Source: Trichosphaerium sp. ATCC 40318 (lineage: Eukaryota > Protista > Tubulinea). Taken from it: a stretch of DNA of 64,000 bases. Below the pieces are notes generated by a model. It ran no database searches. It had not been told where the DNA came from and was given only the letters and a program-made list of their open reading frames with translations. The number at the start of each line of letters is the position of its first letter. Position 1 is the stretch's first letter. This document shows, piece by piece, positions 1 through 64,000 of the stretch. The position numbers and the translations under genes were made by a program. The stretch lies in the NCBI GenBank assembly GCA_038496445.1, contig JALMLS010000276.1, positions 1 through 64,000 on the forward strand, given 5' to 3'.

Positions 1-2162
1 AAAAAAAAAAAGGCAATGTGCTTACCGGCAGGGCAAGGCTTGCATTCAGTCAAATATTCGTTGTGTATGTATCCATCAGGGCATCCTAAGCATTCTAATG
101 ACCCTCTATATTTTATGAGCAACCACGTGGATTCAATTATGAGAAACAACGCACGTGGTATTTGCGACAAATCCGTGGCTACATCGTGAACAATTTGAAG
201 CTCCTGTAGAATTTGAATAAAACCCAATTTCACATGCATTACAAGTAGCTTGTGCTGTTGAATTTGCATAAAATCCAGGCAAACAAGGTTCGCATTCCAA
301 AAGATGATACAAACTGAATTCTCCGAGTTCGTTGCAAGTACCTAAAAAAATATGATTAGCCGATGTGGGTTTTTGGGTTATTTGTTTGTCTGGTACCCAT
401 TGGTTCAAAATTTAGTCCTGTCAAGTTGAACATGATTATATCGAGGTGATCTTGGTAATCTTTGATTTTGATTGGTGGATCAGGCTCTGATTTCTTGAAG
501 AGAAAAAAGTTAGATTAGTTTATTTATGGTTTCTGTTTATGTGAAGGTACCTCTGTATTATTTAAGAAAGACACGTTTTTCACAACTATCGGGAAGAAAC
601 CTTCTGAGTTCAAAGTATAGTTTGGACTTATTTGGATAAGATGTAATGGAACTCTATAATAGGAATGTCTTAGTTAAATTGGAAAGAAAAAAAATAAAAG
701 ACTTACTCATTATCTTCAAAAGTAGTATATTCCATCGCGAACTCATGTGGATGAGAGGAATCTACACCAAGTGTAACATTGAGAACAGGACCCTTAATTA
801 AACAAGAAAGTGAGCTATAAGATAAAAAGCTTTTCCGTACAGTGCACGCTTTGCAATCATCGATACTAGAGTCAATCATCCTAAAAATATTTGCACTAAC
901 AGTAAATCGAGATCCCTTAGCATGAACACGTGACATCGAAACGATCTTCGCTACATAAAGTTTACACGAAAAAACAACACGGTTTTCTTTGTTCTATGTA
1001 CCATTTAAAGTGGTGTGGGATGCTGAATTGATTGTAATGTTTTCAACGTTTAACGAATGAAACTCTACAAAAAATCACTGTTAGTATGATTGAACTTTTG
1101 ATTTAAAACCTTTAGATCTATGCACATACGTGGTACGCTGAATCCTTTACTTAGACCTAAAGAGCATGAAGTGACATTAATGTGACCAGTGAGAAGAGAC
1201 TGAGAGGCAACTAAAGATTCTTTAGTACTAGAACTAAATCCATAAAAAAAACTCAAAAAAAAAATACTCACCACCCCATTCACCGTCTTTAAAAGTGCAA
1301 TCCGTAAAGGATATTTCTAGTGGCGTTTCTCCAGCTACCGAGAAGAATCCAGTAACGCCTACAACCAATTTTCAATGAGAAATCTACAAAACAAGAGTTG
1401 AAAAGCTTCAGTTTCTAACCATTTACATAAAGTCTCAAGTCATTGAAATTAAGAAAAGTCTAACGAACAGAAACCGTTAATGTACAATTATAACGCTCTT
1501 GTTAAAGCGTACCACTTCATTCTTGAAGTTAATAACGCCTGCTGCATAACCTTTCGTGTTGGTAAGCGAAGGAACATAATTGATTTAGTACCAAGATTAT
1601 CTTCTGCTCCAATAGGTGTAATGTAGATTATATCTATCTTTCCATGCCCAGTTGTCCATACAACATTACTCTCCGACTCCGAATAGTCGTATTCGCCCGC
1701 TGTATAACGATTTTGAGTGACGTAGTACGAGAGAAAAGAGTATTGCTACAAAAACACCAAAAAAAGATAATAAATTTGTTGAGGGTGAACACGTGCCTTG
1801 AGCGCATATATGCCACTCAACTTGGTTTTGGTAGATAGGTATAGCATTAAACCCTCTTCTTAGGGTATGGTAAGGACTGTCAATAGTTCCATTACCCTTA
1901 ATACAAAGAATCAACGCCAAGGGAACGTAGTTGTTCTTATTTTTTGACTATCGGCCAAATACGCCATTTTTGACAAACAATGGCATTTTTTTCACTATAC
2001 GTACCTTGGTGTCGCTTCCCGTAGGCGAAATATAGCTATCACATACAGCGCTGTCGACTGTTATTATCTTCTAAACGATATTATGCTAAAAACGTAAAAC
2101 ATTATCACGTGTACCCCTATACATACTAGAACAAGACCCACAACGATTAATTTACGTATCAT
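1..2162 (-). CDS. Large secreted/surface protein, multi-exon, with an N-terminal beta-helix-associated motif and Cys-rich (TNFR/GCC2-GCC3-like) repeats; 3' end lies outside the window
   Basis: Signal-peptide-like start MIRKLIVVGLVLVCIG at 2162. Later exons give YISPTGSDTK-GNGTIDSPYHTL and CEPCLPGFYANSTAQATCNACEIGFYSNSTGASNCSRC. GT-AG introns. Confidence 0.65.
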
Positions 2163-3222
2163 TACGACAAAACGAGTTGTCGGTACTGTTGCCGCTTAGT
2201 TGAAGAACAAAACTTGACGTTTTTGAAACTTTTTAACGAAAACCAGGCCAAAATTCTACCTAGCCTTGTACACCATGATTCGTCGCTATGGCTTGCGTGG
2301 ACAAACGTTGTAGACGCCAATAAACAAATATGAAAAATTTTGCTTTATCCTCATCTAGCAGCGAGACTTGGAGTTTGTTGCTTCATAATAGTGCTGGGGG
2401 CGTACGTTGGAGACAAGCGTTCGGGTTTTTATTAGCATTGGTAGCATACATAGATTTGTTTTCTTATAGAGTACAAGGTCGCTAAATCACCAATTTATAG
2501 AGTATTGCTCCTCCTTGAGCGTGTTATTCTGTTGTTTTATAGGATTTTTCTCCCCTGTGAGTAAAACTACGAGCCCTCTAACACAGGATGAGACTATGTT
2601 GGTTCTACGTGTCTACTTAGTATTTAGACAAAAAAAATGCGTGAATGTTGTTTTGGCTTACCGTGTCAAAACGTACCAAGAAGCGCAAGCCATACAGCAA
2701 GAAGCAACTGAATTGGCATGAAGCCTGTTAATAATCGTATAAAGTTCGCTCTACAAAGTTATAAGCATTTTTAATTACTTCGTAGTGAAATCACTGTTTA
2801 GAAATTGCTGGTTGTATCTCTCCGGTTACTGCGATAGTATTTTTTTTATGTTTGTCCAAGCTTAAAACTCCATGTGTACCTTCTCATTGTAGCAAAGCAC
2901 ACTGTTGTTGATGATGTATTGTTGCTTCTATTGAACTTGAAAGCACTAGCTATGTCTTTTCCGAAAAACTGCAATGGCGATTGGTATGAAGGAGTAAAAC
3001 GCGTGTTGTTTACTACAACGTTGTTTTTCTTCTGTGTCTGCGTTTTAATCGACTTCTTTTCGGTTGTAACCTTGCTGGTGGCATTTTTCCGCCTACCGGC
3101 GAGGAATCTACGTGGTAGCATTCAAGAAAACTCGAAACAGCGTACTATACCAGTAATGTGTTTAAAGCTTTGAGCGTAAATCAGTTTTCATACCCAAAAT
3201 CCTTCACAATAAAACCCACAAC

Positions 3223-3798
3223 GATGAAGCTAGCAACACCAGTACCCTATATAAATGACCTAGAGCACCTCCATGTAGTTCCTACATCCTCTGTATTGCC
3301 TTCCGCATTCCACTACGTACAACAGAGATCACGCGGCCGTGTTTTCCCTTGTAACTCACCGCTGGCGTTACCAGGTTCCGATGTGTTATGCGTGCCAAGC
3401 CAACGGAGTATACGACGTCAAACAAGAGCTTCAAAGAACAAAAGAAGCATGGTACGCATGACTCAGCGGCAGCTAGATAATCGCACACATCAATAGTGTT
3501 TTTTACAGAAGCGCTTACATAATTCTGGTAGATACGCCGCAGCTCGCGTCTACAGCTCAAAGAGTCACCTAGAAAGCGATTTAAAAAGGCAGAGGTTAAA
3601 ATTATATCGCAACTTGACACGGTACGCCAAAAAGTCATCAAGCTTTTGCTACGGCCAAAGCGCTGGTCGAGGGTTCACTCTGGCCAAATTATCCAAGAAC
3701 CTTCAAAAAAACTTTTCTACGATCTACGTTGGCGCATCAAAAACCACATTTCAGTCTTAAACAAGCGTAGTCGTATCGTTTTTGTACATCGCCCATGA
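3223..3798 (+). CDS. Hypothetical basic protein (2 exons)
   Basis: ATG 3223 (MKLATPVPY...). A GTACGC..TAG intron near 3452-3531 joins an open Arg/Lys-rich exon ending TGA. No recognised family. Confidence 0.35.
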
Positions 3799-3978
3799 AA
3801 AGAACCAAAGCGTACTTTGCTTTTAGCTGAACGAGCTTTTGATAGCGTCATATCTATCACAACGCGCTCTTGATAGACGCGAAGCGTAGAAAAACTAATA
3901 ATAGAAGTATTTTTCTTGGGCGCCTTTTTTTTTCAGCGAGTTTTTCTTTTTCTTTCCTTTCTCACTTTTTCTCTGCAG

Positions 3979-4520
3979 GATTATGCTAATGAAGATGTAT
4001 TACTAGTAAACCATGTTCTTCTTTTACTTCCTGTTGAGATATGGGAGCATGTATTTAAGAGTCTGAACTATAAAGGGCTCCAAGCAATTGGTTGTACATG
4101 CGGTACATTGTGCTCTATAAGTAGGAGTAGTTCACTTTGGAGAGAAAGATGGAAGACACTTTTTCTCGAGAAACATTCTCTTGATTGGACAAAAAATGTT
4201 GATAGTTTGTCAATTGTTTCACTTGATATAGATGACAGAACACCTTTATGGAAAGGTGTGAGTACATCTAGATGGGTTCTTATTACTGCATCTTGAAGAT
4301 ATTCACGTGACAGAAAAAGAAACCACCTTAACCACCAAATTGTATTCTAGTGTAAAAAAGTAATAGAAATAATAACTATTTTGAAATTCCTCCAAGTTTT
4401 TTTTATCACGTGTCACAGACGGGTTAAATTTGAGCGTGAGCGATATCAAGGGCTTTACAGAATTATGTCACGACATTCTCGCGTGCGCTCGCACGTGCAA
4501 GGTGATGCTAAGGTCTCATA
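3979..4520 (+). CDS. F-box protein (non-LRR); 5' exon unresolved
   Basis: LLLLPVEIWEHVFKSLNYKGLQAIGCTCGTLCSISRSSSLW is an F-box consensus. Downstream exons end ...GDAKVS*. Confidence 0.65.
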
Positions 4521-4587
4521 AACGAAGGACAATACGCGGAGCGGAAATCAGTGAAGGCGAGTTTCATTTATAGTCAAAAAGGGCGTG

Positions 4588-5566
4588 ATGGCGACGACAT
4601 CTCCCTCTGGTGATATAATATCACTTGTAAAGAGAATATCTTCATTAGACGCTGTTCAGAAAGGAAATGTAACGGAACTTGGTAACGTTTAAAACAAATT
4701 AGATTAAAACTCATACAGAGCAGATTTCGTAAAGTATTGCAAGTCCCTGGCTACGAAGGAGCTAACTTTAGAGCAAATACATAAATTATTCTTAATGATA
4801 GATAAGGACCATACAGTACGCGCTTTCTATGCGTCTAAACTCCGTTTATGACGTTAAAAAAATTATTGATTCCAACCGATTTAAAAGGGTAAAATCAACG
4901 TTGGCCATTTTCTCAGTTATTTGACAGCAATATCATCTGGAAGCTTCAAAGACAAAGCTACAAGTACGTGGGGTTATTTCAGTAGTGTTTAGAGCGACCT
5001 GAAAACCGCTCGTCAACACGTGGTTCCAAATGTATTGTTTGTTTTCAGTTGTGGACGACTTGCTTATGTTTGTAGCTGTGTTTAACGCTATAGATGAAGA
5101 TGGTAGTGGGTTATTAACACGTGATGAAGTTTATAAAGGTTGCATGTCTGTATTTTTGAATAACATCGATCTGTCTCAGAGCGAGGTTTGAAGTAGTATT
5201 GTGAATTTGAGCTTCGAAATGACCATTAAAAAAACTCACTATTATGCTTACTAGGAGATTAACATTTGCTTGCGTGATAGTATGGGTATTCCAATAGAAG
5301 AAAAAGGACAAAACAAACTCAGAGAATCCCAAGTCATTCGTGCCAACCAACGTGCAAGAGTTGAAGCAGGACTACAGCGGTGAGGATCTTATTTAACAGA
5401 TTTTTCTAGTTTTGAAAGGTTTTTTTATCAACACGTGACAGATTCTTTTAGTATATTTAAAGCAGATGATAACAATGACGGTAAAATATCGTTGGAGGAG
5501 TTTTTACTACATGCACAAGAAAACCCTGCTTTGAAAGCGATTGTTGATTTCTACTATGACTTTTGA
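4588..5566 (+). CDS. EF-hand calcium-binding protein (NCS/calcineurin-B-like)
   Basis: Spliced exons give IDKDHTGKI, IDEDGSGLLTRDE and ADDNNDGKISLEEF...ENP EF-hand loops. Confidence 0.85.
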
Positions 5567-5957
5567 TTGTTTTCAAGCACCAGTAGGTCCGCCAACTGGG
5601 TGTAATAGATAACAAATGTTTGGCGAACAAGATATTTTTTCTTTTCCCCACATTGTTTTAGTTGAGAAGTGAACTTGAGTGCAATAGGTCTGTGATAACA
5701 ATATGTGTTGTACAGTATGTAGTCGTTCAAAATAGTTTATTCATTAATAACAGACTGCTAGGCAGCTTAAGTCATAAATAGACATCTTTTGTTGCCTCCG
5801 TCTTGAGTGTTTTGCGACTAGTCAAGTGTTTCAATTGTTAAAAATAACCGGAGTTCTTCTAGTGATCGTTGACACACTCAACTGTTATGCATAAAAAAAT
5901 AGTGGAAACTGCCACTTGTAGCAAGGTCTGAAAGCTTTTTATTTTTTTTTTTGAAAA

Positions 5958-7183
5958 TTACATTCTTAATCCAAGGTATTTGTATCCTTCTTCTGTGACT
6001 TTAGTTCTTTTAGCATACAGTTTTTCAATACCAATAAGCGGCTTAATACCCTCATCTGAAACATTTGAGCATCCTGATATACATAGATGCTTAACACCAA
6101 TAAGCTTAGAAACACCAATATCAGTAACATATTGACAAAAAGCAATATCGATTCTAGTAGCACCAGCAATAGCCTCAAGTCCTTTGTCTCTTATATAAGT
6201 ACTGCTCGCTAAAACAATACTGGCACCCTTTAAAGCACAAAAACCTTTATCTGTTATACGACTACACCCAGTTATATCTATTTTATAGACACCTGAGAGA
6301 TGACAAATACCTTCATCTGTAATATTTTTACATCTTGATAAATCTATTGTATGTACGCCAGATATCCATTCAAAATATATTCCTTTTATATTATGACACC
6401 AAGATAGATTCAAGTTTTTTACACCTGTAAAAGACTTTATATCCTCATCTTTTATTTGATCACAACCACAAAGATCTATTGTATGTATACCACCAAGTGA
6501 TTTTATAATATCATTTGATAACTTAGAATAAGTTATCTTTATTCTATGTGGTGGCTTAACCATTATTTCTCGAATTGCTTCAAGAGTAAGTGTATCACAA
6601 TGGCTTATTTCTAGATCATGAACACCTGATAATACGCCAATATCATTACCAAGTTTTCTTCCTTTTAACCGAACAGTTGGTATACCAGCTAATGCTTTTA
6701 TACCTTCTATAGTAATCTTTCTTATGTTGTCTAAAGTTATGCTTTTTAACCCCTTTAATGACTTTAATCCTTCATCTGTTATACGTGAGTGACCATGTAG
6801 ACCTAGGTATCTTACTCTTTGATGTGATAGAGCCTTTAAATCATCGTCTGTGAATGGCTTTTCTTCAAAAGTGAAAACTTCAACTCTTGTATGTTTGATT
6901 ACTTTTGACTTTTCGAACAGACGTTGTAGTTCTTCTCTTGATTGTATAAGAACTTTATAAGGTCCTATATGGTTTTCTATTACTTCACGCATCAGTTTAC
7001 ACGTCAGGATAGCGTTAAGACGTGAGTGGTTCAGCGTTAGAATGTGCGCTAATATTTCGTTTGGAAGGTCCAGAATATTACTAACAAGCAGTTCACTAGC
7101 ATATAACGTTAGATTGTGGCTTTTAGACAGTCTTGTTATGAATAGGCGCTTGAGATTCGTTTAACATACCTCAATTTGTCCAT
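5958..7183 (-). CDS. F-box/LRR protein copy 1 (intact)
   Basis: Exon 1 MDKL(S) 7170-7183 and intron 7120-7169. These are followed by the F-box ILDLPNEILAHIL and tandem LRRs of type GVHTIDLSxCxxITDEG. Confidence 0.9.
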
Positions 7184-7687
7184 TTAAGATCAATTTGGTG
7201 TAGTTTGCTGATTTGGTGTATTTATGGCACGTGTAAACACAAAATGTTACGACAAGAAGGTGCGTTGATACGAGTTATAGTTAAGTCTAATTTATTATAT
7301 CTAAGTACATGTATAGATGTCGTGACGCAAAATGATAATTTTATTGCGTATTCAAAGGCTGACAATTTTTTGCGCAAAGTCGCCGATTGTAAAACATTCG
7401 ACACTCACTTGGTATCTTTACGAGTACTCGAAAATGAAGTAGCTCTTTCCGAGAATCAAGTAAACAATAGCACTTGCCTATCGAACCAAAACGTGATAAA
7501 ATGCTCGACAACACTTTTTTTATATTTAGGACTGCCCAGCGGATGGTACTGTACCATTGAACGTAGTGTCCTAACTTGAAGGGCAAAGGTGCAGCAGACG
7601 GTGAGGATATACGTTGTCTTTTCGGTCGTCAAACTTCCTCCTAACATCACACTAACGGTTTACTTTCTGTTGAAGGCTCCTACATAG

Positions 7688-9326
7688 ATGGCTTCCTCTG
7701 AATCCTTTTTGGAGCGTTATTTGGCAAAAGCAAAGGCGTTTGGCGAAGAATATAGTACATACGCACGCTTCGACGATGACAGAGAGGTTCGTACTTGTTT
7801 TTGGGGAAAAAAACGGCATTGCTGTTGATTGTCTTACTCTGTTAGCCTGATGCGCCAATTGGAGATTTAATGTATCCAGAGCTTGATGTACCCTTAGATA
7901 ATGAAGGATACTGCGTTAGTTGGCCAAGTAACAAGGAGAAGGAGATTAAGCAGTTTTTTTCTAAATACGGGTTTGTTGTTGTACGCAATGTACTCACAGA
8001 ACAGGAGGTATGAAGGAAAAAAAGTTTTTTGCCGTTTCAGAAAAGCTGTCGCCATTTTTTCTCAAAAACAAAAAGCAAAAAAACTGACGAGAAAAAGGTC
8101 TCAAACAGTGTCTCAGACATTTGGACACAACTCGAGACTGGAAAGTTTGATCAACCTACTGAGCTTGATATTAAAATAAACAGAAATGATCCATCCACGT
8201 GGGGTATAGAGTCCGGATGGCCTGCTTTCTTTACAAACTTGGTATGGTTCTCTTTAAAAACGTGTTTTTTTCATTAACCTTTGGTGGTTTTTTAGGGTTT
8301 TTTGGGACAACCAAGGACGAAACAACTGTGGATGAATCGTGTTAATGAGAACATATATAACTCGTTTAAAACTGTTATTGGTAATCCGAATTTATGGGTT
8401 GCTATAGAGCAGATAGGAGCCATGAGACCAACAAAGGTAAACTTTTTAAATGACTAATAAATAACGTGTTTGTTTAAGGGAATTTCTGCGGTGCCTCTAG
8501 AACCCAATAATTCAAGAGTAAACGCTAGTCCTAAGATAGGAACAGGTGCTATTGATAAGAAAGACTGGGTGTCAACGAAAGGATCAGATTGGATACACTG
8601 GGATCTTAATCCTTGTACAAGTTTCAGCATTTTTTGTGTTTTGCTAACTCAAACAAAGGGAAATGGACGACAGGCCAAGGGATGGACTATGCGTTTACTG
8701 ACTTTTCTACTGAAAATAATGGAGTAAAAAAAGGAAAGTATGTAAAGGTGCAAGGAGTGTTAAACCTTGGTGCTTCTTCAAAAGATGATGGTGGCTTTTT
8801 TTGTGTACGAAAAATGAACTACCCTAAGAATACTTCAAGTGATCAATTGTTTTTAGGTACCAGGCTTTCAAAAATATGTTGCTGATTGGGCACAAAAAAC
8901 AAAACATACAAGAGCTTGTAAAAAGAAAGATGATATTCTAGACTTGGTTCATGTCCCTTTATGCACGTGATTTTTTTGTCATTATTCGAAATGTTATTTT
9001 TCTTTTTTTTTTCTCAAAGGAATTTTCTTGTTGTCTCCGCCCCGCCACTGTTCTATGATCGTTTAGTAATAGTTTGGTTAGGCGATAAGATTAGGAGCCA
9101 AGGTAAAAAGGTCCCAATGAGACCAGGGAGTTTATTAATATGGAACTCTGAACTGCCTCATGCTAATTATCCAAACAGCTCAAGTAATTTTCGTTTTGTT
9201 CAATACTTCAAAATGTTTGTTGCAAATCCGGATGCTAAAGGAGTTTCATACAGAAGGAACCTTATTAAAATGAACGTACCGAGAGGTATAGAATTAACTG
9301 ACTTGGGCAAAAAGTTATACGGCTAG
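7688..9326 (+). CDS. PhyH-like 2-oxoglutarate/Fe(II) dioxygenase
   Basis: Motifs FFSKYGFVVVRNVL, IHWD, VQGVLNL...DGGFFCVPGF and PGSLLIWNSELPHANYPNSS.FRFVQY. One GC-AG intron (donor 8963). Confidence 0.85.
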
Positions 9327-9409
9327 AATCGTGGTCCAACCAGATAGAACAATAAAGACATGTTTCCAAAGAGACAACTTTAATAAATAGTAACTTAGTT
9401 AGTCAATGT

Positions 9410-10891
9410 TCAGTTAGTAGTATGTCGGGTATTTGTTTGTGATGCAATACATTCTTTTGTCACATTTTTACAATCAGCAATGACTATCTCATGAACACTA
9501 GCAAGTGCTTTGATACCTTTATCTGTCACATTTGGACAACCACACAGGTAGATTTTATTTGCTCCTTTTAGTGCGTTGAGCCCATTGTCTGTGATGGAAG
9601 TGTGTATAAGCCCAATATCATAGATTCCTGTCAGTGGTGCAATACTTTCATCTGTTATGAAGGCACCAGAAAGGACAATTTCACGAACACCAGCAAGTTC
9701 TTTAAGGCCTTTGTTGGTGTAGTTTTTACACTTATTGAGATAAATCTCATTAACATTTTTGAGAGCTTTGAGCCCTTCATCTGTGACTGAAGTATCCATG
9801 AGTTCAATACGATGAACATTTCTTAATGCTTTAAACCCTTCATGTGTAATGTCATGGCAATGGCAAAGATCAATAGTATGAACATTTCCTAACGCCTTGA
9901 GTCCTTCATCTGTAACTGCTGTATCTCGAAGACCAATAGTGTGTACATTTTTGAGGAGTTTTATACCTTTGTCTGTCACATGTTCACAAAATGAGAGGTT
10001 GACTTCATGAGCATCTACTAGAGCTTTAAGACCTTCATCTGTTACTTCAGTGTTCATGATATCAATTTTATAAACACCTTCAAGTGCTTTAATGCCTTCA
10101 TCTGTTATATTCTCACAACTGACAAGATCGATTGTATGAACGCCTGCAAGTGATTTTAATCCTTCATCTGTAATATGTTGACACAAAGAGTTATACTGTG
10201 TACACCAGCAATTTCTTTCAAATCAGTATCATTGATTTTACATACACTGCCATAAGGTGTATCAATGTGTTTACACCCAAATAGCATTGAATAGAGGGTA
10301 TTATCATTCAATAAACTCAAATCAATACGAGTGTTGTTCATAATACCTTTATACTGTCTGATCTTTAGAATATCTTTAGGACTTTTTAACAAGATATATT
10401 CATATCCAACAACATCATGAATAATATCAGCCATCAATCGGCATGATTGAGCAACATTAAACTTTTCCTGGTATTCTGTGTATCCTAGAATATTTGAAAT
10501 AATCTCTGGCGGAAGGTCAAGAATGTTCGGTTCTGTTGGCATCACAAGACTACAATATCTTGTTAAGAAAGCGAGAAAGCGAACTGGCTTGAAAGTGAAA
10601 GAAAAAGGCTGGTTTGGAACAAACAGAAACGTACTCTTTTATTTGCTTGTGTTTTGGTGTGTCAAGGCACTCAGAGTGTTCTAAACGTTGGTTTGAAGTT
10701 GTTTGGTTGGCATCCGTGTGTTTTAACAACAGTTGATCGAGTTGTTGCGTCAAGCGTGTATTTGAGATATCTAAGATGCTTTCAAGTTGTTTCAAGAATG
10801 TTTCATCTACTTTTTTACTAAACGCTGCTGAATTGCTCTTCCTTTGTAAATAAGTAAGCGCTTGCTCCACTGAAACGCCTGAAAAGTTCAT
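9410..10891 (-). pseudogene. F-box/LRR protein copy 2, one frameshift (or consensus indel)
   Basis: Exon 1 10635-10891 and phase-2 intron 10550-10634, then F-box ILDLPPEIISNIL. The frame shifts near 10186-10190 (ITL/CQHITDEG), after which the LRR array is open to 9410. Confidence 0.8.
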
Positions 10892-12546
10892 TTATTGTAT
10901 TTGTTGGTTTTCTAGGAGCCAATTGCCGAACAATTAAGCAATGGAACTGACTTATGGTACAACAGTTATAAGTACCAAAATAAATCAAATTTCTGGAGGC
11001 GAGTGATTGATACTATTATCAATTGCATTTTCTAAAAGCACCTCAACGCCATAAAAGGTCATTGTTGCTCACGGATATAGTATTATAAACAATCAGGATA
11101 TTGTTCTGGTGCTTTAAAATATGATTATTTGAGCATTTTGTACATTTTATTATTGCCACGGTATTAACACATTGTGCACACAAAAATGACACGTAGAGGA
11201 GTAATTATACCACGCACAAGCCTATCATCTAAATCTGTGCTTCGGCCACAAGAATATGGTTGACTTGGTGTTCAGCAACAAGTAGTATAACGCCAATACA
11301 AAAAACTTGTAGCAATAAACCAAAACGAAAGAAAGCAACATCTCTAAAGTGCTATCAACTAGAGATAGCAGTAAGTAGTAATACAATAATGCGCATGTTT
11401 TATTGTTAACTGATTTGTAGTACCTTCATTTGCTGAGAATAACCATCTTTCATGCACGCCCTCAATCATACAGCAACTATTAACTTATGTAAGTTACTCA
11501 ACCGTTGAGTAACGAACAAGCAAACAATCATAGACCAATTAGATAGTATTGTGAACCACAACAGCAGGTAAAACGCCCTACAACCAAAAGGTACGCCAGA
11601 ATCTTTTTAAAACGTCAATTTTTGATTGACAACTTAAACTGGTTTTTTTTTTCTTTGTTTTTTTCCATTTTTTTTTAAGTCGTCTACCACGCCGGCGTCC
11701 GACTCCTAACAAACAAGCCAACTATAAAAATTGCGATATAGACGTTGTAGGGGGTTGAATACGTACAGATTCACTCCGTGTTAGAAGAACTCTGCTACAC
11801 GATACGCAAGGTAGTGAAAGGTGAGAGCTATAAAATCCAATGGGAGGGCTGTGTTGAAATACTAGAGCTTCCCAAATGGAGACTTTTCTTCGGCACTACT
11901 AATAGAGATGTTTTGATAAAACTCTTCTAACAGGGAGAAATGTTTCTAACGTTTTCCTCACCGCAAACTGTAATAATGAAAATCGGGGTTAAAAAAATGT
12001 AAAATTGAAAGCTGCTACTAGCTCCATCATGCCCAGGACGACCTTTGATTGTAGCATGTTTTTGTTGGTAAAAAAATAAGAAACGTTTCTAACGTTTCTT
12101 GTGTCAAGGAACACATTTTTCTGGTAGAGACAAGAAACGCATGTGTAAACTGGAGCAACTTATCACTTTTCAAATTGTCTTGTGAAGAAGCTGCGTTGTT
12201 CTAGCACAACATAATTTACATTATTAAGAGACACAATGACATAACTCATATAGACAGCATGTCTAACTTTGATCTATTTCTTAAACAAACCACTGTCTAC
12301 AAATGCCATCTTTGCAACATAAGAGCCAATAATAGAAGCGAAGAGACATTTCCTTTTCAATTAAAGACACTCAACAAATGCCATAATATTACACTGAGTT
12401 GGCTAAGTGAATAGTCATAGTACGATCTCTTTAACAAATAGAAACAGACATATTTAGTAGTGATATATGACAAGGTTAATGTCTAAATGGGTAGTTGGAA
12501 ACTGTACCGAACTGTGCTGACTCAGCTGCTTTATTTTTGTTTTTCG

Positions 12547-15500
12547 TTACATATTTAATTTTGAAATCGTTTCCTTGAACTTATCAATGTCTCGATGTTC
12601 ATTACTTGTTTTGCTTAGTAAAGCATCTAAAAACATTTTTCTTGTATTCTCTATCTTAGTATCACCTGTATTAGGCCATAGTAGTAACTTCCGAAACAAC
12701 ACCTAAATCAAAATGTTAACACAAAATATATGGCTGTGAGGGAAAACACAGTAGAGGACAACAAAGGATGTTATAAACTTGAGTGCATGTTCAATTTCTG
12801 TTGAAAAAAAAATGTTTTGGAGCGACTGGAACATGCCAAATCGCGCTTCAAGTAGAATTTCATAGGTTGACGAGTATATCTATGTTTTGTACGCCATAAT
12901 AGTGAAAAAATTGATATTTGCGTCCCTCAGGAGAGCGTTTTTGACGCCAAAAAAAGAAAAATTTAGTACCTCATTAACAGCTCCTGACAGCTTAATGATT
13001 GTATCCTCTCTAGTCCATACATGATTTTTCTCTTTCCAAAGAAAAGAGGAAATTCCTTCCATAACAATAGAGAAAGAACCATGAACAGAATCACCTCCTC
13101 TATATCCGCTTTTATCCCAACGCATCAAAACATCAACTAACTTATCAACCAATAAAATATCATCATCACTCCACTTATTGTTTACAACAGAGTATGTTGA
13201 TAACTCAAAAGGTAGTTTATCAAGAGGTATCTTATGCCATAGAAGTGATGTATTTGTCCATACGATACACTGAATACCAGCATCAATATTACCATTGAGA
13301 AGCAAACTCATCCACTTTCCAAAAGTCTGAGAACCTTTAAAAAAAGTTAGTTGTAACCAACAGAATGTTGACTTCAGGGCTCGCTTACCGAATGATCCAG
13401 CCAAGTATTCTTTGCTTAAATCTTGTGCTACACGTTCTAGCTCCATTCTAGATACATAAGCACCTATATTGAGACCAATTTTAGAGCGTCCTTTGACGTA
13501 GTGTTCAAAGAGTTTTTCTAATAATTCTTCAACTTGAGGATCAAGGTATGTATCTGATCCTAAGAGGTATGCATGTATGATATGATACATTTTTATCTCG
13601 ACAGATATACTCTTAAGTGGGTGGTCCTTACGAGATGTAGTTTCAATGTTATGAATAAGTTTTAAGAGTGGTAAAATAATGTCTTTGCTGAACGGAATTA
13701 TCTCGGCTTTATCACGCTTTAGTGGACTTTCTTTGGCAAACACGAGTATTGAAAGGATTGATACTGCACGATAGATCCAGTAAAATCCTATTGGCATACA
13801 AGAATATGCCGGGGACCAAGCAAGTGTTTCAGTTTTTGAAGGGTCACCATCATGAATTTGTTTTGAAGCCTCAAGACCTAGGAAGTTTCAGTTTTTTTTT
13901 TTGCTTTGAGAATCTGAATAGTTTGTTTCTTTCTCATCTTTCATACCTTCCATAGTTGTTGTCATACCAAGTATAAAATCTCTCTGTATTTAGAAATTTA
14001 GTATAACGCTTTGAAGAGAAAATAAAAACCCAACACGCCTGGTGAGGGATTGTTTTTCTTATTTTTTGTACCATGTTTGCGACAGCTTTTTCGTCTCCTT
14101 CAAGGACGTTCGTTGCTAGTAAACCAAGACATTGTGCATCCATTGAAGGTGAAAGAATACCCATAGTAGATACAGCAATACCTTTAATGACAAGAGGAAG
14201 AGAACCCTAACAGTGCTATCAACAAAAAAGGAAAAAAACGTGCACAAAACTCTTATACTCACTTTAACGCTCTGTGGAAATATGGACGCCAAATGGACAA
14301 CGTTATAAGCTAGATAGCTAATTGGCATACAAGCTGTAGATCTTCTCAAGTTCACTTTAGCATCAGATGTGCATTCAGCATTGAGAATTGTATTCAAAAC
14401 TTCCGCAGCTGGAGGCAGAAATGAAGTAACATGAACTTCAAGTACTGTTTTGACTGGAGGTTTTGGGTTGAGCTTGTGAAGCATAATAAACAGGCGAGCA
14501 AGCCCTGTTAATGCAGAAGATGCAACCATTCGTTGAGTTTCTGTTGCGTTCGGATTAAGTAACATCTGCTTGCACGAAGAGATGAAACGTGATTCACAAA
14601 TCGGCGAAATATACTCAGTGATAATATATACAAGTTGTTCCGGTTCTAAAATAAAAATAAATCTTAGCACGTGTTTTTTATGTATTTTTATATGTTCTTT
14701 ATACGTACCAGTATGATCTGCTCCAGGGGATGTTTTGACTTTGTCAAAATAAACGGCAAAAAAGTGTACGATAAGAGAAAGAAGTTTTGTATCCTCTGAT
14801 CTTTTTAAGTCAACGTGGACACGCTTAAACGCGTGAAGTAAATCAGGTAGAAGTGGTGACACAGCGCTCCAACCAAGACCAGTTGCTGCTGAAGCAGCAC
14901 TCATAGGTACAAGACGAACCAAGTACGCTATAAACGCTTCAGCCACGCTCAAAGTGACTTTTTCTGTTCCGATTGTTGGAATGATATTCTCTACTCCCCA
15001 GCGTACAACTTGCAAGTGTAACGCAGGCGATACACCATATGAGGCAGCTATCGATAGTGTTTCTAATGATCTTACGGCTAGGGTTTGGAGCATCATATCT
15101 TCTTTCCATGAAAGTGTATCGAACAAGTGAGGTAAACTTGGATAGGAACTTAGCTTGTTTTTGCAAAAAAAAGTATCGTACATAAAGCTGTTGATCCAAG
15201 ATTCTTTGACAGCGGAAATACAATGCTTGCGATCATATGAAAGGACGGTATTTAGAAGTTTGATGACACTTCCAGCACGTAATGGTTCTTTCTTGGCAGC
15301 CTCTGAAGACAAGATATTTGGCATTATTAAAGGTAATGTCTAAGATAACAATATTATTCCTTATAAAGCATTTGTTTTGTCTTTTTACTTACGTCTTTCA
15401 AGAAGTGTCCAGCAATATCTTTATGATATTGAGCCATAGAAGTTGCTGCTTCGGCGGCTTGATGACCCTCCGCCTCATCAAGGCTGAGCATGAGTCGGCT

Positions 15501-17088
15501 AAAAAGAACTAATCAACAATTGTATTAAATGAATGTTGTTTGTACTGTAGTCTTTTGCATGTGTTCGCTTTAACCAATGTTTTTAAGAGACCGGTGTGAG
15601 TATCTATTGTCCAATCTTCTTCACAAACAAGGTCGTCTTTTGGAAACCGCCAACCTGACAACACAAAATAAGTTGAAATGCAAAAAACACTTGTTGTTTT
15701 CATACGTTGTTCCTCTTCTTCTGTTACTGGAGATAATATAGACCAATCACCTGACGATGTTGTAATAAACCAGGTAAGAACGCCTTATGAATAGGGAAAA
15801 CATCTCCAAAGGCAAGGCGTCGATTGTAATCTTAAAAAAGAGTTATTTCGAAGAAAAAAAGTAAATGAGTTTCTTACCATTGTATGGATCAATTAGACAG
15901 CACAGAGCTTTCAAGGCTGCCATGCGACATACAAGTGATTGTGATTGCAAACATATGAATATCGATCTCCCAGCGTTAGAGTGTATAACGTAATTGACGA
16001 TGTCATCTAACTCTAAAATTAGCCGAACTAAGACCAAAAGTTCAAATGATCTGAAGGTGTTGTATGTTTGCTTTTTGAAATGTTGAATTAAAGATTGTGT
16101 TTGCTACAAGTACCTTTTTCTTTGTTTGGTACTTCTAATGCATTAGCAATAATTGTGAGTGCTGTTACACGTTGACTTGGTACAGAACTATTCATCAAAA
16201 GAATAGTCTCATCTATACGATATCCAGCCATATGAGCTTCTTGACCATGGTGATGCAATCCCAAATGAGATGGTAACTCCTCAGAAGCTTTCTTACCTAT
16301 AAACAACCGAGTTAGAAACCAAAGGGGAACACCTTTTGAGAAAGAAAACTCAAGGCTTAAAATTACAGTTTTTGATTTCACTGAATTTTTCGACACTTGT
16401 GCGAGTTGCACGTGAAGAAATGGTGCTACAATATTTTTTCTTTTGATTTTTAACGTACTTAGTACTCTACCATTAAAGTCTAATCTAAGGTCACCACCGG
16501 GTAAGCTTGTTTTTGGCTTGGATTCCTTTTTTGGGTCAACAGGTAATGTCCATTGCAGTTTTTCTTCTTCTGTTATTTTTTTCTTTGGTGTCTTTACTGG
16601 GACGTTCTTTTGAGGTACTTTCTGGATTGTAAAAGTGAGAAATAGGTATAAAAAAAAACGTTAAAGGTGGATGATACTGTAACGCACTTTAGGAGGATTC
16701 TTTGGTTTAATTTTGCGTTTTCCACGCCTTTTAAGAGCCGCAATGACGCTTGGATCTAATTGTTTGTATATTTCTTGTTTAGCTGCCTCTAGCTCCTCAG
16801 CACTATAGGTGTTGGCGTACTGATAGCTCAGAAAACTTAGTATTACCTCATCTGCGCTACACGGCTCATATTCTCGTTGTGTATACTATTCATGTCTTTT
16901 GAGGTGATAGGTACAACTTCCTGACTATCTGTACTCTTTTGCGTGTAAATCTTTTTAGGCTTTGGAAATGGAGCTGGCGCAGGCATTGAAGGCGCAGAAA
17001 ACTTGCTGAAATCAAAAGAGGAGGCGTCATAAGTTTTTTCGACAACATCACCAAACAGGTCATCAGCGATGGTCGTTTTATGATCCAT
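12547..17088 (-). CDS. RPAP1: RNA polymerase II-associated protein 1
   Basis: Contains SIHNENMSRVAQMSAEEL...QEI...LDP (RPAP1_N), LRLDFNG, and GLHHHGQEAHMAGYRIDE...SSVPSQR (RPAP1_C). Confidence 0.92.
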
Positions 17089-17213
17089 ATTATCAAGAGC
17101 CTCTTACTAGAGAAACGTTGTAAACTTTTCAAGACTACAAAAAGTGAAATTGCAGTTTCAACGGCGTTCTTGTTTTAGCTTATTACAGCCGTACTAGTAC
17201 ACCGTTCGTATCA

Positions 17214-18626
17214 ATGCTTGCTCGTCTAGCGCGGTTACGACGTAGGGGACGCGCTGTGAGCGTACCACATCGAACTATACAACAACGTACAATTGTGCGT
17301 TCTGGTAGCGGTATAATTAATAAACAACATACTCTACCTACTATAAAGCTCGCACAAAGCCCGGTGGATTTACAAAAGGATTTGCAACGGCAACTACAAA
17401 AGGCGCCTCTATTCTACAAGGATCAACCTGTGGGTACGTATGAACATCGAAAATATGCTTCGTTACGTGCATTCGTTATTTCGTCTGTGACTTCAAACAA
17501 TTGCTTAATATGTTGTAGTTCTTGATTTTGAGACTGTAGAAGATAAAGAACAAGCCACTGGTGAAGATAGTGTAGAAGAATACTTGAACATGATAAAAGA
17601 CCTTGATCTATGCCCTGTAGGCACGTACTAACACAACTATAATACATTTATGAACTTTTCCGTTACTGAAAGCGTAATTTCACAAACAACTGTAATAACT
17701 CATCTTAGCTATTATAAACGCAAACGAGAATGTAAAGGTACATAGTTTATTGCTTTGTAGGTAAAAATAAGTATCTCAATGGCATTTTAGGAAAAAGTGA
17801 AAAAAATCGGCCTTCCTTCCCTTCTAGACAGTAATAACATGTTCAGAGCCCGACCAAGGCCTCGTGTTAAACAAAAACCTGGCGAAGGGAGTAAAAGAGC
17901 TTCAAAAGCAAAGGCAGAAGAGCCAGAAACGGTAAACAACATCTTTTTTTCCATTCCGATTTTTTTCTGTCTAAAATGTCACAAAAACTTTTTTGTTGTT
18001 CTACCAAGGCTTCTGTAGCACTTCTTGTATCAAACGTTTTCAGATGGCTTACCTTCGTTTAGCCTGGCGTACATGTCGTACCGGGTATGGTACGTAGTGG
18101 ACAGAGAGAATATGCTAGTGGAACCCTTGTCATCATGGGTAATGTAAATAGAGGTGCTGAAGTACGTTTTTTTTTCAAGGTTGAGTTCTTGTTTCAAGGC
18201 CGTGCTCATTAAATATATTTTAGGTAGTATCTGATGGTGATATTTGTATATTTGGGACACTCAGCGGACGTGCATTGGCAGGTAATGATCATGTTTTATG
18301 GGTGTTTTTTTTTTTACTTTCGTTTGTTGTTTAACTAATGCCTTCTAAAAGGTGTATCTGGGAATAAAAATTCTCGTATAATTGCGCGACAGATTACCAA
18401 TGCCGAATTATTATCAGTTGCTGGGGTACGTGTAGTATTCTATGAGGAAAAAACCAAAAAAGCAAAACACCAAATCATTCACTTATTTTTTTTGTATATT
18501 TAGGTTCATCTCTCTGGTGAAGACCTGCCTCCAAGTGTTTCTGGATCATCTGATAAAGAAACAGCAACAACAATGTGTAGTATAGTTGACGGAAAGCTTT
18601 CTTTCGAAACCGTTATGTCAGCATAA
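17214..18626 (+). CDS. minC: Mitochondrion-targeted septum site-determining protein MinC
   Basis: Arg-rich, acid-free presequence MLARLARLRRRGRAVS. The N-domain has KAPLFYKDQPVVLD. The spliced C-domain [54 protein letters not shown]...AELLSVAG matches the proteobacterial MinC_C signature. Several spliceosomal introns. Confidence 0.92.
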
Positions 18627-19184
18627 ATCGAAAAAAATGAAACATGTTCATGCATTCAATTTTACTCTGTCAGTTTAAATCGACCTCAAGTTCTCATACA
18701 TTACCATGAAATTACAAGTCGAATAAGTCTATGCCAAAGATCTGAAAGGAGACTAATAATACAACGTCCATCAACAAGCTGCGTATATTTTTTGTAGGAC
18801 TTACATACGTTCAAGTCAGCGCTTGTTTTTAATTCGCTGTAATATTGGCTTTGAGAGCATCAAATTGAAAGTTCGCAGGATGGATATTGTTTAACGGCAA
18901 AGTGAACGTATTTTAGGTTTGAGTAAGCGCAAAACGTGTTAATACTAGCCCTGTAGCTGTTTGCGCCTGTTTTATTTTTAACTTACGGAATTAACCATGT
19001 ACTATCTCTTGTATGGCCTGAGTACCCAGTTACTATTGGTAAAGAGCACCAAGGCCTGTTTACTTTCAAAGAACCTTCGTCGAGCGAAAAATGGTCTTGC
19101 GAGGTTTTTTTGTTTGGTCACCAAAAGCTTCGCTGAACGAGCCACAATAATAGCGTTGGGAATAGATTTCAACGGTTTATAGCC

Positions 19185-21310
19185 ATGGGAACTGCGCCGT
19201 CTAAAAAAAATAAAAAGAAGCCTTTAAAGAAGACAAACTCCTCTACTTCTGTGAGTAGACCGCCTAAACCGAATCCAAAGGGAGGAAATGGGTACAAAAA
19301 GCCAAATGGAAGAAAGAAACAGCAATCAAGCAAAGATCTTAGCTCGAGGCAGTCAACGAAGTATGAGTCGAAAAAAAGGCAATAGGGTTAATTTAATATT
19401 TTACTGATTGCTTTAGCAGTACTAAAAGCAAGGTACAAGAAGAAACACGACATACACCCTCACGACAACACTAAACCGCTATTTTTAATCATTACAAAAA
19501 AAAACCACCAACGACAGAACCCAAAAACCATATTTCGTTTTATAAAACAATTTCCGACGTACGTAAACACATACTGAATAGCGTCATAGGAAGGAGACGG
19601 TTTCTCGAACAAAAAAGTGGAGAAGCTTTATGAAAAGTACGCTAGCATAGTAGGTACGTTCCAAAAGACACTGCTTGTACATAAAATCAAAAAACGTAAA
19701 TGTCAAGCTTGTATTTAAACGCAAAACCGAAAAAAAACACACCACCTAAACCAACATTAGACCCAGACGAGGATGAGGAGGAATCTACAGATCCTGATGA
19801 GATTGGCCCTGCTGGTGTTGAACAATTTTTATCTGACGCCGGTATTGATGCAGAGGGCGTGTTATCCTTTGTATTGGCGTGGCATTTATCAGCCAAGGAA
19901 ATTGGCTACTTTCAAAAGGAAGATTTCATTGCTGGCATGAAAAAATTAGGGTACGCGTCGAACACACTTGATGCAACAATCAAACTTATGACGTTGCTTC
20001 AAGTAATTATTTTTTACGTTTTTATTTTCTTGTGTTGCATCTTTTTGAGATCAAAGCAATGTCACCGTATACAAGACTAAATAACTGTTGTTGTTGCAGT
20101 GCTTTCAATGCTTTTAGTTCTTTTGGAAGGCTTTTTTTTGAAGTTAAAGTTGGGCTTCGTTATTTTTTTATTTTAGGGTTGCTGACGTTGATTATTAGGT
20201 GTGATACCATGGATAAATTGAAGAATAAAAAGGATCAATTTGAGAAGGAGATTAAAAATGAAGAAACATTTAAAGCGATATATAGATTCGCTTTTCACTT
20301 TTCAAAGGCTGATAAAGATAAACGTCAAATGGGTACAAAATTGTTTTTTTTTTTTTTCAATTTGTTTTTACCCATCTAATTTCGCGCTCGACGCAACACG
20401 CGAATCGCCTGTTCGTAAAACGTGGCCTGTCGTCTGCTCTTTTTTTTTTTTTTTTTGTCGTCTGCTCTTTTTTTTTTTTTTTTTGAATTCCACCTCTTTT
20501 TGTATCAGTTTATAAACCATGCGATACTACTATATTTCACAGTTACCTACGTGGTATTAAATCATTTTGTATTTTCAAATAATTTGATGGTTGTTGTATC
20601 TACGCGTCGTGGCGCGTAGTGGTATCTTCGTATTTTTTTTTTCTCGTAAAGAAACGCTCAAGTAAAAATTTTCCGGACAATTATAACCCAAACAAATCCT
20701 TTCTAACATCTTATTTGATAAATAGAGGAATTTTTTTTGATATCTTCGTGTAAGTAACTTTGAATAGACTTTTTAACAGCAGATTGCGTCTTGGAGTTAC
20801 TACTGGATGGTCGGCCACACGTGGAACGTTTTAGAAAATTCATACATGTAGTACGTAAAAAGATATTGCGAATTTTTTGTCTTTTTGGGTTTTTTTTTGT
20901 ACTAAGTTTTTCTCTTTAGCAAACAGCATACCCTGGTCTTAATCAGGATCAATGGATGTCATTTTTAGATTTTTCAAAGACCATCAATGAGGATTTTGAG
21001 AATTACGACGCTAGTGGCGCATGTAAGTGCACGAGATTATTTTTTCTTTGTTTTCTGTATTTTATTAATTTATTTGTTTGTTTTATTATGTCTGCCTTTG
21101 TCTTTGTCTTACTTCTTTCTTGTTTTACTATTTAATATACTAGAAGCTAAATATTATAGGGCCTGTTTTACTGGATGAGTATGGTGAGTGGGTTCAGGAT
21201 GGCATGCCCGAGAAAAAAGACGATAAGGTAAGTTGTATTTACATATTTTGATCTTATGTTAATCGGGTTATTTTCTGTAAAAGGATGACGATGATGAGGA
21301 TGAAATGTAA
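19185..21310 (+). CDS. DCN1-like cullin neddylation E3 (PONY domain) with putative myristoylated, polybasic N-terminus
   Basis: Motifs IGPAGVEQFLSDAGID...VLAWHLSAKEIGYF, FKAIYRFAFHFSK, LNQDQWMSFLDFS and NYDASGAWPVLLDEYGEW. Start MGTAPSKKNKKK. Confidence 0.9.
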
Positions 21311-21686
21311 GGTAATACGATGAATATTGGTTTGGCATGGAAGTTTTAAAAGCATTTTTGAATCTTGGTTTGCTATATTCATTGAATAAATGTACAAAAA
21401 TAAAAATCACCTAAATTTATTCGTGGTTGTTACAATATTCTACCCAAGTACTATTTGTTGACCACCTAAAAATATATATATATACGTCTTATCCATTTAA
21501 GTGTAGGAACATAAGAAACAGAGTACCAGCAATGATAAGGCAGGGAGATAGTCAAGTTGTTCTTTTTGGTTTCGTTTGTCGATAGTACGATGATGTTTGT
21601 TTACTATAAAAGCGTAACACGTGCAATTAAAAAAATAACGTGTGAGTACCCTTGTTTTTTAAGATTCACGTTTGAACGAGGCATCT

Positions 21687-21990
21687 ATGGAGCACGCTAC
21701 AGTTATTTTTATTGTCGTTGTATTTACACTTATTGATTGCATCATATGTGATGTCACTCAATGTAATTTTGACGATATAAGAGCCCAGTGCGAGTACGTG
21801 GTTTAGATTGGTTAAAAAAATATCTATAGATATACCTAGTGCAATTGACATGCTAATTTTATTTGTAACATAAAGATGTGGATGTAGACGATATTACGAG
21901 GAATGTGTTATGGGATTACATGGCCCATATAAGATATGTTCCAGTAGAATATATTGGACGTGTGTAGGAGGATGCAGGACTCTCAGATAG
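21687..21990 (+). CDS. Small secreted Cys-rich peptide (~73 aa, 2 exons)
   Basis: MEHATVIFIVVVFTLIDCIIC-DVTQCNFDDIRAQCE|CGCRRYYEECVMGLHGPYKICSSRIYWTCVGGCRTLR*. Intron 21794-21875 keeps frame and AATAAA follows. Confidence 0.65.
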
Positions 21991-22096
21991 TCATAGTATT
22001 ACTTCAATAAAAACAATCTTTTTTTTCATATTTACATCTTTTTGCACGTGAATTTTCTCATCAAGTCTTTTTTTTTTTTGCCCTAATAAACTCATA

Positions 22097-23027
22097 ATGG
22101 CGAAACAACAACACCGGCATGAAAATATTGCTAAATTTAAGAGCGATGTCTCAAAATTTTTTTTTTAACCTGAAATAGGCGTTATCTTGATGCCATCGCT
22201 TCATTGTAGTTCCAGGAGGTTTAACAAGAGCCATAGACTGTAGTAGCTTCGTGTCATCACCAAGAAGCTCATTAGCATAGCTCAAGAGTGATTTATGCTT
22301 AGAAAGTTCTTTAAAGTATTCGTTGTGTACACCTAGTCTGAAATAACGCCGGACACGCATTTCCAAGTCACCATCAACACGTGTTTTGACAAGAGATTGA
22401 TTTCTTCTTTAGACTATCACCAAATGACGTTATGGCGTTTTGGATAGCACTTGATCCTTGTGATGTAAAAAATGGGTGTATGCACGTTGTACCTGGGACT
22501 CATGTTGATGGTAGAACATGTTGTGAACAAAAAAGATCGTATCTTTAAAGGAGCACTTAGGTATCGTGGATCATGCTATACCTGAGTCTATTGCTGCGTC
22601 TGAAAGCAACAGACACATATTTTATTCTCTTACAAAATGGCCTAATCCAGAGAAAGTTGTTCCAGTCCCTCTAAACCCTGGTACTGCATGATGAATGCTT
22701 TGTTCAATATTTTTCTCAATATTAGTTCTAGGCGATGCATTGGTATTTCATGGCGAACTTTTTCACGTGAGCGTTCATAACCTTTAATTAGCTAAGGCTT
22801 GTATATTAGTTTACGCCCCCAAATACATCAGACAGGAAGAGGCGTGCACTACAGTTTCATTACGCGTCATCAAAGGCACCATTCTTAAAACATTTTTTTG
22901 TTTGATCTAAAAATAAAATTAGTGCAAAGTCAGCGTTCCAACTCCTTATTGGCCATACCGTGAAGCGGAGATATTAACATCTGGGAAGGACTATAGATTA
23001 ACGGAAAAAGATTCAGCGTTCGTATGA
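22097..23027 (+). pseudogene. PhyH-like dioxygenase disrupted by an internal inversion (22147-22379)
   Basis: Plus-strand start MAKQQHRHENIAKFKSD. The middle exon ...LLQSMALVKPPGTTMKRWHQDNAYFR lies on the minus strand (22170-22379). Plus-strand exons from 22413 read LSPNDVMAFWIALD...NGCMHVVPGTH...PGDALVFHGELFHFTPPNTSDRKRRALQFHY. Confidence 0.88.
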
Positions 23028-23311
23028 CCACAAGTGCGGAGTCTTTCGGGGATTAGAAGAACAAATCAATCCCACTCTGTGTCTTTTGTGGTTCGCGCAA
23101 AAACACGCTATTTCTGCCTTGAATTATATTAGACACAAGGTTCATAATAAATATGTGTAAAGGCCAATCACACAACCAGATCTTGACGTACTTGCCTCTT
23201 AGCTTGTTTATAGTCTGTTCGTTACAATCACGTTTTTTATGAGCAACGAAATTTACTATACGCTTAAAGGCGTTGACCCGAGATTGTTTTTCTTTTTTTC
23301 TTTAGAGGTAC

Positions 23312-26300
23312 ATGGTCAGCCAGCGTATGGATAAACCAATATTGGCTGTATGCAGTGGTGGTAAGATTAAACAATAAATCACGTTTATTTAGTCATAAAA
23401 ACCTTACTGAATTACCTAACACGTGATATAATATGTATAAGATAACTAACCGTTTTGATTGCCTTTAGACTTTGACCAGAATACTGGGTATGGTATCAAC
23501 CATTTTTATCCTAAGAAGCTTAAATTTGAGGATATAAAAGAAAGACTTGCTGCGCTGTACGTCGAACCATCGATCTTGAATTAATTAAAAAGAATTATTA
23601 TTCTGTGGCTTGCGTTAAAGTTTCTTTAAACGATCACGTTTTTTTCTATTCAAAATCACGTGGTTAAAGTAGATAAACCTTAAAAAGCAAATATGAGATT
23701 TCTTTTTTTTTTTTTTTTTTCAATTACAAATCGGCGAATCTCTTGATTGTATGGTCACGTGACGCGGTGTAGGTGCTTTACAGACGGCTGCCATAATTTT
23801 GATTGCGAAAGCGTTTACTTTACATGTGAAGGGGAGATACGTTTGAAGAGGCAAACAGTAGATAAGATTTACGGCGTTAGTCTCTTTAGGTAAGACTAAA
23901 TTACTACAAACTAAAAAACTACGTTCGACTCGCGGTTATTTGTGAGTTATCATTTGCCAAAAATTGATATTTGAATAGACAAGGTGATGATAAATCAAGC
24001 AAACGAGGAGCTGTACAAGCTGCAGTAATTGCGTTGAGGTGAACATTAATTACTTTTTTTTTCAAATTTTCTTGCGAAAAAGATTTTTCTTTCATTAACA
24101 CTTTGTTAAGTACATCTCCCGATTATCTGTCATTTTATCAGCACGTCATGGGTACACATATTTTTCACCACCTGCGAATGATTTTTTTGGGCGCGTATGT
24201 ACCTAACAGGAAATCTAGACCACTATCTTCAACAGAACTTATTTTTATTCATGGCAAAGAACAAAAAACGAAGAAAGAACCAAGGCAAGATTAACAAATT
24301 GCTTCAAACAGTATACACCGTGATCAACAATTCAGTCGAAGTACACATAAAAAAACAAACCTGAAGTATATGACAAGCTCTTAACGCCTTTTAAAATAGG
24401 GAAAAAGCCTTGTGGACTCTGTCATGCTGAATTCCAAGACGATTTATGATCATAGATATTTTGATCAGTCTCCTCTTAGTGGTCACTCCATAGCAAAACT
24501 AGTCGCTGATTTTGGACGCGAAGCAATGAAAGTACGTCATTCTACAGAATTTTTTTCAGTGCACGTGACTAAATATTCTAGTTGTGGTATGCGCTTATTT
24601 TAGATCACAGGTACGTTTTTTTGTTTGAAAAAAATTTTAACAATTTGGCCCTTTACTCCCGAAGTGTTTATTATTCTACAAAAGGGTTTTAATTACGGCC
24701 AAACGAGCGAGTGATTCTTCCAGACTAGCTATGGCTACACCATTAATCGTACAACCGTTAGATATTACTCATCGACTAAGGTAACCAAAAACCCCAAAAC
24801 ATCTTTTATTTTAAGCTAACTGTGGTGACTTTTTTACCAGGCCACACGCAACTGTACATGATCTTGATATGGCTCTAAACGAACCTTGTGTTGTCGGTAC
24901 CAATCATCCCCTATTTATGAATGCAACAGGTACAACTTTAGTACAAATTCTCTTTTCAATTAATTTTGTTACAAAAGATGACTGGGATACAATTTTTCAC
25001 TTTGATGGACGGCGTGTGATTTGTAAACAATTCGGAGTACCAAATTTCAAGTTATCTGGTAAACAAAAGAAGATACTGGTACGTATAACTTCGAGTCGAG
25101 CAAAGAAAAACAAAAAGTTTTGGAAAAAGAAAAAAGTACTTAATCTAACTTTTTGTTAAGCTGTCTTTCACAAACGCCTTACAAAGCCATGACTGCGAAA
25201 TTTGGTGCGTCCACACTACTGTTAAATCATGAGATTATCTTATACTTTACCAGGTTGCGTAAACAGTTCAGAAACCTTACAACTCGGTTTTTATACAAAG
25301 TCCAAACAGCAACACTTGGAACAAGAAAATCAATCGTTTTTGCAGGATGGAAGTCTTCGGCATTGTATAGAACATATATCGCTAAACATGGAAAGGTATC
25401 CTACGCACCTGACCCACCTACTGGTAGAAAGTACGCCACAAAAAAAAATATAGTCGTTTAGATTTTTGTGTCTCACAGGTTATTGCTTTAAAAAAACAGA
25501 GACAGTATAATCGGAAAAATGACACAACGTTTATCAGTAAGACGAAAGTCAAGCTCTGTGCCTCATTTGTATTTCATTAAACAAACGAAGAGCCAGGCTT
25601 CTGATGATAGTAGTAATAATAATAGTGAAAAAACGTCAGTCCCATCATAATTAGCTTTGGTACCTATTAGTAATAACTTTGCTAACTTTTTCTTTTTTAA
25701 AACAGACCTCCTGAAATTGGACCTGCACCAACTACAAAATCAAAAAGACGTAGATTCTCTTCTCCTTCTCCAAAGAGAGTATCGAGTAATAGCAAGGTAA
25801 GTGCATACTTAGAAACAAAGCAAAATCACTCTGTTCTTCAGAATTTTAACTTCAAAAAACTTATCACGTGATTTTTTTTTCACAAAATTTTCACACGTGA
25901 TTCACTCAAAACGTGGTTATAACGTGCGCAAGCACCCTTGAGATTTTTACCAAGGGTTTTTTATTATTATCACGTGATTTGATTGTTTGTAATTTATTTT
26001 CTTAGTTGGAGAAGAAGGGACATAAAAAACGTGGATCTATTGGAGATTACGCCAGCTTAAAGGTCAAAAGACGTGACAGTGTTATAAGCAACTCATCAGC
26101 AAAATCAAACAGATCACGTATGTCTTCAAGATCAAAGAGATCCAGACGTTCAAGTAGATCAAAGAGGTCAAGACGTTCAACTACTAGTACTAGATCAAGA
26201 AGCAGATCACGAAGAGATAAATCGATTGAAGGTGACTTACAGGCATTGAGTCGCCGTAAGCTAAAGAAAACAACAAGTATGAACCTTGTAGTTCCTTCTA

Positions 26301-26368
26301 AACGTGCGCACAAGAGGAAAAAATCATCATCACCTCTTGCAAAGCCATTTCACACGCACGACTTGTAA
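23312..26368 (+). CDS. DENN-like (Afi1/Avl9/DENND6-related) protein with Arg/Ser-rich C-terminal tail
   Basis: Motifs DFDQNTG, IYGVSLFRQ..DKSSKRGAVQAAV, LVADFG...LWYALILDHRVL and VVGTNHPLF. Last exon contains SRSKRSRRSS repeats. Confidence 0.65.
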
Positions 26369-26647
26369 TAGAATTGTAAATGTAGATTAAACAAAAAAGA
26401 TTACCGACATTGTGTACCGTTTTATCCTCTTCATGCCTTTGTACAGGCCATTACAATAAAGAGGTCAAAAGGCAATGCATCTTTCCACATGCAAAGCTGC
26501 GCTAAAGAAAAATTGTTGCCTGTAATGCTAAATACGCTGAAGCTGAGGTAAGGTTCTCATCATAGCTAAAACGTCTTCTGGTTCAAAATAAACGGTATGT
26601 CAAAGCGTGAACCCGTGTGCTGTACAAAGTGGTTTATTTAAGAATAC

Positions 26648-27269
26648 TTAAGCAGTTTTAAGGCATTTGCTAATACAATCGTGAAAGTCTTTCTTGCAGT
26701 CCTCAAGACGGGCTTGGAAACACTCAGCAATTGCAGTTTTGCATGAGTTACATGATTCAGGAAGAAATGAATCTGTAGATACAAGAGTAGAGATACCAGT
26801 TGCTACCTTTGAATCATCGCCAGCAATCGGTTTATCAGATTGGTTACCATCGTGATCGCCCATTGGGTGCTCTCCGTGCTCGCCTTGGTGTTTTCCTTTG
26901 TGATCACCCATTGGATGTTCTCCGTGCTCGCCGTTTTGTTTACCGCTGTGATCGCCCATTGGATGCTCGCCGTGTTCGCCGTTTTGTTTACCGCTGTGAT
27001 CACCCATTGGATGCTCGCCGTGTTCGCCTTTACCTTGTTGACCACCCATAGGATGTTCTCCGTGCTCGCCTTGGTTTTGACCTTGTTGACCTTTGTGTTT
27101 TCTGTTATGTCTACCATTACGAGGACGCTTTTGATCGGAGTCTTCAGCGAAACACTACAACACAGATTATTCAAAAAACGTTTTTAGTTAAAGCGTAACA
27201 ACACAAACTTACGCTAGAAATAACTAGAGCAGCGATAAGTAAGAGTGCAATACGTGAAGATAATGCCAT
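26648..27269 (-). CDS. Secreted His/Gly/Glu-repeat protein with a Cys-rich C-terminal domain
   Basis: Signal peptide MALSSRIALLLIAALVISS-VFA and one intron. Five GEHGEHPMG units, then the tail CNSCKTAIAECFQARLEDCKKDFHDCISKC. Confidence 0.8.
26850..27072 (-). repeat. Coding tandem repeat, ~45-48 bp unit, 5 copies
   Basis: Recurrent cccattggatgctcgccgtgttcgcc-like units encoding GEHGEHPMG(DH). Confidence 0.9.
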
Positions 27270-27479
27270 GATAATGAGTTGATGAGTTGATGTTATGTCT
27301 GTGTTGACTGTTTTTAATTGATAGTTCTTGTATTTTCAAAAAGTCCCGCAATTTTCGGACCGTTATGGCCGATAAAAACTGCACATTCTTAAAACATCAC
27401 AATCGTTCCCTACACTTTTTTTCTCGGTACAAGATTGATATTTAAAGCCAATGTACAAGTAAGTTTTGTCTAAGTTTGA

Positions 27480-28045
27480 AAAAAAGCGAAATTTCTAATT
27501 ATCCCGTCACTGTAGTTCCCACAACTATCGCCATATTATCTCGTCTGTCAAAACCTAAAAACTCTTTCACAAGCACCTGGCTACTAACTGTTTTTTCCCA
27601 CGTGTTCGCCAAAACAAGAGATTTTGCGGGCTTTGTAAATCACATCCAAAAACCTCCTGAGGATTACAGAGTCCATCATCTGTTGTTGGTAGTCCATCAA
27701 AAATATAGTGTACATTCCCAAGATGTTTGAGCCAATCTTTTGGCTCGCTGATTCTAATTTCATGTACATCATTGAGTGCCTTTACTCCTTCCATAGTATT
27801 CAATTGCAATGGCGACTACTGATTGTGTGTACTTGAATGCAATCAAGGGAACATCTGCTAATTTGACAACTCAATGGTGTGAACGGTCCAACTCCTCCTT
27901 GTACTAATGCTGCCTGCGTCTGTAATATGTACTTAATAGAACGATGCTTTGAAAGCCAGAAAGTATACAAATCTCTTTCTGACAGTGTTCTAAACTCCTT
28001 GCACTTATTTCAGTGTTTTTCAGCAGTGGACTATCTTTGAAGTTT
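27480..28045 (-). pseudogene. Decayed F-box/LRR copy 3
   Basis: Fragments DSPLLKNTE and EGVKALNDVHEIRISEPKDWLKHLGNVH, with stops and frameshifts. Confidence 0.75.
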
Positions 28046-28089
28046 GGAGTACAAAATAAAACATGTTCTTTTAAACTTGTTTATTGTAA

Positions 28090-28831
28090 TTACTTCTTAT
28101 TGCCTTGAAACAATGCACTACGCTTTGTTGCACTACTACGTTGAATTGGAGTACATGTATTTGGATCAGGTGATGTGTAACTAAATATACTGCTAAAGGT
28201 ACCACCCATCAACAGAGATTGTGGTGTAACTACAAAACTAGAAACAATAAATATGGAGGTAGCATCAAGTTAACATAACATACGTGAATGATGTTTCAGT
28301 AAAGCTTATATCCGTTGGAGGGGAGGCAAAATTAGATGATGTAAGGTAAAACCCTTGATGGAAAAAAAGGTGAGTCAATTGGGAGAAAGAAAACCATTTC
28401 CAAGAAATCAATTTGAGATAAATAGTTTGTACCAGTAACAACAGGTTCATTAAACTCGCAAGTTAGCGTTAATGCCATTCTAAAACTAGTGGGACTGTCT
28501 ATTGATATTGAATACGTGAAGGACGTTGAGTCAATGTTAACTCTATAGGTTACAGTGCCTGGTACTATGTACTCTGTAGCCGTATCACTCACAATGAAGT
28601 TGGGATTATTTGGCTCTGAAGATTCTAAAAGTACATCGGACATACTTGACGCCACAGTCAACTGACATGTACCTTCATCGTTCTCACCTTAAGAAGAACT
28701 TAGTATTCGTTCATTTACTACTAACATTACAAACAAAAAACAAAGTCTTATGTCGTACTGATTGAAAGTGTCACGGAGAAGAATAAAGTGCATAATATCA
28801 TAAAAATAATTGTTAAAATTGGGTATTTCAT
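28090..28831 (-). CDS. Secreted hypothetical protein
   Basis: Signal-like MKYPILTIIFMILCTLFFSVTLS, an intron, then a long Ser/Thr-rich beta-type exon (ORF 28332-28661 and continuation). Confidence 0.5.
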
Positions 28832-29363
28832 TTTTTTTTGCGTTGATGTTTCTGAATAGGTTTAAGGAAGGTATAAGCTTAGAAGGTAATTATTTAGTTA
28901 ACACCCTACATAAAATGTTAAAGCGTATCTCAGATGTAAAATAATCTCATTACGGAGGTCAACCTAGTCTGGTAAAAGCCTACCTTCGTCTGGTTGATCT
29001 TCAAGTTAAATTGAAAAGGTTTTCAGCAAAAAAGGTCTGAATTTGTAATGAGAGGGCAGACTTGATGAACGTACTGAGAGGAATCACGTGATTGGTCTTT
29101 CTTTGGTTATTTTAGTTATGGTTTAAGCTTATCAGATGCTTCTAGCGTAAAGTTTGTCCGATAAAAGCCCGATTTCTCTGAAATTGTCCAAGACTTTATT
29201 TCGAAAAAGTGATGGCGAAGTGGTTTGAAAATCGGTAATTGGTATGTTCAATGAATGTAGTTCTGTTGCGGTTGTGTCGCGAATCGCAACTAGGTTTTTT
29301 TTTCACACGTGACTATTTTATTAAAAACATTTTCCATCCAACTGAAATGCAATGGTTACTTGA

Positions 29364-32025
29364 CTATAAATCCAAGTGAGATTGTGAGTCTTCTTTATGA
29401 AGATAAAATGAAGTGTTTTCTAAAGGTGGATATTCTAAGGAGTTTGATATTATTGGTTCTAAAAAGTCAGTGTGTTGGATAAGAGCGTCTTCCTGTATAT
29501 TAATATCTTGTTGAGAAGAAAGCAGCAACGATTCAGACTGTTGATCTTCTACTAGAACTTGTTCAACATGTTGAATAGGAGGGTTTGCGTCCTCAAGTGG
29601 TAATGGATTTAATGTTTCTATTGGTGGGTATAAATACTGTAGAGCATCACGTGGAGACTCTGGTTTTTGTATCCTAAAAAAACAGGTAAAGATTTACAAC
29701 TTTTGTTTTTGACTTTTGGATTGTTGTACCATCCTTCAAGAGTTGTTGGTTTACTCTTTCGTATCTCATTGACTATTGATACAAACTTTGTTACATCCAC
29801 ACCATACTTTATTGCTTCATCATAAAGACAACTACAGAAAAAGGGTCAAGACGAGTTCTTTCAACCCAAACAAACTCGAGGTCAAAGAAGAATTGTTTAC
29901 TCACCTCAATAAAACGTAGCTTAGTCTCCAGGTATCTGATAAACTAATCATCTCTTTCATAGTCTAAAAGCGAAAGTAATAAGTAAATTATAATAAGCTG
30001 AGGGCCGATTGGAAAAGAATGCGATGAGAAAAGAGATGACTTACATCTGAAAAAAATTCATATTGGTTGCATCTAATAGCAACAAAGCAGCAGTCGTATG
30101 CAATACAGACACTTCCTGGAAAATATCTTGTACTAGCTTGATATCTGTAAGTATGCCAAGACTCCAAAGCTGTCTAAACGAGAAAATGTTGAGAAATAAC
30201 AAACAAAACAAGATTACACATACTTCAAGTGCTTCATCATTTTTGGCAGCTGCTAAGCTTACAATTGATTTTGTCGCTGAAATCATGTTGGAGAAAAACC
30301 TCACATTAGTGGGTGATGTATCACTTAGATATTTAACAAGTAGATCTTTTGTATGATTGAGTTGGCCCATACAAACATCATATTCTTCAAGAGACTAAAC
30401 CGAACAAAAAAAGTTACTCGCACATCAAGCTCAAAAAAAAAAGCCGTACGATTGATGTAAACCCACAATTGGCTTCTCCCCATGCGCTTGAATACCATGG
30501 CATACCAGCAACTCTGAAGAATATCTACAAGGAGTGTAAACAATAAAAAGCAAGAGAGTAAGCTACAAACAACACCAAGAAAAACCCCGGAATTCGTACT
30601 CTTGATACTGAAGCCCAGACATGTTGTATGAACTCTGCATTTGTTAAGTTTGTTGTATCCATCATATCTGCTAATTCAGCTGAAATCTCCTTGTGGACAT
30701 CAATAATTTCATCCCTTAATTAAATAAGGTATTCAATGTTATTCTGTTTTACAAAAAATTAAAGTACCTAGACGCTTCGAAAACGTTATACTGGTGAAGC
30801 CTAAACCCTCGAGCAAGAGCATCTGCCCTTCTTGACACTTGTTCGATATTTACCCCATCCCATTTTAATCTTTTCGCCATTGCTATACCACGTGCTTTAG
30901 CAAAAAAAAAAAAGCAAACAAGCGCTAATTTCACGTTCTCTGAGAAATAGTCTTGTGACATTTTCGGAGCGATTAAAGCACTTGAACATTAGGCGCTACC
31001 TTGCGATATTTGCATGTAATAGAAGCCTTGAGGTAAATCATCAAATGTAGCTATACATAACCCCAGTATATAAGCACCAGCTGGATTTGAAAAAAAAGGT
31101 GTCAGTTGTTGCACGAAGATTATTGCTAGTTTTGGGTGTGGCGTACAGGCTGCGGATACGTTTATAGTATCGTACAAGTTACGTAGTATACGTTTGCAAT
31201 CATTATAAACGAATCTGCGTGTCTATCAAATCCACCTATTCTAGCACCAAGTGCCATACAACTCATGACTTCAAGCAATTTTGGATTAAATTGCCATGCT
31301 GTAAATTATTAATTTTTGTTGTTAACAAAGCGGAAAAGAACCCTGTCAACAAAAAATCGTTACGTACTTCTATCCTGTTTAAGCGTTTCTAATACATTGA
31401 CTGCATTCCATCCATTCGTAGAAGCACCCTAATGGATTATTACTAAATCCTCTAGGTGTACAATACAATAACCAAAAACGAAAAAAAGTTTCTTGCACAA
31501 AACAAAGGACGTACATGCCACACAAGCAAACATTCCAAGTACATGTCAATATGACCAGCAATAGAAGAACTCAAACCAAGGTGTACAGATACTTTCCATA
31601 ACTCACACTTTATAAATGTGAGAAAAAATCACGTGACTCCGGAACAACTTCATCCCAAAAAAAATCCCAAAAACTGCTGTCAGAAAATTCATCAAATGTA
31701 CCTGTTTAGACGTATTTAACTCATATAGCTTCTTCCACCGTTGCGCTTCTAGTTTTTGCTCTTCTACCTCCTTTTTCATCCTCTCTAGATCCTGTGTTGA
31801 CTTACTTCTGCTCCCTCAATCAAAATCAGCATAAAAACGCCTTAAGAGCGTCATTGTGCGTTTATTACCTACAGCAGGGCCTCGTTTTTTCGGAATAGGG
31901 TATGTACATGTCAAATTGCTCTTTGCGCAACGTCCGCACGGGTTTCTACCACTGCATTTCACGTGCTGCTTACGGCAATTCTCACAGGCTATTTTATTTT
32001 TTTTACGCCGTTTTCTTGCTTGCAT
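29364..32025 (-). CDS. Zn(II)2Cys6 binuclear cluster transcription factor
   Basis: ACENCRKQHVKCSGRNPCGRCAKSNLTCTY..PKKRGP, then a coiled coil and a multi-exon middle region. Confidence 0.88.
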
Positions 32026-32269
32026 TTGATGTAGAAGGTAGTTGTAGGGTAAAAGTATTTATGATAAACGTTTATCAAACCGAAATTCGTTGTTCCACCG
32101 ACTTTGACGTCCCACCAAAGAGTGTTTTCTGAAAAAGCAAAAGAGTCACGTGTCAATTCCAGTCAGCAACTATTTTATGAACAACATAAGGCTCATCGCC
32201 AAAGTCTGTATCAATTGCTTTACGCTGGATATGAACAAGCCTTTATCAAAATCTACCATGCATTTAACA

Positions 32270-33087
32270 AACAAAGCTTGTCCCATGTTAACAATGATAA
32301 ATCACTAGCAGATTTACCACTTGAGACACTAACGCATATTCTATGTTATTTAAATAAACATCAACGTATTGAAGCATCTGCAGTGTCTCACGTGTTTAAT
32401 AACATCATTCGCTGTAATATTGGCTTTCATAGCATCACTGTGAGAGATTCGTTGGAGTGTAGCATCCTAAAGGTAGTCCCCTTCTCGAAAATACCCATAT
32501 AGCTTGCCATTTGTTGACTCTATCAGAAAGTGACTTGTCTTGCCTTTCTGGAGTCAAATCAATAAGCTTGCTTCGAACAAATACTACAGACTCACATATC
32601 CTTAGGTTACTAGGAGGAAAGCACACCATTCACGCCATTAACTTGTCATTTACAAATATAACAGATGTATCATTGATTGCACTCAGAGGTGTACACACAA
32701 TTTGTCTTCGAGGTTGTGTAAAGGCACTCAAAGATGTACATGAAATTAGAATCGATCCAAAAGAGTCATGGCTCAAACATCTTGGGAATGTACACACTGT
32801 TTATATTGGGTACTCAGCAACAGATGATGGAATTAAATCATTGATCAATGTCAAGCATTTACGTTTATCTCATTGTCATAAGATAACTGACTCACCTTGA
32901 ACACTTGAGAATTTTTAGGTGTTCTTTGCTTACTATTGATTGTTTGAAACACTTGACTTCTCTCAAAACATTCACTACATGTGTAGACTCCAATATTACA
33001 AGAAAAGAAGTTGAAGCATTGGGTTGGATTGGCAGACCTACTAACGGATTTGTGGTCCACTATTTGAAAATCCAGTGTTCCAAATGA
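32270..33087 (+). pseudogene. F-box/LRR copy 4 with frameshifts
   Basis: F-box LADLPLETLTHILCYL. LRRs are split over three ORFs (32104-32502, 32511-32900, 32905-33087). Confidence 0.8.
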
Positions 33088-34372
33088 GAAGAAAAAGTTT
33101 TCAAATCTGCGTTGTAAGGCAAGAACTATGGCTATCTGTACAATTAACTTTATTCATGTTTACATTAATAAAAAGGAAGTACTATTGATGCCTTATGACG
33201 GTAATAGAAATATCAGTGTCTGTACTATTGATTGTACATTCTTAGCCAGTAATGACAACACGGTACTAGACAGAAGTTTAGCTATTAGTTTCCTATCAAA
33301 ACAAGCATACCAAGGTCGTGATAAACTGAAAGGTAGCACTGCATGTGACATGCCATAAGTATCAGTGGTTTAAACGTAAAAGTAGCAACGAACAAAGGAC
33401 AGGTAGTACAACAGCCTAGATGGAAACCACCGCCAATACTATGATTACGTTCCTCTTTGAAGTACTTCAGTTTTTTTGGAAAAGTTACATGTAATATACA
33501 GCCTGTAAAGTTCCAAGATAAATGGGTTACGGAGACTAAGCGAGGATTGCGACTTTACATAATACAGTCAACAACCTAGAGGCGTAACAACGCAATGACT
33601 ACAATGTACTCGGAAAAGTTTTTGGTTTTTCGGTTGTTGTTTAATTGTGACTTTAAATAAAACAAGTTTCAGGCTTCATCACTAAGTGGTCAAGCCAAGA
33701 GATAGGTTCTGATCCAATCAAGTGTTGTTGTTGTTTGTAAGAGCCAATGGCGATAGGGATCTAACGTTACTCTAGAGTGTATTTTACAACAACGGTATAG
33801 TTCTTTCAATGTCTTCAGCATCGTATACATACCTCACAGCATCGTATGGCTCATTTGAACGTGTCAAACATGTCTATCAATGACATACTGATGACTTGGA
33901 ACTACAAAACTGTAAAGAGATTACAAACATTGTCACATAATGATGTACCTAACATACCTATCGCTATCCGGTATGAAGAAAGTCAAAGTGAAGAGTCGTC
34001 AACATCATAAAAGCAAAGAAAAGGTCACGTGAAAAACTGAAAAAAAACAAACCAACAACAATGCTTCCCGTAATAGGAGCCTGATTGTTTATCAGATATT
34101 CTAAATAATTGCAAACAAGAACAATGTGTAGATAAGCTAAGGTTATAAGTCGAGTTGTTACAGGTACGAGGTAAGGAGAATTCTGGTTCTATTAACTTTA
34201 TAACATAATACAGAATGAACTTCGTTATATTCAGATAACGAATGGCGTACAAGAGGCCCCATATACGACAAATGTGACTTTAGCAGAGTATTTTGTTTAT
34301 TTACCTTGGAAGTATTGAGGCAGAACAACAACGAACTTAAGGGTTATATTTTTTTTATTTTTTCAGCTGTTT

Positions 34373-35032
34373 TTAATGATATGAAATTATAGTCCCCATA
34401 ACTAAGCTTGATACACTCTCTTCCATGCCACTATAAAAGTTTCCTTTTACATTATCGGAGTCAAGTTGAAAACTGTGGCACGTGCCACGGCTGTAGCCCG
34501 GAGCCCCAGGGTTCTTACAAACTTGCAAATATTCGTAAGCACGGCAATTAAATGCACGGAAACTTGAAGCATCATCACCAAAGGAGTACTCATGTAGGTC
34601 CGACACATACATTGCGCCATAATTTCGAGCACCAAAGTCAATTGTTTTGCCACCTTGGTTTGGATGATCATAGAGTCTAACGAAGCAATTAGTGCTTGGC
34701 GTCATTCTAAGAAATCTATTGGCTGATGGTATATTTGGCGTCTTTTCCCCTCCAATATGAATAACAAAAGATCCGCCCAAACTAGAAGTGAGAGCGCGTA
34801 CAGTCTGGCAACCGCTTGAAACATGTATTGATTTAATTGCGAATGGAACCTCGTAAACTGTTTCAGATGAAGTACAAGCAATTCTAACAGAACCCCGAAA
34901 GTCTTTGGAGGAATAAGCTTTAATACAACAACCTGAATTTTCGCTGTATGATCCCCAATCTACGGAGTACTGGAAAGATAGTACTAAGGTGGTCATAGAT
35001 AAAGCCATAATTAACACTTGAAGTATTGCCAT
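34373..35032 (-). CDS. Intronless secreted beta/gamma-crystallin-like domain protein
   Basis: Signal peptide and Greek-key motifs YSSKDFRG...IKSIHV, VRLYDHPNQGG...FGDDASSFR and MEESVSSL. Confidence 0.75.
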   Translation of the reverse strand: MAILQVLIMALSMTTLVLSFQYSVDWGSYSENSGCCIKAYSSKDFRGSVRIACTSSETVYEVPFAIKSIHVSSGCQTVRALTSSLGGSFVIHIGGEKTPNIPSANRFLRMTPSTNCFVRLYDHPNQGGKTIDFGARNYGAMYVSDLHEYSFGDDASSFRAFNCRAYEYLQVCKNPGAPGYSRGTCHSFQLDSDNVKGNFYSGMEESVSSLVMGTIISYH

Positions 35033-35633
35033 TATTGTTGAAGGAAGTTATTTTGGTTTTAAGTGTTCGTCAACTTAACCATTGTTAAAACTAATTTTCC
35101 GGTATGACGCGACATGGTTTTTCCCAATTTGTGATATTTCTTTAAGAAGGGTTATATAATATACATCTACAAACGCTCTAGTTACGTTTTTAAAGTATTC
35201 TCTGCTGTTGAACGAATACTTGAAAATACACATTAATTTTGTGTTTATAATTAACAGTGAAGGTGGTCCATGTAATCCACGGGAAAACAACGTAGAAAAA
35301 GAGTTAAAAACTACAGATAGTATTAAGTCATTAACCAAAGTGTAAAGAGACCGCTGTATGTGTGTTGATAACGCACCATAGGTTAGTAGTAAGTAAGAAG
35401 TTATTACAGAAAAAACTACAAAAAACTATTGTCTTTGAACTGCAATAGCGCTATTTTGAACCGTTCATTTACAGTTGGATTCACAAACTTCCGCACCTTT
35501 TTCGGCACGTTCTACACCCTACCGAAGTAGCTCTAAATCTTTCAACAAAAACCAAAAACACATTCAACTTGTGAATCCAATTATAGACTTTTCGAATGCT
35601 AGGTTTATGCAGGTTGAATTACTTACTAACCAC

Positions 35634-35955
35634 TAGAGGTGGTCGTCGTCCGTTCCCGGCTAAGCCGGTTACAAAATCTGTAGTCGGTTAACCGGCTAAG
35701 AAACTCAGCAACAAAATCTGTAATTGGTTACTCGCTCAAAAATGTGAGATTTTGTTGGTGTTGTACCATGGCACCACATGCTTTTTCTAAGTTCTACATG
35801 CTCTTAATCGCTTTAAAATTCGTATGTTCAATACATGGACAAGCCTATAGTGGCTCAAGGGCCAGTTTTAGTTTTCCCTTATTTTTCGTAGCCAGTTAGT
35901 TCTTCCCAATAACTTAAACGGCTAGCCGGCTATAACCGCTTAGCTACCACCTCTG
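35634..35955. mobile_element. Non-autonomous hAT-like MITE (322 bp)
   Basis: Terminal inverted repeats TAGAGGTGGT...ACCACCTCTG. Perfect 8-bp duplication CTAACCAC at 35626-35633 and 35956-35963. Subterminal CCGGTTA/CGGCTA repeats. Confidence 0.85.
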
Positions 35956-36727
35956 CTAACCACTGCGAAAATATGCGAATTTTGATCTGTACCTTGGATC
36001 CATTAGAGTTGAAGGTACTACACTAGGTGCAGTTGTAGTTTGGTAAACAGAGTGCAGCATTTGGATTCAAGTTGATACACAGACCATAAGTTTCGTGACA
36101 GAAATCCAAAATCCCAGGTAAAATCCTATGGATTACCGGTCATCTGCCACTAAATTGGCACTACCGCTACAGCAACCATGAGTGCTAAATGAATCTTATG
36201 TTCCATAGAACAAAATAATTTCGTGCATTAATTGACAGTGGTACATCGAATGCGGCATATTAGTATTGTAATTGTGAAGATGTGTCATATATTCTTATCT
36301 CCTTGTAATAAGTTGCCATGCATTGAAACTGATGCTTTCATCAAGGTGATGCGAATAAGTTGTTTCGTATATTTTTTTTTTTCAAACTAAGTTTGTACGT
36401 TGTTTGTTTCGTATGTCGGCATCCACTTAATCACTCCGCCACGCGGCAAAAATCCCGAATGCTGTGCGAGTTTCCTTGTCATTGTTGGCATGTGTTGTTA
36501 TTATTATGTACAAAGAAAACTCGCACAGTTTTCAGCTTTTTTAGCTCTCGCCCACACGCTCCTGAAACAAGTACTAATAGTCAAACTTTGCTCTCCTACG
36601 CTCGTAAAGGCCGTACACTAGCGGGAACGTTTCAGTGGAAGTCGACAAAGTCAGTAAGTAAAGTCAACTATTTTCTGCAATAAGTGGAGCTAACTTCTGT
36701 TTGACAGTTGTACTGCGCGTGTAAACA

Positions 36728-39700
36728 ATGCATGGATGGAGGCAACTTCACGATAGATATTACAGGAACAATGAACTCTACAAATTACCATGGGACTTGG
36801 ACTTCTCAAAGTACCAGTTCGTTGGTTGTAGTTTTGGAGGACCAATAGGTGCGTACAATAAAAATAAAAAAAAAAGGAAGCAACTGATACCGTAATCATT
36901 AATTTTACACTACCATACGCTTCAACACTTTCTAGCAGCGAAAACGACTCGGAAATTTTTTACTTCAACCGAAACTAACTCCAAATCAGCAATAACGCGC
37001 GATGATAACAAGATTGTTGCCGTAAAGGGCGAATTAACGCCTATGATAGACGTATACACATCTGCAGGTGTTAAAATCTCTTCCTTCCCTAGACCAGTCG
37101 TACAGTCAGCAAAAATCGTAAAAATGGGCTGGTCGGATCTAGAACAACTAGTTATAGTGATGAGGTACCGCTTATTGACACTTTATTTGAAATCAGATAA
37201 ATATGCGCAAAATCCTTCGTTAATAGCTTCATAGTCATGGTGTCGTTATGTTATACAACGTATCAGGAGAAAAACAGCGAGAATTCACTCTGGGCGGTGT
37301 ACGTTGCTCCTCTTTTTTTTTCATCTACGCGAGTAGAGCTGTAACATTTTTTCTAAAACAGAATGGCCACTGACGTCCTACTTAGATTTACAAAGAAACA
37401 GATATCGAAGATGCAATCATATGGGGTACAGGCTTAGTTGTAATGACGCGAGAGTTCAGATTCTTCACAGTAATGAACTTAAACGATCCATACAATTTTC
37501 GTCTTAAAGATCCTGGACCAGAATTCATATCTGCTCCATCTTCTTGGACAATTATAGAACCACAGTTTACCAGACATAAAGAATGTGTTGATGTCATTGT
37601 TGCAACAAAGTCTGGCACTGTATTGGTCATAAATCATCGTCAGTGTCAGGACCTCATGTTGAATCTTGGTCCATTTACAAGAATGGCTGTTGCTCCAAAA
37701 GGAAAAATTTTGGCTTGTATTAACAGCACTGGTAAGGTCTGGGTTGTATCTACAGACTTTCAACAGAATCTATCTACATTTGATACAAAGAGCCCACAAC
37801 CACCTGATCAACTTGTATGGTGTGGTAATGATGCTGTCGCATTATATTGGCAGTCTGATAGTTTATTGTTTATGATTGGTCCTTTTGCGAACTGGCTTAA
37901 ATATAACTATGAGCATCCTATCTACCTTGTACCTGAGTGTGATGGTATACGTATAGTATCAAACAATACATGCGAGTTCTTGGAGCGTGTTCCTAGTACG
38001 TCAAAACTGTTTTATCAAGGACCTAGACCGAGGTCACTCCCGAAGAGCTTTTTTTTCTTTTTTCTTTTTTGGATTGATGTTTTGGGGTTTTTGTGTTTTA
38101 GCTTTTTGTCACGTGTTATTTTACTTATTTTTGTATTGTAGATGTTACAGAAACAATTCTCAAGTATGGATCTGTTGAGCCTGCAGCACTACTGTATGAT
38201 GCTCTTCAACATTTTCAAGAAAGAAGTCCAAAAGCAGATGAGAATATTCGCGCTATTAAAGAAAAGCTTCCAAAAGCAGTAGAACAATGTATTGAAGCAG
38301 CAGGTCATGAAATAACACAAGAGACACAGCGAAAGCTACTTAAAGCCGCTTCATTTGGCAAAGTAAGTCAAAAATCTTTTTTTGTTTGAAATTTCGTTTT
38401 TTTCGAAGAGAAAAAAGCAGTTCCTTTACTAGATCAAGTGTATACACTTGCTTCTCTTTTCTCGACTGCTTCACTGCCAGGACTATATTGTACATAACCG
38501 CATCCTCCTTAGTGTAGTGGTTTAGCACGGTAGCCTGTCACGTTGCCAACCCGGGTTCGATTCCCGGAGGAGGAGTTCAAAACAACTTTTTTACCTGTTT
38601 CGTATTTTTTTCTGATTTGGAACTTTTTAGGCTTTCCTTGACTTCCGTGTTACTGGATTCCCTCCTGATTTATTCGTTGATACTGCACGTATTGTTAGAG
38701 TACTCAATCAAGTCAGAGCACAGTTCATAGGACTACCAATAACCATGCAACAATATAAAATCTTGACTCCAGAGAAGCTCATAGAAAGATTGATTCAGCG
38801 TCACCATCATCTCCTCGCTTATGAGATATGCAACTACCTAAAGCTAACTCTCCTTGAAGACTCGGCACATCGTGGAGGTCCACTAAAAGGAGATCCTCTT
38901 GCGTATAAGGTTTTAATCGACTGGGCTTGCTGTAAGGTTAAAGGAACAACAATGGATGTTCAACAAGTACTTCAGCAAATAGGTACCAACTTCATACTTG
39001 GCTTCGTTTTTTGTTGCTCACGTGATATTTTTCTTTAGTTAACAGGTTGAAAAACGCACCTGGTATATCATACGCACGTATTGCATCTACAGCACATGTA
39101 GCAGGAAAGAAGGAACTCGCCACAATGGTAAAGAAACGTGAAAAGAAAACTACTTTTTGTTAACCTTTTATTTTAGCTCCTTGATTATGAGCCAAAACCT
39201 GACTCTCAGGTTCCTCTTCTTATATCAATGAACCAGCCTTGGCGCGCTCTCGATAAAGCCATAGCTTCAGGTAACACAGACCTTGCTATGCTTGTCATAC
39301 TTCATCTCTACAGAGAGCACAAAGATTCGTTTTTTGATACTTTGGCAAGAAACAAGGTCGCTCTTGCTTTATACATACAGTACACTCGACAAACCGATAC
39401 AGGTCTTCTACAAGAAGTATATAGATATCTAGGACGTAAAGACTTGGAAGGAGACCTTGCATTCCGTCAAGCATTGACAAGAACGAAAGCAGAAGAAAGT
39501 GATAAAATATGGAAAAACGAATATCAAAAAGCATCATCTCTTTACAAGTCTGTTGATCACTTTAAACAAAAAATGGTCGACGAAAAACTAAGTCTATTAC
39601 TCGACCAGAGAGATCTCGAGGCAGGTGGTGATAAATCAGAGGAAAATCGTTTTGTTGGATCTAGTTTATCGAGCACAATCTATAGGTTGATTTTGCTTGG

Positions 39701-40351
39701 AAATAATAAACGTGCAGGTCAATTAAAGGATAAGTATAAAGTACCTTCTAAGAGGTATTGGTGGATTGTTATAAGAGCATTGGCTGCTTCTGGTAATTGG
39801 CCTGGTTTAGAGAAACTAGCTAAAGATAAATCTCCTATTGGATACCGCCCATTTGCTCAGATTTGCATCGATGAAGGTACCTTTTTCTTTCTTTTTTTTT
39901 CTCAAAAAATTCTTTCTTTATTCTTAAAAACAAACCAAAAAAAAGGCTACAGTACTATGGCTCTGGCTCTCAAAAACAACTATTTATATTTGAAATTTTC
40001 TCTAATTTCGGAGTATTACTCTTGATACAAGCCATTACAGTACGAGAGCAAATCAGATCAGACTTTTTTTACGTTTTTTTTTCAGTCAGCTTTCATCTTG
40101 TTCGCTCTTGTTGTTAACTGTTTTTTTTCTTGTCAGGCAAGAATGATGAAGCAGTAAAGTATATTCCAAAGATATCAAGCGCTCAAGAGCGTATTACTCT
40201 ATACGCTAGTATTGGTAGATGGAAGGAAGCTGTTGATGATGCTATAAATCTTAAAGATCCAGAGCTACTACAACAAATCGCTCAGCAGTGCAATGATCCA
40301 TCGGTGGCCAATAAAATCCAGCATATCTTGCAGTCTAATAGTGGAAGATAG
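36728..40351 (+). CDS. VPS16: Vacuolar protein sorting 16 (HOPS/CORVET subunit)
   Basis: Motifs RYYRNNELY...FGGPIA, PPDQLVWCGNDAV, PECDGIRI, LLKAASFGK, LRVLN-like VRVLNQVR, GISYARIA, YKVPSKRYWW and KSPIGYRPF. Confidence 0.95.
38503..38575 (+). tRNA. tRNA-Asp(GTC), inside a VPS16 intron
   Basis: Acceptor TCCTCCT/AGGAGGA, D arm TAGTGTAGTGGTTTAGCAC, anticodon loop CT-GTC-AC, T arm CCGGG-TTCGATT-CCCGG, discriminator G and a downstream T run. Confidence 0.95.
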
Positions 40352-40600
40352 ACACTATACCCAGTTCTTAGATATATTGAAAGCCTAATACAAAGACTTC
40401 CAGATCAGATTTTTTATGAAAGAAATCGTATCTGACATATGCGGACTTGGCCTATTTTTTCTCTCTTCAAATTTCACTCATGCAGCTAGTAGTTTGCAGT
40501 ATGTAACGAGAAGCCTATAGTAGTGTAAATTAACAAATAAAATTTTATCTCATTTCAGTAAAAGAGAGAGGTAAACTGTTGAGTTGCGGAGAACAAGAAT

Positions 40601-42676
40601 TTAAATCGAAAATATTTTTTGTTGGATGTTTTTGTAGTACCTTTGTTTTGATTTTTTTTCAGTTTTGACTACATCTGCTTTACGCCATATATGCATAGGA
40701 TAGAGCTTTGATAGTAATGTTGGATAGTAATTTGCAATTCCACCGCCACCCATTGATACTATATCACTTTGAGATACACGAAGCCAATCACTTGGTGATT
40801 TCAGCAATAAACGTGCTTCAAGTGCTAGAAAAAACAAAAGAAATCAGCCACAACAACCAGCTTGTATTTTTCGTTATGTATGTCAAACAGCCCAACTATG
40901 CGGTTGTAATAACCGTAGGAAGAGTTTTGAAGAGGTGCAATCAGAAGGATAAAAAAAGGAAAAAAATGAGAATCCATGCGTACATTTAAGGAAGGCTAAA
41001 GCGTTTTCTGTAACTTGCCAGTACCCTTGCTTTACTTTTCTAGCAGGTGAAGATCTACAAATAAACTCATGAATAATTTTACTATTTTATCACGTGGGAA
41101 CAAACAACGAACCTAAATCTTGATGAATCCCATTGGAACTTTGGATAAATAGTCTTTAACGCTTTTAACATTGACTTGCCATACCTATGAAGAAACAAGT
41201 AAGGTCATTGATTGTGAGCGTAAATTTACCTCTCCATTAGCCCAGAGCCACCCATAGATACAATAACGCGATATTTCACATCATACCAACCTGAAACTGT
41301 AGTGATACCAAATTCCTCAGCGACTTTGTCGAAAAAGGTTTCTTGATTTTGTAAATCGTCAAAATATCGTTTCGGAACCATCCTAGTTTCATTCATCAAC
41401 AACTTTTCAATCACCACAGATATGTTAAACGCATTCACAACGTACTCAAACTTTTCTATAGACCATTCGTATTCATTGTATATTGCACATAGTGCAGAAG
41501 AGAGTGTATTGTTGTGTCTATAAAAGAAGTTAATTCAAAGAGAAAAATGCAAAAAAAAACCCGAAACGCACAGTGACAACACAGTACCACCTTGACGACA
41601 TATTATATCTTTTGCATTTATACAATACCATTCATCCATACAGTATACATCTAATTCATGTCCAAGACTATCAAAAAGAGAGCGCTGATTATCCATATTG
41701 TCCCAATATCCATCAGGAACTTGCTTCCTATTTGTTTTTAATTGTTTTTTTTGACATCTTAATTTCAGCTCATGGACGTACCATGATATGCCTTGATCCC
41801 TTTTATAGTTTTTATATGTGTCATTGAGCATAGTATATATTGAATTACCGCTCCTGATAAGGATATTAGGTAACTCTTGAATGAGAAAGTAAATGTCCAA
41901 ACCTGAGCAGTAATCCACTTCCACCGCATTGTAGAATATCATGATGGGTACATTTAAGCCAGTCATCAAATATTTTGATACCAAGCTCTTCTGATATACC
42001 TTCCAAAGCATTTTTTCTATTACTAAGTACGTTCCAGTACGCTGAGGGCATCTTACTGTAAACATAAAAAATCAGTTTACAAAAAACTTTCATCAAAAAA
42101 TTAAACTCAGAAAAGCAACCTCCCTCACTCTTAGATACCCATCTTTTATACCGTAGTCAGTATACATTAATGATTATATACGTTGATTACAATATCACAG
42201 TGAAGGAGGCAACAGGCGAGGTGAGGCCTCGAAATTTTGGGTTTTGAAAAAACAAAAATCGTACGCAAACTTATATTTTTGCCAGGTGTATTGTGGATAC
42301 ACAGATGCAAGTGCAATGCTTAAACAGCCCCCATATCTAAGGCGGATTATAAATAAAGCGAATGACACCTGTTTTACTCACTGTTGAAGCACTTGAACGC
42401 CTCCAGCTTCTTTTACTTTTTTGTATGTGACAGAATACCACTCGTTTAACGATTTTACGCCTAAGTTTTGTCCTACGCTATCAAGGACAACAGCTTGATT
42501 CTGTTTTTTGATCCAAAAGCCATTAGATCGCCTAACACGTATTAATTTCACGAAAATACACTGGCAATGGGTGTGTGATGGTTTTAACGTGTGACATGGC
42601 AGGTTTGGCAGAATGCGTGCCTTGGTTTTTTAACAGCTCGTGGCTTTAGCGCTAAGCACACTCGCGGTGCGTTCAT
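40601..42676 (-). CDS. Tandem ~70-aa repeat protein (GxW..NQ...D.....LG.....WY.V....I...GG.GL), possibly organelle-targeted
   Basis: At least five repeats, e.g. NGFWIKKQNQAVVLDSVGQNLGVKSLNEWYSV and DGYWDNMDNQRSLFDSLGHELDV..MDEWY. Basic N-terminus. First intron is GC-AG. Confidence 0.7.
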
Positions 42677-42873
42677 GCGTCAACTAAGATTCTGGCGCAA
42701 TCTACAAAATGCGAGTCTACAAAACAAATCCAACTGTAGTCAAACACCTATTAATGCGCTATAGTTGGTCTATCCTTACTTGCCAGCCAGGAAAGCTAAA
42801 GAACAAGTCAAGACGAGTACAGGCTGGCAATATTTTGCCCACACCACTCTATTTTTGAAAAAGGGTGTACACA

Positions 42874-44961
42874 ATGAGCTCCAGAGAGTACGAGAGAAAC
42901 CTAAAACATGTTGAAGCGGAGAGACGTAAACCCGCAAACAGCGTTTGCATGGATTGCCCTATAAAGGTAACTGAACGCCTTTACCAAGTGAGATACACCA
43001 TTAAAATCAACGTTAGGCGAATTACCTTAACATGACGCACAAAACGTTCATATGCATGTTGTGTAGTGGTATACAGTGCGTAATAATACTTTTGAGCAAT
43101 ATAACTGACATGCATAGCTCTGAATTCTCTCATCGCGTCAAAGGTATTACCATGACCAACTGGAAGGACGCTGATGTAGTTGCAATAAAAGCCGGAGGAA
43201 ATGAGGTTAGTTCTCATGAAATTGCATAGTAATTTGTTGTAATACATCTAACGCACGTAATTAGCTCGCCAGGAGTACATGGTTGGCAGAATGGCCAAAA
43301 GGTACGGCAGTTAAAACCGTTTATTTCAAAAGCACTAGATTTGACATCTAATAGGCAAGAAGTTACCTACAGAGAGGAAAGACATCAAAAATCACATAAA
43401 CGACGTTTACATTAATAAAAAGTACCAAAAACCTTCCGTTACACCTTGAACGTACATCTAATTGATACGCAGGTACTTCAAAGCCACAGTCCGAAAAACG
43501 AAGAAAAAGAAATCGACTCAACCAGCAGCCACCACGTCTGCCCCAACTGCTACGCCTACAATGAGTGTACCTATAGCTCAAAACCCAGTTGCAACACCAC
43601 AACCAACAGGTACGCCGAAAGCAAACGCCGAAAACCGAAATTTGCAACTGATTTGTTTTATTACTTTAAAATGCGCCATCAATGTCTGCCAACGCTGTGG
43701 GGTAACTGTATATTACATTCCAAATCAAAACAACCTTTTTATTGGGCTTTAAGGCTGCTGAGAAGCAGAATCTCACGGCGACATTTCTCAACAAAAAAAG
43801 TTGATTGAATTGATTTCTTTTTTCTTCGTTCGCAACGTAACGTGCTTCAAAGGGTTTCTTTTTTCTTCTATGACTCACAGGGTATTTAGTTGGGAATCTT
43901 CTCGATTTTGGTATGCCTTCCACAACGACTAATAATACAGCACCATCACCAGCGCCTACACAACTTTTACCTGATTTTTTAAGCGATTTTACAGCACCAC
44001 CAGTTACCAACACTCAGCAACCTCCTGGGCAGCTAATGGGCGGATTTGGTAGCCCTACTATGTTCTCAAGTGTTACACCAGCTCCACCACACAACACCCC
44101 AGTTGTACGTGTACAAGCGAAAAACCAACAAACGGGTCTCATTTTTTTCTATATAATTGTGCCTCTGTCCTCCCTTTTTTTTATGAATTCTTGTCCTTAT
44201 TTAATTACTAGGCTATTGGTGCACAGTTTCCAGCTAGCTTTGGAAATTTATCTACATCTCCTAATGTTCAAGGTACACAAGGAGTACCAGGCCAAACACC
44301 GCCTACAAATGTTCACCCTGCGAATGATCCTTTTGGACTCGGTATAGGCACAACAGCACCTATGCAGATGCCTCAAGCACGAGGCATTGTAGTCAATAGT
44401 ACGTAGAATAAAATGAAAATCTATTTATTGTTACAGGCGCTTGGATACACAACCAACCGTTTGTTTTGTATTGACATTTTGTTTGTATTTTTTGTGTTTC
44501 GTTACTGACTTGTTTTAGCACCTCATAATACCCCAAGTACTGGAAACACACCTTCTGGAGGTTCTCTTGATTTCAGTTGGCTTGGTAATTATAAAGAGGA
44601 CCCTACAGCGCGTGATAGGATAATAGCAAAGAAATTACAACAAGAAGAAGAAAAAAGAGCTAAAGAAGAGGAACAAAAAAGAAAAGCTGCTGAAGAGAAG
44701 AAGCGAAGAAGGTTAGCTAGAAAGCAAGCCAAAGCAGCTAGTAAAACCCAAGTTGATGATGATATGGCTCTTGCCATGAAGCTTCAACAAGAAGAGTACG
44801 AAAGAGAGAGAAGGCGAAGGTAAGCTGGTTTTTATGCTGTTGCAACAGAAGTCAAGTTTTGATGTTTTTTGTTTAGAGGTGGAGGCCGTTCTCAACAAGA
44901 GATATCTGATGCTGAATTAGCTAGGCGTCTACAAGCACAATTTCAGCTTGGTGATAACTAA
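42874..44961 (+). CDS. ArfGAP (AGFG/Gts1-like) with C-terminal UIM-like motifs
   Basis: Motifs PANSVCMDC...TFICMLCSG, HRVKGITMTNW and GGNE. Pro/Thr-rich middle, then DDDMALAMKLQQEE and SDAELARRLQAQF. Confidence 0.88.
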
Positions 44962-45195
44962 ACTCTGAGAGATGTGTAGAAAAATAAAAGCGAGGAGCGC
45001 TGCTGTATTGATAAACAAAAAAAAAAAATTTAAACACCATTTGCAAGTTTTGTCTTAGCAAAGTCCTGACTTTGACTGGAGTGTCAAAAACACTCAAGGT
45101 TTATCTATGACTCAAGGTTAGTTTAAGGCTCAGCAGTATCTGCTAAGGCATGGTTTGTTAAGCAACCTCAGCACCACAATTCCTACGTAAAAAGA

Positions 45196-46597
45196 ATGCT
45201 TGGTGCAGAAACGGAGTACGTTTTTACCGTGGAACGAAATGGTTCAATTTTAACATATTAACGAACTCTTTTATCTAATTGTTGTAATAAGGCCATTGGA
45301 ATTGCTGTATCTGCCTACAGAAATTATATTTTGTATTCTGGCGTTTTTGGACAAGAAATGCCGTGTATCTGCAACGTTTGTATGTAAACTGTTTTCTACA
45401 ATCATTTTAGAGCATTTGGGGTATAAAGCGGTTACAGTAAAGTCTAAAAAGAATCTACACAAACTATGTGGAAGCCCTCTTTTAAAAAATACAAAAGTAT
45501 TTATTTCCGACATTTCTATGACTGATGATGACTTCAAAAACGTCTCTGGTGTTAATCACCTTGAAATAAATAGTAACTTGTCAGTAACAGATACCATGTT
45601 GGAGCATATATCAGGTGTACATCACCTGAAACTAAATGTACAATCGGTTAAAGTTGAATGCAATTTTACATGTCTTGGATTTAAATCACTTCGTGGTGTT
45701 CATACACTACTACTATCAGGATTCAAGTTAAAAGATGAATGGCTTCAAGGACTTGGTGGTGTCCACACAATTGATGTTTCACGTACAGGTATAACAGATA
45801 AAGGACTTGCAGCCCTCTCTGGAGTTCATACTATTAATTTGGATTATTGTTACGATTTCACTGATGAAGGTGTTGCCAGTTTAGGTAATGTACACAAGAT
45901 ACAGTTTACCTATAGTAGTATTACAGATAAAAGTGTAAAATCACTAACAAATGCAAGTGAAATAGCCCTTTGCAGTTGTTACAACATTACAGATGAAGGA
46001 GTAAAGTATCTACTAACACAAAATCAAAAAACAAACAAGATTAAAAAAATTAGTATTGAATGTTGCTCACGCTTATCAAACAATGTGTTTAAACTTCTTG
46101 CTGGTATACCTTGGATAGAGTTGTATGGTTCTGTACAACTAAAAGATGATACCTTATCATGTTTGGTAGGAGTACAACATATTGACTTGGGTGGATGTAA
46201 ATCTGTAACAAATGATGGGATAAAACAATTGGCAGGTGTAAAAGCAATTGGTCTTGCAAATCTTGATTGTGTTGATGACAGTACCTTGAAGGTACTTGCT
46301 GGAGTACATTCAATATTTCTTGGAGAGACATCTGTGACAGATAAGGGTTTAGGCTACTTAGTTGGTGTTAAAGTAATAGAACTTGCGGAATGTGAGCTCA
46401 TTACTGACAAAGGAGTGAACAGACTTATTGGTGTTAAGAAACTTGATCTAGAAGGCTGCAAGCAAATAACAGATGATGGAGTTGGTAATTTAACAAGCCT
46501 TGATGTAATTAACATTGTTGATACTCAAATAACACAACAAATGGTTGATTATCTAGGATGCACGTGCAGTGATGAATACATGTGGCCAACATTTTAA
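45196..46597 (+). CDS. F-box/LRR copy 5 (intact)
   Basis: Exon 1 MLGAET(E) 45196-45215 and phase-2 intron 45216-45291. Then F-box LLYLPTEIIFCIL, linker SPLLKNT and the LRR array. Confidence 0.9.
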
Positions 46598-47170
46598 TGG
46601 TATTGTCAGCTATCTTGAACCCAAGCACCGAGTCAACAACAGTGCTTAGCTGTAAAAGTGTTGTATATTACAAGTAAAACCAATAAATCTACTTAGCTCA
46701 AGCCACCTTACTGTTGTTATAGCCTACACATAATAACCCTAGCCCTTCGTATGGCTTGTCTGCACAATAAAACGTGTTTTCTGGTTATTTTGCTCTGCCT
46801 CACAGAACGATTGATCTTCATTGTGCACCATTTAGCTGCTGGAGGTAGTAGATCATTAGTCTTATGAGACAGAATGCAACGCTTGGAGTAGAGTTTTCAT
46901 GTGTTCGGCTATTTTTAGAGTAGTTTTTTGTGTTTTAAGTAATTTTTGCCTTCGCTGGGTGTTCTCTTCTACCTGCCAATGAAGATATTGAGGTATTGTG
47001 GAAACACGTGTATTCCAATTATGACAGATGTGAGTTTTACCGGTTCGTGTACTTCCGGGCTCGCTTGTCTCGACGCCATCACGACTTAAGACAATTCGCG
47101 GTTAAGTATAAAACCCAACAATACTACCAATTCAGTTATTAATTAAGACCATAACGAGCTACAAATATAA

Positions 47171-49337
47171 ATGAATAAAGAGGAAACTTCCTTGGATGTA
47201 AAGAATGCTGTATGGGAATTTTTCTTCCACAGAAACTCCCGTGTTATAGCTTACGTTGTTTTAGAAGGCTACGAAGATACAACGCTTATTTAGAAGCTAC
47301 AGCGCGCGTAAAAAAGGCAAAGACTTGAGTACGTCAAAGCTACAATAAATTAACAACAAAACGAGGGAGAATTATGGCGATTCGCTGTATGATGTGCTTA
47401 TTTTTTTCTAGTTTTGTTACACGTGCGACGAACCTGTATTGCCCAAGAAATGCTTGAAACAGAAAGAAATTACGTAGATCATCTTACCATGCTAACATCG
47501 GTACGAAAAAGGAAGTTTCACATGTTTTTTTTTTTTTTTTTTTTTTGTGTCACGTGATTGACTTTTTCTTCTAGATTTTCTATAAACCTATGAAGTTACA
47601 AGGTGTTCTTAATGAACAAGAAATGGATGCGATTTTTATGAATGTACAAGATATTTTACGTATGCACAGGGTAAGATCTTTTATTTAAACTAGTTTTAAG
47701 ACGCTTGACTGATGTTCTTCTTAAGCGGATTCTAGAACAATTAGAATATAAATTAAAGAGGTGGGGTCATCAACAAACCCTAGGAGATATTTTTACTAAT
47801 GCTATAAGCGATTTTTCGATGTACAAGGTAAGTTAAAACAACACAACACTCAAGTGGAAAAACTTTTTTTTTTTTTCAGCTTTTAATTCTTTTTTTGTAG
47901 ACGTACGCACTACGATACCCTGATGCCAGAAAGACTTATAAAAGATTAAATAAGGAATCTATTGTATTTAGAGACTTTCTAAAGGTACATATTGTAACGC
48001 TATGCGGAGTCACAACTCACTTTTTTAATTCAGATTGCTTTGTCAAGTCCAATGTGCTTGAAATACGACTTTGCTGATTTCTTGATAACACCAATTCAAC
48101 GGTACCTATCTTCGCTTTCATAACGTCTAGAAACACTAGTCTGACAATTGTATTTAGGTTACCTAGATATGCGTTATTACTTGCAGTACGTGTGAAAGCA
48201 TCAGTCAATGTTGTTCAAAAAAGATCGTTAAACTGGAACTCAAACTAACCACCAGTTTACAAGTTAATCTGTAAATCTGGTGATCTTTGATGCTCTATGT
48301 TGAAGCTAACTTGAGGACAACTTGATTGACTTTTAGATTATTTTATATGCTGACAATTCGTTAGAAAATGAAAAACACAACGGATATTCTTCATCCTGAT
48401 TTTAATTATTGTCGTGTTGCTGTAAATCGATTACAGCTAGTACTCACATATATGAATCTATCTGCAGCTAGAACACGTGACAATGAGATAACAAGCGACA
48501 AGGTCCAAGAAATGTTCAATAAAATACCTAGACGAGTAGTACGTTACAACGTAGTTCTTGTGCCGCTTCTGACTTGTTCTAACAGTGTCAACAAATTGAA
48601 AAGTCTAATCTTGACAACTACCTCTACGAAGGACCCCTGGAACATGTTGATAATGTAACCAGTAAGAGGACTTCATTGTATGGATTCTTGTTCAAGGAGA
48701 CGTTGATATTAGCGAAACACATCAAACGTATGAACATTAAGTTCTTTTTTTTTTACTGATATTTTTTTTAGCTGGAATTTTTGGGAGGACAAAGCTTCGG
48801 TATCGCCTCACTGGATATAAATTTAGTTCTGCCACTAGCGTAAGACTAACAAATTACGATATTCTACCAAGAATGAAAGGTTCGTAGTCCCACAAAACAT
48901 ACACAAACAAACAGAGAAAAATACTTTATTTCTTTGGTTTTTTTTATTTAAAAGTACTTGCTCTTGTCAGTACTCACGTGCCTCAATTTATGCGAGATTC
49001 TGCTTTATTTGTTACCCTATTTTCTTCCATTTAACTATACACTTTTGGAACGGCTGTCACCTTCGGGTAGGTACTTACATTGTTTTGTTTAGGGATAAAA
49101 AACGCTTTTGAATTGATGCATACAAACCCAGGTCATCAATCTTTTATTCTGGTTGCACCTTCAAGATCAATAAGAAATGAATGGGTTAGTAAACTTAATA
49201 AAAAGAGACGTCTTGATTGTCATTATTCAAGACTTACAAGAGCAATGCATATATCATCTGAAGAACCAAAAAACAAAACTCCAAGCCTAGTTCAAAACAA
49301 ATGTAAAAAAAGAACTTTCGAAATAATCACTAAATAA
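47171..49337 (+). CDS. RhoGEF (DH-PH)
   Basis: DH motifs IAQEMLETERNYVDHL, IFMNVQDI, LGDIF, FLITPIQRLPRYALLL and HPD. PH motifs LYGFLFKETLILAK and NAFEL...RNEWV. Confidence 0.9.
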
Positions 49338-49344
49338 ACAAACA

Positions 49345-49980
49345 CGTGTACACTGCTCTTCCCAGATTGTATGTAGTACGTTGTAAGATATGTACGCGAA
49401 ACACATTGCTAAGCTGTTTGAGCCATTAGTCTTGACCAATTCATGTACGTTATTTGGGAGCCTTTGTTTATTGTTTGTCAAGGATTAGATCTGACAGCTA
49501 GTGACTTGTGATACCTTTTTGGTGTTCATAGCATATCTCTGCACCAAGCTACTATAACTGATGGAGGTATAATCGAATTAGTGCAACAAGGAAAGCACAC
49601 CATTCACGACATCGATTTGTCCCACATAGAGATTACAGATTCTTGATTGATTGCACTCAGAGTTGTTCACAATTAATATTATGGGTTGCCGCAAGATTAG
49701 TGTTGACACAAATAAAGGCACTGTACATGAAATTAGAATCGATCCAAAAGAGTCATGGCTCAAACATCTTGGGAATGTACACTATTTATGTTAAGTGGGA
49801 TCTCGATAACTGACAATGCACTGAATTTATTGATCAAAGGGAAGAAGTTATATTTGAGTGCTTGTCTAAAGAAAACAGACCAAGGGTTCCACAATTTAAA
49901 TAATCTTGAATAACGCTCAATTTTTGTAGTTTACTTACAAACGATTGTTTGAAACACTTACCTTCTCTCAAAACAATTAA
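49345..49980 (+). pseudogene. Decayed F-box/LRR copy 6
   Basis: Fragments QQGKHTIHDIDLSH and VHEIRIDPKESWLKHLGNVH. Shares a 61-nt identical block with copy 4. Confidence 0.75.
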
Positions 49981-50241
49981 AACCGTGAGGAATTGGGTAT
50001 AACTTGGATATGAAATAGTGTTTTTGAATGAGTACTATCATAAGCTCTAATGGTACTGAATGCTGACAACTGTGTTAGCTGCAATGACGTTACACAGCAG
50101 TAAGAGTTATAAGAGGATATTTGGTACGATTTTGACTTTGTATTTTGTGAACCTTGGTGTTGAGGTTGTTGGTATTTAGCCTCCATAATGTTGTTGTCAA
50201 GAATCAAATAAACACGTTTTATTGTTAAGGTTTATTCCTGA

Positions 50242-51406
50242 CTATACTTGTGCAAGTCCCATACCGCCATCAACGCTGAAATGCGATCCGGTAATATACT
50301 GACTCTGGTCAGACAAGAGAAAAACAGCCATCTGAGCAATTTCATCAGTTTTACCAAGCCTCTTTATCATTGGCTTTTGACTACAGGAAAAAAGTAAGAA
50401 TAATAATTATGGCGGTAACTACAAAAAAATTAACATACGCTACCATATCGAAAACTTCCTCAGGTACTTCACCAAGAATCTCAGTTCTTATTGGTCCAGG
50501 ACGGATTGAGTTTACAGTAATACCACATTCAGCAGTTTCCTTTGCAACACACTAACATAGAAAAGAGACTTAGGTATATTGTAAAGGTGCTAAAGCACGT
50601 ACTCTTGTTATAGCATCCAAAGCTGCTTTACTAGCTACATAACCAGAGAACCCAGGGTATGCCTAAGTCATAAAAAGTAAGATACGTTGGGCACAAGGTA
50701 ATTGAGAGAAGAACTTACCATTGGCACAGTACATGAGCTGTTGTTGACTATACTCCCGCCAGGTGGTTGCTGTTTCTTCATCTGCTCAACTTGGTACTTA
50801 ATACACCATACAGCACCCTTGATGTTAATATTGTATAGGCTCTACAACAACGCTACGGTAAGTACTTTTCGATGCATTGAAAAAAAAAGTACATACATCA
50901 AGTTGAGCTTCAGTAACGTTTTCAATTGTTTCCATTTTACCAAGAATACCTGCATTATTGAACTAAACAAAACATCTTAGTACCCTTATGAGAGATAATA
51001 CATACAGCGCCGTCAATCCTGCCAAATGTTTCAACAGTCTTGTTAACATAATTCTTAACATCTGTTTGGAATACCGTTAGTTAGAGATTCTCTAGCGACA
51101 TTTGTGTGTTTACCTTGTTCCTTTGATACATCACAAACTGTGAATAAAGCAGTACCTCCGTTCTTTTCAATCTCAGCTACGACTTCATCACCACGTTCTT
51201 TACGTCTTCCGCACAAAGATACTTTTGCTCCTTTAACACACAGTGTCAATTACTAGTTCTCTAAAGCGTCCAGTACCTTCTGCTGCGCATTTGATGGCCG
51301 TGTCTCTTCCAATACCGGATGTTGCACCAGTGACCTTAAAAATAATTAAAGTGAGAACACGTGATATAACCAAGGTGTCTACCATTATAACTTTGTTTGA
51401 AAGCAT
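50242..51406 (-). CDS. Classical short-chain dehydrogenase/reductase
   Basis: Motifs VTGATSGIG, FGRIDGAFNNAGI, NIKG, GGSIVNNSS, YVASK, VNSIRPGPIRT and YITGSHFSVDGG. Confidence 0.93.
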
Positions 51407-51477
51407 CTTTATGTTGAGTATGAGCTGTTGTTTCGTTTGTTGGAAAGTTTGAATAGATGACTTATGTTTAAGCAAGA

Positions 51478-51530
51478 TTCCGCGGAAATTGCGGAGCGGA
51501 CCTATTACGCGGAAAACATTCCGCTTCCGA
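51478..51530. promoter_or_regulatory. Cluster of GCGGA(A) motifs upstream of the SDR gene
   Basis: TTCCGCGGAA palindrome plus further GCGGA/TCCGC copies within ~50 bp of otherwise AT-rich DNA, ~75 bp upstream of the ATG. Confidence 0.35.
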
Positions 51531-51867
51531 GGAGTAAGGATCTTAAAAACTGAAAAAATATGGAAACAGAGTTCAGAACCTGTAAAGTACAATCCAATCG
51601 ATAAAATACCTAAAGTTCTGGGAAATTCTATAAGATGAGTTTTGACAAGTGTATCAAACTTTCACAACAATTTCATAAAACGAACATATATTTTTTTGCA
51701 AACACGTGATTTATAGTCCGCTTTAAAAATCCATCCAACATGAATGGTCTCTATTCTTGTACTTTACTCTATTTTATGCGTATACTCTATCGCTAGCACC
51801 ATAGATCCAGAACTCTTCATGTAAAAAGATGGTCAAGTTTGTTGTGATACTCTCAAGTATAAAGCTG

Positions 51868-52701
51868 TCAAAACCATTTTATACCCAATGCCTCAACATT
51901 TTTCCTTGTAATCTGATTGCAACCTACAGCTTTAAGTGATTTGAGTGATATCATGTACTGCAAACAACGATATGTTATCTTAGCGCAGCTGTCTAAGTCC
52001 ATATGCTGAAGATTTATCAAATGCTTAACACCTGAGTCTGTTATTGTATCACAATGATACAAACGTAAATGCTTGACATTGATCAATGATTTAATTCCAT
52101 CATCTGTTACTGAGTACCCACCATAAATAGTAACAGTATGTACATTCCCAAGATGTTTGAGCCAAGATTCTCTTGGGTCGCTGAGTGATATATTATGAGC
52201 ATCTTTAAGTGCCTTTATTCCTTCAATAGTAATATTGCAACTATACAGATTAATTGTGTGTACACCTCTGAGTGCAATCAATGAAACATCTGTTATATCT
52301 GTCGATGCTAAGTTAATGGTGTGAATGGTGTGCTTTCCTTCTTGTATTAATGCAAGAATACAATCATCTGTGATGTTTGTAAAAGATAAATCTATGTTTT
52401 GAACACCAGAAAGATAACTCAACTCATCACGTGATAGATTCCAAAAACTACAATCAATGGTCGTGTTTTTCAATAGTGGACTACTTCTAAGTGTTGGCAA
52501 ATCTGATGCACTTGCTGAGAGTCGATGAAAGCCAATATTGTTGCGAATGATGTTGTTAAATGTGTGGGAAACCGCAGACGCAATAATACGATACGCTCTG
52601 TGTAAATAATGTAGAATATGCGTTAACATCTCCGGTGGTAATTCTTCCAACGATTTCTCTTGGTTTACTTTAATAAAGCTCTGTTTCTGTGCTCTAGACA
52701 T
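51868..52701 (-). CDS. F-box/LRR copy 7 (intact, intronless)
   Basis: F-box LEELPPEMLTHILHYL, linker SPLLKNT and LRRs. Confidence 0.9.
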   Translation of the reverse strand: MSRAQKQSFIKVNQEKSLEELPPEMLTHILHYLHRAYRIIASAVSHTFNNIIRNNIGFHRLSASASDLPTLRSSPLLKNTTIDCSFWNLSRDELSYLSGVQNIDLSFTNITDDCILALIQEGKHTIHTINLASTDITDVSLIALRGVHTINLYSCNITIEGIKALKDAHNISLSDPRESWLKHLGNVHTVTIYGGYSVTDDGIKSLINVKHLRLYHCDTITDSGVKHLINLQHMDLDSCAKITYRCLQYMISLKSLKAVGCNQITRKNVEALGIKWF

Positions 52702-52870
52702 AATTAAGGACGTATTGGATTGTTAGCTCAGCACAGCTAAATCAACTAAACAACAATAGTCAACACAATTAAAGTAGGTGTAATTGCACTCGAACAGTTG
52801 ATTCTGAAACTCAAGTCAGATTGCAAGGGTATCACAGTACATGGTGGGGATTTAAATCCTGTTTTAATAA

Positions 52871-53969
52871 TTATTGTGTTACTACCCATTCCGTTGAGGG
52901 GTACCACGTGGTTAAAGTATTGTCCAACTGTTTTATATGCAAAATATAAACCACGAAAATTTCAGGTATACAATCAAATACAATTACTTGGAATACCTTC
53001 AGTACAAGCTGTCCTGCGCCACCCACCCAGTTATAAAACTGCAAAAATACAGAAAGACCACGCCCTATTGATGCAAATGATATGAGAGCTGCAAGTAACA
53101 AGACCTAAAAGTGTCAACAACATCCAACAGTGTAAAAACCAGTACTTTGATTTTTAGGACAGAGAACCCACGTGGGAGACTTTTGTACAATACATAAGCT
53201 GCGATTATGAATAAGACTCCTTGCCCAATATATAGTATCAAGAAATAGAATATCTAGATCATGTTAAACGAATAGGAATCATCAATATAGCATTGCCAAA
53301 CTGACAAACCTCTATTTGATGCATGATTGATAGAATTCTTTTGTATTCTTCAAGCTTTCCATGTTGCTTGTACACGTAATAGTAACCTGTCAACATTGTA
53401 ATCATAATACCGGCCCATATTATTAGTATAGCACTAACTGTTAAGAGGTACACAACGACCAAATTGCCAATAAATCTGTACTTCGTTTTCCATGCCTGAA
53501 ATATCAACATTGCCCTTTTAGGACAATTAGTAGGCGCTTTGAAGGGGAGTGTACCAGAACAATAAGAGCAATAAATATGTACATATATAGACATAACCTG
53601 ATAGTGAACCAACCACTATTTGCCAAGGGTTCAACTGAGATTCAATAGGAAGCGTTGATATATCAATAAATTCGTTCCAAAAAGCAATGATGTATCCCAA
53701 AGGCACTATAAAAAAAAGTCACGTGATAGAACATAAATCACGTGATTACGTACATAACAGCGAAAAAGGAAGTATAGCTACGAATATATAAGAAAAAGAC
53801 TTGGATTGCGAGTTGTACCATGTAATATTGTCGCAAGAGAGAATCTTCGTGTATATACAAACCGTACGAGCGCAATGATCACAATCAAAGATGTAACAGC
53901 GTAACTTACAACAAAAACAATTCTAAACGCAGCAGCAACGTTCCTTTCACTAGTAGAGGAATCCTCCAT
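52871..53969 (-). CDS. Multi-pass (probably 7TM) membrane protein
   Basis: Series of hydrophobic exons, with last helix VIVFDCIPEIFVVYIL. Family not certain. Confidence 0.55.
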
Positions 53970-54243
53970 GTTTGTCAGTGTTTGATCACGTGGCTACAAC
54001 AATACAATGATGACTCGCTTAACCGGTATGTACCTTTTCCATTTTGGTAGTAATCCTCACCGTTGTCCAACTCAAAGAGCTCTTTATCACTAAGTGCATT
54101 GTGCATACTGTTTTATGTTACATTCTTTATTTTGTTTTTCAATTCACGCTTGCCAAACGACCTTTACCACTGTCGAACACTGGTGTCTACAGCAGTATTT
54201 GTATTGTTTCAGCGCTGTACTTAGTTTTGCATGAGTTTCATAT

Positions 54244-55378
54244 CTACTCTCCTCCAGCTCTGGCTAAACTGATTTCTTTCTTCATTTCGACTTGTAAACG
54301 CTCTTGAACATTAAGAGTAGACTGCAACGCAGCAATGAGTGGCTTACAATAGTATTGAAGCAAGGCAGTTACAGCAGTTTGATGAACACTCTGAGCGCGT
54401 ATAACTTCCAACTGAGAAGCACCAGAAGCCTCTATACGTGCCATAGCAGCTTGAAAGTACTTTGTTTCCTCTTTGAAAAGAATTTTGGCCAATTCCACCA
54501 ATTGGTTAGGGAAATTCGATGGATGAGCTGAAAACAGTACTAAAATAATATAAGAAAGTGAACAGACGCGTAATGATGGGTTTGTTGTCAATTCAAACAA
54601 AATTAAAATGACAATAAAAAAACCGTAACAAAAACGGTCTTTTGAGGCGTTTACCTTGGTTGTCAGGGACGATTTGAATCTCAATTGTCTTCTCCTCAGA
54701 TCTTTCTATTGTTTGGAACGCTTTTAAGCGTATAGTACCTTTATTATCCTGAGTAAAAGGTCAGTTTCTTCTTTTTCTTTTTCTTTTTTTTTTGATTTAA
54801 TTGTTTTTTTCTCAATACGTTCTGACTTGTTTGCAACATTTTAACGAATGCGTACGTTGTCGTGGTCAAAGACTGAAACGATTATACCAAAAAAATCACC
54901 CATCTGTTGGTTTGTCCATTGATTACGTAAATCGACCGGAGAGGGCTGTATGGTTATGTGTGGATGCGAATGGTACCAACCAATAACGCGTGCATCGAGT
55001 TGTTCAGCTAATTGACGAGCAGAATCTAGCTGGACTATGTTTAGCCGTATTAGTAGGTTCACAACGAGAGAAACATCAAACAGGTCGGTTTCAGAATATA
55101 CAAAATAAAGCGTACTCGGTGTGGCTTCTACGCGATCTTTACGCTTATCTGCACGTTCTAGTATCTATTTTAGCGTTAGATTTAAACCGAAACGTTTAAA
55201 ACGCCATTTGTACCTTTATATGTTGAACCACTGCGCCGACAGTGCCTTTATCGCTCGTAATCTTACCAATCAACATACCCAATATTTCTTCTCGCTCAGT
55301 AGACAGCGCATGAGTCACTAACGCGCCAAAAGTGAACCGTGATATCTTTACATAATCTATAATCCGGCTTGACGTCAT
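54244..55378 (-). CDS. BRCC3: BRCC36-like JAMM/MPN+ deubiquitinase
   Basis: Motifs HALSTEREEILGMLIG, RADKRKDRVE and IGWYHSHPHITIQPSPVDLRNQ...FFGIIVSVF. Confidence 0.88.
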
Positions 55379-55777
55379 TTTTACGTCTCAACGCTTGAAC
55401 AGGCAACACACTCCTTCCTTGAGGCCACGCGACTACTATACAACAAAAAGCAGCGTTCAGTGTACCGTAAACACAATCTACAAACAAACATGTCAGCTCA
55501 AACGACAAAAAAGTCAAAAAACTTCGTCGGTAACTTTCGGCCGAAAATACTAGCGTCGAATAACATATTGGCATCTACAACTATCATTAAGGTACAGATA
55601 CATATCTTACTTTATCACCAAATACAGCAATTATCTTTTATGCTCGGGTATATTTGAGTACATTAACTTACTTTCTTCTAAAGGCTCAGAAAGCAAAGTC
55701 AACGCAAAGGACATTAAAAAACAACTAAGAAAAAAAAAAAAAATCACGTTGTTCAACTCATTTCCTTTTTACGAATT

Positions 55778-57714
55778 ATGGGCGGTATATGTGGTAGCCA
55801 TAGGAGTGAGACTGATCTTAGGATAAGCAGTGACTTGCGACATGAAACGAAGGAGGTAAAAAAAACTGTAAAGGCACGTGGTAGCATGGGTATTATCAAG
55901 TTATTTCGTTTTTGTTACTTTTAATGTAAATTGGTCCACTAATCACGTGAACAAAAAAAATAACATTAAAAATGTTGATACTTTTCTTAGGTTCTTCTAC
56001 TCGGAGTCAGTAATGCCGGTAAATCAACACTACTTCGACAGTTAAGCATAAACCACGGAGAAGCCTCGACGGACGACAGTGCGTTTTTTTTGTCTTTTTT
56101 TTTAGTTTTTTACTTAAACGTTAAAAAGAATTCCCCGACGCATTGTAGTATTAGACTACGTGAATGCTCTGGTATTGTATTTTGTATTTCGAGTTTAAGA
56201 TCCAATAGATAAAAAAAACTATTTATTTTAGCTAAATCACGTGACCATAGGTTATAAAATAGATATGAGGCTATTACTTAGATTAAACGCTATTATTGGC
56301 ATAAAAAAGCTTTTTCGTTATTGTACGAGGATAGATCTTTCTCTACCGGACAAGTGTGTTAAAGCAAACGAACTGCTCGACAATGATGGTAGTTTTGAAC
56401 TAGCGGAGGACTTCTCAGTAGCTACAGTGCAAAGTCTTATAACAATATGGGAAGACGTATCAGAAGATATTTTTGAGGAAGCAGCGGAGAAGTATGAGGA
56501 ATTACGACACCTAAAGTATCTTATGGAAATAATGGATAGGATGTCTGAGAAGGGATATATGCCTACATCAGAGTACGTGGTTACTATGAGGATGCATATC
56601 AAGCGCTTCCTTTTACAGCAAAAAAAAAACCGCATCAAAAACTAGCTTTTTTTTTCAGTCACGTTTCGGACACGTTACATCTCCCGTTGGCTTATCTTTT
56701 TACCTAGTGATATGTTACATGCAAGAAGAACAACTGTAGGTATTTATAGCGAAGATATACATGTACGCACAACCAAAACGAAAAGAATCGTCAACAAGAC
56801 TGTTTACTAAACAAGTTTTTTTTTTTAGTTCAACGGTTATTTATGGCAATGTATTGATGTTGGTGGTCAAAAGAGTGAGCGAAGAAAATGGATACACTGT
56901 TTCGATGTATGTGTGAAACACTATTCACTTATTTAACGTATCCTAACCGTATTGTAGAATGTTGATGTGTTGGTGTATTGTGTAAATTTGGCTTCATTCG
57001 ACGAGGTAATCCGAGTTGGTTTTTTTTTTCAGTTCTTATTTTTGGAAAAAATCGGACACAGTACCTGTTTGTTCCTGCACCCTTTTATGTGTTAAAAAAA
57101 GATCACAAAGGGGCAGTTCTTGCTGTTTAAAAATATCTCATGTGGTGGTTTACAAAAAACTGTTTTACTAGTCGCGTTAGGAACCAAGCACGTGAGATAT
57201 GGCTATGTCGATCTTTTTCTTTCTTTTTTTTTTTTGGTGTACACAAATTGTTCACTCTTTTGTTCTGTAGCCGTGTCCATACAACAAGGACAGATGTATA
57301 CTAGATGACTCACTTAGTGTATGGAAGAGTATATTAGCTACTTTTACAGCCGAACCAATAGTACTCGTACGTTTTCTTAACTCAGCAAAAAAAAACCCAA
57401 AAAAAAAAACATTCTTATGTTTGCGCAAACCATAGGTTTTCAATAAAGTGGACTTATTCAAACATAAAATGGCAGAGCGTAAACAGAGCTATAAAGACAC
57501 TCTCCAAGATATAAAACATCAATTTTTGCACGGCACACAATCAAACCAAGTTATAAACGTGTTTACCACGTGTGCACTTGACTCTAGACAAGTCATGAAG
57601 CATTGGAGACTAATGATGAATTCTTACTTAAAATCACAGACAAAATGGATTGCTGAAAAGAAGAAGAAAAACAAGAGAATGCATTCAGAACTAAAACAAT
57701 CGCTAATAAAGTAA
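55778..57714 (+). CDS. Heterotrimeric G-protein alpha subunit (divergent)
   Basis: MGGICGS lipidation start, then [42 protein letters not shown] and TTCALD. Confidence 0.92.
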
Positions 57715-57899
57715 GAAAGAGAACCGAAAAAAAAAATAAAAAAAACCAAAACACTTTTTTTCTTTGTTTGGCGTTTGCTCTCTCTATCTTACCTCTACAT
57801 AATCATCACGTGATTAGTTTTCATTTCGACAATTTAGATGACCAGTTGAACATTGTCGGCTCTCTTGCTTGAAAAACGTTTTCTGTAAGCCCACAGCTT

Positions 57900-58500
57900 C
57901 TGTTTTTGAAGAAAAATGTAGGTTCATGTTACAACTACCGTTTTTTGGAAGTTTTTAGTACAAAGTGGGTACTGATCCCACCTTTCTCAATTTTAACAAA
58001 ATTCGAACACGTGCGCTGAGTTCTAGCAAAAAAAACTGAACATACTTTACAGGTGGTTCAGAAATAAGATGGTTGACCATTTTGTCTTGCAATCTGGGTT
58101 CCTGCATTGTTAATCCGATGAAGCCTACTTAAATTAACAATGCCTTTATCAGTGTTTATGAGCACATGAATGAAGAAATATTCTAACCCAACAAAACACC
58201 CTTACCAGTAATGCCTTACAAAACCCAAGACATATGTTTTCGACACCAGTCAGATATCCAATACCTCTGTAATTTTGGCACTGTCAATAGCAATACATTG
58301 GACACCAGCAAGTGTCTTTAACGTACTGTCATCCACTTAGAGATGGCAGAAATACCAGTCCGAACAGGTTCCAAAATCTCAGAGCCTCCATCCATTGACC
58401 TAATCACTGTGTGCATGCACATAAGGTGGCTGTACACTTTTGTGGCACGTTTGAATATCCCGAGATGGTACAGTTATTCTATCCAAGCATTTAGCTCCTA
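57900..58500 (-). pseudogene. Highly decayed LRR relic (copy 8)
   Basis: Fragments such as TLAGVQCIAIDSAKITE, interrupted by stops. Confidence 0.45.
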
Positions 58501-58505
58501 CAAGT

Positions 58506-59925
58506 AAAAAGTCCAGGGTTGGTTGTGCGTTCAATCGTGGCACTGGATCTCCTCCCTAAGTGCCTAGCCAAAGGCCTTAATCATAAAACTACCTTTCCGG
58601 TATGTTTTTTGGAGTTTGTCCGGTAACTATTTCCCCGATACTTAACTTGTTTCATTTATAATTCTATTCATCAGGTGTTTGGAAAAAACAAGTCTAGGTT
58701 GATTGTGCACACTCAATCAAGGTGCTGGTTGTACTTCCTAAGTACCTACCCAAAGGCCTCAATCATAAAACTACCTTTGCAGTGCACGTGTTTTTTGGAG
58801 TTTGTCCGGTAATAACTATTTCCCCGATACTTAATTTGTTTCATTTATAATTCTATTCACTTCTTTGGGTACCCCAACAAGCGTAGAAGTTAATAGTAAG
58901 TTATTAAAGAATCACAAACGTAAAAATAGATAATATGTCAACTTAAGTTAGCATTGTTCTTTAACACCAACAATACAAACAACTACACCCTTAAAATGAA
59001 ACTCTTACTACTTTTCGCCGTATTTCTTTGCTTGCTATGCATTGCCGAAGGCTACTGTCATAGTAAATGCTCCAGGAAATACAGTATGTCTTTAGAACTC
59101 GCTTTTGTGTTTTTGATTTAATGAAGGGTTTAGTTCGCAGTTAAATGGAGAAAAGCTATGTAAGCATAAAAACAATCATTGCCCTGAAAAGGAGTACCCT
59201 GGTATAGATGCAATAACAAGTTCTAAAAAATGCAGGTCATGCTGGGAACGCAACTGTGGTTCTCAATCAAGAAGAATTAACGGCGAAAAATTCTTTATAT
59301 GCTAAGCTTAACCAACAGCTCGTTTATTGTTTCACCAATAAACCCCTCAACATTCCATTATACTTTGTATGTTTTGTATATGCTGCATCTTTTTGGAATA
59401 CAAACCGTGTACATAGTCAGAATGACTTGTTTTTACTATTTGATTAACATCATTTATAAATTATTCGTATGTTTGATCTTTATCAAACTAATACAATAAA
59501 TAGTCAAGGCAAACTGTAACAACAATCAACTTATTAAAAATAGTTTGTCAAATTGAGACAATATGTCAGACTTTGTTTTTTAAAGTGTAGGAGAGCAGTT
59601 TGGATGAAAAAACAGTGTCCAGTGGCTTGCAAGTGAAGCCAACAACTTTCATCTTCACAATAACCACAACTGAGTACGAATTATCATAACCTGTCGCTAA
59701 TCAGTTTTCTATGAGCTCTAGTCATTAAGTTCAATCGGTAATGGTTTTTGGCATCAGCTGAAAGTGTTCAGAAAAAAAAAGTCCAGGGTTGGTTGTGTGC
59801 ACAATCGTGGCACTGGATGTCCTCCCTAAGTGCCTACCCAAAGGCCTCAATCATAAAACTACCTTTTCTGTGCACGTGTTTTTTGCAGTTTGTCCGGTAG
59901 TAACTATTGCCCCAATATTTAACTT
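58506..59925. repeat. Three copies of a ~155-175 bp repeat (58506-58670, 58684-58860, 59775-59925)
   Basis: Shared core cctaagt.ccta.ccaaaggcct.aatcataaaactaccttt...gtttgtccggta...actatt.ccc. Confidence 0.85.
58996..59305 (+). CDS. Small secreted Cys-rich peptide (2 exons)
   Basis: MKLLLLFAVFLCLLCIAEG-YCHSKCSRKY|RFSSQLNGEKLCKHKNNHC...KKCRSCWERNCGSQSRRINGEKFFIC*. Confidence 0.65.
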
Positions 59926-60206
59926 CCCGTTCAAACGAAGACAGAGATGTGCGAACAGCCTTATTTTTAGCTACATAGTAAATAAAGTAACTACAATAGA
60001 GCTTTCCAAAACATGCGTTGTTGTAACAATGTCGTATAAGAACAATTGTTCTCTTCATGTATTGTCGACAGCAGTCAAGTTAAAGAGCATCAAAAAAACC
60101 TTGTAACGGAAAAGTAGACAAACGAAGCATCCATAAAACATAACTCCTTCGATTTGTCCACCACTCATAAACCATTAATACAAATACAGCTGCCTAATAG
60201 AACGTA

Positions 60207-60521
60207 TTATATCATAAGAGAGCGATATTGGAGTGATGTCGTACCTATGTCAAGCAAAAAGCAAGACGGTATAGAAGAAATCTTGTCCATATTAAAGCAG
60301 CTGTTTTGTGTAACATCTTCACCTGCTGGATCAATTGTAATAAGCACAGAATCAGTTTCGTTCGTTTCTAGAAGATATTCTTCATGTTTTGTCCATACTC
60401 TATAAACAAGCAATACATATACAAATGACAAAACCAATGATGAAATACATATAAAAAAAACTGAAAAAACGAAGCTCAGAATGATCTTTAGGAATCCAAC
60501 ACCTAGGTCTCTGTCACTCAA
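60207..60521 (-). CDS. Hypothetical membrane protein fragment
   Basis: Long hydrophobic stretch followed by a polar tail; start unresolved. Confidence 0.3.
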   Translation of the reverse strand: MSDRDLGVGFLKIILSFVFSVFFICISSLVLSFVYVLLVYRVWTKHEEYLLETNETDSVLITIDPAGEDVTQNSCFNMDKISSIPSCFLLDIGTTSLQYRSLMI

Positions 60522-60700
60522 TATTGGTGTTTAAGACAACGGATATAATGTGATACTAACCATCCTAGTAATTGGCCGTATCCTCTGAAATAAGGCGCCT
60601 ACCCAGTATACAAATAACATTTCTGAAGCTAAACAACAAATTTCGCTGGTAAAAAGTCAGCTGAGGTCAGTACGACTTGCCAACTGGACGAAACAGCACC

Positions 60701-61588
60701 ATGTCCACTAACAATACCATACATTCACTTTGTGATGTTCCACCAGAGATATTGACACTTGTACTACGATATTTAGACAAAACACAGCGTATTACTGCTA
60801 CAACAGTTTCTCATCGTTTTAATGACATCATTCGACATAATCTGGGATTCATGATGATAATCCTAAAAGAAAACTCAGATTGCGCTGTTCTGAAAGGAAG
60901 CCCTCTGCTTAAAAACACACGTATTGTATCTACTAGGTTAAATCTATCAGATAAAGACTTGAGTTGTCTCAGAGGGGTTCATACAATAACACTAGCAACA
61001 GGATGTATTGGTGACTCGGGTATTAAGGCATTGTTGGAGGGAGAAATGACTCCTCCTTATGACATCACCTTGCATTACTTAGACATAACAGAAGTATCTC
61101 TAAAGGCTCTCAAAGGTGTACATAAAATACATATTCAGTACTGTAAATTCATTTCAGATTCCGGACTTAAAGAACTCAGAGATGTCCATACTGTTAGCTT
61201 ATACTATCCAAAAATAGATGAATCTATTAATGTACTTGTTAATGTGAACACACTTATTATCAAACAAGGAACCAACTTAACAGATGATGCATTCAAAGGA
61301 TTGACTAATTTAAAACATTTGAACCTAACAGATTGCCGTGGCGTAACAGATAATGGGTTTAAGGATTTGGTGAGTCTAGAAAGTCTAGTACTTAAAGATT
61401 GTCGAAGAGTTACAAATGATTTTTTGAAGCACTTGAAGTCTCTCAAAGAAATCAAAGTAAACAATTGTGAGTGTATTACACGTGATGCTATTAAGTCGTT
61501 GGGTATACCCTTTGCTTATAAAGGATCACTCATTGCATGGTTGAGGCGCTATAGCAAAGGACATAGTGGCATGAACAATGTTAAGTAA
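60701..61588 (+). CDS. F-box/LRR copy 9 (intact, intronless)
   Basis: ATG 60701, F-box LCDVPPEILTLVLRYL, linker GSPLLKNT and LRRs. Confidence 0.9.
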   Translation: MSTNNTIHSLCDVPPEILTLVLRYLDKTQRITATTVSHRFNDIIRHNLGFMMIILKENSDCAVLKGSPLLKNTRIVSTRLNLSDKDLSCLRGVHTITLATGCIGDSGIKALLEGEMTPPYDITLHYLDITEVSLKALKGVHKIHIQYCKFISDSGLKELRDVHTVSLYYPKIDESINVLVNVNTLIIKQGTNLTDDAFKGLTNLKHLNLTDCRGVTDNGFKDLVSLESLVLKDCRRVTNDFLKHLKSLKEIKVNNCECITRDAIKSLGIPFAYKGSLIAWLRRYSKGHSGMNNVK

Positions 61589-61833
61589 ATCACGTGTTAG
61601 TTTGTTTTCAACAAAAAAAAAAAAAATCAAGTTGTTTAGATTATACTTTTTCGGTTTATTAGCACTTTTGTGGAGGTGTAATACATCCACCGCTGTTGCT
61701 ATCAGGTCCAAGATTATCCATACGTATTATACGTTTAGGATGAAATGTTGTCGAACAGTTCCATTCAAAATGTGCCGTTGGTCTAAAGTAAAGAGTAAAC
61801 GAGCCGGACGTTTTCGACAACTAAAACAATCCT

Positions 61834-62214
61834 TTATGGATAAAGCTCAAATGACTTTTTTTGGTCGTACCCTGAGAAGATACAAGGAGAACACTTGCTA
61901 GAGTCACATACTGAACCTTTACTTTGGTGTAGAAATAGCGTATACGTCTCAGAAATGTTTGAGTCGTACCAAACAGTAAAATGACATGGGTCTACTCTCG
62001 TGCTCGTCTCGTTTATGTAAAATATCATATTGAAGTCGTTTGGTTGCCATGCTTGAATAGTCACTGGATAAATACCACTGTCACCACATTGCATCGTATA
62101 GTGTTCAATACCATCCCAAAGGGGGTCAGAGTATACTTGGTAACGGTATGCCCACGTGCTTCCTGATAGGCATAAAATAAGCGTCACGGCGTAGAAGAAC
62201 AATTGTTGCTTCAT
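61834..62214 (-). CDS. Secreted hypothetical protein
   Basis: Signal peptide MKQQLFFYAVTLILCLSGSTWA followed by a Cys-containing domain. Confidence 0.55.
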   Translation of the reverse strand: MKQQLFFYAVTLILCLSGSTWAYRYQVYSDPLWDGIEHYTMQCGDSGIYPVTIQAWQPNDFNMIFYINETSTRVDPCHFTVWYDSNISETYTLFLHQSKGSVCDSSKCSPCIFSGYDQKKSFELYP

Positions 62215-62414
62215 TTGGTGTAGAATCCAACGATATTTTTGTCACTAGTCACACGTGACTGATATTGACAAAAGAATAGTTGTTTTTTGTGTTCAGCTGA
62301 CTTGTTAGGCGGAGTGACCACCTTGGCGTTCAATATGTTTGTCAAGAACAGTTTTAAAGCAAAACGTTTCGCTTTATTTTTTTCGTATTCACAAGTAAGG
62401 TTTGCTTTGAAGCC

Positions 62415-64000
62415 TTACATCATCATAACTAGAGCAACAAGAGCGAGCACACAAGATAGCACCAATGATAGGGTGCTGCTTGACGAACTAGGAGCATCAG
62501 TAGCTACTGGAGCGATAGTAGCTACTGGAGCGATTGGGGCTACAGGGGCTACAGGTGTTGCAACAGGGGATGTTCCAGGAGCTGAAGTTGTGCCCTCTTG
62601 TTCACTTCCAGTTGAAGTACCAGAAGCAGAAACAAGTGCAATTCCTGTTGTAGTTTGTAGTGAAGCTTGAGAAGTAGATGTACTCAAATCAGTAACCATA
62701 GCAGAAGCGGTATTCGCTAAAAGAAGAAAAAAGTAAGTACTTAAAAACAACAAGCGAAGTTAAAAACATCAAAAAGAATCATACAAGCACTTGATCCTGA
62801 GATAGTAAGAGAAACAGATGTACTAGATTGACGCTTGCTAGTAGGTACAGAAACAAGTGTGAAGCTATCAGTTGCAATGTTAAATCTCTCTGAAATCCAT
62901 TTTGATAGCTTGAAGAGAGCTTCGTCGTTCAAATCTCCATCAACAACAATAACAATTACAATATCGGTTGTTGGACAAGCAGGGCTTGATGTAGAATACT
63001 CTACTGTACGACCACATACTCTCCACTTACCTTCAGATTTAAATGCAGGTGTAGAGGAACAACGTGGGTAGAACCCAAAGTCTCCAGGATAGAATTCTAG
63101 AGGAGGTACTCCTGACTAATCAAAAAATTAGATTTGTTTTTTTCAAAAGGGTTTTTTTATTGACGTACCACTTCACCGTCAGCCATAATGATGTTGCTCT
63201 CTGGGTCAGCAGATATCTCTAGGATACCTCCAGTATTTCTATAAGTCAAACAAGCTCTTGTTAAGTTTGTATCAGGGTATACACAGTTGAGAATTGGAAT
63301 AACAGTGCACTCATCAACTAAGAAATAAAGCTGTTAAAAAAAAGCAAAAAAAAAAATAACAAAGAAAAACATACCTGCTGGTTTGACAGCACATTCGCGA
63401 GGAGTACAATACCCTCCCTTCTCTAAGATATCATTTTCACACCACTTCCATGTTTGGCTATCATTGACAGGTTTACAAGCGTCACAGCCATCTTCATCCA
63501 ATTTTGGAGAACAAGCAAGTTCAGCTCCTCCTTCACATGGTTTTGAAGAGCAATATAATCCATTTGCAGAAACACAAGGTTCACATCCGAAAGCAGCAAA
63601 GAATTCACATGTCTCAAAGTTATCAACAAGTTCGCATTCTAAGCAATTGAAAACGTTAGTTGTGATGATGACCAATTAATAATGGGAGTCAGGTACGTGC
63701 CTACAACACATCTCTCGTCATTGTTAGGGAAACAACCTTCTTCTCCATCAATATCTTTGCAAGATCTGCAACGTTTATCGCTTTCACAAGTTGCATCATC
63801 TCTGTCTTCACATTTCTGAACATCAGAACCACAACCTTGCAGTGCAACGTTTGCGCTGGCTATACACTTGCCATCACAAGCAGTACAACCAGGAAAATCT
63901 TCACACTCCCCAGAGGATTTATCACTGCAAGCTAAAACAAAGAAAGTTAATAATAAGCTACTTTTTATAGAGACTAGAGAGTTTTGACGTACAGCAGTCA
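62415..64000 (-). CDS. Cys-rich surface protein with a Ser/Thr/Pro stalk and probable GPI signal; 5' end lies outside the window
   Basis: Cys-rich exons, an APVAT-repeat stalk, then SSSSST and a hydrophobic terminus LSLVLSCVLALVALVMMM*. Confidence 0.75.

Follow-up and report, generated by a model that had tools for sequence, protein, structure and literature searches.

An intact mRNA and a compound deletion-inversion in the assembled copy of a PhyH-family dioxygenase gene

The stretch of DNA analysed here (64 kb, referred to below as the window) holds a gene for a PhyH-family Fe(II)/2-oxoglutarate dioxygenase in which the exon with the iron-binding HxD motif is assembled backwards, and its mRNA, recovered from public libraries, is intact. 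The locus would be the native locus of this expressed gene, and the assembled copy would carry one compound lesion, in which exon 1 would have lost about 144 bp and the adjoining 233 bp, comprising the remainder of that exon with its HxD motif and the first 23 nt of intron 1, would have been reinserted inverted. Our preferred reading, to which we give a probability of roughly 45%, is that this compound deletion-inversion is a real and recent null allele or subclonal variant. Its most likely origin would be one event, either breakage and end-joining or replicative template switching, with three break points within about 380 bp and with new junctions that each have 0-2 nt of microhomology. The outcome would be a null copy and irreversible, and the mRNA in the public libraries would then come from an intact copy, whether that is the other allele or belongs to a different genome in the culture.

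The results showed that the WHQD exon runs on the minus strand from 22378 to 22170, and that the start codon and the later exons lie on the plus strand. The gene is preceded on the plus strand by a promoter-like region at 22040-22096, with a CACGTG at 22045-22050 and a T-tract at 22066-22079 that ends 18 nt before the ATG; this region is outside the cover of the RNA contigs and is called promoter-like from its likeness to the layout of the neighbouring gene, in which a T-tract ends 15 nt before the ATG at 23312 and the transcript 5′ end is placed at 23304 by a SMART adapter in library X1. The T-tract-before-ATG layout is common to 23278-23312 and 22066-22099, with a spacing of 15-18 nt. The start codon and first 17 codons (MAKQQHRHENIAKFKSD; 22097-22147, plus strand), likewise outside the RNA contigs, end just at the point where an invariant G[YF] motif of the family would be expected to begin. 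As assembled, the ATG at 22097 opens an ORF of only 23 codons (22097-22168), as the reading made from the letters of the window (the sequence-only reading) had reported. At junction A (22146-22149) the native 5′ coding end meets the 5′ part of intron 1 in reverse complement, and the approximately 144 nt of coding sequence would be missing there; on the assumption that the intron of the flip model is the native intron, the position of this junction is ambiguous by 2 nt (TG). Next come, both on the minus strand, the inverted 5′ part of intron 1 (22147-22169), with its GT donor at 22169-22168 and with the RNA contig leaving the exon at 22170, and the inverted exon piece of 209 nt (22170-22378), which reads VDGDLEMRVRRYF...KRWHQDNAYF and bears the His and Asp of the HxD motif. 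Minus-strand coding is open over 22151-22378 and runs through this piece up to the GT, in agreement with the earlier placement of the HQD exon and its donor. Junction B (22377-22380), where the 5′ end of the exon piece abuts the 3′ part of the same intron, lies inside ACACGTGT. The 3′ part of intron 1 (22379-22412, plus strand) has a polypyrimidine tract and an AG acceptor at 22411-22412, and the RNA enters exon 2 at 22413.

The remaining exons are all on the plus strand and from 22413 give the rest of the PhyH protein (LSPNDVMAFWIALDP...HVVPGTH, GDALVFHGELFH, RRALQFHY). Exon 2 (LSPNDVMAFWIALDPCDVKNGCMHVVPGTH) occupies 22413-22503, as placed by arithmetic on the contig positions, and is followed by an intron at 22504-22553 and by exon 3 at 22554-22680, for which RNA pieces cover 22560-22679 with a spacing of 97 nt in both contigs; the contig arithmetic thus moves the start of exon 3 from the earlier estimate of 22551 to 22554. 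Exon 4 (22732-22766), which encodes GDALVFHGELFH, bears the distal iron-binding His, and exon 5 (FTPPNTSDRKRRALQFHYASSK; 22810-22875) bears the 2-oxoglutarate-binding Arg region. A GC-AG intron (GCACC...TTAG; 22876-22922) was placed by position arithmetic on two cDNA contigs. The last coding exon and 3′ UTR extend over 22923-23160, with the stop codon TGA at 23025-23027 and with RNA from three libraries (X1, 22921-23160; X2, 22921-23095; X3, 22921-23107). Reverse-complementing 22147-22379 was recomputed and gives a single open frame from the ATG into the HQD exon together with a 56-nt GT..AG intron that ends at 22412 in matching phase, just as had been proposed.

Assignment to the PhyH family (Pfam PF05721) rests on exon 2, which scores 34.3 bits against a cut-off of 22, and on the HQD exon, which reaches 17.8 bits on its own and 103.9 bits against an HMM of 124 homologues gathered by an exhaustive profile search and a word-based search. 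The HxD...H triad and the 2-oxoglutarate Arg, represented by WHQD, FHGELFH and RRALQFHY, align on conserved columns of the homologues, the HxD being on the strand opposite to the remaining motifs. The window lacks the N-terminal segment led by G[YF], the G of which all 124 homologues share. Human PHYHD1 and PHYH and the bacterial PhyH hydroxylases (PDB 2opw, 2a1x, 4mhr) are alike in having the PF05721 domain, the HxD...H triad and the C-terminal Arg region, and the closest full-length relative of the window protein, P0084, matches PHYHD1 (2opw) with E = 7.7e-18 and PHYH (2a1x) with E = 1.5e-16. In contrast to these enzymes, the best public relatives of the window protein come from transcript contigs of uncultured eukaryotes and are 52-62% identical: P0084 (277 aa) shows 62%, P0081 (280 aa) 56% and P0083 (291 aa) 52% identity to the partial protein. 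P0001 and P0081-P0084 all derive from environmental data of JGI and Logan, where they lie on short transcript-like contigs, and sequences annotated as Gemmatimonadetes or Planctomycetes come next, at about 47% identity. Judged from these similarities, the window dioxygenase is a predicted member of a protist PhyH clade without a characterised member.

Ten public runs were found, each at no more than 0.28 of the sampled words, and the contigs of four of them were placed on 19800-25200. These four are cDNA-like, in that their contigs are spliced and a SMART template-switch adapter is present in X1 at 23304. Two contigs, X1 record 2 (908 nt) and X2 record 5 (777 nt), each join the minus-strand HQD piece to the plus-strand exons within one molecule: one piece, 22172- or 22170-22378, matches one strand of the window, and the pieces 22560-22679 and 22921-23160 or 22921-23095 match the other. 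The three pieces of X2 have no mismatch to the window and those of X1 one differing letter, and the inverted exon piece itself has none in either contig. The splice from 22170 to 22413, reading YF(R)-LSPND, is confirmed by the RNA contigs, so the YFR-LSP junction that the sequence-only reading had proposed to look for is present in both X1 and X2; the spacing within the contigs leaves exactly the room needed for exon 2, for exon 3 starting at 22554, for exons 4 and 5 and for the GC-AG intron. The PhyH mRNA from the two libraries is collinear and intact. Upstream of 22378 the contigs run on for 142 nt (X1) and 76 nt (X2) in sequence foreign to the window. This extension amounts to at least 47 upstream codons, the last 10 of which are readable (30 nt) and give VISIDPDMEE in frame, followed by VDGDLEMR. 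The FKSD-VDGD junction expected from a simple flip is therefore not the one expressed; the real mRNA reads ...DPDMEE-VDGD.

Where, then, does the missing 5′ sequence belong? The VISIDPD of the extension aligns on P-[IV]-x-[VL]-DP, a motif conserved in the family, and the distance from the G[YF] motif to that point is exactly 48 residues in each of the three closest homologues (P0084, P0081 and P0083). The ...AKFKSD that ends the 17 codons after the ATG at 22097 sits just before the expected G[YF]; by a PSSM that covers, for 122 homologues, the 10 residues ahead of G[YF], HENIAKFKSD falls in the top 1.1% of the 73,661 ten-residue stretches of the window, and it has an F at -4 (F or Y in 119 of the 122 homologues) and a D at -1. 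Since these 17 codons fit the pre-G[YF] profile and, once the segment is flipped, share the frame of the HQD exon, the ATG at 22097 and the codons that follow look like the native N-terminus. Comparison with the homologues thus puts the loss from exon 1 at about 144 nt, that is, the 48 codons from G[YF] to ...DPDMEE, a size that is estimated from the homologues with 30 of the 142 extension bases readable. A deletion of the G[YF]-led stretch at the left junction had been suspected, and alignment to homologues proposed as the way to size it; both were borne out, about 48 codons being absent from the window and present in the mRNA. Because the missing piece would be a whole number of codons, the flipped segment comes out in frame. 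The 142-nt extension of X1 comes near the predicted 144-nt gap, and the stop of the X1 contig could be a graph branch made by a transcribed rearranged allele, although the k-mer arithmetic for such a stop fits imperfectly.

The readable 30 nt are absent from the 64-kb window at up to 3 mismatches, as are their 12-16-mers at up to 1 mismatch, and when the missing 5′ piece was sought in the window by tblastn and with an HMM made from homologue N-termini, the sole match was another PhyH-like gene at about 7846-9323. This second PhyH-family gene (7846-9323, plus strand) is distinct and does not supply the lost piece; it has an N-terminal ...FFSKYGFVVVRNVLTEQEV piece at 7945-8010 and a C-terminal piece at 8934-9323 that scores 22.1 bits with Pfam PhyH. 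No protein or locus of the same species was found in public representative, homologue, exact-product (for the neighbouring ORFs) or metagenome collections; the best match of the representative search was 57% over 54 residues, besides three short partial fragments at 68-81%.

Since the mRNA has 144 nt that the window DNA lacks, an intact DNA copy must exist elsewhere. Such a template outside the window is also what would be required if the PhyH locus were an older pseudogene and the mRNA came from a paralogue, intact and very recently duplicated, at another place in the genome. We consider this explanation unlikely. The promoter-like region, the start codon, the 3′ UTR and both neighbouring genes are all in place at the PhyH locus, and if promoter and start are native, the locus is unlikely to be a stray partial duplicate. 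Further, the RNA matches over more than 560 nt including UTR with 0-1 mismatches, so that the duplication would have to be extremely recent, and a second copy was not found in the 64 kb.

The anatomy of the lesion follows from a comparison of the two orders. The native order would be the start piece, the missing piece of about 144 nt, a segment H (209 nt of exon and about 23 nt of intron) and the rest; the assembled order is the start piece, the reverse complement of H and the rest. Immediately 5′ of 22378 the mRNA and the minus strand of the window already differ, and an AG is lacking at that place, which makes 22378 a DNA breakpoint and not a splice site. Trans-splicing was rejected on the same two grounds, the lack of an AG beside 22378 and the divergence of the mRNA at the very next base. 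So was a simple inversion within the window, whatever its size, since the ...GGAAGAA end of the missing piece is not found on the plus strand leftward. The segment 22147-22379 had been described as inverted, and so it is, except at its right end, where collinearity with the RNA stops at 22378 and base 22379 differs. If the intron of the flip model is native, both new junctions fall, to within 2 nt, on one intron position, and each is ambiguous by about 2 nt. No flanking inverted repeats were found around the 233-bp segment, the inverted identity of its ends being 2-3 nt only. The TGT...ACA bounds, which the sequence-only reading had named, come to just 3 nt and are expected by chance at about 1/64. 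Nor is the palindrome special to the right junction: the CACGTG within it is present in 70 copies across the window, compared with an expectation of 9.8 +/- 2.9 from shuffles, an enrichment of about sevenfold, and its role as a special breakpoint or recombination signal was rejected because it is too common. Among the nine copies of CACGTG in the RNA-annotated interval 19800-25200, five are in introns and two in intergenic or promoter DNA; copies are found, for example, at 22045, 22378, 23420, 23657, 23756 and 24562. CACGTG looks like a genome-wide non-coding motif, maybe an E-box/G-box-type site.

These results bear on the proposal, made in the sequence-only reading, of a reversible ON/OFF switch that works by inverting the 233-bp segment within the gene. 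The flip does yield an open frame and a normal 56-nt intron, and the collinear orientation does exist in the RNA, so that the restoration of frame and intron stands; the restoration of the expressed gene does not, because the 144 nt cannot return by inversion. The flipped form is without the 48 conserved codons that are found in the real mRNA, and an ON state is thus impossible from the DNA of the window. Invertible switches such as Hin/Gin, fim and the shufflons also have a short segment in the 'wrong' orientation in or beside a gene, but unlike them the PhyH locus has no inverted-repeat sites, and a Pfam test of the nine largest ORFs in the window revealed no recombinase. With the palindrome being a common motif and the ends sharing only 2-3 nt, we regard such a switch as extremely improbable.

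An alternative that does not depend on reversal is programmed rearrangement, according to which the window would be germline-like and scrambled and the expressed gene would be built at the DNA level, as in the scrambled genes of ciliates. It is true that the order in the mRNA differs from that in the DNA, that one piece is inverted and one missing from the 64 kb, and that there are short identities at the junctions. A ciliate-type gene has all its segments in the locus with matching pointers between them; here the 144-nt piece was not found in the 64 kb, and 'pointers' of 2-3 nt are no longer than chance would give. Neither the genetic code, which is the standard one, nor the GT-AG introns, which are ordinary ones of 43-56 nt, is ciliate-like; the neighbouring genes are collinear with their own mRNAs across at least 15 introns, the missing piece is just 144 nt of one exon, and eliminated sequence between the pieces is not evident. 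We therefore hold this explanation to be very unlikely, and programmed and reversible rearrangement, even when taken together, have only a slim chance of being correct. A broader idea is that the genome contains many precise micro-inversions within genes, either resolved at the DNA level ahead of expression, which would be programmed unscrambling outside the ciliates, or tolerated as widespread heterozygous products of shattering and repair; the PhyH locus would be one instance, with its 144-nt piece stored elsewhere. This we find very doubtful.

Of the options listed in the sequence-only reading, two are left: the pseudogenisation of one copy, by template switching or breakage, and an amplification or assembly chimera. 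According to the latter, the genome would hold only the intact collinear gene, and a chimeric molecule, produced for example by strand-displacement template switching in whole-genome amplification, would have been fixed in the consensus. We see this as a real possibility, somewhat short of probable. Chimeras formed in multiple displacement amplification (MDA) are inverted sequences with intervening deletions in more than 85% of cases, and more than 70% of their junctions have 2-21 nt of complementarity (PMC1855051); the PhyH lesion, with its inversion, its adjacent deletion of 144 nt and its roughly 2 nt per junction, shows this pattern, which is not specific to MDA. The RNA shows the intact form only, no read or contig with junction A or junction B being found in the four cDNA-like runs examined, and the rest of the sequence is the same as the mRNA. 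This last point is shared by both explanations: because the remaining sequence matches the mRNA with 0-1 differing letters, the lesion is very recent, if it is real at all, and a conserved, expressed gene free of secondary decay is also what an artefact would be expected to look like. The two differ in how they account for the junctions. While the phi29 chimeras described by Lasken and Stockwell (2007, PMC1855051) are alike in inverted sequence, intervening deletion and short junction complementarity, a chimera at the PhyH locus would require two consecutive and independent polymerase switches that return exactly to the origin, landing on the same intron position within 2 nt; under breakage and rejoining, the placing of both junctions at one native position is an automatic result. 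Foldbacks and inverted duplications are absent from the window, the F-box paralogues excepted. In addition, the base-for-base agreement of the assembly with the RNA over the covered exons (0-1 differences) argues against a low-coverage consensus and suggests good coverage, which should outvote a rare chimeric read.

Several ORFs of the window encode F-box plus leucine-rich-repeat proteins (5958-6992, 45296-46597, 51868-52701 and 60677-61588), and near-identical blocks are common to 32.6, 49.6, 52.1 and 61.0 kb.

For the reading as a real null allele, the reciprocity of the junctions and the accuracy of the assembly against the RNA are joined by a hint of two alleles in the sample. Position 24874 is C in X1 and T in X2, which are libraries of the same sample, and the contigs of X1 and X5 stop 36 nt away, as at an unresolved heterozygous bubble; this suggests two alleles. 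On these grounds the lesion would be present in the cells and would have arisen by the single event described above.

Either way the lesion is of an ordinary class, being a small deletion-inversion variant or an amplification chimera, and nothing at the PhyH locus points to a new regulatory mechanism. Small deletion-inversion variants made by end-joining or by replicative template switching (FoSTeS/MMBIR, or the short template switches modelled by Loytynoja and Goldman, PMC5453318) likewise consist of a few hundred bp inverted in place, an adjacent deletion and 0-2 nt of microhomology, with no flanking repeats. The PhyH lesion differs from them in that its junctions share one native position, which fits breakage and rejoining better than two free switches. 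For quality control of assemblies, the locus offers a clean test case of heterozygote versus artefact, since the rearranged and intact forms differ by about 144 bp and in orientation. For annotation, the PhyH gene should be taken neither as a pseudogene of the species nor as a gene that mere flipping would 'repair'. An intact enzyme of the PhyH family is expressed in the organism, and the 5′ third of it is partly missing from the assembly.
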